A DNA stretch of 63,815 nucleotides, the filler included, from Octopus bimaculoides (lineage: Eukaryota), in assembly GCF_001194135.2 (NCBI RefSeq). It is 7 parts of 7 records of this genome, joined end to end, with 100 filler letters (N's around TTAATTAATTAA, not from the genome) between each part and the next. Parts side by side here need not be neighbours in the genome. Positions count along the whole stretch, not along the records: positions 40,739 to 46,791 come from NC_068988.1; 6 more parts are not named here. The stretch is one strand, 5' to 3'. The notes under the pieces are model-generated. The model worked only from the letters and a program-made list of their open reading frames with translations, had not been told where the DNA came from and did not search any database. Below, in pieces: positions 1-63,815 of the stretch (its first letter is position 1; the number at the start of each line of letters is the position of its first letter). The position numbers were made by a program, and so were the translations under genes.

Positions 1-34
1 TATAGTTAGGCAGATAGACAGACATAGATAGATA

Positions 35-249
35 GGCAAGCTGGCAGAAACGTTAGCACGACGGGCGAAATGCTTAGCGGTATTTCTGAGTTCAAATTCC
101 GCCGGGGTCGACTTTGCCTTTCATCCTTTCGGGGTCGATAAATTAAGTACCAGTTATGCACTGGGGTCGATCTAGTCGACTTAATCCTTTTGTCTGTCCT
201 TGTTTGTCCCCTCTATGTTTAGCTCCTTGTGGGCAATAAAGAAATAAGA
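35..249 (+). mobile_element. SINE family A copy (tRNA-derived), long-tail variant
   Basis: Head GGCAAGCTGGCAGAAACGTTAGCACG, B-box-like GAGTTCAAATTCC, core GTCGACTTTGCCTTTCATCCTTTCGGGGTCGATAAATTAAGTACC, ends AATAAAGAAATAAG plus (GATA)n; more than 10 homologous copies in the window. Confidence 0.85.
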
Positions 250-252
250 TAG

Positions 253-302
<50 letters not shown>

Positions 303-459
303 GCAGAGACAGACAGACAGACAGATAGACAGACAGAAATATGAAAATGCATACAGAGCATAAAGACAATCTCCCTCTTCTTTTGTATTTGTGTGAATGA
401 AGGAGAGCCCTCATTCACACACACAGACACACACACACACACACTCATGGATAAATACA

Positions 460-736
460 CAGACAAACAGACAGACAGAGTGATACACATACACTCAGAC
501 ATTTCTATGTTTCTGCAAGGAATTATCACAAGAATAGAAGCATATCTGACAGTTCTTTGCCCCTTCAGTGATAATTCATTGCAGAAACGGAAGAATTTCG
601 TTGGTACGGAGGCGTTGAATAAATGTCAAATTTATATTTATAATAAAGAAACCATAAGCTTCTTTTCTTGACAACTTGTAGACTTCATACTGTGTGTGAA
701 GTATATATGTCGTCGGAGAAGAATAAATACCATGGC

Positions 737-778
<42 letters not shown>

Positions 779-1128
779 NNNNNNNNNNNNNNNNNNNNNN
801 NNNNNNNNNNNNNNNNNNNNNNNNNNNNNNNCAGACAAACAGACAGACAGAGTGATACACATACACTCAGACATTTCTATGTTTCTGCAAGGAATTATCA
901 CAAGAATAGAAGCATATCTGACAGTTCTTTGCCCCTTCAGTGATAATTCATTGCAGAAACGGAAGAATTTCGTTGGTACGGAGGCGTTGAATAAATGTCA
1001 AATTTATATTTATAATAAAGAAACCATAAGCTTCTTTTCTTGACAACTTGTAGACTTCATACTGTGTGTGAAGTATATATGTCGTCGGAGAAGAATAAAT
1101 ACCATGGCCTGTATATATATATATATAT
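460..1128. repeat. Identical ~290-bp direct duplication across an N gap (probable assembly artefact)
   Basis: 460-750 matches 832-1122 (offset 372) with no difference seen; copies are separated by (AT)n and 53 N. Confidence 0.8.
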
Positions 1129-1162
1129 ACACATATATACACACACACACATACTTTTTTAC

Positions 1163-1543
1163 ACATTTCAGTCATTTGACTTTGGCCATGCTAGAGCACT
1201 GCCTTTAGTTGAACAAATCAACCCCAGGACTTATTCTTTGTAAGCCTAGGACTTATCAGAATCTTTTGCCAAACCGCTAAGTTTTGAGGACATAAACACA
1301 CCAATATTGATTGTCAACTAATGGTGGTGGTGGTGGTGGGGGAACACAAACACAGACACAAACACATAAATATATATATATATATCTATACACCCAATGG
1401 GCTTCTTTCAGTTTCCATCTACCAAATCCACTCACAAGGCTTTGGTTGGCCTGAGGCTATGGTAGAAGACATTTGCCCAAGGTGCCACGCAGAGGGACTG
1501 AACCTGGAACCATGAGGTTGGGAAACAAGCTTTTTACCACACA

Positions 1544-1547
<4 letters not shown>
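1163..1547 (-). mobile_element. SINE family B copy (CORE-type), CpG-decayed
   Basis: Reverse complement carries GGCACCTTGGGCAAATGTCTTCTACCATAGCC (CORE-like), an internal microsatellite and the family B 3' end. Confidence 0.85.
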
Positions 1548-1607
<60 letters not shown>

Positions 1608-1643
1608 ATATAATATAATATGTGACAATTATTCGGTTGCCAT

Positions 1644-1704
1644 AATAAGACTCTGAGTTTCGGATGTCAGGGTGGAAACCTGCTCTGGCATCTCTTCAGT
1701 TATC
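1644..1704 (-). ncRNA. Type I hammerhead ribozyme motif, Penelope-type
   Basis: Minus strand: GATAA CTGAAGA GATGCCAG...CTGACATC C GAAAC TCAGA GTC^TTATT; core, long helix II, near-palindromic helix III and 5-bp helix I (one G.U) present. Confidence 0.6.
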
Positions 1705-2749
1705 GAGGCAATCAAAATATACTATAACCGTTAAACAAAGGGAAATTGCTATGTAATTGACCGTTATTAAGCCAAAAGAGCTGTTAGAATGACCGTTAAA
1801 TAAGGGGAAAAACCGAAGGGGAGGAAGGAAAAAGTAAAGGAGTAAAACTGCTCATAGCAATCGCGTATGTGCGCATGTATATGCATATGCATGCGTGCAC
1901 GCACACCTACGTACATGTGCCTATATGCATATGCTCACTCACACTCGCATGAAACACACACTCATGCGCACCTACACATACACCAGTAGATGCACATATA
2001 TATGCAACCACGCATCATGCATGTACACGTATACATATCCACACACTGCACACACACACACATACACACACACACACATATATATATGCAGTGGGGAGTA
2101 TATTTGCATTTATATATATAAATATAGATAGATAGATATACATACATATGTATGTATGCATATTGAATGTAGCCATGGGAATGCATGTGTGTGTGTGTGC
2201 ACAGAGATAAAGAGAAAGAGAGATTAAAAGAAGAGACAGGGTAGGAGAGAGAGAGAGAGGGAGAGAGGGAGAGTGAGCGTGAGAGAGTTAAATTTATTTA
2301 AAGTCTAATGATTGATATTATGAGAATGTCAGTCCAAAAATTGCAGGAAATTGTTAGTTAGGAAACCCCTGTTGAGATACAGAAACAAGAGTCAAGGTAG
2401 TTTATTCTTACAGGAAGATGGCCATTTTTCATGGCAGACAATGTTATTGTGATTGTTACAGGGCATTGACATCGCTTAATTATTGTCTTTTATTCTTTCA
2501 TGTTTCAGCAGCCAAAAAAAACAATATATATATAAAATAAATAAATCAATAAATAAATGCACTCAAAGGTCTGGCTTTTGGTGTTTTCATGTTGTTGTTG
2601 TTGTTGTTGTTTGGTTTTGTGACAGTTAAAGAAGGAAGACGATCTACTTTGAAGAAACTAAATGTTACTGCCAAGAATTTGACCCAAGCATATCCAGAAA
2701 AAAACAGTATTTGGCAATACAACATTCACTGCTGTTGTTGCTGCTGCTG

Positions 2750-2792
<43 letters not shown>

Positions 2793-2859
2793 CACCATTA
2801 CTATTACTTGAAGAAACTGGGGTGCTGATTTTTGAACAGCACTGATAATGCTTCAAATT

Positions 2860-3073
2860 TTGGCACAAGGCCAACCATTTTGGGATTGGTAGGTGAATCG
2901 GTTAGATTGACCCCCCCCCTCCACCTCAGTGTATAACTGGTACTTATTTTATTGACATGAAAAAGGTGAGAGACAAAGATGACTTCAGTGGAATTTGAAC
3001 TCAAAACATAAAGACGGAGGAAGCTAAGCATTTCGTCTGGCGTGCTTATGATTCTGTCAGCTTGTTGCCTTAG
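2860..3073 (-). mobile_element. SINE family A copy, degraded
   Basis: Reverse-complement match to the family A head, core and short-tail 3' end. Confidence 0.7.
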
Positions 3074-3098
3074 TAACAATGGTAATAATCCTGTCTGC

Positions 3099-3305
3099 CA
3101 AAGAAGGCAGAGAGCTGGTAGAACCATTAGCACGCCAGGTGAAATGCTTAGCGGTATTTTGTTCTGAGTTCAAATTCCACCGAGGTTGATTTTGCCTTTC
3201 ATCCTTTCGGGGTCGATAAATTAAGTACCAGTTGCATACTGGTATTGATTTAATCAACCGGCCTCCTCCTCCAAAATTTCAAGCCTTGCGCCTAGAGTAG
3301 GAAAG
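3099..3305 (+). mobile_element. SINE family A copy with target-site duplication
   Basis: Full head-core-tail; flanked by AATCCTGTCTGC (3087-3098) and AATCCTGCCTGC (3306-3317). Confidence 0.85.
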
Positions 3306-3324
3306 AATCCTGCCTGCTGAAGGC

Positions 3325-3519
3325 ACAGATCCTGAAATTTGGTGGGAGTGGGGAGTCAATTATATTGACCCCATTACGCAACTGGTACTTATTTTATCGA
3401 CCCAGAAAGGATGAAAGGCAAAGCTGACCTTGAAGGAATTTGAACTCAGAACGTAAAGATGGAGGAAGTACTACCAAGCATTTTGCCAGGCATGCTAATG
3501 ATTCTGAAAGCTCACTGCC

Positions 3520-3520
<1 letters not shown>
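3325..3520 (-). mobile_element. SINE family A copy
   Basis: Reverse-complement match to core (ACTGGTACTTATTTTATCGACCCAGAAAGGATGAAAGGCAAAG on + strand). Confidence 0.75.
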
Positions 3521-3556
<36 letters not shown>

Positions 3557-3559
<3 letters not shown>

Positions 3560-3731
3560 GGTATGCGATAAAGAAGAAAGAAAAGTCGATAGATATGACA
3601 GGTTAGCTTGGGAGGTTAAGCAGCTGTGGTCCATGAAAAAGGTAGCAGTAGTACCAATAATTGTTGGAGCCCTGGGGACAGTGAGTAAAAAGCTTGAGAG
3701 CAGCTGGTGGGAAATATCAGTGAGGTGCTAA
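3557..3731 (+). mobile_element. R4/Dong-like non-LTR retrotransposon fragment (restriction-like endonuclease C-terminus)
   Basis: Translates KVDRYDRLAWEVKQLWSMKKVAVVPIIVGALGTVSKKL, matching the K-Y-x-x-L...LW...VVPIVIGALG motif; begins right after (TAA)n at 3521-3554. Confidence 0.75.
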
Positions 3732-4574
3732 AATAAAGTGAGAAATAGCAATGGCTGTGGAAGGAGGATAAATTGATCATAAGGGATAGGGGAGGGGACG
3801 TGAAAAGTGAATGAGCAATATAAACAATGTATGCCCTTGTCTTTATTCCCTTAGAATTCTGGAATTCTGTTAGGATGCAGTGAGCTTCATGGTCAAAACA
3901 TGCGAGAAAAATATTCAAGACAACAGCTAAACTAGTTTTGTCTGTCAGTAAACGTTTGTAAACTGCCCAATTCTGCACTGATAACTTATCTTTCTTTTCA
4001 CCGATTGATTGATTGGTCTATATTTAGTCTGACTGGATTTCAACATGGAGTTTGCCAATTCCTGCTATATTGGGAATTTGGCAAAGCACCAAGTCTGGAA
4101 TTCATGATAAACCAGCAATATTGCTTGAACGGGTTTAAATACTTTTGATAAGGATTTGTTAGTTTGCAACGTTCAGTTGGTGTCCCTTAAGGGTGGTGCT
4201 ATACTGGTTAGGGTAGAAATGCCAATGTTACAGGAAGGAAGTGGTGTGAAGGGTAGGGGTTAGCTTTCAGTTGTTTCATTACTAAGTAATTTAGCTCAAT
4301 GGTCCAGAGCTAACCAGCAGAATGGTGCCATTTGAAGGCTAAAATGATGCAAAGTGCATTGTGACCAGCGATGTGTAACAACTTCTGATAGTCTGGTTGG
4401 TCATGTGATCACATGATATATATCATAATTAAAGAGGATATTGGAAGTGAAGAATGTTGATGGATGAAAACTTGAAATGGAAAAGTTTAAAACAAGGAAA
4501 TTTGTATCATTGAATGAGGGGAAGTCACCAGTGGATTTGTATCAAAAGGGGTCAAGCCTATTTTATCTTTTATC

Positions 4575-4880
4575 TTCTATGTGTTTCAATCATTAGATTG
4601 CGGCCATGATGGGGCACCACTTAGAAGGATTTTTATCAAACAAACAAAACAAAAACAAACAATAAAGCAAAAATAAATAATAAAATAAAACTATTTGTAC
4701 TTCTAAATTTTTCTAATTTCGAATTATCTACATTTTTTGTTTTTTGTTTTGGTTTCTTAGTACTTATAAACTTAGTAGTTATTCCATCGATCTCATTTGC
4801 CAAACCACTGAGTTATGGGGATGTAAGCATGCATGTCAACATTGGTTGTCAAGCAATGATGGGAGGGGGGGACAAATACA
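4575..4880 (-). mobile_element. SINE family B 3' half, degraded
   Basis: GCGGCCATGATGGGGCACC and TTGGTTGTCAAGCAATGATGGG match the family B 3' region in reverse. Confidence 0.6.
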
Positions 4881-4881
4881 T

Positions 4882-4916
<35 letters not shown>

Positions 4917-4917
4917 C

Positions 4918-5062
4918 AGAGTACTTAAGATCAGACTAGTGCTTCATCATAGATTAGCTACTGTCATCTCAGCCTATGCACCTCAACCTGGGCTACCAGA
5001 TGGTCTGAAAGACCAATTCTATGACACCCTCTTGCAAACTACCTCGTCGACGAGTGACAGGG
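4918..5062 (+). mobile_element. RTE-type LINE apurinic endonuclease fragment
   Basis: RVLKIRLVLHHRLATVISAYAPQPGLPDGLKDQFYDTL contains the ISAYAPQ motif of RTE-clade APE domains; truncated by a gap. Confidence 0.75.
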
Positions 5063-5106
5063 NNNNNNNNNNNNNNNNNNNNNNNNNNNNNNNNNNNNNN
5101 NNNNNN

Positions 5107-5118
5107 TTAATTAATTAA
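5107..5118. other. Artificial scaffold spacer TTAATTAATTAA (also at 25738, 40683, 46836, 52867, 62495)
   Basis: All six are the same 12-mer (stop codons in all six frames) flanked by exactly 44 N on each side, 100 bp in total. Confidence 0.95.
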
Positions 5119-5162
5119 NNNNNNNNNNNNNNNNNNNNNNNNNNNNNNNNNNNNNNNNNNNN

Positions 5163-6281
5163 AGGCGCTCCGTGTGCTGCCAGGAACCGCTAAAGGGTGG
5201 TTTGGGGATGCCCTGGCTAATGATGCGCAGACATGCGTTGAGGCTGAGACATCTCTTGTGCCACCTGGAGGGTGATAAGGTATGGAGTCCATTGGCGAAG
5301 GAGTTCTTACCGCGACCGGCCTCGCTGGAAAGATTTAAACCCGGTCTCATTAGAAGACGTAATCTGACTTTATGGCAGAAGGAGTGCCGTCAAGCATTCT
5401 GGATTATCCACAGGACGGGCAAGGCTGGCTGCGGGAATACCACTTCGGTATTCTACAGAGTGCTAGTTGAGGGGAAATCGATGACGTCCTAGGAGAGGCT
5501 CTGGGGTTCGACGAGAACCTACTTACCAACCTGTTTCGTAAAACCTTCAAGTCGGAGTACTTGGATAATTTCCAAAAATCTCTGACTTGGCAGTGTTACA
5601 GGAATGCTCTACCTGTTCGCGAGAAGTTATCCAGGCACAGTTTTGCAGTGCCACCGACATGTCCAAGATGCGAGCAGGACAGTGAAACTGTCCAACACGC
5701 TTTTGTACATTGTCGGCAGCTCTCCAGCTTGGTAATTTATGTAGAACACGTGTTGTCACATGTGGGACGAGTACAGCTGTCGGCTGGGTCATTGATAAAG
5801 ATGATACCGTCAACTGGACTCTCAAAGGAAGGTGAGGCTTACTTTTTCTGTACGGTAGCAGTGTTGAAAGAGTGCATATGGAGGACAAGAATAGAAGGTT
5901 TTGAGACAGGGTCCTACATATCCGGCCCTGGTTTGCTGACTTACTTCAAATACCACCTGAAGAGCAAGATAGGGCTGGAAAAGAGAGCCCTGTCAGCTAG
6001 AGTATATGAACAGAGATGGAAGGAAGTGGTGAAAAAGGTGGGTGTGAGTCACCCAAACTAATCATTGGAAAAATAAAAGGTGAGCTGCTGGGCCTTATAG
6101 GCTGCCGGGTTGAAAAACCCAATCTTTTTAATATAAAATATATATACATTTGTGTAGGTGTATGTNNNNNNNNNNTCAATCGTTAATTTTTAGAAGATCA
6201 TAGAACTCATACATTTTGTTTATTTGTTTGTCCTGTATTGTACCTATCTTTGTATTCGATCCATAGTGATCAGAATAAAAA
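5163..6281 (+). mobile_element. Tx1/L1-clade LINE 3' portion (zf-RVT region and 3' UTR), disrupted
   Basis: ORF 5561-6061 has W..YRNALPVREKL...CPRCEQDSETVQHAFVHC (CX2CX8HX4C) and a later IWRTR motif; upstream frame broken by a stop and a frameshift; 3' UTR ends in AATAAAAA at about 6274-6281. Confidence 0.8.
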
Positions 6282-6563
6282 TTTATCAACCAGCTAGTCT
6301 TGCTACTTCAGGCTGATGACGAGCAAAGACTCAGAAACATGTCCCTGAATGCAGGCTAGGCTGGGTGGAGGAGTTTGTCTCCCTCTCGCAAACATAAGGA
6401 CACAGTAAATGTGTCAAGGCCGACAGGAAGCGGTCCAGCTTCCTAGGGCTAAACAGTAGTAGTATATTCCCTTATTAGGATTGTCACATTAAGTTGACAA
6501 TATACAACAACTTTATCGCATCACTACTGCTTAAATCTCTCTGAGAGATTTAGAAATGTGTTA

Positions 6564-6568
<5 letters not shown>
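6282..6568 (+). mobile_element. Retrozyme-like structured repeat, subfamily 1
   Basis: Colinear homology along its length with the 42742-43195 minus-strand unit: TTTATCA, hammerhead, hairpins, GGGCTAAA, TAGGA..GTCACAT, GAGATTTA. Confidence 0.7.
6290..6364 (+). ncRNA. Type I hammerhead ribozyme with extended helix I
   Basis: TTCAGG(6307-12) CTGATGA C GAG CAAAGA CTC A GAAAC AT GTC^CCTGAA(6344-49); distal helix CCAGCTAGTCTTGC pairs with GCAGGCTAGGCTGG; predicted cleavage after 6343. Confidence 0.8.
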
Positions 6569-6596
<28 letters not shown>

Positions 6597-7813
6597 NNNN
6601 NNNNNNNNNNNNNNNNNNNNNNNNNNNNNNNNNNNNNNNNNNNNNNNNNNNNNNNNNNNNNNNNNNNNNNNNNNNNNNNNNNNNNNNNNNNNNNNNNNNN
6701 NNNNNNNNNNNNNNNNNNNNNNNNNNNNNNNNNNNNNNNNNNNNNNNNNNNNNNNNNNNNNNNNNNNNNNNNNNNNNNNNNNNNNNNNNNNNNNNNNNNN
6801 NNNNNNNNNNNNNNNNNNNNNATATATTCATACATACGTATATATATATATTTGTATATGCGCAAACGCATATTTGTGCATGCATACATTTATATATTTT
6901 TTCAACGTTAGCCTTATAAAACCTTTAAGATGGTTTGCAATGTTGGCATGTTCGGCGTCCTTACCCCAACTTTTTAACATATTTCTCACAGAACATAGTT
7001 ATTGGCTGTTAGCTGAAATGCTGTCATCCTTAATCTTATTGTCTTATTTTACTGTTTCAGCTTTCCTTGTTTTCATCTTCGTTTATCAACGCTTTTATAT
7101 ACGTTTTCTCGCGTAAATTCCATACGTGGCTTTTATTACTTCCTGGTTGTCGTATAACTCATTTGTTAGGATGTTCCAATAATTTATGTATGTTAACTGT
7201 TTAGAATTATCGCTAAACTAAATACACTTTCGGGTTTTTGTCTCCGACTATCCCTCCGACGCCAAAGGAATTTTATTGTCCCGCGTGAGTTTTTCTTATC
7301 CTTCCTTCACTTTAGTTCTCCCACCTCCCCTACTTCTTTACCTAACATCTTTCGCCTTCGATTAAGTAACATCCATAAACACACTTACCTTATTTACTTT
7401 CAGAGCGACTTACCAACTAACAATTAATTACATTGATCATTTGATTTTGATTTTGTGATTTTCGACTTGCCATTTGTACTATGGCTGAATTGAGGAATCG
7501 TTTACTCATCTCCACCCGACTATGTAAACACATGAAGGTAACTGGACGTGAAGATTAGCTAAGCAGGTTTTATTTGTGTTATGTAACAAACATTGTTTTT
7601 GCTTTGAAACTTTTGTAGTCTTCATTTACTTTTCCCATTCCTTTCATTCTTGGATTTTTATTCACATTTTCAGCTACTTTTGTTGTTAAACCATGGGTTG
7701 TATGGTGACTGCTAGCTTAAAAGAATTTCCTTTCATTTCAATATGAGACGAAGTGTGTAACTTACGACGGTTAATAAACTCCCTTTATCGTACATGTCCA
7801 CATTTTGTCATCT

Positions 7814-8203
7814 ATAGGCGCAGGAGTGGCTTCATAGGCGCAGGAGTGGCTGTGTGGTAAGTAGCTTGTTTACCAACCACACCTTGGCCAAATGTCTTCT
7901 AGTGTAGCCTTGTGAGTGGATTTGGTAGACGGAAACTGAAAGAAGTCCGTCGTATATATGTATATAAACATATATATATATATGTGTGTGTGTGTATATG
8001 TTTGTGTGTCTCTGTTAGTCCCCCCAACATCGCTTGACAACCGATGCTGGTGTGTTTACGTCCTTGTACTTAGCGGCTCGGCAAAAGACACCGATAGAAT
8101 AAGTACTAGGCTTACAAAGAATAAGTCTTGGGGTCGATTTGCTCGACTAAAGGCGGTACTCCAGCACGGCCGCAGTGAAAAGACTGAAACAAGTAAAAGA
8201 GTA
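7814..8203 (+). mobile_element. SINE family B copy (CORE-type), CpG intact, duplicated 5' end
   Basis: GGCGCAGGAGTGGCTGTGTGGTAAGTAGC head, CACCTTGGCCAAATGTCTTCT core, internal (AT)/(GT) repeat, 3' end GAAACAAGTAAAAGAG. Confidence 0.9.
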
Positions 8204-8644
8204 TACTGGCTGTATACGTGTTAGAAGTTACTAACTACATACATCACTATCTTTGGTTCATCGTAACCTTTTGCTATATATATATATATATAATCGCTAT
8301 GCAAATCACATATTTTCCTTCCGACATAGGGGCAAAACCAAAGTTACGAAGTTGTTTTGCCACGTATGAAATTTGAAACCGAACGCAACACCACATACAA
8401 TAAAGTGGAAAATAGTTTTAAAAATCCACAAAAAAAAAAAAAGGGTTATGCATAGCTGAAAGAACTCAGATCTTTTTCAGATCTAAGAACTCTAATCCAA
8501 TGCTGAACTTTAGATCCGAAATTCTCAGCGGTTGTAAGCAGATGCCAAAGTTCTCGCTGGTGAATTGGGAAGTACTTCCCCGCTGTATCAATAACTGTAC
8601 CATAAGCTCTAAGCCACTATCTCTTCAAATTTACCGTGTATATA

Positions 8645-8690
<46 letters not shown>

Positions 8691-8718
8691 TGTGTGTATT
8701 TCATATACAAATAAAATA

Positions 8719-8920
8719 GTGTTTTCTACTATAGGCACAAGGCCCGAAGTTGTGGGGAAGGGGACAATCGATTACATCGACCCCAGTACGTAACTGGTAC
8801 TTAATTTGTCGACCCCGAAAAAATGAAAAGCAAAGTCGACCCCGGCGGAATTTGAACTCAGAACGTGCAGACAGAAAGCATTTCGCCCGGCGTGCTAACG
8901 TGTCTGCCAGCTCGCCGCCT
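8719..8920 (-). mobile_element. SINE family A copy with 15-bp TSD
   Basis: Flanked by TATACAAATAAAATA (8704-8718) and TATGCAAATAAAATA (8921-8935). Confidence 0.9.
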
Positions 8921-9395
8921 TATGCAAATAAAATATTACATAACCGGATCGGCGTAGAACAGTAAAGTGCTGTCAACTATCAACGCGCATAAGGGGTTGG
9001 GGAATTTGTGTTAATCAGTTACAGCACTCGGATTGTAAGTATTTCGTATTTCGATCGTACACATATAAATATTTGTTTGCTGGATTACCACAGAAATTTT
9101 GGAATTGGTCAATCTGTGTCTAAGAATATTGCGAAATATTTCTATTTAAAGAATGCTTAATAAGTTTGTATGTGATATTAAGGAAGCCAAAGTAATTTCA
9201 TGTTATGTAAATCAATTTAGAATTAAGTGTTCTAAAACCATCATAATAATCGTTGGGGAAAATGGTTCTTTCTCAAGAGAATTATTAACTGTGCACGCTT
9301 AGAATTAGATCTCACTGGCAAACTCCGATAAAACAATCTGAGTGTGCGCAAACTTGGAAACAACATTCCGGAAATCCATCATTATTATCCTGTTC

Positions 9396-9606
9396 AGCCT
9401 AAGGCGGCAATCTCGCAGAATCGTTAGCACACTGGGAGAAAAACTTAGCGGTATTTCTTCTGCCGTTACATTTTGAGTTAAAATTCCGCCGAGGTTGACT
9501 TTTCCATTCGGAGTTGATAAATTATGTACCAGTGAAACACTGGGGATCGATGTAATCGATTATCCCCCTCCCACAAATTTCAGACCTTGTGATTATTGTA
9601 GAAAGG
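9396..9606 (+). mobile_element. SINE family A copy with perfect 15-bp TSD
   Basis: ATTATTATCCTGTTC at 9381-9395 and 9607-9621. Confidence 0.9.
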
Positions 9607-10144
9607 ATTATTATCCTGTTCGGTCTGCACGGGTTCCTTCATGTCCGTTTCCATTTTGTTCTTAGGTATTCTAATGATACATTTGCAAACAAGACAATGC
9701 TAATACTTAGACAAAATGCAAACAACTCTTCAACTAACAGACAGAAACCTTATCCATTTTGCCACTACTTAAGAAACTGCAAGCCAACTACATTGTAACA
9801 ACACTTTATCAACATTTATTCAATCCTCGAATATACTAGATATTGATTAAAAAAAACTAAAGAACTATTTGTTCTGGTGCTGCGATTAGAAATACTATTC
9901 ATGTTACTAACAGCTGGAATTGAAATATTTGTTTATGTTTGTCATCATGTTTACTTGAATTACGATTCTCTTGAAATTGCTTGCACTATAGAGATTCTTA
10001 ACTGATCGTAATTTCTTAAATTGCCCAGCTGGACTGTTTAGTATGAATGTGCAGTTTATTATGAAAAGAAATTAAATACAGAGACAAACATATGTAAGAA
10101 ATAAAATTACTGGACATCCATCTTTTATCCGGGAACCAAGACCG

Positions 10145-10720
10145 GGATAAAAGATGGATGTGGTGACAAAAAAGCGACCTAAAACCTGAATCAGAGGCCT
10201 TGATATGTGCAGCACAGGAACAAGCGTTGAGAACAAACTACATTAAGCACAGAATTGACCATTCCGCTGAACTTGACACAAGCAGAATGTGTGATGAAAC
10301 TGGAAAGACAATGTGGTATACTTAATGCGAATGCAGCAAATCGGCTCAGAGAAACTACAAGAGAAGGCACGTCAATGTCACCAGAATGGTCCCTTAGAAC
10401 TATGTAACAAGTATGGATTGGAAAAGGAAAAGAAAATTATGTGAATATGAGGTAAAGGATGTGACAGATAAATGACAAAGCAAATATACTTTAGGGCTTT
10501 ATGATAAATTGTGATCACTGAGCCGACATCAGAAACCTGACATTGTGTTGGTAGACAAGGGAGAAGAATCGTGTCGGATCGTGTCAATCGCTTATCCTGG
10601 TGAAAGCAGAATCGCCGAAAAAGTAGGAAAAAAGTAACGAGATAAGAAACCCTGAAGAAAGAAATCGAAAAGCTATAGTCATTGAAAAATATATATGTTA
10701 TGTCAATAACTGTCGGTGAA
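10145..10720 (+). mobile_element. R4/Dong-like LINE C-terminal fragment, degraded
   Basis: Translates (with stops) DKRWMW*QKSDLKPESEALICAAQEQALRTNYIKHRID...NYKRRH...ELCNKYGL. Confidence 0.75.
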
Positions 10721-11398
10721 TGTTCTGACGTGGACGTGGACAAAGCGCACCGGGTTAACAATATCGTGTCTAGACATTCTGTAGGCCACTAGGTAGGGAT
10801 GGTGTAGGCTGTCCAGAATTCAAAATAATCGACTATACATAACAAATTTATAAGCCTAAATAAGTTTAACAGTCAGAAACCAAATTAGTGGTAGCTGAAC
10901 GCTTCCTGGTGCTCCAAGCGTAGAGAAATCGGATTAACGAATTAATTAAGAATGTATCAATGGAAGAAATCGTCATAAAAAATGGTGGATAACCCTGAAA
11001 AGCGCTTAAAGCGATTAGAGTAGAATCGATAAGGTTTTATAAGGAAATAGTGAGAAAAAGACACTAGACTTGAGGGAGAACTAATTAGAAACTTAGATAT
11101 GATGGTGTGATTGACCCTCGACAAATTCTTCAACCTAATCTACGAAGATTCCGCTATCTGAGCTAAGGCACGTGCTCTAAGAGAGGCGGGAACGAAAGTA
11201 GTTCGGTGGGCCAGAGTGTTAACTGCTGAACGGGGAAACAAATCCACGACACGCTCTTTGCTAGACTCAAGTGAATATATATAGGAGAGTATTGTAGTTC
11301 GCTTGAAGCATTGTGTATTGTTTGTAAAGAATAAAAGTTTAGAATGGTACAACAAGAAATGGACTATATACCTGTTGTAATTCAGTTATCCATAGTCC

Positions 11399-11434
11399 GA
11401 TGATATTTCGGAATTACAATTCCTTCTTCAGATC
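11399..11434 (-). ncRNA. Minimal type I hammerhead motif, Penelope-type
   Basis: Minus strand: GAT CTGAAGA A GGAAT TGTA ATTCC GAAA TATC^ATC; 5-bp helix II, palindromic ATAT helix III, only 3-bp helix I. Confidence 0.5.
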
Positions 11435-12255
11435 TTCTTGGCTGGAGTCTCTATATATGCTATTCGATCCCTAGCAGACCTGCGCAAATCTTCGTTGGCA
11501 CATTGCTCGACTGATGAGGGTGAGTGGGCGGTTGGATAGCAAGATTAATTTTAATAACTTCTACGATAACCACTCATGATTTTCGGCAACACATGTGAAG
11601 TATTGGTAAAAGCCGATGATAGCCACAAAAAAATATGAGAAGCAATGGCTAGCTGCAGTATGAGTAAATCGTCTTGTTTCGATGATCTGCCTAACAGACT
11701 TTACGCTTATTTGTTAGACTTGCTTGACAATTTCTAACGCGACTGGCAGCACAACGGGAGAATCCACATTTCTGTGAGTTGAGGAGAAATATCTGCCGAG
11801 AAAGGGGCACACATTGATGATCTTCAGTTACTGCTCATAGAATCAGCATATTATGTCGTGTGATATTTAGTTTGCTCAGAGATGACATATATTGCGTATG
11901 TGTAAATATGGAGTCGAAGTATCATATTTGTTTGTATTGTTAGGAGTGACAGTATGATGTGGTCCACTGATTTTGAAAAGAAAGGGTGAGGGAGTTAATA
12001 TCAAACTTGGGTTGCATCAGGGTTAATAGAATATGCGTTGCAAAGGCTCTGTCGACACACACTGTAACAATTCGACTTGGCAAGAAGCTCTTGAACCAAA
12101 AAATGGTGAACGGGTTTGTATTGTCATGGCGTTAGTGTTTGTCTGACATTGGTGATGCCTCTGTATCGAACTCATCAGTTACTCGAGTTAATTTGATTGA
12201 CTAAACCTCTTCAATATAAGATCTATTCTTGTGTCTTTATTTGAAACATTATTAA

Positions 12256-12468
12256 AGTAGCGAGCTGGCAGAATCGTTAGCATGCCAGGTGAAATACTCA
12301 GCGGTATTTCGTCCGTTTTTACGTTCTGAGTATAAATTCCGCCGAGGTTAACTTTGCCTTTCATCCTTTCGGGGTCGATGAAGTAAGTATTAATTACGCA
12401 CAGAGGTCGATGAAATCGACTATCCCCTCACCCAGATTGCACGCCTTGTGCCTATAGTAGAAAGGATT
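12256..12468 (+). mobile_element. SINE family A copy
   Basis: Complete head, core and short tail ending GTAGAAAGGATT. Confidence 0.85.
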
Positions 12469-13211
12469 AATATTTTACTTTTTGTAATTACAAACTGTTG
12501 TCAGTTGTGCATTTCGTGATATTGAGACGTTTGCGTTAGTTAGTTGGTATTCTTGACGCTGATTAGCGAGGAAGGTAATATTTAGAGGAAAGCGATATCT
12601 TTAAATACATTCCTTTATTGTCTCCCATCTAAAGGAGAAATATAACAGGAGTGTTATATTGTCGTCTGCCTGAACAAACAAGCGTGGAGTAACACATCAA
12701 CATAAAAACTTATTGACAACAAGATTAACAAATGAAGTGGGAGGAAGGGAAAAAGAGGTGATGGCAACGCAATTGCTGAAGGCAACAAAGATTTTTTTAT
12801 AGGAAAACTGGTTGAGTAGTTTGAAATATTTTTTAAAGTTTTTCTCTCACTACACATTTTGTGAAAGCAAATTCTATTTCGTGCATTCCTTAAGATCAAT
12901 ATATAGGCTTGCTTCTTTTAACGTGACTATTGTAATAAAATTTTCATAACTTGTGTGATTCGAAATGGAATTGAATAGACGTTCTTCGATGGACAGTATA
13001 TTTATACCCCTCTGATAAAACATAACGACAGTTATATTTGCATATAATTATAGGTAAGTTTTGTCAAGGTTGTAATTTGCGTACAAATATTATTTTGAGT
13101 ATTAGTTTAGAGAGCAAAAGAGGGACTTGGCATTATATAGTTGCTGCACACAATGCAATGGCTGAAAAGTAAAAGAAATGCTATGCCGTTGGCACTTCCT
13201 ATGGTTTGGCG

Positions 13212-13233
13212 TGACGTCAGAAGCCACTATAAA
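13212..13233 (+). promoter_or_regulatory. Possible CRE plus TATA pair
   Basis: Perfect TGACGTCA (13212-13219) 8 nt before TATAAA (13228-13233); motif match only. Confidence 0.25.
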
Positions 13234-13570
13234 GGGCTGTTATTTTATATGAAAAACAAGCTAGTTTCATAATGAAAATAGATCAATAATGAACTCCTTA
13301 AACTACCAATCCTCCTTAAAATCAGTACCACAGCATGACAATGCGTATCAACAGTCAGTTGCAACAACAACGATCAAAGACAAACAAATTCTGAAAATTT
13401 AAATAGTGTAGATTTTTTTTCTCATCTGCTAAGTCACATACGCTTAAATGACATTTTCGCGAACTATTTTGAAAAAACAAATTGAAGTTACGTGGGTCCA
13501 AGCTTTTCGAACGGAGTCTTCTTCAGCCAAATATACACACTTCTATTATTTTCGTTTAATTTTTATCATA

Positions 13571-13848
13571 CAAGGTGTCCCAAAAGTCACTGATGGGTTT
13601 CAATTTTTTCAAACTTGAGGATGTTATGGTGCAAGTTTTGGAAAGAGCACAGGTGGGCGAAGCTGAAAATGGCTGCCATTTAAGCGATGTCATTTTTCAT
13701 ATGTGATGTAGTGGTGTTGCATAATTTAACTCGTGCTTATTAATTTTCATTATGTCCTTTATAATGCATCGAGATTTCATGCATTTATTTGCAAAGTTAC
13801 AGAAGTTATAAAAAATTGAAACCCATCAGTAACTTTTGGGATACCCTG
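13571..13848. mobile_element. Tc1/mariner-type MITE (278 bp)
   Basis: About 38-bp TIRs (CAAGGTGTCCCAAAAGTCACTGATGGGTTTTCAATTTTT and its near reverse complement) with TA on both sides. Confidence 0.9.
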
Positions 13849-14087
13849 TATATATATTTTGCAATTTCCGTTTTCTGCCATCGTCATATGAAGTATTTCA
13901 CATTTTAATTTCAGAAAAAAAATATCAATGAGTATTAATGGTTTGATGCAAGAGATCGGCTGCGACTGTAATCCAAAAGTGATAAAAATTATCGTTGACT
14001 CTAGTTGAGATTAATCCTGTACACTACTCGGAAACTAATAAAAAGCGAAAATCATATATATATATATTATCTCTTATCTTTTTTCAG

Positions 14088-14270
14088 TTATTAGATTACG
14101 GCCATGCTGAGGTACTGCCTTGAAGAATTTATAGCTAAATGTTTCAGCCCCAGTACTTACTTTTTCTAAGCCTGGTACTTATTCTATCGCTCTCATTTAA
14201 CGAAAAGCTAATTTACGGCGACCTAAACTCACTAGCACCAGTTGTCAAGCGGTGGTGGGGGTACCAATAC
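14088..14270 (-). mobile_element. SINE family B 3' part
   Basis: CGGCCATGCTGAGGTACTGCC...GTACTTATTCTATCG...GTTGTCAAGCGGTGGTGGGG; continues into a gap. Confidence 0.7.
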
Positions 14271-14285
14271 ACACACACACACACA

Positions 14286-14324
<39 letters not shown>

Positions 14325-15520
14325 NNNNNNNNNNNNNNNNNNNNNNNNNNNNNNNNNNNNNNNNNNNNNNNNNNNNNNNNNNNNNNNNNNNNNNNNNNNN
14401 NNNNNNNNNNNNNNNNNNNNNNNNNNNNNNNNNNNNNNNNNNNNNNNNNNNNNNNNNNNNNNNNNNNNNNNNNNNNNNNNNNNNNNNNNNNNNNNNNNNN
14501 NNNNNNNNNNNNNNNNNNNNNNNNNNNNNNNNNNNNNNNNNNNNNNNNNNNNNNNNNNNNNNNNNNNNNNNNNNNNNNNNNNNNNNNNNNNNNNNNNNNN
14601 NNNNNNNNNNNNNNNNNNNNNNNNNNNNNNNNNNNNNNNNNNNNNNNNNNNNNNNNNNNNNNNNNNNNNNNNNNNNNNNNNNNNNNNNNNNNNNNNNNNN
14701 NNNNNNNNNNNNNNNNNNNNNNNNNNNNNNNNNNNNNNNNNNNNNNNNNNNNNNNNNNNNNNNNNNNNNNNNNNNNNNNNNNNNNNNNNNNNNNNNNNNN
14801 NNNNNNNNNNNNNNNNNNNNNNNNNNNNNNNNNNNNNNNNNNNNNNNNNNNNNNNNNNNNNNNNNNNNNNNNNNNNNNNNNNNNNNNNNNNNNNNNNNNN
14901 NNNNNNNNNNNNNNNNNNNNNNNNNNNNNNNNNNNNNNNNNNATATATATATATATATATACATACGTACATAATACACCCCCCCCACACACACATTATA
15001 TCAGGTAAATTTTTTATTTTTTCATTCCCTTTGAAATTGCTTAAATTTTGTGGTTTTCAGTCGTTTTGACTGTTTCTTGGCGTGTAGAAATTGCCTGTTA
15101 TAGGCAAAGTCTCTCGTGTTTAAATGTACACTATTTTATATTGAATGATATGACGTCTAGTGACTTTTTATACATGCTAGGCCACTGGTAGTGAAATTTG
15201 TAAAAATATTTGCTACTACCTTATATATATATATATATTGGCGATTCAATTCGCCTCCAATTCGGTTCACGTGATGTTGATAAGCCACGAAAATGGCAAA
15301 ACATCGATGTCTCTGAATGGGATTCGAGTGAGCTATCTCGCCTGTCTATGACTTTCATTTGTCTTAACACTCGGCGCTTTGAGAAAGTCACCTCCAACGA
15401 GGTATTTTTTCTATACTTTGCATTGTTGATCACTTTTTGAACTCTCAAATATGATATTTTGTATGTAAAAGTATGTGCATACGTGTATTCATGTGTGTGT
15501 GTGTGTTTGTGTGTGTGTGC

Positions 15521-15566
<46 letters not shown>

Positions 15567-15588
15567 NNNNNNNNNNNNNNNNNNNNNN

Positions 15589-15644
<56 letters not shown>

Positions 15645-17115
15645 TGAATGTACTCGTGTGTGTGTTTGTGTGTGTGTGTGTGAAAGTGGATCTATATGTA
15701 GGTGTAACTGAAATAAATAACTCATAGGTCGTTCCTTTTAGGCTGTTATAAATGTCCGTTCTGTATGGACCAATGGATGTCAATGAATTCCTCGGCGTCA
15801 AATGGCAGCAAATAACCCACTTTAATTTCCTCTATCTTATAGATCTATAATCGTAAATTAGATTTCCTAACCGTCTTTGTTCCAGTCTGTTTTTGGTTGT
15901 CATTTCTTTAACACTTTAGTATTATATCGGTAACTATAACCATGATTACACTTGCTTAGTAATCACCAGATTGCTTCACAGGTCTTTCTTAACTGTTTTA
16001 AATAATGCCTGATGAGCATGGAAAATTACATAATGCCATAATATTGTATTATGATTGCATTGAATCAAAATTTCCAGCGAAACAACTGTTGCAAAATCTA
16101 AAGCTATTCGTTTGTTTCTAACTGTTATTGCTTCACGTCACACAAAGCCTTGTATTATCTGTCGAATTACAGATAAACAACTGGAATTGCTAATTACAAG
16201 TTTACAGTGGCTAGTCTTCATCTCTGCTTATAAACTGCGTAATTCTGTCTACCCAATCGGTGGCGTGCTACAAATTGATATGCCTTGATTCTTTATGAAT
16301 TCTATAGAAATACATACATACGGAAGAGACATACATACATACATACATGCATACACATATAATAAGAGTAAAATGTTGCACGGAAAGACGACAAAGGAAC
16401 ACACGGAAAACACGAAAAGACACACAAATGGCGTGAACACATTCATTTCTCATCAGTTATCAATCAAAAACCTTTACAATTACGCGCCGTTATCGATGAA
16501 ATTGTGATTGTTCGTTTTGGTGGCGTCAGCTGCAAAACGCTACTTGTGTAAGTTAGCGGTTCTGTAAAGGACAGGATGCGACAAGTACATAGAAAACGAA
16601 AAAAGAAGGACATTAACAAAACATAAACAAATAATAAACGACACAAGTGTTTTATAAATATATATATATATANNNNNNNNNNNNNNNNNNNNNNNNNNNN
16701 NNNNNNNNNNNNNNNNNNNNNNNNNNNNNNNNNNNNNNNNNNNNNNNNNNNNNNNNNNNNNNNNNNNNNNNNNNNNNNNNNNNNNNNNNNNNNNNNNNNN
16801 NNNNNNNNNNNNNNNNNNNNNNNNNNNNNNNNNNNNNNNNNNNNNNNNNNNNNNNNNNNNNNNNNNNNNNNNNNNNNNNNNNNNNNNNNNNNNNNNNNNN
16901 NNNNNNNNNNNNNNNNNNNNNNNNNNNNNNNNNNNNNNNNNNNNNNNNNNNNNNNNNNNNNNNNNNNNNNNNNNNNNNNNNNNNNNNNNNNNNNNNNNNN
17001 NNNNNNNNNNNNNNNNNNNNNNNNNNNNNNNNNNNNNNNNNNNNNNNNNNNNNNNNNNNNNNNNNNNNNNNNNNNNNNNNNNNNCACACACACAAACACG
17101 CATATATATATATAT

Positions 17116-17280
17116 ATACGACGGGCTTCTTGCAGTTTCCGTCTATCAAATCTAATCACATGGCTTTGGTCGGCCCAAGGCTATAGTAGAAGACACTTGC
17201 CCAAGGTGCCACGTAATAGGACTGAACCCGGAACCATGTAGTTGGAAAGCGAGCTTCTTACCACACAGCCACGCCTGCAT
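17116..17280 (-). mobile_element. SINE family B 5' half, CpG intact
   Basis: ACGACGGGCTTCTTGCAGTTTCCGTCT...GACACTTGCCCAAGGTGCCACG...CTTACCACACAGCCAC. Confidence 0.85.
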
Positions 17281-17436
17281 ATGTATATATATATCTTTTA
17301 AATTTGTTTACGTGACACGTTTTGAATATGCAAATAAAGCTCCTATTCCATTATGCCGGCCGCAATCTAATGATGCTGACTGGTGAATCAGTTTTGGGGT
17401 GTTGCACGGAGCTGTACTGATATAATGTAGAATGAC

Positions 17437-17472
<36 letters not shown>

Positions 17473-17480
<8 letters not shown>

Positions 17481-17612
17481 CAATCCTTGAATGGAGTTTA
17501 TAAACATTTAATGAATCGCTACGCGCGTTTCTTAAGAGAGTGCAATTTGCGATAACGCGCGTAGCGATGCATTAAATGTTTTATAAATTCCATCGAAGGA
17601 TCATTGTTATTA
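17473..17612. mobile_element. Short fold-back element next to (TAA)n
   Basis: About 55-bp imperfect inverted arms (TTTATAAACATTTAATGAATCGCTACGCGCGTT and AACGCGCGTAGCGATGCATTAAATGTTTTATAAA) around a spacer of about 24 nt. Confidence 0.65.
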
Positions 17613-17960
17613 TACGAGTAACATTAATGCTCACAACGATCTTTGCGACCTATCCTACATCGATGGTTGTGGTGTATCCACGGTGCAGACGCGTCTCGTC
17701 AGGTGATGCTGTATGGGGTATCTCGGTAAATAAACTCTGTTCTGTTCGGTTTTAATTCAGCACGTTGTTTATAACAATACGTTTAAGCCGTTGGGCAGCA
17801 ATAGCGAGGGATGAATTCCGTTGCGACGTTATAAAACAAAGACAGGGACTAATTAAGAAGAATGAAACGAATGAAAAAAATAAAACATACAATAAAGTAA
17901 AACATTATGTGCGTCAGTACCCACATATAGTCACTTCCGTACCTGCACTTGCAGTCCTGT

Positions 17961-18021
<61 letters not shown>

Positions 18022-18297
18022 TGCAGAGTTAAATAGATGCCATTAAACTCTTTGATAAACGTCCCACCATTTTCGTATCACGCTGTGACCCAAGGCACTA
18101 GTGGTACCGGCTGACTTTTCATTGCTGTGTATCAAACAAGGCTTGATGCAAGCTATATCGCCGTCTATGACTCAATGCTAAATGGTTTAGAAACATCTGC
18201 TGGCATAACCCAATGTTTCATGCTACGGAAAAAATTCAAATAAGAAAAGTCACAACATTGACAAAACATCGATGTCGGTCGCTCTGAAAAGGGATCT

Positions 18298-18832
18298 GAT
18301 GCCGAGGTCTACTTTGCCTTTCATCCTTTCGGGGTCGATAAATTAAGTACCAGTTACGCACTAGGGTCGATGTAATCAACTTAATCCCTTTGTCTGTCTT
18401 TGTTTGTCCCCTCTATGTTTAGCCCCTTGTGGGTAATAAAGAAATAGGTATTTCGTCTGCTGCTACGTTCTGAGTTCAAATTCCGCCGAAGTCGATTTTG
18501 CCTTTTATCCTTTCGGGGTCGATAAATTAAGTACCAGTTACGCAATGGTGTCGATGTAATCGACTTAATCCCTTTGTCTCTACTTGTTTGTCCCCTCTAC
18601 GTTTAGCCCTTGTGGGCAATAAAGAAATAAGAAACGTTAGCACGCCGGACGAAATGCTTAGCGGTATTTCATTTGCGTTACGTTCTGAGTTCAAATTCCG
18701 CCGCCGAGGTCGACTTTGCCTTTCATCCTTTCGGAGTCGATAAATCAAGTACCAGTTGCGTACTGGAGTCGATCTAATATACTAGCCCCCCTCCCCCAAA
18801 ATTTTGGGCTTTGTGCCAAGAGTAGAAAAGAA
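18298..18832 (+). mobile_element. Tandem cluster of three family A SINE segments
   Basis: The core TTTGCCTTT(C/T)ATCCTTTCGG..TCGATAAAT recurs near 18314, 18498 and 18714, joined head to tail with both tail variants. Confidence 0.85.
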
Positions 18833-19319
18833 TGTTTATACAACGAGTATTTGATAAAATAGAGACAAAATATGACTGTGATCCCTTAAAAAATTATCAC
18901 TCGTATAAATTCGGAAGCGCAAGCAAACGAGCCAAATAAGGAGCCTTTATCAGTCGCTTGGCCTTATGGAAATAACAACCAAATCTTGCTCCAATCACAT
19001 CTTGCTGTCTTAAAAGGGTGTCCAGAGTGTACACTGAATCTCTGAAACATAACTGAGTGATCGCATGTTTAACTTCAGTAATGAAATGCCCGCCGGATTA
19101 ACGCTAACTTGGGACTAAATAGCAACAATAAAACAGTAATTTAAACTTGTATTGCGTGCAAATGACTTCGGTGCAGCTATCAGGTACTTTGAACTGCGCT
19201 AAAACTTATTAAATAGCACAAACAAATGTTTACGAACGGACTCGATTAGTGTTAGCCACCGTTTTGAGCAGAGATTAACTGAAAAGGTTGAGTTTTAAGG
19301 CAAAACTGATGTGAACTGG

Positions 19320-19600
19320 TTGAGGCTTAGATACTACCAGAAGGAAAGTAGGCGCATCAAATTTTCGTAATGAAGGCTTCTTTGCCCCAGAGATGTTCTT
19401 ATTAGATTAGATATAGCTTGGTAACTGGTGTGTTGTGGGTGCTTGGAGTAGACCAGCGAACGAAGTGAGTGGGAGGGCGATCTTCTCATGTTATACGAAA
19501 GTCGATATACTGGTATTGCTTTCCGTTTTGACGATTCTACATGGTGCAGCCTCAAGCACAGGCTATTCATGACGAGTACAACGAATACGTTTCAGAAATC
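19320..19600 (-). mobile_element. Possible CR1/L2-type LINE thumb-region relic
   Basis: Minus ORF ...SPSHSLRSL...LIRTSLGQRSLHY resembles the LRS...GxRxFSY motif; heavily decayed. Confidence 0.35.
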
Positions 19601-19787
19601 GTTGGCCTGATATCACAGCTAGCTTACAAAGCAGAAGGAGCGGGATGTTCAAGATAAAAGAGCTAACTGTCCTACCTCAGTGGTCACCGTTGTGGGTCTT
19701 CATCGCTCAGGAGCCTTCATTTGGCTGCAAAGCTGGGTGGATCTTAATGCCTCACGATTTTAATAAAGCCACCCTCCTCCCCTTTTC

Positions 19788-19845
<58 letters not shown>

Positions 19846-20279
19846 ATCTATCTATCTATCTTCAACCTTTCCATTTTTCTTCTTTCTTTCTATCTTTTTC
19901 TTTTCTCTGCTTGCCTGCTTATTGTCTGTCTCTCTGTCTATCTGTCTTACTTCTATCTTCCCATCTTTCTTTCTCTTTCTTTCTCTCTCTCTCTCTCTCC
20001 CTCTCTCTCCCTCTCTTCCTCTCTCTTTCTCCCTTTCCACTTGTAAATTCCTGCAGCGTTTCACTTCCATCCCTCGCAATTCAATAAAACTAATCCCAGC
20101 CTTATAACAAGGCATTTTATTATCACCTATAATTCATCTACAAATTTCTGACGATTTAATAATTAATATAATTTAACTCCGAACATAAGCTCAAATCGCG
20201 CCGCAATCAACTTTGTTTCCCCGCTATCAGTGGTCATTACATAATGTATCACTACCATACTGTGTCATAATTAACTTGT

Positions 20280-20606
20280 CTATTCTACAAATATCCAACT
20301 GTTTCTCCATGTTACAAGTTGTTGCTTTCATTCAGCTATTGCTAACGATAGACGTCTATTCTACAAATATCCAACTGTTTCTCAATGTTACAAGTTGTTG
20401 CTTTCATTCAGCTATTGCTAACGATAGACGTCTATTCNNNNNNNNNNAGACGTCTATTCTACAAATATCCAACTGTTTCTCCATGTTACAAGTTGTTGCT
20501 TTCATTCAGCTATTGCTAACGATAGACGTCTATTCTACAAATATCCAACTGTTTCTCCATGTTACAAGTTGTTGCTTTCATTCAGCTATTGCTAACGATA
20601 GACGTC
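20280..20606. repeat. 76-bp minisatellite, about 4 near-identical units
   Basis: Unit starts TATTCTACAAATATCC at 20281, 20357, 20455 and 20531; a 10-N gap lies in the middle. Confidence 0.85.
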
Positions 20607-20867
20607 TGTTATTACTTCACTTACAATTGTTATTATTACTTTTATTGTTACTCTCGCTGCTGTTATTTCTCTTGTTTACAGTTCATGAAACTCTAGGTTT
20701 TATAGTCGATATCACTGTTGTTGTGGTGTCTTCACACAACACTCTCCATTCCGTTATTAGGACTTTCCGAGTTGCTGATGCACTCAAAAAAGCTTCTGGG
20801 ATATTACTGCTAATGCAGCTTTTTGCACCCTCTCCTCCCGCTCCTCCACCTCTCCATGCTGCGGCTG

Positions 20868-20868
20868 T

Positions 20869-20939
<71 letters not shown>

Positions 20940-21065
20940 TTGCTGCTGCTACTACTACTACTGCTACTTCTTCTTTTTCTTCTTCTTCTTCTTCTTCTTC
21001 TTCTTCTTCTTCTTCTTCTTCTTCTTCTCCTTCTGCTGCTACTACTACTACTACTACAACTACTG

Positions 21066-21098
<33 letters not shown>

Positions 21099-21134
21099 CT
21101 TCTTCTTCTTCTTCTTCTTCTTCTTCTCCTTCTG

Positions 21135-21204
<70 letters not shown>

Positions 21205-21660
21205 TACTACTACTACTACTACTACTGCTTGTTCATTGTTGTTGGTTTGGTATATTTCGCATCCAATGGTTTGCAATATTTTCGGAAGACACAAACAACT
21301 CCATCACTACATATGCTATTGTTACCGCATCTTGTGGTGACTACTTCCAATACAAATGCAGTAACCACTGCTGCTGATGCTGCTGTTCCTGTTGTTATTG
21401 CTGCTGCAGCTACTTGTGCTGCTACTGCTACTGCTGCTGTTGATTCTGTTAGAAGCAACAACAACAACAACAACAACCTGCTCAAGCAACCGGCGATAGA
21501 ATTTCGTTATCATTTTAAGTTCTACTACTTCTACTACTGCTCTTACTGCTTTTACTACTACTACTACCATCGCCACAACCACCGCCGCCACCACCACCAC
21601 TACCGCCGCTGCCACCATACTACTGCTACTACTACTACTACTACTACTACTACCAACGCT
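20868..21660. repeat. Compound trinucleotide array (CTA, CTT, CTG, CAA, CCA)
   Basis: Alternating in-phase (CTA)n and (CTT)n blocks with a repeated CTCCTTCTGCT linker. Confidence 0.9.
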
Positions 21661-22187
21661 GCCACCCCCACTATGAATATCTGCCCCAACTGCATAAGTT
21701 AGGAAGATAAAAAGGAAGTGAGTGAAACAGCAAAGTAATAAAAAAAAACACACACACACATGTACACATTTGCTCCATGAGTGACACATGAGCACAAAAA
21801 CACACACGCATACCACACACACACACACACACACATAAACAAACAATCACACACACGTAGTCACAGGCGCACGTACGCGCACATGCATGCTTCATACGCT
21901 CGCACGCGCGCACACACAGACATGCAGATGGAATTTGAAGTTGTTCCAAACATTTCCGTGTCGAGGAGGAGCCAATAGACAGCCTCACGTGGCTACGTTT
22001 CTGTTTTTATAACAAACCAACAAGCGAGAACGAATTGTGATCGTAAGAAAGGAAAAAAAGTGTAGGAACCACTCAGGAGCAATTCTGCAACATATTTGGG
22101 GCAGAAAGCAAAACAAACAAAACAAACAAGCACAAACAAACAGATACTTTGAAACAATTGCTACTGTCATTATTATTATCATCATCA

Positions 22188-22222
<35 letters not shown>

Positions 22223-22453
22223 NNNNNNNNNNNNNNNNNNNNNNNNNNNNNNNNNNNNNNNNNNNNNNNNNNNNNNNNNNNNNNNNNNNNNNNNNNNNNN
22301 NNNNNNNNNNNNNNNNNNNNNNNNNNNNNNNNNNNNNNNNNNNNNNNNNNNNNNNNNNNNNNNNNNNNNNNNNNNNNNNNNNNNNNNNNNNNNNNNNNNN
22401 NNNNNNNNNNNNNNNNNNNNNNNNNNNNNNNNNNNNNNNNNNNNNNNNNNNNN

Positions 22454-22509
<56 letters not shown>

Positions 22510-23159
22510 TTACAGACACGCATAATTTATACTTAATCATACACGCACACACATACTCACACACATGCACATATACACACACAACACATATACATAATAC
22601 ATACACAAAACACACATACTCACACACACGCACACACACACACACACAAAACCATTTCTGTTGATCTATATCATGCAATATTTGAATATATAAATGTGTG
22701 TATAGGGAGAAATATTTGTAGTCAAGTCTGTTTTCTTTGATCTAACAAACGACAACTTTGGTAAGGTTGAGCTATAGTCGACCGATTTAAACCCGAGTAT
22801 GTTACTGGTACTTTATAATGACCGCAGAGAAAGTTCAGATTAAACACAAATTTACACACACAAACACAAACACACACACACACACACACACAAGCAGGTA
22901 CCTACCTGACACAAACATATGCACATACACAAACATCCTTGCATGGGTGAATCTAAACACAACACCTGATGATTACACTCACAATGTATACACCACTCGC
23001 CCGGTATGTTTCGCAGTACAATAATAATTTACAGGATCATCACCTCAACTATTTAGACTATAAAATGCGCAGATGCTGAATAAACCCTAACAAGGAAGAG
23101 TCAATATATCAGAACAGTCAACTGATAGATCAGAACTTTATACATACATACATACATCG

Positions 23160-23236
<77 letters not shown>

Positions 23237-23252
23237 TTATCTATCTATCTAC

Positions 23253-23364
<112 letters not shown>

Positions 23365-23374
23365 GCATGTATAT

Positions 23375-23620
23375 CAGTGATTCTCAACCACTCTCTACCT
23401 ATGGACCCATTTGATCCCCATTTTACTCGGATGTACCCTCATAAAAATTTGATGCTTAAAATATCCTATTATATAAAGATTAAGAAGTGTATAAAAAAAA
23501 ATTTGTCAAAATATTTTGTGTATAGTAGAAGTACAAACCGATATATTGCAGATAAATTTTTAACCACTAAATCTTATATGGACACCCAAGAGCCATATGG
23601 ACCCTGGGTGAGAACTACTG
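23375..23620. mobile_element. hAT-type MITE (246 bp)
   Basis: Termini CAGTGATTCTCAACC and GGTGAGAACTACTG; 8-bp TSD ATGTATAT / GTGTATAT (7 of 8 match). Confidence 0.8.
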
Positions 23621-23651
23621 GTGTATATGAAGAAGTGCTAAAATCATCTGC

Positions 23652-23657
23652 TATAAA
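23652..23657 (+). promoter_or_regulatory. Candidate TATA box for the 23698 ORF
   Basis: TATAAA lies 46 nt before an AAAATGA start context, leaving a short plausible 5' UTR. Confidence 0.4.
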
Positions 23658-23697
23658 TACTAGTGCATCCGCAATTTAAAGATCTCATCGGCCGAAA

Positions 23698-23995
23698 ATG
23701 AAAGTTGTTCGGGCCCAATTCAGAGTTGTCAGTATTTTTCTATTTCTTCTTGTGGGTAGTGGCAACAGTAATACTGATAACGGTGGTCACACCAGTGGCT
23801 CAGGCCCTAGTAAACAATGTAGCAACTACTTTCTGTGTTACGTGAACAACTCTTTACAACATCTAAACAACCTGGATCCATCGTTTAATAGTTCACTCGC
23901 TTTTGTGAAGTTTCTTAAAGGTAATTGGGATTCTTACGACGAAGCATGTGAATATATGCTTCACATGATTGGGATCACCTCTGACAATGAACAAG
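23698..23995 (+). CDS. Candidate first coding exon of an unknown secreted or membrane glycoprotein
   Basis: About 100 non-repetitive codons; signal-peptide pattern MKVVRAQFR-VVSIFLFLLVG-SGNS; three Cys; sequons NNS and NSS; ends at donor CAAG|GTAGGT (alternative AG|GTAAAG at 24000) just before the stop. Confidence 0.55.
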
Positions 23996-24213
23996 GTAGG
24001 TAAAGAAACTTCCTGATATGTATGTACTGTTTGTACTGTTAGCATTTAAGATTTTCGCTAGATAACGAGAAATGTCTTTCTAATTGTATATAAGAAAAAA
24101 AAAATGTACCGATTTGAGTTCAAAAGCATTTGGAATTTGTGAAATTTGTGAGTGTATATTCCCGTGCGTGCTCGTATATTTATGTATCTATATATGTATA
24201 TAAGTGTGTGTGA

Positions 24214-24254
<41 letters not shown>

Positions 24255-24339
24255 GCATCTTGCCCTAACTCTTCGAAACGCTTAGTTTAGAATAGGGGCA
24301 GCTGATGAAGGAAATATTCTCTATGTGGCCTGTTTGTTT

Positions 24340-24475
24340 TCTGTGCTCTGTTCATGTTCTGTTTTTCAGTTTGTCCACGTTTTCTTTTGTGACGTTCTGT
24401 ACCCAGATATGCATCTATATATACATGTAGATGTAGGTATGTACATACATGTACGTATATATGCATATACTCACA
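24340..24475 (+). repeat. Interspersed repeat, inverted copy at about 44810-44910
   Basis: GACGTTCTGTACCCAGATATGCATCTATATATACATGTAGATGTAGGTATG is the reverse complement of 44848-44888 with few mismatches. Confidence 0.65.
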
Positions 24476-24574
24476 TATGTATTATATATATATATTATAT
24501 AATATATAATAGATGTGTATATATAATAGGTGTATACATGTCCTTCTTTGAAGATCGCATGAAGGACATTTGAA

Positions 24575-24945
24575 ATGTTTTTATTGATGGATGTGTGGTT
24601 AAGAAGCTTGCTTTCCGGACATGTGGTCTTGTGTTCAGTTCCACCGCACGGCACCTTGGGCGTCTTCTACTAGAGCTTCGGACTGACCAAAGCCTTGTGA
24701 GTGTATTTGGTGGACGGAAACTGGAATATATCCATGCGCGCACGTGTGTGCATGTGTATTTGTTTTTACCCCCGACCCTCCAACTTGACACCCGGTGTTG
24801 GTTTGTTTAAGGTCCGTAATATAGCGGTCCGGCCTAAGAACTGATACAGACTTAAAAAAATATTTACTGGCTACGATTTGTTCAACAAAACACTTCAAGG
24901 CGGTACTCCAGTATGGCCATAGTCCAAAGACTGAAACTAGTACAA
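24575..24945 (+). mobile_element. SINE family B copy
   Basis: GTGTGGTTAAGAAGCTTGC...GGCACCTTGGGCGTCTTCTACT...GGCGGTACTCCAGTATGGCC. Confidence 0.85.
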
Positions 24946-25257
24946 AACAGAAATAGATAAATTGATAAATAAAAGGTCGTTTTGACTAAACTTAATGGAG
25001 AAGAATTTATGATTTTCAGCTCTTTTGTAACCCCGAATATGCTTCCCTTATTTATTTATTTATTTATTTATTTATTATTACCGGTGTGCGCAGAAATTTG
25101 TTTGTATCCAAATTTTGTCTTTCTTTGTAAAGTATGTCCCTATCCTGCTGGAAACAATCCCTCAAATGCCATATTGAACACCAAACAAACTGCACAACAT
25201 TTAAACATTTTGACATTTAAATATGCATTATTAAAGGTGTCCTTAAATGATGCAATT

Positions 25258-25474
25258 AAGATTGGCGAGCTGGCAGAATCGTTAGCACGCCGGGCGAAAT
25301 GCTTCGCGGTATTTCGCCCCTCGCTACGTTCTGAGTTCAAATTCCGTCGAGATCAACTTTACTTTTCATCCTTTTGGGGTCGATAAATTAAGTACCAGTT
25401 GAGTATTGGGGTTGATGTGATCACCCCCCCCCCAAAAAAAAATCCAGGCCGTATGCCTATAATAGAAAGAATTA
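25258..25474 (+). mobile_element. SINE family A copy with probable TSD
   Basis: Flanks TTAAATGATGCAATT and TTAAATGATACGATT (13 of 15 match). Confidence 0.85.
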
Positions 25475-25793
25475 TTAAATGATACGATTGGCTTCTTCAG
25501 TCAAAATAATTCTATTTCATCTATAAAAGTTTGTGTGAGCACTTTTTCTCCTTCATGCTTTTGTCGTAAAACGTGTGCGAGCGAACGTAAAAACGCGCGG
25601 TTTAAAGAAAATATTGCACCCAACTAATGCAGCGAGGATAACTCCTGGAAATGTGGGTGAACACGTGTAAGTTTTGTATTTGCGTCAACACACNNNNNNN
25701 NNNNNNNNNNNNNNNNNNNNNNNNNNNNNNNNNNNNNTTAATTAATTAANNNNNNNNNNNNNNNNNNNNNNNNNNNNNNNNNNNNNNNNNNNN

Positions 25794-26036
25794 TGTGCGG
25801 GTGGCACATAAAAGACACCATTTCGAGCGTGGCCGTTTTCGTGCGGGTGACACGTAAAAGCACCCACTACACTCTCTGAGTGGTTGGCGTTAGGAAGGGC
25901 ATCCAGCTGTAGAAACTCTGCCAAATCAGACGGGAGCCTGGTGTTGCCATCCGGTTTCACCAGTCAACAGTCAAATCGTCCACCCCATGCTAGCATGGAA
26001 AGTGGACGTTAAACGATGATGATGATGATGATGATA
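25794..26036 (+). mobile_element. SINE-like family C copy, (GAT)n tail
   Basis: GGAAGGGCATCCAGCTGTAGAAACTCTGCC...GGACGTTAAACGATGATGATG; 5' end lies in a gap. Confidence 0.85.
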
Positions 26037-27301
26037 TCCAAGTTGAATTTCTGGTGGTGGTCTTTTTATAATCTAAAGACCATCAACAGCATAACGGATG
26101 GTATGCTTGTGTGTGATGGAGAAAAGAGAAAATAGGACCTTTTCTTTTCATCATCATCATTATCACCATAATCATTATTTCACAGCCATGTTCCATGCTG
26201 GCATGGGTTGGACAGTCTGGCAGGGTCTGATGAGTGCAAGGATCACATTGTTCTTCACTTTCTTTTTAGCCTGGTTTCTACAGCTGGACGTCCGTCCTAT
26301 CAGTGACCACCTCACAGCACTGGAAAGTCTTTCTATGTTTCTGCCACCAGCTGGCAAGACTAGGAACCGCAAGGAAAGGGTGGGGAAAAATTTTATAGGA
26401 GGAGAATATGGAGTAGAGAGGGGTTAAGCATGAGAGAAGGGCCTGGAACAGAATAGGTCTTTTACTGAGGAGGAGCTGTATGATTGCTCACATTTTAGAA
26501 GAGTGGCCAAGGGTGGAAGCTGGAATTGAAAGTTTAGACATTTGCTTTCCTCTTCATACTCCACATATTTTTCAATAATAAATTTTTCCACATCACATTC
26601 TTCTGCCAATGAAGGGCTTAAGCTGTGACATCCTTGGCCAGTGACTGATTATCAGTCGTCTCTTTTATAATGGTAATGGTGGCAGTGATGTAGCAGCTGC
26701 CATTGCATATGGGAAGGGTAATGCGCTGCACACCAAATATATAAATGAAACCAGCTGTACTTGAAGAGATCAGATCTCAAAGTGAGCTCTTGTTTAGCCC
26801 TGAATAATCTAAACAGTTGTTCTCCTAATGACATCACAACTTGTCTTTTTGCTTTTCACTGTCAATAATATGCCTTCCTTAAAAGTTATTGTCTGAAAGT
26901 TAGGGTTGTGTGTGACACCAATAAATTGATAGCAAAATCTATCTCTAATTCAAAACTATCTTAAATTGATTTATGATATATTTTATTGATTTCTGAAATC
27001 AAGATAGTCTAATGGGTAAGTTATAACAAAATGATATCTGGCTCGACATTTAATCTGATATAGAAATTAATATGAAAATTTCAGTGGCCATAAAATACCA
27101 TGAAGTTGATCTGAACTATTCGGATCTGGGATTTTGTTCTCATTATTCTGTGATTAAATCTGGTTCAAGAGACATCTTGGCCATCTTTATTATATATGTT
27201 CATGTTATTGTTGTTGCTGTGCAGTCCACTCTATTTAAGAACACCTGTAATTGATGAGTCATACCTTTGCTATTTCCATTTTATCTTTATTTTGTGTATG
27301 C

Positions 27302-27447
27302 TTATATTAGAATTAGAACTTGGTGCTCATGGCTTTTTGTCCCCTCAGCCCTTTGAGTTAAGAGGGAAATTTGGGGATTTCTAACTGGCTGAGTTATTGT
27401 AGAGAGTCTTCTATTGTATTCCTTTGGCACCTCCATTACATGTTGAT
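27302..27447 (-). CDS. Weak candidate terminal coding exon (unknown protein)
   Basis: Acceptor GTTGTTTTGTGCATGCCTTTTGTAG|, phase-1 frame xQHVMEVPKEYNRRLSTITQPVRNPQISLLTQRAEGTKSHEHQVLILI*, AATAAA just after the stop; no homology recognised. Confidence 0.3.
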
Positions 27448-28989
27448 CTACAAAAGGCATGCACAAAACAACCAACCACTTTGCAGATTTGGTGGTTTAT
27501 ATCTTCTAAATGGTTCATTGAAATTCTTCTGACTCTTAATTCGCATCTGCACAATCGAACCCAGCAGATCTCAACCCTTTTAATATTGGGACCAGATCCC
27601 AAACCTGGATTTTTTTTAGAGATCTGCACCAGAAAAAGTAAAACACAAATCAGTAAAAAAGAAATTTAGGATATTTTTAGAGGGAAGACTGTCAGGGGCT
27701 GCTGGAAGGATGCTTGAGGGCTCCAGGAGCAATGGTTGGGAACCACTAATCTAAACCATGGTAAGCATCGGGGTTGTGGCGTCAAATATATATGACATAT
27801 TTGATTTCTTATGTTGAGCAAATCGGCTGATAATGAGATGCCCCATGGAACCTGTCCTGACATTGGATATTTTCCATAATGAGGCAAACTGAGATGTGTT
27901 CTTTATACAAAGGGAGACAGCTCAGTGTCTGCAGTCAGTTTTGAACTCACGACCGACCATTGTGATCTATAATTCAGCATCTTCATCTTACACTTGCGAT
28001 GTGGTACAAGAGTACAAAAGCTACGAGATAAACTTGTTGGGTTGAAAACTTAGAAAACTCTTCTGACAATAACTTGTAGCATTGCTTCTTCTTTTTTTTT
28101 TTTTTTAAGCCATATAAGATTTTCTTTTTATGAGCGAAAACTTTGAAACACTGTAAATATGTCTTTAAGAAACCTTCAAGAACTTTGACTTCTTTGTGAG
28201 TGGTTTTAATGGAGATTAACCTTTTTTTGGTTATTTGCTTTTTTTTTTTTTTTTAGTGTGTGCTTTAGCATAACAAGTCAATCTGTCAAAAGTTTTCTTT
28301 GACACAAGCTTCCTAAATGTAACAAACAATGTCTTTGCTGTCTTAGAAACATCTTCAACTTGATGATCTTCAAAGTAAAACGGTAAACTCTAATACCAAA
28401 ATAAAAGAAGAAAAAGGAGGAAGAAAGATGCTGGTATTGTTGTTGTTGTTGTTGTTGTTGTTGTTCAGGGTTTAGAAATCTAGAAAACTTACTTTTGTAA
28501 TATTAATTTATGTTGTTGTTTTACTTAGAAAGATCAAATAACAGTCATCTGATGTCACAACTTAGGTATTATCTCCAAAATATTGCTTATGATTCATTCC
28601 TATTTCTCTTTCTTCTTCTCTTTCTGTCCTCGCCACTATTACAATCACCACAACCATCATCTTTTTGCTATCATCATTTCTTTTGTTGTATGTTTACATC
28701 AATCTAGTTGGCTCTGCTCAAGTTTAAACTACAGGACCTAGAGGTAGTTGGCTTGCTCTCATCAGCTCTACTTGAATGGAGCTGCTGGAGTCCAAGGCAG
28801 CAAATGAAATGGTCAATGTTCATAGGCTCCTGAATGAGAATTGCTGGGTGTTGTGTGTCAGCACAGAAGTTTTTAGCACTTAGTGCTTGTTCTCCCAATG
28901 GAAATTTCTTAAAGACCAATGGAAATTTCTTAAAGAAAACGTGACTGATTCGCCCATTCCATACCAACTTGCATTAGACTGTCGTCCCT

Positions 28990-29160
28990 GGTTCTATGAT
29001 AGAATCTTTCTGTTTTAAAGTGTTCTAAGTGAAAACCTTCCATCAAAATTTCATGTTAATTTAGGTTCCAAACACCAACCAAAATAAGGACAAAGTTATT
29101 TTAATAAAATTTTCATTATTTAAATAATTAACTGGAACAAAAGCAGTGTATCTCAAAAGA
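28990..29160 (+). repeat. Interspersed AT-rich repeat, second copy at about 31740-31880
   Basis: Shared AAAA.CTT.C.TCAAAATTTCAT.TT.ATTTA..TTCCAAA.AC...GAC.AGTTATTTTA.TAAA blocks. Confidence 0.55.
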
Positions 29161-29500
29161 AAAACAGCAGAGAAAGGAAGCTTGAAACAAACTCTTTAGA
29201 AGCTCTTGTCGTTTGTGATTGCTTTTACTTCGGAACAAATCTTAGCAGTTAGAAAAGGACGTAGTTGTGGTTCAGTAAGATTTAAAAAAGACAAACAAAA
29301 CAAACAAAAGCATAAACAAAAGGACTAAAACTAAAACAATGCCAAAGTGAAGCTATCAAACCAAATACTGTTCACACCAGGGGGCAATTATATACATGTG
29401 TGTGTGTGTGTGTGCGTGTGCGTGTGTGTGTGTGTGTGTGAATGCCTCCACTCACTAACACGCATAGCTGTTTACTGCTTTCAGGGATGAACCAAACAAG

Positions 29501-29830
29501 TCATCATCATCATCGTTTAACGTCTGTTTTCCATGCTGGCATGGGTAGGATGGTTTGACTGAAGTCTGGAGAGCCAACAGCTGCACCAGGCTCCAATCGG
29601 ATCTGGTAATGTTTCTACAGCTGGATGCTCTTCCTAACACCAACCACTTCGAGAGTGTAGTCGGTGCTTTTTATGTGCCACTGGCATGAGAACCAGTCAG
29701 GGGGCACTGACGATCATGTTTGGATGGCACTTTTTATATGCCACCAGCATGGGAGCCAGTCGGAGGGCACTAGCATTGACCACATTCAGATGGTGCATTT
29801 TATGTGCCACCAGCACGGAAGCCAGGTGGG
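29501..29830 (-). mobile_element. SINE-like family C copy with internal tandem subrepeats
   Basis: CATCATCATCGTTTAACGTC tail on + strand; TTTTAT(G/A)TGCCAC..GCA motif three times. Confidence 0.8.
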
Positions 29831-30159
29831 CGTCTCTGATATTTATCAATGTAAGTATCCATTGCATGCATTTAACTGAGTGTCACTAACAAACTCACGA
29901 ACTACCAACATTTGCACTCATTGCCAAATGTTCTAAGTTTTAGTAACTTTTAGTGGACAATAAACACTTTTGAAAAACACTCCTGCCCCCAAAAACCCCT
30001 GCTTGGTGTATTGGAGGAATACAAATAAAAAGTAAAGCAATGTAATGTTACAAAACAGTAATTGTCTCAAAGAAACAAATTAACTTTGAACAACTTGGCT
30101 TAATTCTTACATTTTTGTGTTATTTACAAGAACAATAACTGTTCCACTGTGCTACACTT

Positions 30160-30525
30160 TGGGCAAGTGTCTTCTACTATAGCCTTGGGCTAACCAATGC
30201 CCTGTGAGTGAAGTAGGTAGACAGAAACTTTGTGGAAGCCTATCATGTATGGATGTAGATAGGTAAGCGGGTAGGTAGGTGGGTGAGTTTGGATAGGTAA
30301 GTATGTTTGTTAGTATGTGCAGGTGCATTTCTCTTTGTCCTCCCACTGCTTGACAACTGATGTTGATTCATTTACATCCCTGTAACTTAGCAATCCAGCA
30401 AATGAGACTGATAAAATAAGTAGCAGAACTAAAAGTTAAGTCCTGGGATTGATTTGTTTCTACTCGACCATTGAAAGCAGTGCTCCAGCATGGCTGCAGT
30501 CTAATGAATGAAACACAGTAAAAAG
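30160..30525 (+). mobile_element. SINE family B copy, strongly CpG-depleted
   Basis: GGGCAAGTGTCTTCTACTATAGCC core; CACTGCTTGACAACTGATG where intact copies read CATCGCTTGACAACCGATG. Confidence 0.8.
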
Positions 30526-31901
30526 AAGTAAAAACAAAAAATATTTGACAGCATCTAGAGTCAAAAATAAGAACAAAATGGTTTTTGTTCTTTAAAGGAA
30601 ACTGAATAGAGAAAGAATAGAGAAACCAGCAAATTCTTTTAGATTTTCTATCGAAAATTGTCTTGCAATTTGTATTAAATGTTGTTATCAAAATTATACT
30701 ATTTTTAAGCTTGAAGGGGCGGGGAAACGAATCTATGAAAGCTTTCTTGCATTCTGTTGCGCTGCTGCTTCTAAGATAATGGTCATTACAACTGTGCTGT
30801 ATTTCTGTACCACTTCTCCAGTCTCCATTACTTTACTATCTGCTGTCCCATCTTGGCACCGACTTTTATTTCTTCATACAAAAGAATATCATAACCATCA
30901 ACCAGTTTAATATCTGTTAATTTGATGTGGGGACTTTTTTTTTTGTAATGTTTTGCTTTTCTTTTTTATATCGTTGCCTTTAGAAAAACTATCTTTATAT
31001 TTTCTTTTTTATTCTCCACATAAAAGCTTTGCAACTAAAATGGGTTTTTGTAAAATATTTATTGTGGGTTTTTATTTTGTTTAAATGAAATGCTTTTTCT
31101 CTTCATTTTGCTGTCCTCTGCACACCTCCAAGACAGTTTCACACTGACTTTATTCTCAAGTATTGTTTATTACTTTCGCTTGTTTTATTGTATTTATTTA
31201 GTCTTATTGTATTTTAATCATCATTATTGCAAACAACTCTTAGACTTGCCTATTGCAATGAATGGAATTAGATGAGAGAGATTAACAAAAGGAAATATTC
31301 TATCCCACCCACAAGGATTAAATGGAAATGTTCAATTTAAGCTTCCTGTTAAACTTCCTCTCAGAATTTTCAACAAAGGCTGATTTCTAATTCACGGAAC
31401 TAATGTGGACATTAGATTTTACCCTCTAATTTTCATTTTTTTTTTCTTTTGGCTTTTTCTTGTTTTTTAGTACACTAAAAGCAGAATGCAAAACTGTTTT
31501 TATTTTCTATTTCAGAACTATTTTACAAATTAGAACTTCAATTAGTTGCTTAATAATTTTTCACTGCTTTCTTTGTTGAATAATGTCTCAATGGGTTGGC
31601 ATAAACAATTTCACATTCCCAATCATTAATGTTCGTAATATTTCCTTTCAAGAAACTGATCAACCCATAACTTTCAGTCGCTGTTTAAACTCTGACCCTT
31701 TTGGTCCCAACCTGCTTCAAACCATTCTGATTCTATAATACAAAGTTCTTGTTTCAAATTGTTCTACATTAAAACGTTTCTTCAAAATTTCATCTTCATT
31801 TATATTCCAAATACTTACTTTATAATGACACAGTTATTTTACTAAATTCTTCGTTATTTTCGAAATTATTTGAGACTAAGGCTGTATGTGCGTATGTGTA
31901 T

Positions 31902-31987
<86 letters not shown>

Positions 31988-32029
31988 CAAAACATTTTGA
32001 TTTAGACTCCTTAGTACTCTGAGTTTCAA

Positions 32030-32375
32030 GCATGTGGCTAGTCTTTGGCCACTGGGGTCTAAAGATTCAGTTTGGAATGTGTCTTCTGCTATAGCCTCAG
32101 GCTAACTAAAGCTTTGTGAATGGATTTAGCGACAGAAACTGAAAGAAGTTCATTGTGTGTGAGTGTGTGTGTATTTGTGTGTGTGTGTGCATTTGTCCCC
32201 CCACTTGACACCTGATGTTGATGTGTTTACATCTTCATAACTTAGCAGTTTGGCAAAAGAGACCAACAAAATAAGTACCAGGCTTTAAATAAAAAGTCCT
32301 GGGGTCAATTTATTTGACTGAAAATGCTTCAAGGCAGTGCCCCAGCATGGCCACAGTTTAATGACTGAAACAAAT
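32030..32375 (+). mobile_element. SINE family B copy, strongly CpG-depleted
   Basis: GACAGAAACTGAAAGAAGTTCATTG where intact copies read GACGGAAACTGAAAGAAGTCCGTCG; 3' end conserved. Confidence 0.8.
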
Positions 32376-32925
32376 AAAATATAAAAGCTCTACACACATG
32401 TGACGAGCTTCCACACAGTTTCCATCTCCAAAATTCACTCTCAAGGCATTGTTCAACTCAGGGCTGGCTATCCAACAGGATCTGTAACATTCTGTTAGCA
32501 AAAGAAGCATTTTAACCTCACAACCAATTCTGACTGGATTTTGTATATTAAAAAAAAAAGAAATTAAAAAAAAAAAAGGTTCTTGGATACCAAAGACTGC
32601 AAAGCCAAAAGTGTGATTCTTTATTTCATTTTTGGTCCAATACATTCCAAGGTGAAATTAAATCAGAATGGAAAAAGACATAAGATAGTCCGTGTTATTT
32701 GGCCCCAGATCATCTCCAATTGAGGAGACCTAGGATCAAAGGGATTCCAGCCACGACAATCCCTCTTGATTCTTTTTTCCTCGACAGATTAGAAATTGTG
32801 TAATGTAGCCATCTTTATCCAAGGCAATAGTTTATAGTTTGAGAGAACTTAGCTGCTGTTTTTAGCAAACCGAATGACCACATTGAGGCACTCACTTGGT
32901 TAGCTCAAAAAGACAAAGAGATTAC

Positions 32926-33004
32926 CTGTACACTAAGGCAGGTATTGGATCCATCAAGATTGGTAATCACATAGATTCCATGACAAATCCTACAAGACTT
33001 CATT
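32926..33004 (-). CDS. Weak candidate exon (79 nt, unknown protein)
   Basis: Long polypyrimidine tract then CTGCTGCAG|, single open frame MKSCRICHGIYVITNLDGSNTCLSVQ, donor CAG|GTAATC. Confidence 0.35.
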
Positions 33005-34113
33005 CTGCAGCAGAAAAATGAATGAATAAAATGGGAATAAAAAAAGAAGAAAAAGAATTGCTATCAATCAGATTTTGTGTCATTGAACATTAAATAAATA
33101 TTGGAACACGAATATTTGTTCAGAACTTTTGTTAGCAGTTGCCAAGGATTTCCTGTGAGTTAATTTTGGCCTCAGACTCCCGAAATCTCTCCACTACATC
33201 TTTAACTTTACTGTCTGTTATTTATTATCTTTGACAAGTATCTCCATGTTATTTACTGGCAGCTATATCTACTTATACATACATTTGCACATACACACAC
33301 ACATATATGTCAAACATATATTTAGAGATATGTGAGTATATATATACATATATATGTATATGTATATATAAAATCATTTTTTCTTTCTGAATCGTTGAAC
33401 TCTAACTTCTTATCTATTTTTGATGTTACTGTCAAAGAACTTAGTCACGACAGTAATTGTGTATGTATGTATGTATATACTTACAAATGTATTTTCATTT
33501 ATATACATATGTATGTGTATATGTGTGTATGTGGATTGTATATATACACTACATGTATATAGATATATATATGCGTGTACATGCATATATTTGAGAGAGT
33601 GTGTATGTGTGTGTTTATATACAACACATGCTCATACCTCTCTCTCATTCTCTATCTATCTATCTATCTGTCTGTCTGTCTATCTGTCTATCTATCTCTC
33701 TTATCATCACATTCTCTTTCCCATGCTTCCATGGGTCAAATAACATTCATTTATGCAAATTTTCTATGGCCAGATACTTTTCCTTTCACGAAACCCTGTT
33801 TCCAAGTGAAATAATATTTCTCCATGGCTGGTCATGTTTTTACTGAAGATTTAGAAATGAGCAACACCGCCTGTATAACAGTGACATTTGTTTACAACTA
33901 TTGAGTGCAATGCCCAGGTACATACACTCACACACACATGACAGACTTTCAGTTTCTGCATATGCATGTGTATGCACATGCATACACACATACAATGGTT
34001 TTCTTTCCGTTTCTATTCTCCAGATCTGCTCTGAAGGGTTGGGTGACTCAGGATTATGACAGAAGATACTTGCTCAAGATGCTGGGCAATAAACCTGGAC
34101 ATGAAACCATGTA

Positions 34114-34173
<60 letters not shown>

Positions 34174-34924
34174 CATGCATGCATACATACATCTATGTAT
34201 GTACGTATGCACTTTGGATGTTTTAAAAGGCAAACTGGTTCAAGAAATTGTCAAACAAGTGATGATATGAAGTTGCAGTAAATACTTAATTAGCATGAAA
34301 GGTAAATGAAAGGTGGCATAGCTGTCTGTTGGCAGTGTAATTCCTTAACAACTCATTCTGCTGTTTCATTAAGAAAATGCATTGAACTGATTGCAATAAA
34401 TACAGTAATATGAATTTTGAAAATTTCTTTTAAGTTCCTCTCTTTTGTTCTAAAGAAAATTTTCCAATTACTATCAACATATATATACATATATATACAA
34501 CAACAACATCAGCAATAAGTAATGCTCATACCAAATGCTTTTTATCTCTTTGTAATTACACATCCACTTTTTTTTAGGTGTTTGAATCTTCCTTGGGTTT
34601 CTTTTTTTTTTCCTTTCTCAGTAATATGAACACTATCATTATCGCTTTCATTAGCATTGCTTTATCCCCTCCCTTCCTTTTCTCCTCCCCATCATCATCA
34701 TCATCATCAACATTTATTTCTCTTTGCATTACTGAACTTACATCTTTTGACCAGAATTCAAGCTGTGACTCTCCGGCCATTTTTCTCTTATACAACATAC
34801 ACGCATACTCATGAATACACATACATATATACATACATGTGTGTGTGTGTATTCAGGACCACTTCATCCAGTGTATTCATCCATTCTAAGGTGACAGAGT
34901 AAAACCACCACCACTACCACCACC

Positions 34925-34958
<34 letters not shown>

Positions 34959-35939
34959 TCTCCAGACATTTGATATCCTTGAACTGTACATCATGCTTTT
35001 GATGTTTCCGTTGCATTAACACTGTTGTCATTATCATAATCATCACCACCACCACCACTCTCATCGTTATTGCTACCCCCAATATCATCATCATCATCAT
35101 CATCAAGTTCATCATCATAATAACATATTCTTACAAGACAAGCATACATCTTTCAACTGACATTCAAGCTGCGACCATTCTGTCTTCTTCTGTTGCTTAT
35201 ATTTTATTGAGGATTATCTCATTCTAGCATTTTCATCCAATTTTAAAAATAGTTGCATAAACCAATGATCATCATCATCATCATCCTAAACATGGGGAAA
35301 TGGCAGATTTGTCAGATTGATTGGACTAAATGTCTGCAATATGAAATTAATTTACATTCTGAGTCCAGATCATCCTGAGATCAATTTTGCTTACCACATT
35401 TTTTTGGAGCAGATAAAAGCAATGTACCAGTCATGTACTGGTGTTAATTTAATCGACTGATTCTGAGGTCATTCACACTTTTTCATATAAGAAAGAGGTT
35501 ACGACTAACAATCCATGAATGAATCCTTTTTATGCAGTTTGTTTTGTAAGGACGGATCCTTTTGTAAACCCTTATGACAGCATTACTCCTGTGACCAGCA
35601 GTCACCTCCTCCAAGATATTATTTAAATATCACATTGAAATGGACAATTTCATACCAGAACCAGATGCTGCCTCAGGCAGGTTTCTTTGAGAACTATTAG
35701 ATATCCCACATGCTTCTACAGATTATCCTCCCATTTCTCTTCCCTCTTCCCAATAAGTTTCTACAAACAGATGTCATTAGTGCCTCACCTGAGTATCCAT
35801 TCCTTGCCAGGTACACTAAATTTCTTGAAACCATATTGGAATAAAGATACGACAAACCATTTTCTTTTGGCTGCAAAATCACCCCCTCCCACTCACCTCC
35901 TAACTCATGAATAATTAAAACTACAATACTTGTTATAAA

Positions 35940-36350
35940 CATTCATCATCATCATCGTCGTATATTGTATGCCTGCAGTGGATTGATGACAATCAAAGTC
36001 TTCCCGATTAAGAGTGGGTTCTTCAGCTGCTCCTTTGCCACTCCTGTCCAGCCAGTTCTTGATATTGTTCATCCATTGCATTCTTTACCTACCTTTAGAT
36101 CTATTGCCCTCTACTCTGCCTTCAATGATAATGTTTTCCAAACCTCTGTTTCTTCGAATATAGCCAAAATAGATAAGCTTTTGATTTTTCATAATGTTCA
36201 GGAGTTGTCTTTCACTTGTTATAACACTCGTTCATTTGTCTAATGGTCTTAGAAAGAGACTCGTAACATCTTTCTAGGCATCCACATTTCAGACGCATTC
36301 ACTATATTCTCTTCAAATTTGTTCAGTGTCCATGTTTTGCAATCATAAAT
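35940..36350 (-). mobile_element. RTE-clade LINE 3' end with (GAT)n tail
   Basis: Minus strand translates RGLENIIIEGRVEGNRSKGR*RMQWMNNIKNWL (G..EG.R.RGR...W motif) and ends GATGATGATGA. Confidence 0.8.
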
Positions 36351-36745
36351 GCCTATCAGCCAAATGAGTTCTCACACTACAAACACTAATTATTGCTAAT
36401 TATTTTCCATGGTAACCACATTTAATCGAGATTATATTCCAGGTCATTTTTCATAGCAACCACACATGACCAAAATTACACTCCCTGAAGATTGGAACTG
36501 AAGGACAATGCTTGCATGATGATGACAATCCTTTACTACCATCACATGAAGTCAAAGCAAGGAGGCAGTAACACACGCACACACACACACACACACACAC
36601 ATATGCACACACACACACCTACGTGCATGCATGCATGGCAGGCTTCTCCAGTTTCCATTGAACCATATCCCCTCACAATGCTTTGGTTGGTCCGGGTTTG
36701 TAAGTTAGTGGCTGGGTGGCATACTTTGTATGGGGTAAAGGGTGA

Positions 36746-37064
36746 GGGTAAGGACTTCCTTCGGTCATGAATGACCATGAGGTTACACCTGGAAAGTTCC
36801 CTTCCAAGGTACAAGTCCCTGCAAGGTCGTTTATGGAAGACCAGCAGTCACCCATGCATATCAGACTCCCCCTCTCCATGCCACTGATGGTATCCAAGAG
36901 AAAGGCGAAGGGGCTGATACAGTTTGGCACCAGTGATGCTGCAACTCATTTTTATAGCTGAGTGAACTGGAGCAATGTGAAATAAAGTGTCTTGCTCAAG
37001 GAATTGAACTCACTAACACATGATTGTGAGCCACATGCTCTAACCACTAAGCCATGTGCCTCCA
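36746..37064 (-). mobile_element. SINE family D copy (tRNA head plus CORE-like segment)
   Basis: Minus strand: GGAGGCACATGGCTTAGTGGTTAGAGC (A box), GAGTTCAATTCC (B box), CTTGAGCAAGACACTTTATTTCACATTGCTCC. Confidence 0.75.
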
Positions 37065-37076
37065 GAGCCATACTTT

Positions 37077-37296
37077 ATGGAGTGGCTGTGTGGTAAGTAG
37101 CTTGTTTACCAACCACATGGTTCTAGGTTTAGTCTCACTGTATGGCATCTTGGGCAAGTGCCTTCTACTATAGTCTCAGGTTGACCAAAGCTTTGTGAGT
37201 GGATTTGGTCTCCTCCCACCATCGCTTGACAACCAATGTTGGTATGTTTACATCCCCGTAACTTGGCAGTTCAGCAACAGTGACCAATAGAATAAG
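37077..37296 (+). mobile_element. SINE family B copy with internal deletion
   Basis: Head GGAGTGGCTGTGTGGTAAGTAGC and core present; jumps from GGATTTGGT to CCCACCATCGCTTGAC. Confidence 0.8.
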
Positions 37297-37500
37297 TGAA
37301 TCCTCTTCAGTTGCTGTTTTCACAGCATCATTATTGACAACAGTTGGTCTTCCTGATCGATACCCGTCCAGAAGATTGAAATCACCATTTTTGAATTTGT
37401 TAAACCACTTTGGGCATTTTCAAACACTCACACCATCAGGATATACAGTATATGTGTTTTCCCTTACACATGTTACAGTGTTACCCTTATGAATTTCACA
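37296..37500 (-). mobile_element. Mariner transposase N-terminal DNA-binding domain relic
   Basis: VYPDGVSV*KCPKWFNKFKNGDFNLLDGYRSGRPTVVNNDAVK matches the WF..FK.GDF.L.D..RSGRP mariner motif. Confidence 0.8.
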
Positions 37501-38206
37501 AAATATCTGGTGCTGAATATGCGCCTTACTAAAGTCCTTGTCTTCCATGGCCTACTAGACAGAGCATATACATGCACAGCACACCCACAATGATGTTTGG
37601 TTATTAACTCTCTGCTGTTTGGTTGATTGCAAGGATACCATTTTCTGGCTTAGTATGATATCAGACTTTTGGCTTGAAAAAATGATATTACTTTTCAATA
37701 CCCCTAACATGCACACACACACACACCTCTCTAAGAACTCATAAGTCATTTACTTTACCTTTCATATTAAGTTGTACATCAGATGATGTCTAATCCTTAT
37801 ATAACACACACCAATATATATTAAACACCCACAACATTATGATACACATATATATACACTCAGGTTTCTCTAATTTTGTAGTATTGTGTCACATTCCAAA
37901 CTTCAGTGGAATATCCATATCTAAATTAACTATTGTTAACCTTTCCAGTAGGTCAAATCCCTCCGTGGTGCTGCTGCTACTATAAATTATTGTTGTCTTT
38001 CAGGTTTGTCACTGTATGGTGTCTCAACTTTTTTACTTATTTTATAGAGTCATTTACTGGTTTATTTATTTCATTTCTTTTTCAAAAGCACATGTCCCGA
38101 GGCCTGTTGTTAGAGATTTGCTATCAAACATATTTGTGACATTTATCTGTTGGCACCATACTATCAGATATCATGCAATCTACGGAAGCAGATTTTTTTT
38201 CTCTTC

Positions 38207-38252
<46 letters not shown>

Positions 38253-38631
38253 CACATGCACACACATTTGGCTTTCTTTTTTGTTCAGGATTTTGAAAAA
38301 TTTCAAACTAAAATGAAATCGTAATTTTTTTCATACATTTTCTCTCGGAATATATTTCTTTTATGATCGTCATCATCATCATCATCATTATTGTCACGAC
38401 CAACATCATCACCATCATTCTCCTCCTCTTCATCATCACCACCACCACCATCATTGTCTTCATCACCATCATCGCCATTGTTATCACCAACTTCATTATC
38501 ATAAATATAGTTATCAATGTCATCATCATCCTAATCAGTATCATTATAATTATTATCCCCATCACTGCAAGTCTATCATATTTCTCTTACAACAGACAAA
38601 TTATTATTATTATTATTGTTTTACTTCTCAG

Positions 38632-38715
38632 AGTGCTTGGTCTAGTTTGCCCTGGGAGATTCTGGGAGAGCAGACAGCAGCCTGCAGCCAAAGGCCTCAC
38701 AGGGTCTCTTTCTGA
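38632..38715 (+). CDS. Very weak candidate terminal exon
   Basis: Acceptor TTGTTTTACTTCTCAG| then SAWSSLPWEILGEQTAACSQRPHRVSF*; another frame is also open; no homology recognised. Confidence 0.2.
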   Translation, partial: SAWSSLPWEILGEQTAACSQRPHRVSF

Positions 38716-39092
38716 CCATTATAAGCATTGATGCCTGGTTGTTAATTACCGTGGAAGACATTCAACATCCAAAATGTATATGTTCTGATGCATTGATTAA
38801 AGAGGGGAAATTAATGAAAAAAAAAATTTAATACATGGAAAAAAACAGCAACAAAAGCATTTTTAGACAGAAAATGGTTGTATCTGAAATATTAGATTTT
38901 CATGAGGAATTCATAATGTGTTTAGCTTAGCATTGACTATTTTCAGAATGGATATGCTCTGTATATGTACAGAATGCATAAGATATTTGAAGACAGATAT
39001 ATGTTTATAAAAAAAACAGATATATTACAGATAATAACTTTATTTACCAAAAATTGCTATGAGGATAAATATAAACCTTCTTTTCTATAATG

Positions 39093-39740
39093 TTATTCGA
39101 TAAAGCCACCTTCAGCATCAAAAACTGCTTCTATATGAGATCTAAATCATCTCCATGCTCGAATCAAGTGATCTTGGTTCATTTTGGACATTACTTTGAC
39201 TCTGGCAGCTTTCAAAGAATCATTGGTGTTATAGGCATGTTCACTGACCTCTCTCTCAAAAAAACGCTCCACATGTAATTGTCCAATGGATTGAGATCTG
39301 GGGAATTAGGAGGCCAAATGTTAGGGGTTATGTGACCATGAAAATTTTCAGCCATCCATTCCTGTGTTACTAGAGCCATGTGTGATAGTGCAGAGTTTTG
39401 GTGAAACACATATGGCCTTCCATTGCAAACACTGTCTATCCAGGGCTTAACAATTATTTCCAGGACCACAAGGTAGTCGGCAGAATTAGCTGTAAGGCGC
39501 TGTGGAAAGAAATAAGGATGCATCACATGTCCTTCATTGCTGACAACCTCTAAAACCATGACAGTTGCAGGAAATTTTGTATGCATAACACTTGGAACTT
39601 CAGAAGGGTCTGCACACAACCATCGGTCATTTCTTCTGTTAACCTTTTGATCTTGGTTGAAGTTTTTCGTAATTGAGAAAAGCCAAATCAAATCTTCGGA
39701 TCTTTCTGATTTGGCGGGCACCACTTGTTTTCTTAACAAA
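39093..39740 (-). mobile_element. maT-family (DD37D) Tc1/mariner transposase pseudogene, 5'-truncated
   Basis: WLFSITKNF...KFPATVMVL...PYVFHQNSALSH...WPPNSPDLNPLD; 37 residues between the second acidic position (mutated to N) and the last D; a frameshifted C-terminus ends EAVFDAEGGFIE*. Confidence 0.9.
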
Positions 39741-40044
39741 ACATTTTCAAACTTGGGACACTGGTAGAATGTGTCATATAAAGCATCTTAAACTTTTAGT
39801 GTCATTGAGAAAACTTTATCTTTTGAAAGTTATTTCGTGTTAAAATTGTCGTATTTCGGTAATTTCAACCAATCGCTGACGTCTATTGAGGTGAAAACAA
39901 TTACTGCTGTGGAATGTAAACAACATGTTCTAGCGGTGTCATGGGATCTTTTCCCTTGACTGAAATTAGTGCCGTTGTTTGTCAACAACAACTATCGGTG
40001 GTTCTGTTATTTATGACATCGTTCGTGTGTTTGTACTTGGTTTT

Positions 40045-40161
40045 AGCTTTAGGTTTAAGGTTCGGGTTTTAGGGTTAGGAGGTTAGAGTTAGGGTTAGGG
40101 TTTTAGGGTTTTAGGGTTATGAGTATTTAAACACTCATAACCCTAACCCTAACCCTATCCC
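40045..40161. repeat. Telomere-like repeats in head-to-head palindrome
   Basis: Degenerate (TTAGGG)n, then TATGAGTATTTAAACACTCATA, then (ACCCTA)n. Confidence 0.8.
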
Positions 40162-40196
40162 TCTACTCTATACTTTTCTAGAGTACAAATTTATTA

Positions 40197-40317
40197 TTCT
40201 TAAATAAGAATATTATTGTCAATGACTTCAAAGTTTCAACCAGCTAAGCCATCATCCAACAGTGGCCTAACTGGCTGAAACTTTGAAATCACAGCCGATA
40301 ATATTCTTGTTTAAGGA
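40197..40317. repeat. About 55-bp-arm imperfect inverted repeat
   Basis: TCTTAAATAAGAATATTAT...TTCAAAGTTTCAACCAGCTAAGCCA versus TGGCCTAACTGGCTGAAACTTTGAA...ATAATATTCTTGTTTAAGGA. Confidence 0.75.
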
Positions 40318-40366
40318 TTATGTATATATATAAAAACTATGGGACCTGGCGTGGCAAGGCATATAT

Positions 40367-40638
40367 ATCATCATCATCATCATCATCATCGTCATTTAAC
40401 ATCCGCTTTCCATGCTAGCATGGGTTGGACGATTTGACTGAGGACTGGTGAAACCGGATGGCAATAACAGGCTCCAATCTAATTTGGCAGAGTTTCTACA
40501 GCTGGATGCCATTCCTAACGCCAACCACTCAGAGAGTGTAGTAGGTGCTTTTACGTGTCACCCGCACGAAAACGGCCACGCTCGAAATGTTGTCTTTTAT
40601 GTGCCACCCGCACAAGCCAGTCCAGGGGCACTGGCAAC
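40367..40638 (-). mobile_element. SINE-like family C copy
   Basis: Near reverse complement of 25794-26036, with a (CAT)n tail on the + strand. Confidence 0.85.
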
Positions 40639-41159
40639 NNNNNNNNNNNNNNNNNNNNNNNNNNNNNNNNNNNNNNNNNNNNTTAATTAATTAANNNNNN
40701 NNNNNNNNNNNNNNNNNNNNNNNNNNNNNNNNNNNNNNATATATATATGAGTGTGAGTATGTATGCATATATACGTATGTGTATATACATGTGTGTGCAC
40801 ACACACACACACACACACACGCACACACACACACACACACTCGTGTATATTCATGTACAACACAGCATGAACCAGGACTGAAGTATAGGCTTTGCAATAT
40901 TTAAATTTGCGAGTTTGAGCGTATGTATGTACGTACGTACATACGTACGTACGTACGTATGTACGTATGTATGTATGTATGTACGTATGTTTGTACGTAT
41001 ATATGTATGTACATACGTACATATGTATGTATGTATATATGTATGTATGTATGTGTGCGTGTGTATGCGTATATGATGTAAGTATATTGTATGTTCATGA
41101 GAAACTTTAAACGTACCGGGTAACATAAACTAACAAAGGACTTATTCGTTTGAACAACT

Positions 41160-41199
<40 letters not shown>

Positions 41200-41301
41200 C
41201 TCTCTCTTTTTCTTGCGCGCGCTCTCTCTTTCTCTCTCCCTCTCTCTCTTTCTTTCTCTCCCTCTCTCTCTCATACGCACATTCTCTCGGTCTCTCTCTT
41301 T

Positions 41302-41343
<42 letters not shown>

Positions 41344-42415
41344 CTCGTCCATCGTAACATCATGACTAGCCAATATCCAACCCAGTCATTCGAACGTCAC
41401 TAACTTCTTGATGAAATGTATCTAATAATTAATTAAAGATAAGACTATCCTAATTAGCCTTAACATAGAATGAAGCAACAACAGAAACAATAAAACTGGA
41501 TCCATATCAATCCATAAATGTGCCGTAACCCACTAGGTGTACGAATGGGGATTCAATCAATAGTATGAACAACACACTGGAAACCGAACCAAAAGAGGCT
41601 CGGATACTGTAAAGTAACAACAATTTTAATCTAAACATAGATATCATACTATCAGCTAGCCTATTGGAACTCATCGTAATTTAGATACACACACACTTAT
41701 AAATATATGATACAAATAAGATGATAATTTTTTCGAACGCAGAAACGCCGTTATAACAGCAGAAATATTGAGTACCCTTACAATGCACAAAAATTTGTCA
41801 ACAAACGAAATTTGTCAAAGCACTCAGCCGATGTCTTTGAGGGGCGTAAGTTCAAGTCCCATGTCTGTTTCTTGACAAATTTTTTCGCTTTTTAAGAGTA
41901 ATTTACCCAATATTTCTGGGGAAATTTTTCGATAATATAATTCTTTATACTTTAAACTTTTTTTCCTTTTTCTTTTAATCAATTTATTTTTTGATACATT
42001 TCTTGTTTCCAATCGCGTTCTAAGTTGAAATGTCAAGTCATGCCTATAGTTATTTTTTAGTGTTGAGACACAGTCTAGTAACATTTTGTTGCACAGAAAA
42101 AAATTGATATTATTGAATTAATTTATACTTTACATTAACAAGATTAATATCATATAGAAATAAACTAGACATTGAACACGGTGCATAGTCACTGATGAAA
42201 TGCAAGCACATGTACTGAAACCATTCCAGTTGTTTCTTGTTTTTCTGTCCTTGAAAATATTCTTTATGCAGGCGAGTTGTTTACATCATTCGTGCATAGA
42301 ACGTTGGTTAAAAATCTATAGAAAAATTTTATAGCACAGGGCAATGAAACTGTTGAGCTATAAATCACACACGTACATACACACGCATATCCATAAATAC
42401 ACACACACACACACA

Positions 42416-42510
<95 letters not shown>

Positions 42511-42591
42511 ACACATATTTCAAAATGTAACCACATGTGAATCGTTGACTATTTTCTTCCTCCGTCTTTCCTTCTATTAGACTTACCTCTC

Positions 42592-42626
42592 TTTCCGAAG
42601 AAGAGCGTCTGCTCGAAATGTTAAAC
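42592..42626 (+). ncRNA. Degenerate Penelope-type hammerhead motif
   Basis: CCGAAGA A GAGC GTCT GCTC GAAA TGTTA; U4 replaced by C; helix I only about 2 bp. Confidence 0.4.
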
Positions 42627-42741
42627 CATGTTTCTTTCCTTCTCTGAGAGTCTGCTAATACTTTACATGTACTACGTCTTCGCGTTGTTGTTTTCTTTTC
42701 TGAGTTTGTTCTTTTTGGGATTTACTATATATATAAAATAT

Positions 42742-43195
42742 ATGTGACTGTCCTATAGAGGACGGTGTTACTGTTGTTTTTAGCCCCAGGAAGACATCTC
42801 CAGCTGGCCAACGACACACAGTCTGTGTCCGATTAGTATTTGCAAGGGAGGTCATCACTCCCATCTCTAGCCTTACATGATACACACAGACCCGGGTTTC
42901 TGGGTGGTTACCTGTCTTCAGTGTGTGTTAATCACTGGCTAGTGATAAAAACTCATCCCACTCGCAAAATACTTCATCATTTTTCAAGCAACACACTGTC
43001 GCTGATTTCGTAAAGAGAGAGATAAGTTATATTAAATCTCTGGGCAAGAAATAAACAGTAACCATGCAGAATCGTAAAATATATTTGCCAACTAAATGTG
43101 GAGGTCCTATAGAGGACGGTGTTACTGTGGTTTTTAGCCCCAAGAAGATATCTCCTCCAGCTGGCCAATGACACACAGTATGTGTCCGATTAGTA
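42742..43195 (-). mobile_element. Retrozyme-like repeat, subfamily 2, about 1.3 tandem units
   Basis: 42750-42839 is repeated at 43104-43195 (offset 354-357); one hammerhead lies between the repeats. Confidence 0.75.
42867..42942 (-). ncRNA. Type I hammerhead ribozyme with extended helix I
   Basis: Minus strand: CTAGCC AGTGAT TA ACACACA CTGAAGA CAGGT AACC ACCCA GAAAC CCGG GTC^TGTGTGT ATCAT GTAA GGCTAG; cleavage predicted between 42889 and 42888. Confidence 0.85.
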
Positions 43196-43224
43196 TATAT
43201 ATAATATGTATATATATAAATATA

Positions 43225-43260
<36 letters not shown>

Positions 43261-43270
43261 TGTATGTATG

Positions 43271-43329
<59 letters not shown>

Positions 43330-43355
43330 ATATGTATGTATGTATGTGTGCGTGC

Positions 43356-43437
<82 letters not shown>
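43195..43437. repeat. Compound (AT)n-(ATGT)n-(GT)n microsatellite
   Basis: Directly visible; truncates the upstream retrozyme unit. Confidence 0.95.
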
Positions 43438-43439
<2 letters not shown>

Positions 43440-43796
43440 ATAAAAGCGAAATTCTGTGTCTAGGACCCCTGTAGTTCAGTCTACATTTACTCTACATAGA
43501 CATATTATACCTTTTTGGAATTAGGACGATATCAGGATTGAAAATCTGTCCTTTATTTGATTCTTGAACATCCAGCATTGGGATCTGATTTAAAAGCATT
43601 TGGGCTGCTATTTCTAGCAGGTAAAGCGACCGTGAGAGGCACAAGAGTTATCTCCCTTAGCTTTAAGTTCTACTAAAGAATTTTGTGTTTTTTTTTTTTA
43701 ATCTTTTTCAGTCATTAGACTGCGGCCACGCTAGGACTCCGCTTTGAAGAATTTTAATCGAACAAATCGACACCAGTTCTTTCTTTTTTATGCCTG

Positions 43797-44232
43797 GTAC
43801 ATTGCACGACCTCTTCATAAATATTTTGTGGGTAGGCCGTGTACCACAGGACTTTAAGGGTGCCCCAATTCAACATCTTTATAAGAACAGAAGTGTATAT
43901 GATAATCATCGCGGGGTATCCCTTCTGTCTATTACTGGTAAGGCTTTTGCTCGACTCATTCTTGAAAGGATCACCAAACACGTCATAAATGACATCCATC
44001 CAGAAACACAGTACAGATTTCGCTCAGTCCGTGGCGCACTATCGACATGATCTTTTTCGTTCGTTAGGTCGTTGAAAAGGTACACGAGAAAAATCAGAAG
44101 CTGTATATAGTGGTGTCCGTTGAACTTTCTAAGGCCTTCGACACCTAACCGACAGGCGCTTTGGATAGTTCAGAAAAAGCTGTTGTTTGTTATCACCTCC
44201 TTTGATGAGGGAATGAAAGCTGCGGCGGGGAA
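43797..44232 (+). mobile_element. RTE-clade reverse transcriptase fragment
   Basis: VPQDFKGAPIQHLYKN...NHRGVSLLSITGKAFARLIL...PETQYRFR, then frameshifted DMIF and LSKAFDT. Confidence 0.85.
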
Positions 44233-44377
44233 TTTTAGCTTCTTTCGATATTACAAGTGGCATACAAGCATACGCGCGCGCACACACACATAGCGCGCAC
44301 ATGCATACACAGACACACACACACACAGACACACACACGGACACACACACACATATACATTCATATAAATATATATG

Positions 44378-44702
44378 ACGGACTCTTCCATCGAAGATGA
44401 CGTATGGGTGTTCAGCTGTTGCCGAACGACTTGCACAAATAATTTATTTATAGTGATCAAATGTCCGTGCTGCTCATTAGCTCACTCTCTACATCAAATC
44501 GACGTTTATATATTGCCTATATAAACGACTTTGCCCGAACAGGTGCATGGTGTTCCACACGTCAGGTGTCGAAATGATCCCAGAGCAATGTGAGATGAAG
44601 TATTTTGTTCTAGAACACAACGCGCCACCCGGTCTAGGATTCGAAACCACGATCTCGCGCTCGTGAGTGCAACACCCTAAGCGCTAAGCCATGTGCCCTC
44701 AC
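44378..44702 (-). mobile_element. tRNA-derived CORE-type SINE related to family D head
   Basis: Minus strand: GGGCACATGGCTTAGCGCTTAGGG (A box), GGTTTCGAATCC (B box), TTCTAGAACAAAATACTTCATCTCACATTGCTC. Confidence 0.7.
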
Positions 44703-45795
44703 TACATAGGGTATACATCCTCACACATACACACACACGCATACACACATACATACATAAATACATACATACATACATACATACATACATAATACAAATG
44801 ATATATGACCATATGCATGTATACATACATGTATATACATACCTACATCTACATGTATATATAGATGCATATCCGGGTACAGGACGTCAGAAAAATGAAC
44901 AGGAACATACATACATACATACATACATACATACATACATACATAATGGCTGCAAACTAGTGTTAGAGTATTGCTAACGTCAGATCGAAAGTCCCACACA
45001 TGCGAAGGCTACGACCAGCCATTTTTGTGATAGGTCTTTCTTTTCTTTTTAAACGATGCCTGTGCATGATGATTTTTTAAAAAAAATTTTTATAGTGGAT
45101 AAAGGATTTGCAAATTCAATCCTACTCTCTAAACAGGGACAACAAAGACTCGAAAAGAACTAGTCTACATCATGGAATATTGTCAGTGTCGCAGGTTTTC
45201 TCTAAGAGTTTCCCCTCTCCTAGAGAGAAGTTGTAACAACAACAGAGAGGCTTCTCACTCCCAGTGGGCCAACCGCGCGCCTGGACACCAACCCAGGTAT
45301 TTACCACAACCACACGCGCAGACATACTCACACACATACCATGCATACATGGAACTGTAAAGATATGTAAAACTTTCCAAAAGTTTAGCACATAAATACA
45401 TATGCATGCATCTAGACATAAAAACGCATCCATAAAACAAACATACAAATCTGCGCATACACTAACACCAAATACTGCACACACACACATATATGCACAA
45501 ATACCTAGATGATGTTGATAAAAGTTCCAATGAAGGAGCCTTGAATCTATGTTAGAGTCCGGCTCTTTCTCTATGGACAAGAAATACAGAAATGAAACTG
45601 ATTGATAACATACATACATACATANNNNNNNNNNNNNNNNNNNNNNNNNNNNNNNNNNNNNNNNNNNNNNNNNNNNNNNNNNNNNNNNNNNNNNNNNNNN
45701 NNNNNNNNNNNNNNNNNNNNNNNNNNNNNNNNNNNNNNNNNNNNNNNNNNNNNNNNNNNNNNNNNNNNNNNNNNNNNNNNNNNNNNNNNNNNNNN

Positions 45796-46060
45796 GACCC
45801 CAGGACTTATTCTTTGTAAGCCTAGTACTTATTCTATCGGCCTCTTTTTGCCGAACCGCTAAGTTACGGGGACGTAAACACACCACCATCGGTTGTCAAG
45901 CGATGTTGGGGGGACAAACACAGACACACAAACATATACACACACATATATATACATATATACGACGGGCTTCTTTCAGTTTCCGTCTACCAAATCCACT
46001 GACAAGGCTTTGGTCGGCCCGAGGCTATAGTAGAAGACACTTGCCCAAGGTGCCACACAT
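45796..46060 (-). mobile_element. SINE family B copy, young, CpG intact
   Basis: Near-consensus 3' region and core; head missing after GGTGCCACAC. Confidence 0.9.
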
Positions 46061-46654
46061 GCACTTTCAGGTAGCAGCCCAGCTATTTCTACACCCCCAG
46101 CACATACATACATGCATGCACATATACACACGAACACATACATATATACTACATGCATACATCCACTTTTTCAGGTAACATTGAAATACGGGCCTGTTAG
46201 AAATAACATCATGCTCTAATCTTTAACACATTCTATTGTGGTTTGCCCAGCATGACGTTCCATATTTTGCCGTTGTTTTGTTAGTTACTGTTTTCTCTTA
46301 GTATTTTCTCTTTGCATTCAGTAGATTATAGTGTTCTATATATATTTTTCTACAACAGCTGTACAACCCTCTCGTGCGTAGGTTATTTTCTCGCATTTTA
46401 AGTGGCTTCTCCGCTAGGTCAATTGATATGTCAAAGTCTAGCTTCCTCATTCTACATCAGTCAATGGCCATACATTCTTTATTGCTCCAGGTCCAGTTTT
46501 GCCAGCGACGTCACTTCACCAAGGCAGTAATAAATACCTTTGCTGTGTGTAAACGCAGCTGTGATTAACAACAAGCTCGCAAGTTCGCATCGCTTTAACT
46601 TCCTGTCCTGCCTAAATTTTAGGGTTTCTTGCTTGAACCGTGAAAGAAAGTTCA

Positions 46655-46706
<52 letters not shown>

Positions 46707-47030
46707 TGAGAGAGTGAGTGAGAGACAGAGAGAGGAATGGGAGAGCGTGAGAAGAGAAGGAAACAAAAGTCTCACTATATATATATATATANNNNNNNNN
46801 NNNNNNNNNNNNNNNNNNNNNNNNNNNNNNNNNNNTTAATTAATTAANNNNNNNNNNNNNNNNNNNNNNNNNNNNNNNNNNNNNNNNNNNNCTGTATTTC
46901 AGAGATTACTCATTCGCACGCGGCCCTCGTGCCCGTCTGTGCGTGGTGTGGATGTAGCATGAAACTGACGGAGCGACAGAAGAGAGAGCGCGCGCAAGTG
47001 TGTGTGTGTGAGAGAGAGAGAGAGAGGGGG

Positions 47031-47078
<48 letters not shown>

Positions 47079-47157
47079 GTGCGACTGCTAATTAAGTACG
47101 TATAAGTGTGAGGTGTCAAATGCATGTGTGTTAGTAAACCGAAACCTGTATGATACC

Positions 47158-47209
<52 letters not shown>

Positions 47210-47875
47210 TACATACATACATACACACATACATACATACACACATACACATACATGTGTGTGTGCATTCATATATACGAATGAGTAGACACACGAAAGA
47301 AGGGCACTCAACACATTTATTAAGAGTTACATGTATATANNNNNNNNNNNNNNNNNNNNNNNNNNNNNNNNNNNNNNNNNNNNNNNNNNNNNNNNNNNNN
47401 NNNNNNNNNNNNNNNNNNNNNNNNNNNNNNNNNNNNNNNNNNNNNNNNNNNNNNNNNNNNNNNNNNNNNNNNNNNNNNNNNNNNNNNNNNNNNNNNNNNN
47501 NNNNNNNNNNNNNNNNNNNNNNNNNNNNNNNNNNNNNNNNNNNNNNNNNNNNNNNNNNNNNNNNNNNNNNNNNNNNNNNNNNNNNNNNNNNNNNNNNNNN
47601 NNNNNNNNNNNNNNNNNNNNNNNNNNNNNNNNNNNNNNNNNNNNNNNNNNNNNNNNNNNNNNNNNNNNNNNNNNNNNNNNNNNNNNNNNNNNNNNNNNNN
47701 NNNNNNNNNNNNNNNNNNNNNNNNNNNNNNNNNNNNNNNNNNNNNNNNNNNNNNNNNNNNNNNNNNNNNNNNNNNNNNNNNNNNNNNNNNNNNNNNNNNN
47801 NNNNNNNNNNNNNNTGGTCATCTTTGTTGGATCATTTGCCTACGCAGCTATAAGAAAGTTGAGTCGGGGTGATGA

Positions 47876-47909
<34 letters not shown>

Positions 47910-48728
47910 GTCAAATGTGGTGGTTGTGGCGGCGGTGGTGGTTGTGGTGGTGGTGTCGGTGGTCGGTAGTTTGTTTACATTATCGTCGTTTTATTTCTGT
48001 GGCAGCTTTTTGGTTGGTTTTGGATGTCCTCAGAAAATCGACTGAAATCGCAGGAGTTAGAATAACAATCTCTATATCTGTGACAGCTATTTTGGGACGA
48101 AAAATGGACGCCAGTTGTGGAAGCTGGTTTTTAAGTCTGGATAAACTTCGTCAAAATAATATTTGTAACAGCATCAAATGGTCGCAGGATTATTTTTCGG
48201 TTTCTTTTTATAGCATTGAAATAAATCACCTTATGTATGTATGTATGTATGTATGTATGTATGTATGTATGTACGTACGTACGTATGTATGTAAGTAAAA
48301 ACAAAATCTGAAAATATTGAGGGGAGGGGCAGTAATTTAAGAGTGTTTTGTGAGAGGGAACTGTGGGCAAAGTTTCTAGTAAATAATGGGTTAATTTTGA
48401 AGTAGATACCAAATATAGGTTGGTCATTAATTGTATAGACAATTCTCAGGCACTGCAAGACAATGAAGAACAAGGTTGAGAAGGTAACTACAGAAAACTT
48501 GAAAAGCATTTATCATTTAAAATCCTTTTGACATACATCAAGCTTCGACATCCTGATAAGTCATTCGTAAGAGTGAGAATCGTGTACTTGATAAGAGCAC
48601 AAACTGTTGTCACTGACAAAAATAAAACACATCCTCTACACTATTTCATATTCAACTAATTTTAATCAATTTAGATTTCAGAATTGTGCCCCTTGCATTT
48701 CTTGACCATTATTAATAACCAAATGCTT

Positions 48729-49028
48729 TCTCTTCGTTGCTGGTGAAATTTTAATTAATTACAGTTCACCACATTACGTCAGTTATCACTCATTTTAATA
48801 ATCGTTGTAAACAAATTTATATTCAATCTTAATTAATTTCAATAAATTTAAATACAGGATTTTCTCCCTTGCATTTTTTTATCAGATTTAATTTTTAAAC
48901 AAATGAACTTTTCTCCTCATTACGAGTGAAATTTTAATTACAGTCGACCACTTTACGTTGGTTATTATCCATTCGAATAATCGCTGTACAGCACTTTATT
49001 TAATATTTAATTAATTTTAATCAATTTA
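48729..49028. repeat. Diverged ~182-bp tandem repeat running into a large gap
   Basis: TTCTC.TC.TT.C..GTGAAATTTTAATT...CCAC.TTACGT...AATAATCG.TGTA at 48729 and 48911. Confidence 0.6.
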
Positions 49029-49977
49029 NNNNNNNNNNNNNNNNNNNNNNNNNNNNNNNNNNNNNNNNNNNNNNNNNNNNNNNNNNNNNNNNNNNNNNNN
49101 NNNNNNNNNNNNNNNNNNNNNNNNNNNNNNNNNNNNNNNNNNNNNNNNNNNNNNNNNNNNNNNNNNNNNNNNNNNNNNNNNNNNNNNNNNNNNNNNNNNN
49201 NNNNNNNNNNNNNNNNNNNNNNNNNNNNNNNNNNNNNNNNNNNNNNNNNNNNNNNNNNNNNNNNNNNNNNNNNNNNNNNNNNNNNNNNNNNNNNNNNNNN
49301 NNNNNNNNNNNNNNNNNNNNNNNNNNNNNNNNNNNNNNNNNNNNNNNNNNNNNNNNNNNNNNNNNNNNNNNNNNNNNNNNNNNNNNNNNNNNNNNNNNNN
49401 NNNNNNNNNNNNNNNNNNNNNNNNNNNNNNNNNNNNNNNNNNNNNNNNNNNNNNNNNNNNNNNNNNNNNNNNNNNNNNNNNNNNNNNNNNNNNNNNNNNN
49501 NNNNNNNNNNNNNNNNNNNNNNNNNNNNNNNNNNNNNNNNNNNNNNNNNNNNNNNNNNNNNNNNNNNNNNNNNNNNNNNNNNNNNNNNNNNNNNNNNNNN
49601 NNNNNNNNNNNNNNNNNNNNNNNNNNNNNNNNNNNNNNNNNNNNNNNNNNNNNNNNNNNNNNNNNNNNNNNNNNNNNNNNNNNNNNNNNNNNNNNNNNNN
49701 NNNNNNNNNNNNNNNNNNNNNNNNNNNNNNNNNNNNNNNNNNNNNNNNNNNNNNNNNNNNNNNNNNNNNNNNNNNNNNNNNNNNNNNNNNNNNNNNNNNN
49801 NNNNNNNNNNNNNNNNNNNNNNNNNNNNNNNNNNNNNNNNNNNNNNNNNNNNNNNNNNNNNNNNNNNNNNNNNNNNNNNNNNNNNNNNNNNNNNNNNNNN
49901 NNNNNNNNNNNNNNNNNNNNNNNNNNNNNNNNNNNNNNNNNNNNNNNNNNNNNNNNNNNNNNNNNNNNNNNNNNNNN

Positions 49978-50230
49978 CGATAAATTAAGTACCAGTTGTG
50001 TACTGGTTCGATCGAATCGACTGGCCCCCTCCCCCTAAAAAATTTCGGGTCTTGTGCTTAGAGTAGAAAAGATTATAGAAGCTGGGCTTAAGGTGGCGAG
50101 CAGGTTGAATCGTTAGAGCGCCGGAAGAAGAAAAAAATCAATGCTTTACGCCATTCGTCTCGGCTCTTCATGTTCTGAGTTCAAATCCTGCTCAGGTCTA
50201 CTTTGCTTTTCATCCCTTCATTTCGTCTGG
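49978..50230 (+). mobile_element. Two adjacent family A SINE pieces
   Basis: 3' half at 49978-50075, followed by a new head AAGGTGGCGAGCAGG at about 50090. Confidence 0.75.
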
Positions 50231-51794
50231 CGTGCAACGTGTGTGTGTGTGTGTGTGTGTGTGTACGTACGTACGTAAATGTATACGTATATATGCATAT
50301 GTATATGTACGTACGTATGTATACATATGTATTTTGGTGTGTGTACGAGGGTGTCTCCCTATATTAATAATCCATGACTTACACACACATTACTCAAAGT
50401 TTCACAGACATAAAAGCTTATTTATGAGCGTCCACAGTTTAGGGACAACCGAGAATTACCCTTAAAACGGTAATGACGGCTCAAAAGAATCCATATTTAT
50501 TTGAATAAATGGAGATCTAATTCGTTTGAACAATATGTGTAAATATCCGAAATAACTAAATGGACAATACAGTCACTAGAATTAATTATTTGCACAAGAA
50601 TACAATAGTCTTGGTAGAATATGAACAAATGAGTCATTATGTTACGATCTTCAACGAATGGCGTCATTAAAGAACATGTTCGCGCACGTTTTCAGTGCTT
50701 CTGTAAAGTGAGGTACTCATATTAGGCTGTCTGTGAACATGAACGTCTCGTCCCTCGCAAATGGCTGTTTTAAAATAGCTGTCTTATTACCTTTACTATA
50801 AAATTGAATGCGGAAGTAAACCAATAAATTTAAACAAAATATCACATTGTTTGGCCCTCTCGATTTGAAACTGTGGGGAGATTATGATATTTCCTCTAAA
50901 TTGAATACATTTCAATGAAAACTCTTTCTACAACTACAGCAACCGAAGAATTTTATTGATTTTATTTATTTTTTTAAAGTATCCAATATAAAAAAAAAAA
51001 GAAAAAGAAAATGTTTGCTCTCTCAGAAGTCATTACACCAACGTAAAGCGTGGATTGTGATTCATTCTGACAATCAGAAAAATAAACGAAAAATAAAGAA
51101 ACAAAACAATTGTTGAATTAGAGGAGTATTTCTCAAGTATTTTCCATTGAATTTTATTCAACGAGAGGCGAGGCAATCGGAACACCGGAATANNNNNNNN
51201 NNNNNNNNNNNNNNNNNNNNNNNNNNNNNNNNNNNNNNNNNNNNNNNNNNNNNNNNNNNNNNNNNNNNNNNNNNNNNNNNNNNNNNNNNNNNNNNNNNNN
51301 NNNNNNNNNNNNNNNNNNNNNNNNNNNNNNNNNNNNNNNNNNNNNNNNNNNNNNNNNNNNNNNNNNNNNNNNNNNNNNNNNNNNNNNNNNNNNNNNNNNN
51401 NNNNNNNNNNNNNNNNNNNNNNNNNNNNNNNNNNNNNNNNNNNNNNNNNNNNNNNNNNNNNNNNNNNNNNNNNNNNNNNNNNNNNNNNNNNNNNNNNNNN
51501 NNNNNNNNNNNNNNNNNNNNNNNNNNNNNNNNNNNNNNNNNNNNNNNNNNNNNNNNNNNNNNNNNNNNNNNNNNNNNNNNNNNNNNNNNNNNNCTACGAC
51601 TAACATCCGCGTTATCCAAAGTTTTACAGACATAAACGGAAGCGCGATCTCTCAAATTCCTTCATTTGAAGTTGTAAGACAGCCACGAATCCTAAAAATA
51701 GGGAGATTGTCTTTGGAGGATCTACAAGAATCTGTTCCTTTGAGCCAGACCATGTTGTAACTTTATTCAGCTGTGTGTATACATGTGTGCATGC

Positions 51795-51844
<50 letters not shown>

Positions 51845-52553
51845 GACAGGCTTCTTCCAATTTCCATCTACCGAAATCTGAACCTTTGAAAGCGGTGGTC
51901 CGCATGGCAGCAATCCGTTGGCTTAAAGCAGTTAAAATATATTCTCACAATGTTGCGAATTTTTCACTAACACAACACTCAAAGTTGAGGGGAGGTCAAG
52001 TTTAAGAGACATCACTCAACCTTTTCCTACTTGAGGCTAACCTCAAAACCGTTCGGATAGCCAACCTTGAATTAGAAAGAAAGGGCCTGGTTGGGTTTAG
52101 GAAAAACCCAATTGTAATTGAAGTTTTATATCAGTCAAGTATAATCTCCGTTTGAAGAAGCATTTCAAGTGCCTTTGTTTTCTTTCTTTATTATACAACA
52201 AAAAACACAGTGTGTGTGTGGGGGGGGGTTACATACGCAAACACACGCGAATATATAATAACATAGTGGATTACGCAGTCACACACACACACACACGCAT
52301 GTACAACAGCATACACGTACATTCATACATGCAGACACTAGTGGATTACACACATACACACACTCATAGATATACACGTGCATACACATACATACATGCA
52401 CACGCGTACATACACACACATATATATAGACACATACATATACACATATACTGAAATACTGATGCACTACGTACACACGTATTTACAGACACACACACAC
52501 ACAAAACATAGTGAATGACACTTACACAAACACATATTAACACAGTGAAGGAC

Positions 52554-52600
<47 letters not shown>

Positions 52601-52922
52601 CACACTTATGTCGATACTAACTTTAACTTCCATCCTTTCGAGGTCGATAAAATAAAGTACCAGTCAAGTACTGGGGACGATGTTACTGACTAACCTCCCC
52701 GCCCACCACTCCAAGTTGCTGGCCTCGTGTCAAACTAAGAAAGAGTTATTATTCACGCATACTAAACTGCCAACCGTTTTTTATAAAGTTACCTGACTAT
52801 TGGTTCGCTTTGAACAGAGGCCNNNNNNNNNNNNNNNNNNNNNNNNNNNNNNNNNNNNNNNNNNNNTTAATTAATTAANNNNNNNNNNNNNNNNNNNNNN
52901 NNNNNNNNNNNNNNNNNNNNNN

Positions 52923-52967
<45 letters not shown>

Positions 52968-52974
52968 CACACAT

Positions 52975-53010
<36 letters not shown>

Positions 53011-54149
53011 ATATATATAAGACATTGATGCCCTATTATTTTGAAATGCTGAACATCTTTACAGAAAGTGGAAAGTGTGAGTTATATTTGAAGAACTGTC
53101 AAATAATGGCAGAATAGATCATTAATTAGATCCTTTATTTTGTATAGTTTTTGAAAACTGTCAATCTTCATGAACCAGCTCATTTTAAATGTTTTTGTTT
53201 TCGCTGTTGATTGTTCCCAGTTGCATGTGGGATATGTATACAACATGAATATTAGTGCTAAGGGAAGTAATTATTTTATTTCATGAATTGCACCTCTGAC
53301 ATAAACATTTTCATTGTACGAATCATTTTTTCACCTGCTCTGAAAAGTGTATGACGTGAAAATTTAATTTTAAAACATGCTACGTATATAATATGCTAAC
53401 AAAATATGTTTGGCTACATATCCGGTCTTCCGCTTCGTGTCAAAAGTTGTTCCTCTCTTAAGGTTCATATCATCAGAATATCTAGCCATAATTTATAATT
53501 TACGCTTCGACTGTAATTTGAATCAATGAAGACAGAATACGATATAACCAGCGGCTGACGCCTCTGAATTTCAATATATTAAAGTAAACGGATTCAAGAT
53601 CGTTATTTCTTCTTCAAAGCTAGAGATTTTCGTGAGGTTTTAAAAGAAAATTTTGGCCATATATTCTAAATTTGGAGACGACTTTATTATATAACTTAGA
53701 TCAAAGCTGAAGAGTTCATGACAACAGGAACTGCATACTTTTGCATTCTATCATACTCTTGAGGTCGATAAAGTAATTTAAAGTGTCTTCATAGAAACCC
53801 ATTCAGTAAGATTTACTAATTCCACACACATTTCTGGCAATAACGCAATATTGAATTTAAGCAAATAGAAACCATACGATCAAGAGAATTATTTTGCCTT
53901 GTTCCGTTATGTAAAACACAAGGCAAGAAACATAAAATAGAAATGAATTGCTATAACAATAAATTATTTAAAAATACTAAATAACTGGTACTAACTATCT
54001 AGAAAATATAATCATTTTAAGTGCATTTTTCTGTAGAAATAATGCATTAAAATGTATTCACAAGGCTGTCCAATGTATTTTGTGTGAATTTCGAAGACAA
54101 ACAATATACAAGTCCGTCATAGTATAACGTTTATATTCTTTTACATTTT

Positions 54150-54560
54150 ACTTATTTACACCATAGGACTGCGGTCGTGCTGGTGCACCAACTTGAAGGG
54201 ATTACTCGAAAAATCGACTCTAGCACATTTTCTTTCTTTCTTTTTTTCATTTTAGACTTCGGTACATATTGTTTCGATTTCTTTGCCGAACTGCTAATTT
54301 ACAGAAACATAAACAAATCAATACAGGTCGCGGTGGCGAAACACAAAAATGCACACGCACGAATGCGCGAGCGCACATTCACGCAAAGACACACACACTC
54401 ACACACACATCTGGACGACGGGTTACTCACAGTTTCCCTCTACTAAATTCACTCACAAGGTATTGCTCGTTCTGAGGCTTTAGTAGAAGATATTTAACCA
54501 AGATGACGCGCAGTGAGACAGAAACCAAATACATGTTGTAGTTAAATGACCTTCTTCACC
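54150..54560 (-). mobile_element. SINE family B copy, degraded
   Basis: GACTGCGGTCGTGCTGGTGCACC 3' end; ACTCACAAGG...TAGTAGAAGATATTT core. Confidence 0.65.
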
Positions 54561-54884
54561 CCACACTCATACATATATCTATGTATGTATCTATTCATAT
54601 ATGCAAGTATGCATACACGTATCAAGAACTATAAGAAAATACTCATTGCAGACAGGAAGATCAAACGTAACTCTCTCTCTCCCTCCATCATTCTCTCTTT
54701 CTCTATATCAGTCTGTCTGTCTGTCTGTCTCTCTCTCTCCCTCTCTCTATCTCTCTCTCTCTCTCACTATATATATATATATATATATATNNNNNNNNNN
54801 NNNNNNNNNNNNNNNNNNNNNNNNNNNNNNNNNNNNNNNNNNNNNNNNNNNNNNNNNNNNNNNNNNNNNNNNNNNNTATATATA

Positions 54885-54925
<41 letters not shown>

Positions 54926-55814
54926 GTATAATGTTGGATGTGTGAATACAGTAGGACGGGAAAGCAGAATTATACGGATTAAATAAGAGGGACAAATAGA
55001 CAAAGGGAAGGCTTTCCTTGAAAGTTTAGAAATAAAGTAGATTAGAAATTGTGAGACAAATTACTAAATTTCGGGGAAATTCAAAATAGACTGCACAAGA
55101 AAAATAATAATATTGCTACAATATGAAATGTTCGTCTTCCTTATAAAATGGGATATGGCCTAGATCTTACATTAAAAAAAATATAATAGCAAAATTAGTC
55201 AAACGTTCTTCTACAATGTGTATCATAACATCCCGTTAGATATTCCATGGAAAAATAACAATGCTATAAGTATCCTGACATCATATATAATTACATCTGA
55301 GAAAGATTGGAATGATTTCAAAACACAGACTTTGATAAGCTACCTGCAAATTTGAAACGAGATGATCAGAAGAAAAGAAATCAGAAATAATTAGTTTTGA
55401 ATAACAATGACAGTTTATAGAGAATTATGCAATTTGGTAACCAACCCTTGACAGAACAGGCAAGACAATTTTCGTGAGACATAAGTTGTTATATTAGAGA
55501 AAGAGTACATTGATGTGGAGAAGGGTATTTCAATTCACTTTAAGATATGACTAGATTCAACATTCAGTGCATTGTGAGTCAACATGCTATTTCTACAATA
55601 CTTGTGACGAAGGCATCACACATCAGTCTAACCTTTGCAAATAACGGCGGCTTGGAATATATCATCTTCAGTATGCAACGAGAGAACCTTTCATAAAATA
55701 TTACAGAAAGTAGAAGTAATCATAATTGTATTTTCAAACAACACTGTTAATCATGCGGCGTCATGCACTATGACCACTCCATCTGCACATCTGGTCACTG
55801 TCTTTCAAATACAT

Positions 55815-57295
55815 TAGTTCGTTTTTCCAACTGGACATGCTATATCTATGATCCAGCATAGTTAGAGGACTTTCTCATTTAAGACTATCTCTGACTTCCT
55901 ATTCTCTATCACATGGTCGGACTGAATCATAAAATCCCATAGGAACTTTGCATTTCTTTTTTTTTTGACAATGCCTTCAGGTTTGTGGTCGTACCAGTTT
56001 CTCGTTCTGTCAAGTCCATACTTGTAGCAAAGTTCCCAATAGACAAGCCTGGCAATATTGTTGTAACGCCTCTCATATTCCTTCTGGGCTAGTGGCGTAC
56101 ATTGGGTGGTAATATGCCATACGGTTTCACCGTTTGGTCCACAGATTCTGCACGTATTACTTTCTTCTGTGTTGTCTATTCTGAATTTTATGTAGTTTGT
56201 TCCTAGTGCTTGCTTTTGGGCAGCACAGATTAGAGCCTCCGTTTCCGGTTTTAAATGACTTTAATCATCCACAACCATTTTTTTCCCTCTGTATGTCTTA
56301 TCTTATACTTCTCTATGAAATTATCCATGCATTAATTTCTTTACTCACCTATTTTCAGTTTCATTCGTTTTCAATTTCTTCTATAGTGCTTTATATTTGC
56401 AATCTTTCATCCTACATAAGCCTGACCTTCTTACTTCTAATAATAGCGGTTCTGTGGCATGCCATGTTGTTTTCTTCTGCTCTAATGCTCTGGTCGCATC
56501 CAGTATGTCCTCTTTCCCCTCTTTTTCTTGGTACATATAGTCTGTCTGTGTCACTTCTTGGGTGGAGTGACCCATTTCTAGTTAGCAACTTCCTTGTTTT
56601 TTCTGCCTAAGCTGTTCAGTTCGGGTACTGTCCATGCGATTAACCCTGCTCCATATCTAAGAATTGAAATCGCCCATGTATTGATAGCTTCGATCATATT
56701 CTGTCCATTTAATGTCGTCTTGAGGATCAGTATCAGTGTGCGCAAGTACTCCACTTTAAAATTTTCTGTCATTTCTCTCTCCATCAATTTATCCATTTCC
56801 CAAATCCGGAAATACTTTTAGCACGTCTCTTCTATCTACTTTATAACCTTCCCTAACGTTCTCGTTAGCCTGTCCATACATTTGATTTTTCCTCCCTTCA
56901 AAACTAACACACCACAGTTTCTCAGTCCCGTTTCAACGAGGGAACTGACTTGGGCTTCATCTTTACAATAGAGTTTGAATACATAACCAACTTATGCTTT
57001 CCTCAGAATCAGTGTTAATGTCACCAAGCATAGTACAATGATCAGTGGGGACAAGCAGTCTCCTTGGAAGATGTCCCTCCTAATTTCAACTGTCCCTAAA
57101 CTTCTTCCTTATGCTGTCAGATCCGTCCTCCAATTCGCCATACTTCTTCCAAGCAATCGCTCAACATTCGATGCAATACCGAATAAGTTCATACACTCCC
57201 TAATCCAAGAATGTGGGATCATGTACTCCTTAGGATAGTCGATCCTTGACATAGCTAAGTTACTCTTCCTTCTCTCGCAGTCTCTAATAACAGAT
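55815..57295 (-). mobile_element. R4/Dong-like LINE, 5'-truncated pseudogene (RT, CCHC finger, RLE)
   Basis: Minus strand: IFQGDCLSPL, LNGQNMIEAINTWAISILRYGAG, CRICGPNGETVWHITTQC, LWDFMIQSDH, IIDIACP; 5' end abuts (TAA)n at 57296-57316. Confidence 0.9.
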
Positions 57296-57878
57296 ATTAT
57301 TATTATTATTATTATAATAATATTTTTTTAAAATTTTTATTATTATGAATATTATTAATGTTGCTGTTGCTGTTATGAATTTGTCTCTCTATTATGCACA
57401 ATTTACGTCACTAAAATCTGATGAGTATATTTTGACGTTTGTGGGAATTGTCTGCGGTGCATGGAAGTTTCACCGTGATATAGAATTGCCTTCCATTATT
57501 ATCGCATTTCATCGGAGTTGTGTTGGTTTCAGTTTGAAAGTTTTGCATACAAATAAGCCAGCGAATATATATTGTTCCTAGGCCCTGCACTAGTATTTTA
57601 TATAGTACTTTCAATAAAATACAGAAGGGCAAACTAAAACATTATATTCCAATGTTACGCGCATTCAGTCATCCAATGAAAGGAAGCAAATAAACATGGC
57701 CTTTACACACACGCGCGCGCGAGCAATAACATTTATTATAAAAGAAATAAGTAGAAAACAACACATATATAACCTGTCGAATATGTGCATATTAAATCGT
57801 AGAATATCATGGATATGACTGAAAGAAGAATATTGAATGACTAATATAGATTTTTCAGGCTTAAAATCCATTGCGGAA

Positions 57879-57915
<37 letters not shown>

Positions 57916-58802
57916 AACTTCTCAACCAAATGATAAAGAAATTAGAAAGATGATTTCAGAAGCTTACTCTTAAATTTTAACATCCCAATTCTGAGAGAAA
58001 AGAAAAAAAGCGAAAAGAAAATGACCGAGTACTAATTTAGAATACCTATAAATTAATGATATTGGATACTGATGAAAGAAACGATTTTCTGTACAATGAG
58101 TACAATGTACAATCTGTCAGTAAACCACAAATTAGAAATTAACTGTTTTGAAAACGATACAATTAAAATCGATAAAATTTATAAAGTAATGTTATAAAAG
58201 TAAACTAATTAAAAACTGAGAACTTAGAAGTACTAAAGAAAAATTTGTAAGAACATATTAGAAATTACCTTTAATATATATCACTCATACTAAAGAAGGA
58301 AGCCATAATGAGAGCCAAGAATGGTTAATGATATAAAAAATAAAAATGAAAACCTAACGTAATATCTTAGTTGCACTAACTCAATATTATCAAATGGCAA
58401 AACAACAACATCAATAATGTTACTTCACACTACACTCAGAAATAATTGGACACATCACTTAAGGACACATTTGAACAGTTGCAAAATAATAATTACTCTG
58501 TGAGCTAACCAATATCCTTTCTTCATAAATGGATGAGGATTTCATTGAGAGAGAAGCAACGTAATATTCAGTATCGTTCGTTATATACATAATAAATTCA
58601 ATGTTAATCTTCTATTCTGCGAATCTCACATTCAACTTGTCGCAGCGTTATTAGCATGTCTCACAAATTTCATCTGAAATTCGAATGATATCTTGAAATT
58701 CTCGCACACATGCGTACATGTATGTATGCAAAGGTATATAAATACACGCGTGCATACAAGAACGCTATCAGATAAAACATATGCATACACACACACCTAT
58801 GT

Positions 58803-58850
<48 letters not shown>

Positions 58851-59423
58851 GTATGTATGAATGTATATATCTATGTGTACAATAATACAAACAATACTAC
58901 TTTGCGTGATGTATTAATTGAAATATCTGTTGTAGTACTCACACTGAAATGTAGCAATCAATTTTAGAAACATATTGTTTGTAAAAATACAATAAAGTCA
59001 AAAGGAACAAGAGAGAGAACAATGGACAGAGAGAGAAAAGATAGGTATATTCTTCGATAGAGAGTTGTATGTAAAATATTTAATGAGAAAAGTGTTTGTT
59101 AAAATATATATTCAATTATGAAACTTGAGAATATTAAATTTAGATGAACATATATGATGGGTGTGTACTATGATGATAAGAAGACAAAACCGGAATTGAA
59201 AGCAAGTGGTGGATTGCTCTGATGTAAAGGATTCTTTTACATCACATACAATTCTTCAGTGTATCTAGTTTATTTTGTGCAATATGTAGAAGAGTTGATT
59301 GACAGTAGGTTGCATTTTAGTATTTAGCTACAAGTTTTCAGGTTCTGATTTTAGCTCGAATCACTTTCATACGATAAAATTATATAGTGAAATAAATGTA
59401 GGCTATGCAAATTAGACAGATGA

Positions 59424-59475
<52 letters not shown>

Positions 59476-59476
<1 letters not shown>

Positions 59477-59740
59477 GGTCTACAAACAAACACTTTCCTC
59501 TCTGGTCAGTCCCTCGTCAACTTTTTCAAGTACCACTTGAACAGGAGGATGAGGATAGAGAGGAAAGTGTTGTCGAATGAAAGTTTCAATAAAAAATGGG
59601 TAAATGTGGCAAGAATGGTAAGAATGAAAGACGACACCATTTTAAGCATAGACTTGTAACAAAAAGAGACAAAAAGAGAGAAGGTGCTTACTTTCATGTA
59701 TTTTTACAAAAAGAAGCCTGAGGTGACCGTGGTCTTTTNN
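59476..59740 (+). mobile_element. Second Tx1/L1-like LINE 3' fragment (different subfamily)
   Basis: SGQSLVNFFKYHLNRRMRIERKVLSNESFNKKW aligns with SGPGLLTYFKYHLKSKIGLEKRALSARVYEQRW of the 5.9 kb copy; begins right after (TCTA)n. Confidence 0.7.
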
Positions 59741-60584
59741 NNNNNNNNNNNNNNNNNNNNNNNNNNNNNNNNNNNNNNNNNNNNNNNNNNNNNNNNNNNN
59801 NNNNNNNNNNNNNNNNNNNNNNNNNNNNNNNNNNNNNNNNNNNNNNNNNNNNNNNNNNNNNNNNNNNNNNNNNNNNNNNNNNNNNNNNNNNNNNNNNNNN
59901 NNNNNNNNNNNNNNNNNNNNNNNNNNNNNNNNNNNNNNNNNNNNNNNNNNNNNNNNNNNNNNNNNNNNNNNNNNNNNNNNNNNNNNNNNNNNNNNNNNNN
60001 NNNNNNNNNNNNNNNNNNNNNNNNNNNNNNNNNNNNNNNNNNNNNNNNNNNNNNNNNNNNNNNNNNNNNNNNNNNNNNNNNNNNNNNNNNNNNNNNNNNN
60101 NNNNNNNNNNNNNNNNNNNNNNNNNNNNNNNNNNNNNNNNNNNNNNNNNNNNNNNNNNNNNNNNNNNNNNNNNNNNNNNNNNNNNNNNNNNNNNNNNNNN
60201 NNNNNNNNNNNNNNNNNNNNNNNNNNNNNNNNNNNNNNNNNNNNNNNNNNNNNNNNNNNNNNNNNNNNNNNNATATATATATGTATATATATTAAATACA
60301 CGAAATATAAAAAAAACTTATATATGTATACATATAAAAATGTCTTAATTATACCGAGTACAAATGATACAGAGAGATTAAAGAGGTGAAGGAAAAGAAT
60401 TACAAATCCAACAGGTATTGCTGGGGGCTCGGCGGTCCAGAATAATACTTGTAGATTGATTCCATTGTAAGATGAGACAAGCCTCTGTCTTCAGGGAAAA
60501 GATCTTTCATTTCAGATGTTAAACGTGAGAAGTTAAAAATGTCATTAATGTGATTGACTGAGAAGTTAAAAGATGTATATAGTG

Positions 60585-60770
60585 ATTGACTGTGGCCATG
60601 ATAGAGTACAGCTTTAAAAGGTGCTTTAGTCGAAGAAAATTGATTCGAGGATTTATTCTTTGTAAGCTTAGTACTTATTCCTTCGGTTTCTTTTGCCAAA
60701 CTGCTAAGTTACGGGAACGTAAACCCACCAGAATCGGTTGTCAAGCGATGATGTTTGGGACAGACATAGA
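60585..60770 (-). mobile_element. SINE family B 3' part
   Basis: GACTGTGGCCATGATAGAGTACAGC...GTACTTATT...GGTTGTCAAGCGATG. Confidence 0.75.
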
Positions 60771-60972
60771 CACATATAAATATATACATATATATATACA
60801 TATATATGTACACACACATACATATACACACACATATACACACACACAGATACACACACAGAGAGATACACACGCACACACACACACACACACAACCCCA
60901 CACACACACACACACACACACAAACATATATACATATTCTTTATTTTCTCTCTTTGTTTCTTTCTGTGTTCC

Positions 60973-61007
60973 CTTCTGTGGAAGCGCGTAGGCTCGAAAT
61001 GTTAAAG
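60973..61007 (+). ncRNA. Degenerate Penelope-type hammerhead remnant
   Basis: CTT CTGTGGA A GCGC GTAG GCTC GAAA TGTTA AAG; same layout as 42592-42626 but core and helix II are mutated. Confidence 0.3.
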
Positions 61008-61722
61008 AGTTTTTCACTTCCCGAGTGTTAAACTAATACATCTGTTTCTTGTCTACACCACCTGCCTTCGTCTTTGGTTTTTTGGGGGAGAATTCTCTCT
61101 CTCTCTCTCTCTCTCTCTNNNNNNNNNNNNNNNNNNNNNNNNNNNNNNNNNNNNNNNNNNNNNNNNNNNNNNNNNNNNNNNNNNNNNNNNNNNNNNNNNN
61201 NNNNNNNNNNNNNNNNNNNNNNNNNNNNNNNNNNNNNNNNNNNNNNNNNNNNNNNNNNNNNNNNNNNNNNNNNNNNNNNNNNNNNNNNNNNNNNNNNNNN
61301 NNNNNNNNNNNNNNNNNNNNNNNNNNNNNNNNNNNNNNNNNNNNNNNNNNNNNNNNNNNNNNNNNNNNNNNNNNNNNNNNNNNNNNNNNNNNNNNNNNNN
61401 NNNNNNNNNNNNNNNNNNNNNNNNNNNNNNNNNNNNNNNNNNNNNNNNNNNNNNNNNNNNNNNNNNNNNNNNNNNNNNNNNNNNNNNNNNNNNNNNNNNN
61501 NNNNNNNNNNNNNNNNNNNNNNNNNNNNNNNNNNNNNNNNNNNNNNNNNNNNNNNNNNNNNNNNNNNNNNNNNNNNNNNNNNNNNNNNNNNNNNNNNNNN
61601 NNNNNNNNNNNNNNNNNNNNNNNNNNNNNNNNNNNNNNNNNNNNNNNNNNNNNNNNNNNNNNNNNNNNNNNNNNNNNNNNNNNNNNNNNNNNNNNNNNNN
61701 NNNNNNNNNNNNNNNNNNNNNN

Positions 61723-61778
<56 letters not shown>

Positions 61779-61784
61779 GGGTGG

Positions 61785-61815
<31 letters not shown>

Positions 61816-62099
61816 GGTGCCTGTGTGTCAGTGTGCGTATGCATGTATATGTATGTATGTTCGTATGTATGCATGTATGTCCGAGCAGAGAAAACTGTAA
61901 TATTCTTGGAATAAAGAGGATGTTTACATTTCTAAATTATCATGGAGAAAGTTACTAAAAATTTTGAAGTTGGTCGTTTATGTGTTCGAAAACTGTTGGT
62001 ATGTATGTAAGTTTCTTAACTTATTTGAGGGAAATACTCATAAAATTTTACATATTCCAATCTTTGAGAGTTATTTTTCATTTGTCCTGCTGGGTTGTG

Positions 62100-62102
<3 letters not shown>

Positions 62103-62137
<35 letters not shown>

Positions 62138-62450
62138 TAGTTTTATTTTTATAACGTGCTTTCACTTCACTACCGAGCGCAGCTCTGTGCGCCTTGGGTA
62201 TGTGCTGTGGTTTGCTGTGGTGCTCTTATGCTCACTGTATTGAAAGTGTTTTGCGTAGAATGTGTGCAGTACCCAGTAGTGCAATTTTCTGTATGTTATA
62301 TATATTTGTAAGTCCTGCTATTTTTGTTATGTGTTTGTCTGAATATTTTTTATTATACCTAAGGCACCTACTATGATAGGAATTGTTTCTGTTTTTAGAT
62401 TCCACATTCGAGTTATCTCTATTTCCAGGTCTTTGTATTTTGAAAGTTTT
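62103..62450 (-). mobile_element. R4/Dong-like LINE 3' end with (TAA)n tail, little decayed
   Basis: KLSKYKDLEIEITRMWNLKTETIPIIVGALG...IQKIALLGTAHILRKTLSIQ* (stop at 62232-62234), about 100-nt 3' UTR, then (TAA)n. Confidence 0.9.
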
Positions 62451-62550
62451 NNNNNNNNNNNNNNNNNNNNNNNNNNNNNNNNNNNNNNNNNNNNTTAATT
62501 AATTAANNNNNNNNNNNNNNNNNNNNNNNNNNNNNNNNNNNNNNNNNNNN

Positions 62551-63441
62551 ACAAACAGGCTGACACAAAGACACACATACACAGAGGATGATGCAACATT
62601 CTGACTTTAACAAATAATGTGAAATAGATATGTACCAAAGTACTTTGCAAGGGATATGTTGTGGTTTGGTTCTCTCCAAGTGTAACAGAGGATGACGAAG
62701 AAAGCGAAGATGAGGGTCCCATTGGCTACAAACAAAATATGACGTGGCACAAACAATTATATACAACGAAATGACACATTGCACAAATCAAAATACAAGA
62801 AAACGCACACGTTAAAGAATATAGAGAATGCTGTATACAATATATATATATATAAAATTTAGATTCAAGGTGAATATGGTCCTTAAGTTTAGGCACCAGA
62901 ATTAAGTATGGTATTATCCAGTGAATTCCAAAATAAGGTCATCAAAAATCAAAATAAGCAACAATGAAAGTCAAGGTTAATGCAGTACGATCGTTTCATG
63001 CAACTTCATTTATTTAAGCAATGCGAGCATTACATTAAATGTAAAATGCAGACCCATTTTCAGCTGCACAAAGATACAGAAAATTTACTAAAATTTCATT
63101 TCAGCAGAAGGACATATTTGTGTAACTACATTTAAACACTCCACGTGAGAATGAAGAATACAAAAAACCATTTTAACTTAGCCAGGCCATACAGGCTAAG
63201 TCAAAATACTGTCTAAGTCAAAATGGTGTCTTGTATTCTTCGTTCCCACTTGGAGTGTTTAAATTTAGTTAAAATAATATGTCCTAGAGAAATGAAATTT
63301 CCGTAAATTTTCTGTATCTTTCTGCAGCTGAAAATTGCTCTGCATTTTACATTTAATGAAATGCTCACATTGCTTAAATAAATAGAGTCGCATGAAACGA
63401 TCGTACTGCATTAACCTTGAATATCCTTGTTGCTGATTTTG

Positions 63442-63474
<33 letters not shown>

Positions 63475-63815
63475 CATACAGACAGACAGACAGATAGACA
63501 GACAGACAAACAGACAGGCTGACACAAATACACACAGTCACAGAGGATGATGCAACATTTTGACATTAACAATTAATGTGAAATAGATATGTACCGAAGT
63601 ACTTTGCAAGGGATCTGTTGTGGTTTGGTTCTCTCCAAGTGTAACAGAGGATGACGAAGAAAGCGAAGATGAGGGTCCCGGTGGCTACAAACAAAATATG
63701 ACGTGGCACAAACAATTATATACGAGGAAATGACACATTGCACAAATCAATATGCAAGAAAGACGCACACTGTAATGAATATAGAGAATGGTATATACAT
63801 TATATACATATATAT
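62551..63815. repeat. About 300-bp diverged direct repeat pair (offset about 959)
   Basis: 62555-62850 and 63514-63815 are colinear with scattered substitutions. Confidence 0.8.
62971..63420. mobile_element. MITE-like element with about 130-bp inverted arms
   Basis: 62971-63102 is the near reverse complement of 63289-63420 (TCAAGGTTAATGCAGTACGATCG ... CGATCGTACTGCATTAACCTTGA); no TSD identified. Confidence 0.75.

What the first reader, a model, noticed from the sequence alone, without database searches (positions are those of the whole stretch)
42742..43195. Tandem ~355-nt repeat carrying a complete type I hammerhead ribozyme (retrozyme-like element)
Seen: the minus strand 42942-42867 gives a full hammerhead. 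Helix I is ACACACA/TGTGTGT, extended by GTGAT/ATCAT and CTAGCC/GGCTAG; core CTGAAGA; helix II GGT/ACC; GAAAC; palindromic helix III ACCCGGGT; GTC cleavage triplet. About 90 nt downstream of the ribozyme also occur 354-357 nt upstream, so this is about 1.3 copies of one unit. Established: non-LTR retrozymes are short tandem repeats with type I hammerheads whose palindromic helix III allows dimeric folding; they are processed to monomer circular RNAs. Inference: this is an octopus retrozyme family. I cannot tell whether it is already catalogued.
Basis: partly seen in the sequence, partly recalled or inferred. Interest (0 to 1): 0.9.

Follow-up and report, generated by a model that had tools for sequence, protein, structure and literature searches.

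The report
Decayed solo hammerhead retrozyme copy
This is one old, 1.3-unit insertion of a small hammerhead-ribozyme retroelement (a "retrozyme") in an octopus-like genome; the class is already known in molluscs, and this copy has one weakened ribozyme, so it is ordinary and probably dead.

Summary
On the minus strand, 42928-42882 carries a type I hammerhead: helix I ACACACA/UGUGUGU, CUGAAGA, GAAAC, the palindrome ACCCGGGU and GUC, with cleavage at 42889/42888. A 104-107-nt segment recurs at a 354-357-nt offset, so the insert (42736-43196) is 1.30 units.

"Complete" overstates it. Helix II is only GGU/ACC, and two non-pairs (C·A, A·C) separate it from the core, so the conserved 10.1-11.1 pair is missing. 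Rfam finds no hammerhead, even at E≤10. A model I built from four experimentally cleaving retrozyme hammerheads ranks the site first (18.2 bits, E~6e-4) but skips helix II.

The locus holds one ribozyme, not the two needed to release a circle. The insert sits in a (TA)n tract. Homology between the left flank and an Octopus vulgaris paralogue stops exactly at its edge.

Best reading: an old, 5'-truncated, longer-than-unit copy of a non-LTR retrozyme (a Penelope-like-element dependant), now inert.

Whether a family exists could not be tested: no cephalopod genome was searchable, and 21.5 kb of O. vulgaris held no copy. New member of a known kind; low interest.

The parts
42736..43196 (-). Whole insert: 461 nt = 1.30 units of a 354-357-nt element, read 5'->3' from 43196 down to 42736
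   Evidence: Self-homology begins at 42736 and ends at 43196. Homology of the left flank to an O. vulgaris paralogue stops at 42735.
43090..43196 (-). 5' partial unit (repeat copy, 107 nt). It is truncated about 50 nt downstream of where the preceding unit's cleavage site would lie, so it carries no ribozyme.
42840..43089 (-). Single-copy part of the unit (250 nt). It is non-coding and contains the hammerhead.
   Evidence: No Pfam domain in any open frame. No protein relatives.
42736..42839 (-). 3' repeat copy (104 nt). Over the first 90 aligned columns it differs from the 5' copy by 6 substitutions and one 3-nt indel.
42867..42942 (-). Hammerhead with extended helix I: 7 bp, a UA bulge, 5 bp, an internal loop, then 6 bp
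   Evidence: pair probabilities mostly >0.8; flank duplex -13.5 kcal/mol, lowest 2.8% of background.
42882..42928 (-). Hammerhead core region: helix I, CUGAAGA, helix II, GAAA, helix III, GUC, helix I
   Evidence: Descriptor scan. Covariance-model hit at 42883-42927, 18.2 bits.
42901..42914 (-). Defective helix II, CAGGU-AACC-ACCCA: C·A (42914/42901) and A·C (42913/42902), then G-C, G-C, U-A and loop AACC
   Evidence: Sequence. Strict helix II = 0 bp. Hairpin -1.2 kcal/mol. Skipped by the model.
42890..42897 (-). Palindromic helix III, ACCCGGGU: 2 bp plus a CCGG loop in a monomer, 8 bp between two copies
   Evidence: the dimer cofold forms the 8-bp intermolecular helix.
42888..42889 (-). Predicted cleavage site, after C17 (42889) of the GUC triplet
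   Evidence: Position in the motif. Not tested biochemically.
42726..42735 (.). Left half of the (TA)n target tract, which is the tail of the flanking repeat 42515-42735
43197..43233 (.). Right half of the TA-rich target tract, running into (TATG)n/(TG)n

Best explanation
The insert at 42736-43196 (minus strand) is one old retrotransposed copy of a small non-coding element of the non-LTR retrozyme kind. Such elements carry a type I hammerhead and are thought to be mobilised by Penelope-like elements (PLEs).

Inferred mechanism. A source array is transcribed into a multimeric RNA. The hammerheads, pairing in twos through the palindromic helix III, cut it into about 354-nt monomers, and a tRNA ligase circularises these. 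A retroelement reverse transcriptase/endonuclease nicks a (TA)n tract and primes on the AU-rich stretch of the RNA (…CAUAUAUUU). It copies more than one lap of the circle, or of an uncleaved multimer, and stops early. The result is 1.30 units with the cleavage junction intact in the middle.

What is shown: the motif, the 1.3-unit layout, the single ribozyme, the TA-tract flanks and the sharp left edge.

What is inferred: the RNA circle, the mobilising enzyme, and the view that this copy is now inert. The last rests on three points. The copy has one ribozyme. Helix II has lost both core-proximal pairs. The two repeat copies have drifted about 7% apart. Both helix II mismatches are what CpG-to-CpA decay of a perfect CGGGU/ACCCG stem would leave; this too is inference.
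For: - Motif: it is the only hammerhead-like site in 6 kb, with 0.0005 expected from shuffles. It is the top hit of a model trained on coral, mussel and axolotl retrozyme hammerheads: 18.2 bits, E~6e-4, next hit 8.5 bits. Helix III has the same form as the mussel ribozyme.
- Helix I extends to 18 bp.
- Unit: 354 nt, 42% G+C, no coding capacity, within the published retrozyme range.
- Layout: 1.30 units, with the cleavage junction contiguous inside the insert.
- Insertion signature: TA-rich tracts on both sides. Flank homology to an O. vulgaris paralogue whose (TA)n tail is uninterrupted ends exactly at 42735.
- Literature: PLEs insert preferentially into (TA)n/(CA)n microsatellites and form partial tandems. 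Animal retrozymes are related to PLE terminal repeats, and solo monomers are common.
- Cephalopods do carry type I hammerheads: 235 Rfam loci in the giant squid.
Against: - No second copy of the unit was found anywhere I could search: the piece, 21.5 kb of O. vulgaris and 73 kb of other loci, viral, metagenome and prokaryote collections, and protein collections. No cephalopod genome was searchable, so this is absence of test rather than absence.
- Rfam hammerhead models do not detect the site.
- Helix II lacks the conserved 10.1-11.1 pair.
- The 354-nt circle is not unusually stable: z = -1.7, with controls from -3.0 to +1.3.
- At the observed motif stringency, a genome of gigabase size would hold of the order of a hundred chance matches. 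The case therefore rests on the conjunction of motif, long helix I, unit repeat and insertion signature.
Confidence: 0.6

Rival explanations
1. It is the terminal part (pseudo-LTR region) of an autonomous Penelope-like element, inserted as a severely 5'-truncated partial tandem, rather than a copy of a short dedicated retrozyme.
For: PLEs carry type I hammerheads in their terminal repeats, insert as partial tandems, and prefer (TA)n/(CA)n microsatellites. Most PLE hammerheads in genomes occur as single motifs from truncated copies. Retrozymes and PLE terminal repeats are sister sequences, so the two readings overlap.
Against: The repeat closes on itself after 354 nt with no reverse-transcriptase or GIY-YIG coding sequence between the copies; a partial tandem of a 3-kb element would not do so. 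The only RT fragment nearby is LINE-type and lies on the opposite strand. The ribozyme has the 'canonical' metazoan geometry (helix I 7 bp, helix II 4-5 positions, helix III 2 bp plus a palindromic tetraloop). It does not have the PLE minimal form (helix II 7-8 bp, helix I 4-5 bp, little or no helix III).
Confidence: 0.2
2. It is a chance hammerhead-like motif. CA/TG-rich low-complexity sequence happens to give ACACACA…UGUGUGU around short core boxes, and the 104-nt duplication is an unrelated local event.
For: Helix I is made of microsatellite-like CA/TG repeats in a piece full of (CA)n. Helix II fails. Rfam gives no hit. The motif score (E~6e-4 per 6 kb; 0.0005 per 6 kb) extrapolates to of the order of a hundred chance hits per gigabase-sized genome. 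No other copy was seen.
Against: Several features not required by the descriptor coincide. Helix I has 11 further base pairs (lowest 2.8% of background). Helix III is a full 8-nt palindrome. GAAAC and GUC are exactly as in validated retrozyme ribozymes. The motif lies in a 1.3-unit repeat of retrozyme size, with sharp edges in a (TA)n tract.
Confidence: 0.08
3. It is a functional ribozyme at this locus: it still self-cleaves (possibly in trans-dimers with transcripts of other copies) and processes a host or element transcript.
For: All 13 core nucleotides and the GUC triplet are intact. Natural retrozyme hammerheads with a mismatch at the base of helix II (axolotl, U·U) still cleave, mainly as dimers. 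The palindromic helix III can pair between two molecules.
Against: There are two consecutive non-pairs next to the core. Helix II pair probabilities are ~0.006 and helix III ~0; the hammerhead fold is -16.4 against an MFE of -23.6 kcal/mol. The locus has only one ribozyme and no partner in cis. The repeat copies have diverged about 7%, which indicates neutral decay.
Confidence: 0.05

Closest known systems
Metazoan non-LTR retrozymes (Cervera & de la Pena 2020, PMC7229834), in particular the Mytilus galloprovincialis 350-390-bp repeats
   Same: Type I hammerhead. Unit of about 350 nt. G+C below 50%. Non-coding. Helix III of A-U and C-G closed by a palindromic tetraloop (mussel GCGC, here CCGG). 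Helix I of 6-7 bp. Longer-than-unit genomic copies. Both hosts are molluscs.
   Different: There are only 1.3 units and one ribozyme here. Helix II lacks the two core-proximal pairs (the mussel has GUCU/AGAC). No sequence similarity to the mussel unit was seen, and none is expected, because families are species-specific. Expression and circles are unknown.
Amphibian satellite 2 / axolotl retrozymes HHR_Amex1 and HHR_Amex2
   Same: Weak helix III with a palindromic loop, which implies action as a dimer. HHR_Amex2 also has a non-pair (U·U) at the base of helix II. Units are 330-350 nt.
   Different: The axolotl motifs have one mismatch, not two. They are present in about 60,000 copies each and cleave in vitro. 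Nothing comparable is shown here.
Minimal hammerheads in the terminal repeats of Penelope-like elements (Cervera & de la Pena 2014, PMC4209133; Craig et al. 2021, PMC8557442)
   Same: Type I topology. Palindromic 15.2-16.2 region. Partial-tandem insertion. Microsatellite, (TA)n, targets. Many solo, decayed copies.
   Different: PLE motifs have a long helix II (7-8 bp) with a conserved G10.1-C11.1 pair, a short helix I (4-5 bp), and usually little or no helix III. They flank an RT/GIY-YIG reading frame. None of this is seen here.
Schistosoma Sm-alpha SINE-like hammerhead repeats
   Same: A short non-autonomous retroelement that carries a type I hammerhead.
   Different: Sm-alpha has a tRNA-like polymerase III head (my own knowledge). 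No tRNA-like structure or A/B boxes were found in this unit (and reading of the sequence).

Membership tests
Hammerhead ribozyme, type I | Conserved core: CUGANGA … GAAA … UH at the junction of three helices | tested here: met
   CUGAAGA 42921-42915, GAAA 42900-42897, U16.1 C17 at 42890-42889.
Hammerhead ribozyme, type I | Helix I open-ended (this defines type I) and at least 4-6 bp | tested here: met
   7 bp, extended to 18 bp with a bulge and an internal loop.
Hammerhead ribozyme, type I | Helix II stacked directly on the core, closed by the conserved 10.1-11.1 pair (normally G-C), about 4 bp | tested here: not met
   C·A and A·C oppositions at 10.1/11.1 and 10.2/11.2. Strict helix II = 0 bp. 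The model skips helix II. Pair probabilities ~0.006.
Hammerhead ribozyme, type I | Short helix III with a palindromic loop (the metazoan canonical form) | tested here: met
   A-U and C-G plus CCGG; 8-bp palindrome ACCCGGGU; an intermolecular helix forms in the dimer cofold.
Hammerhead ribozyme, type I | Detected by the curated Rfam hammerhead covariance models | tested here: not met
   No hammerhead family was listed at E<=1 on 6 kb or at E<=10 on 461 nt.
Hammerhead ribozyme, type I | Self-cleavage at the predicted site | not testable with these tools
   Needs in vitro transcription or RNA end mapping.
Non-LTR retrozyme (animal) | Short (about 170-400 bp, up to about 970 bp) non-coding unit of low G+C that carries a type I hammerhead | tested here: met
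   354 nt, 42% G+C, no Pfam domain or protein relatives.
Non-LTR retrozyme (animal) | Head-to-tail tandem arrangement, with at least two consecutive units each carrying a hammerhead (the 'active' definition of Li et al. 2026) | tested here: not met
   1.30 units and a single hammerhead. This corresponds to their 'monomer/solo' class.
Non-LTR retrozyme (animal) | Multi-copy family in the genome, with conserved and covarying ribozyme | not testable with these tools
   No cephalopod genome collection was available. There was no copy in the 6-kb piece, in 21.5 kb of O. vulgaris or in four other loci. Scans of the viral, metagenome and prokaryote collections were empty.
Non-LTR retrozyme (animal) | Highly self-paired monomer RNA, expressed as linear and circular RNA | tested here: inconclusive
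   Circular MFE -93.8 kcal/mol, 65% paired, z = -1.7, within the range of neighbouring controls. Expression could not be tested.
Non-LTR retrozyme (animal) | Insertion signature: sharp edges, target-site duplication when present | tested here: inconclusive
   The edges are sharp and lie in a (TA)n tract. An 18-nt TA-rich match on both sides is low-complexity, so a duplication cannot be proved.
Penelope-like element (terminal repeat) | Hammerhead-bearing direct repeats that flank an RT plus GIY-YIG reading frame on the same strand | tested here: not met
   There is no such frame between or beside the repeats. The only RT fragment (43790-44240) is LINE-type and on the other strand.

The most novel reading that the evidence does not exclude
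The unit belongs to a cephalopod-specific retrozyme family in which the unusual helix II is the family norm, not decay. That helix II would have either tandem A·C/C·A oppositions next to the core or a C10.1-G11.1 closing pair. The ribozyme would work only as a dimer, and the family would be expressed as abundant ~354-nt RNA circles in octopus tissues.
Probability: 0.1. Interest if true: 0.5.

Novelty: new member of a known kind. Interest (0 to 1): 0.25.

Why it matters
If a full family exists in Octopus, it would extend hammerhead retrozymes, and the small ribozyme-made RNA circles they produce, to cephalopods. The library I searched held only a bare count of Rfam hammerhead loci for cephalopods (giant squid). 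It would also add one more case of insertion into a (TA)n tract, which fits the proposed dependence on Penelope-like elements. This particular copy has one ribozyme with a broken helix II and is most likely a dead relic. On its own it answers no open question.

Tried and rejected
1. Rfam on the piece and on the 461-nt locus. No hammerhead hit. The many microRNA-like hits are microsatellite artefacts, and the sR36 hit (17 bits against a cut-off of 55) is noise.
2. Translating the ribozyme-sense frame of the unit and searching the protein collections, in the hope that repeat copies had been called as genes. The word-indexed search found nothing. The full HMMER search gave two hits, both long tandem-repeat proteins whose scores add up from weak repeated matches; they are not homologues.
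3. Exact-pattern scans of the viral, metagenome and prokaryote-genome collections, using a conserved 22-25-mer of the repeat or a degenerate hammerhead pattern. All were empty.
4. Using the neighbouring LINE RT fragment to pull in octopus DNA. The 86-aa ORF found nothing. The frameshift-joined 140-aa version found 16 relatives, including one from O. vulgaris. Five loci (94 kb) were fetched. None holds the unit or a convincing hammerhead, but the O. vulgaris locus fixed the likely host and the left edge.
5. A rod-like circular fold as supporting evidence. The fold is not distinguishable from controls, so I dropped this argument.
6. A target-site duplication. Only TA-rich low-complexity matches were found, so I do not claim one.
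7. A tRNA-like polymerase III head in the unit. None was found.

Full report
**Observation.** I read 42300-43700 and rebuilt the motif on the minus strand:

5'-CUAGCC A GUGAU UA ACACACA CUGAAGA CAGGUAACCACCCA GAAA CCCGGG UC | UGUGUGU AUCAU GUAA GGCUAG-3' (42942→42867)

Coordinates:
- Helix I: 42928-42922 pairs with 42888-42882.
- CUGAAGA: 42921-42915.
- Helix II region: 42914-42901.
- G12-A15.1: 42900-42897.
- Palindrome ACCCGGGU: 42897-42890.

Helices II and III are closed by loops and helix I is open, which makes the motif type I. The repeat is also real. Segment 42736-42839 matches 43090-43196 at 87.9% over 107 columns (E 3e-34), offset by 354-357 nt. The element spans 42736-43196, which is 461 nt or 1.30 units. 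TRF does not report it because there are fewer than two copies.

**Is it more than chance?** Three tests bear on this.
- My own descriptor asked for the core boxes, a helix III of at least 1 bp and a helix I of at least 4 bp. It finds exactly one site in the 6-kb piece on either strand. At the observed stringency (helix I 7 bp, relaxed helix II 3 bp, helix III 2 bp), 2000 dinucleotide-preserving shuffles give 0.0005 sites per piece.
- I built a covariance model from four hammerheads that were shown to cleave in Cervera & de la Pena 2020 (coral, mussel, two axolotl; sequences from their supplement; alignment and model). With filters off, the site is the best hit: 18.2 bits, E about 6e-4. The next hit scores 8.5 bits, E 0.45.
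- The 20-nt flanks outside helix I form a further duplex of -13.5 kcal/mol, which only 2.8% of equally spaced segment pairs in the piece reach.

One caveat applies. At 5e-4 per 6 kb, a gigabase-sized genome would hold of the order of a hundred chance matches. The motif score alone is therefore not proof. The case rests on the motif together with the long helix I, the full palindrome, the unit repeat and the insertion signature.

**What is not right in the observation.** The ribozyme is not complete.
- After A9 come C and A, and before G12 come C and A. Positions 10.1/11.1 are therefore C·A, and 10.2/11.2 are A·C.
- Only G-C, G-C and U-A follow, closed by AACC.
- My strict descriptor gives helix II 0 bp. 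The covariance model treats helix II as a local skip. The hairpin alone is worth -1.2 kcal/mol, and its pairs have a probability of ~0.006 in the ensemble.
- Rfam lists no hammerhead family at E≤1 on the piece or at E≤10 on the 461-nt locus.
- The literature calls the G10.1-C11.1 pair highly conserved. One mismatch at the base of helix II (axolotl HHR_Amex2, U·U) is tolerated, with weak monomer and good dimer cleavage.

Helix III has only 2 bp plus a CCGG loop in a monomer. Two copies can form an 8-bp intermolecular helix, as in the dimeric hammerheads of newts and axolotl. This locus holds a single hammerhead. The upstream partial unit starts about 50 nt 3' of where its cleavage site would have been.

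**Context and edges.** The insert lies in microsatellite-rich DNA: (AC)n at 42399-42515, TA-rich tracts at 42726-42735 and 43197-43233, then (TATG)n/(TG)n to 43435.

A decayed LINE-type reverse-transcriptase fragment at about 43790-44240 (+) let me fetch related loci. One of them is 21.5 kb of Octopus vulgaris chromosome OX597815.1 (L001).
- Other repeats of the piece match L001 at up to 91.5% over 270 nt and 96% over 74 nt. The window therefore comes from Octopus or a close relative.
- The left flank 42515-42735 has a paralogue in L001 (75%) that ends in an uninterrupted (TA)n tail. The homology stops at 42735, one base before self-homology of the element starts at 42736.

So the element was inserted into the (TA)n tail of an older repeat. 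A target-site duplication cannot be proved, because both sides are low-complexity TA.

**What it is and how it would work.** The unit (354 nt, 42% G+C, no domain in any frame, no protein relatives) fits the published description of animal non-LTR retrozymes:
- 170-400-nt, low-G+C, non-coding repeats with type I hammerheads;
- mussel units of 350-390 bp, whose ribozyme has the same helix III form, GAAAC-GCGC-GUC.

The cleavage junction is contiguous inside the insert, and neither end of the insert coincides with it. The template was therefore a re-ligated circle or an uncleaved multimer, not a cleaved linear monomer. The RNA-sense 3' end (…CACAUAUAUUU) abuts the (TA)n target, which suggests priming by microhomology on a nicked TA tract.

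Penelope-like elements prefer (TA)n/(CA)n targets and make partial tandems. A 2026 preprint argues that animal retrozymes derive from their terminal repeats and that solo monomers are common, non-mobile offspring. I infer the same pathway here; none of it is shown for this element.

The two repeat copies differ by 6 substitutions and a 3-nt indel over their first 90 aligned columns, so the copy is old. Both helix II defects are A residues that follow C. CpG-to-CpA decay of a perfect CGGGU/ACCCG stem would leave exactly these changes (hairpin -5.9 against -1.2 kcal/mol; local CpG observed/expected 0.66). This is inference and needs the family consensus.

**What I could not do.** No eukaryotic genome collection was available. 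Scans of the viral, metagenome and prokaryote collections were empty. Protein-level tricks failed. The 94 kb of fetched loci hold neither the unit nor a convincing hammerhead. Copy number, family consensus, covariation and expression are therefore untested. The predicted circular fold is not more stable than controls (z -1.7).

**Comparison and novelty.** In the held library, no paper describes octopus retrozymes. The giant squid genome paper counts 235 Rfam hammerhead-1 loci without further study. The class is well described in other molluscs and across animals. This is at most a new member of a known kind, and this copy is a decayed solo relic. Interest 0.25.

Noticed in passing
window 43790-44240 (+): A decayed, frameshifted LINE-type reverse-transcriptase fragment. 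RVT_1 scores 38 bits on the joined translation. The best relatives are 63-66% identical and include a 'Hypothetical predicted protein' of Octopus vulgaris. It lies on the opposite strand to the hammerhead and is unrelated to it.
   Followed up: partly
window 45796-46059; L001 12394-12661, 14854-15072, 3093-3320, 5498-5636, 14503-14576: A SINE-like repeat that starts right after the assembly gap. It has five copies within 21.5 kb of O. vulgaris chromosome OX597815.1, the best at 91.5% over 270 nt and 96% over 74 nt. This is the main evidence that the window is from Octopus or a near relative.
   Followed up: partly
window 42515-42735; L001 12739-12964: The left flank of the hammerhead element is itself an interspersed repeat that ends in a (TA)n tail. 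In the O. vulgaris paralogue (75% identity) that tail is uninterrupted and is followed directly by the SINE-like repeat.
   Followed up: partly
window ~44620-44700 (-): A tRNA-like polymerase III A-box and B-box pair (GGCTTAGCGCTTAGGG … GGTTTCGAATCC), suggesting the head of a tRNA-derived SINE. ARAGORN and Rfam do not call a tRNA.
   Followed up: no
window 45625-45795: A run of 171 N, which is an assembly gap inside the piece.
   Followed up: no
window 40743-41074, 43171-43363, 44710-44944, 46099-46168: Microsatellites, (GTAT)n, (CA)n and (TATG)n, give dozens of Rfam microRNA-family hits (mir-297, mir-466, mir-5014, mir-3149), all far below the gathering scores. They are low-complexity artefacts.
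   Followed up: yes
window 42820-42885 (-): A weak match to the archaeal C/D-box snoRNA family sR36 (17 bits, cut-off 55). It overlaps the 3' strand of helix I and the start of the repeat. I regard it as noise.
   Followed up: no
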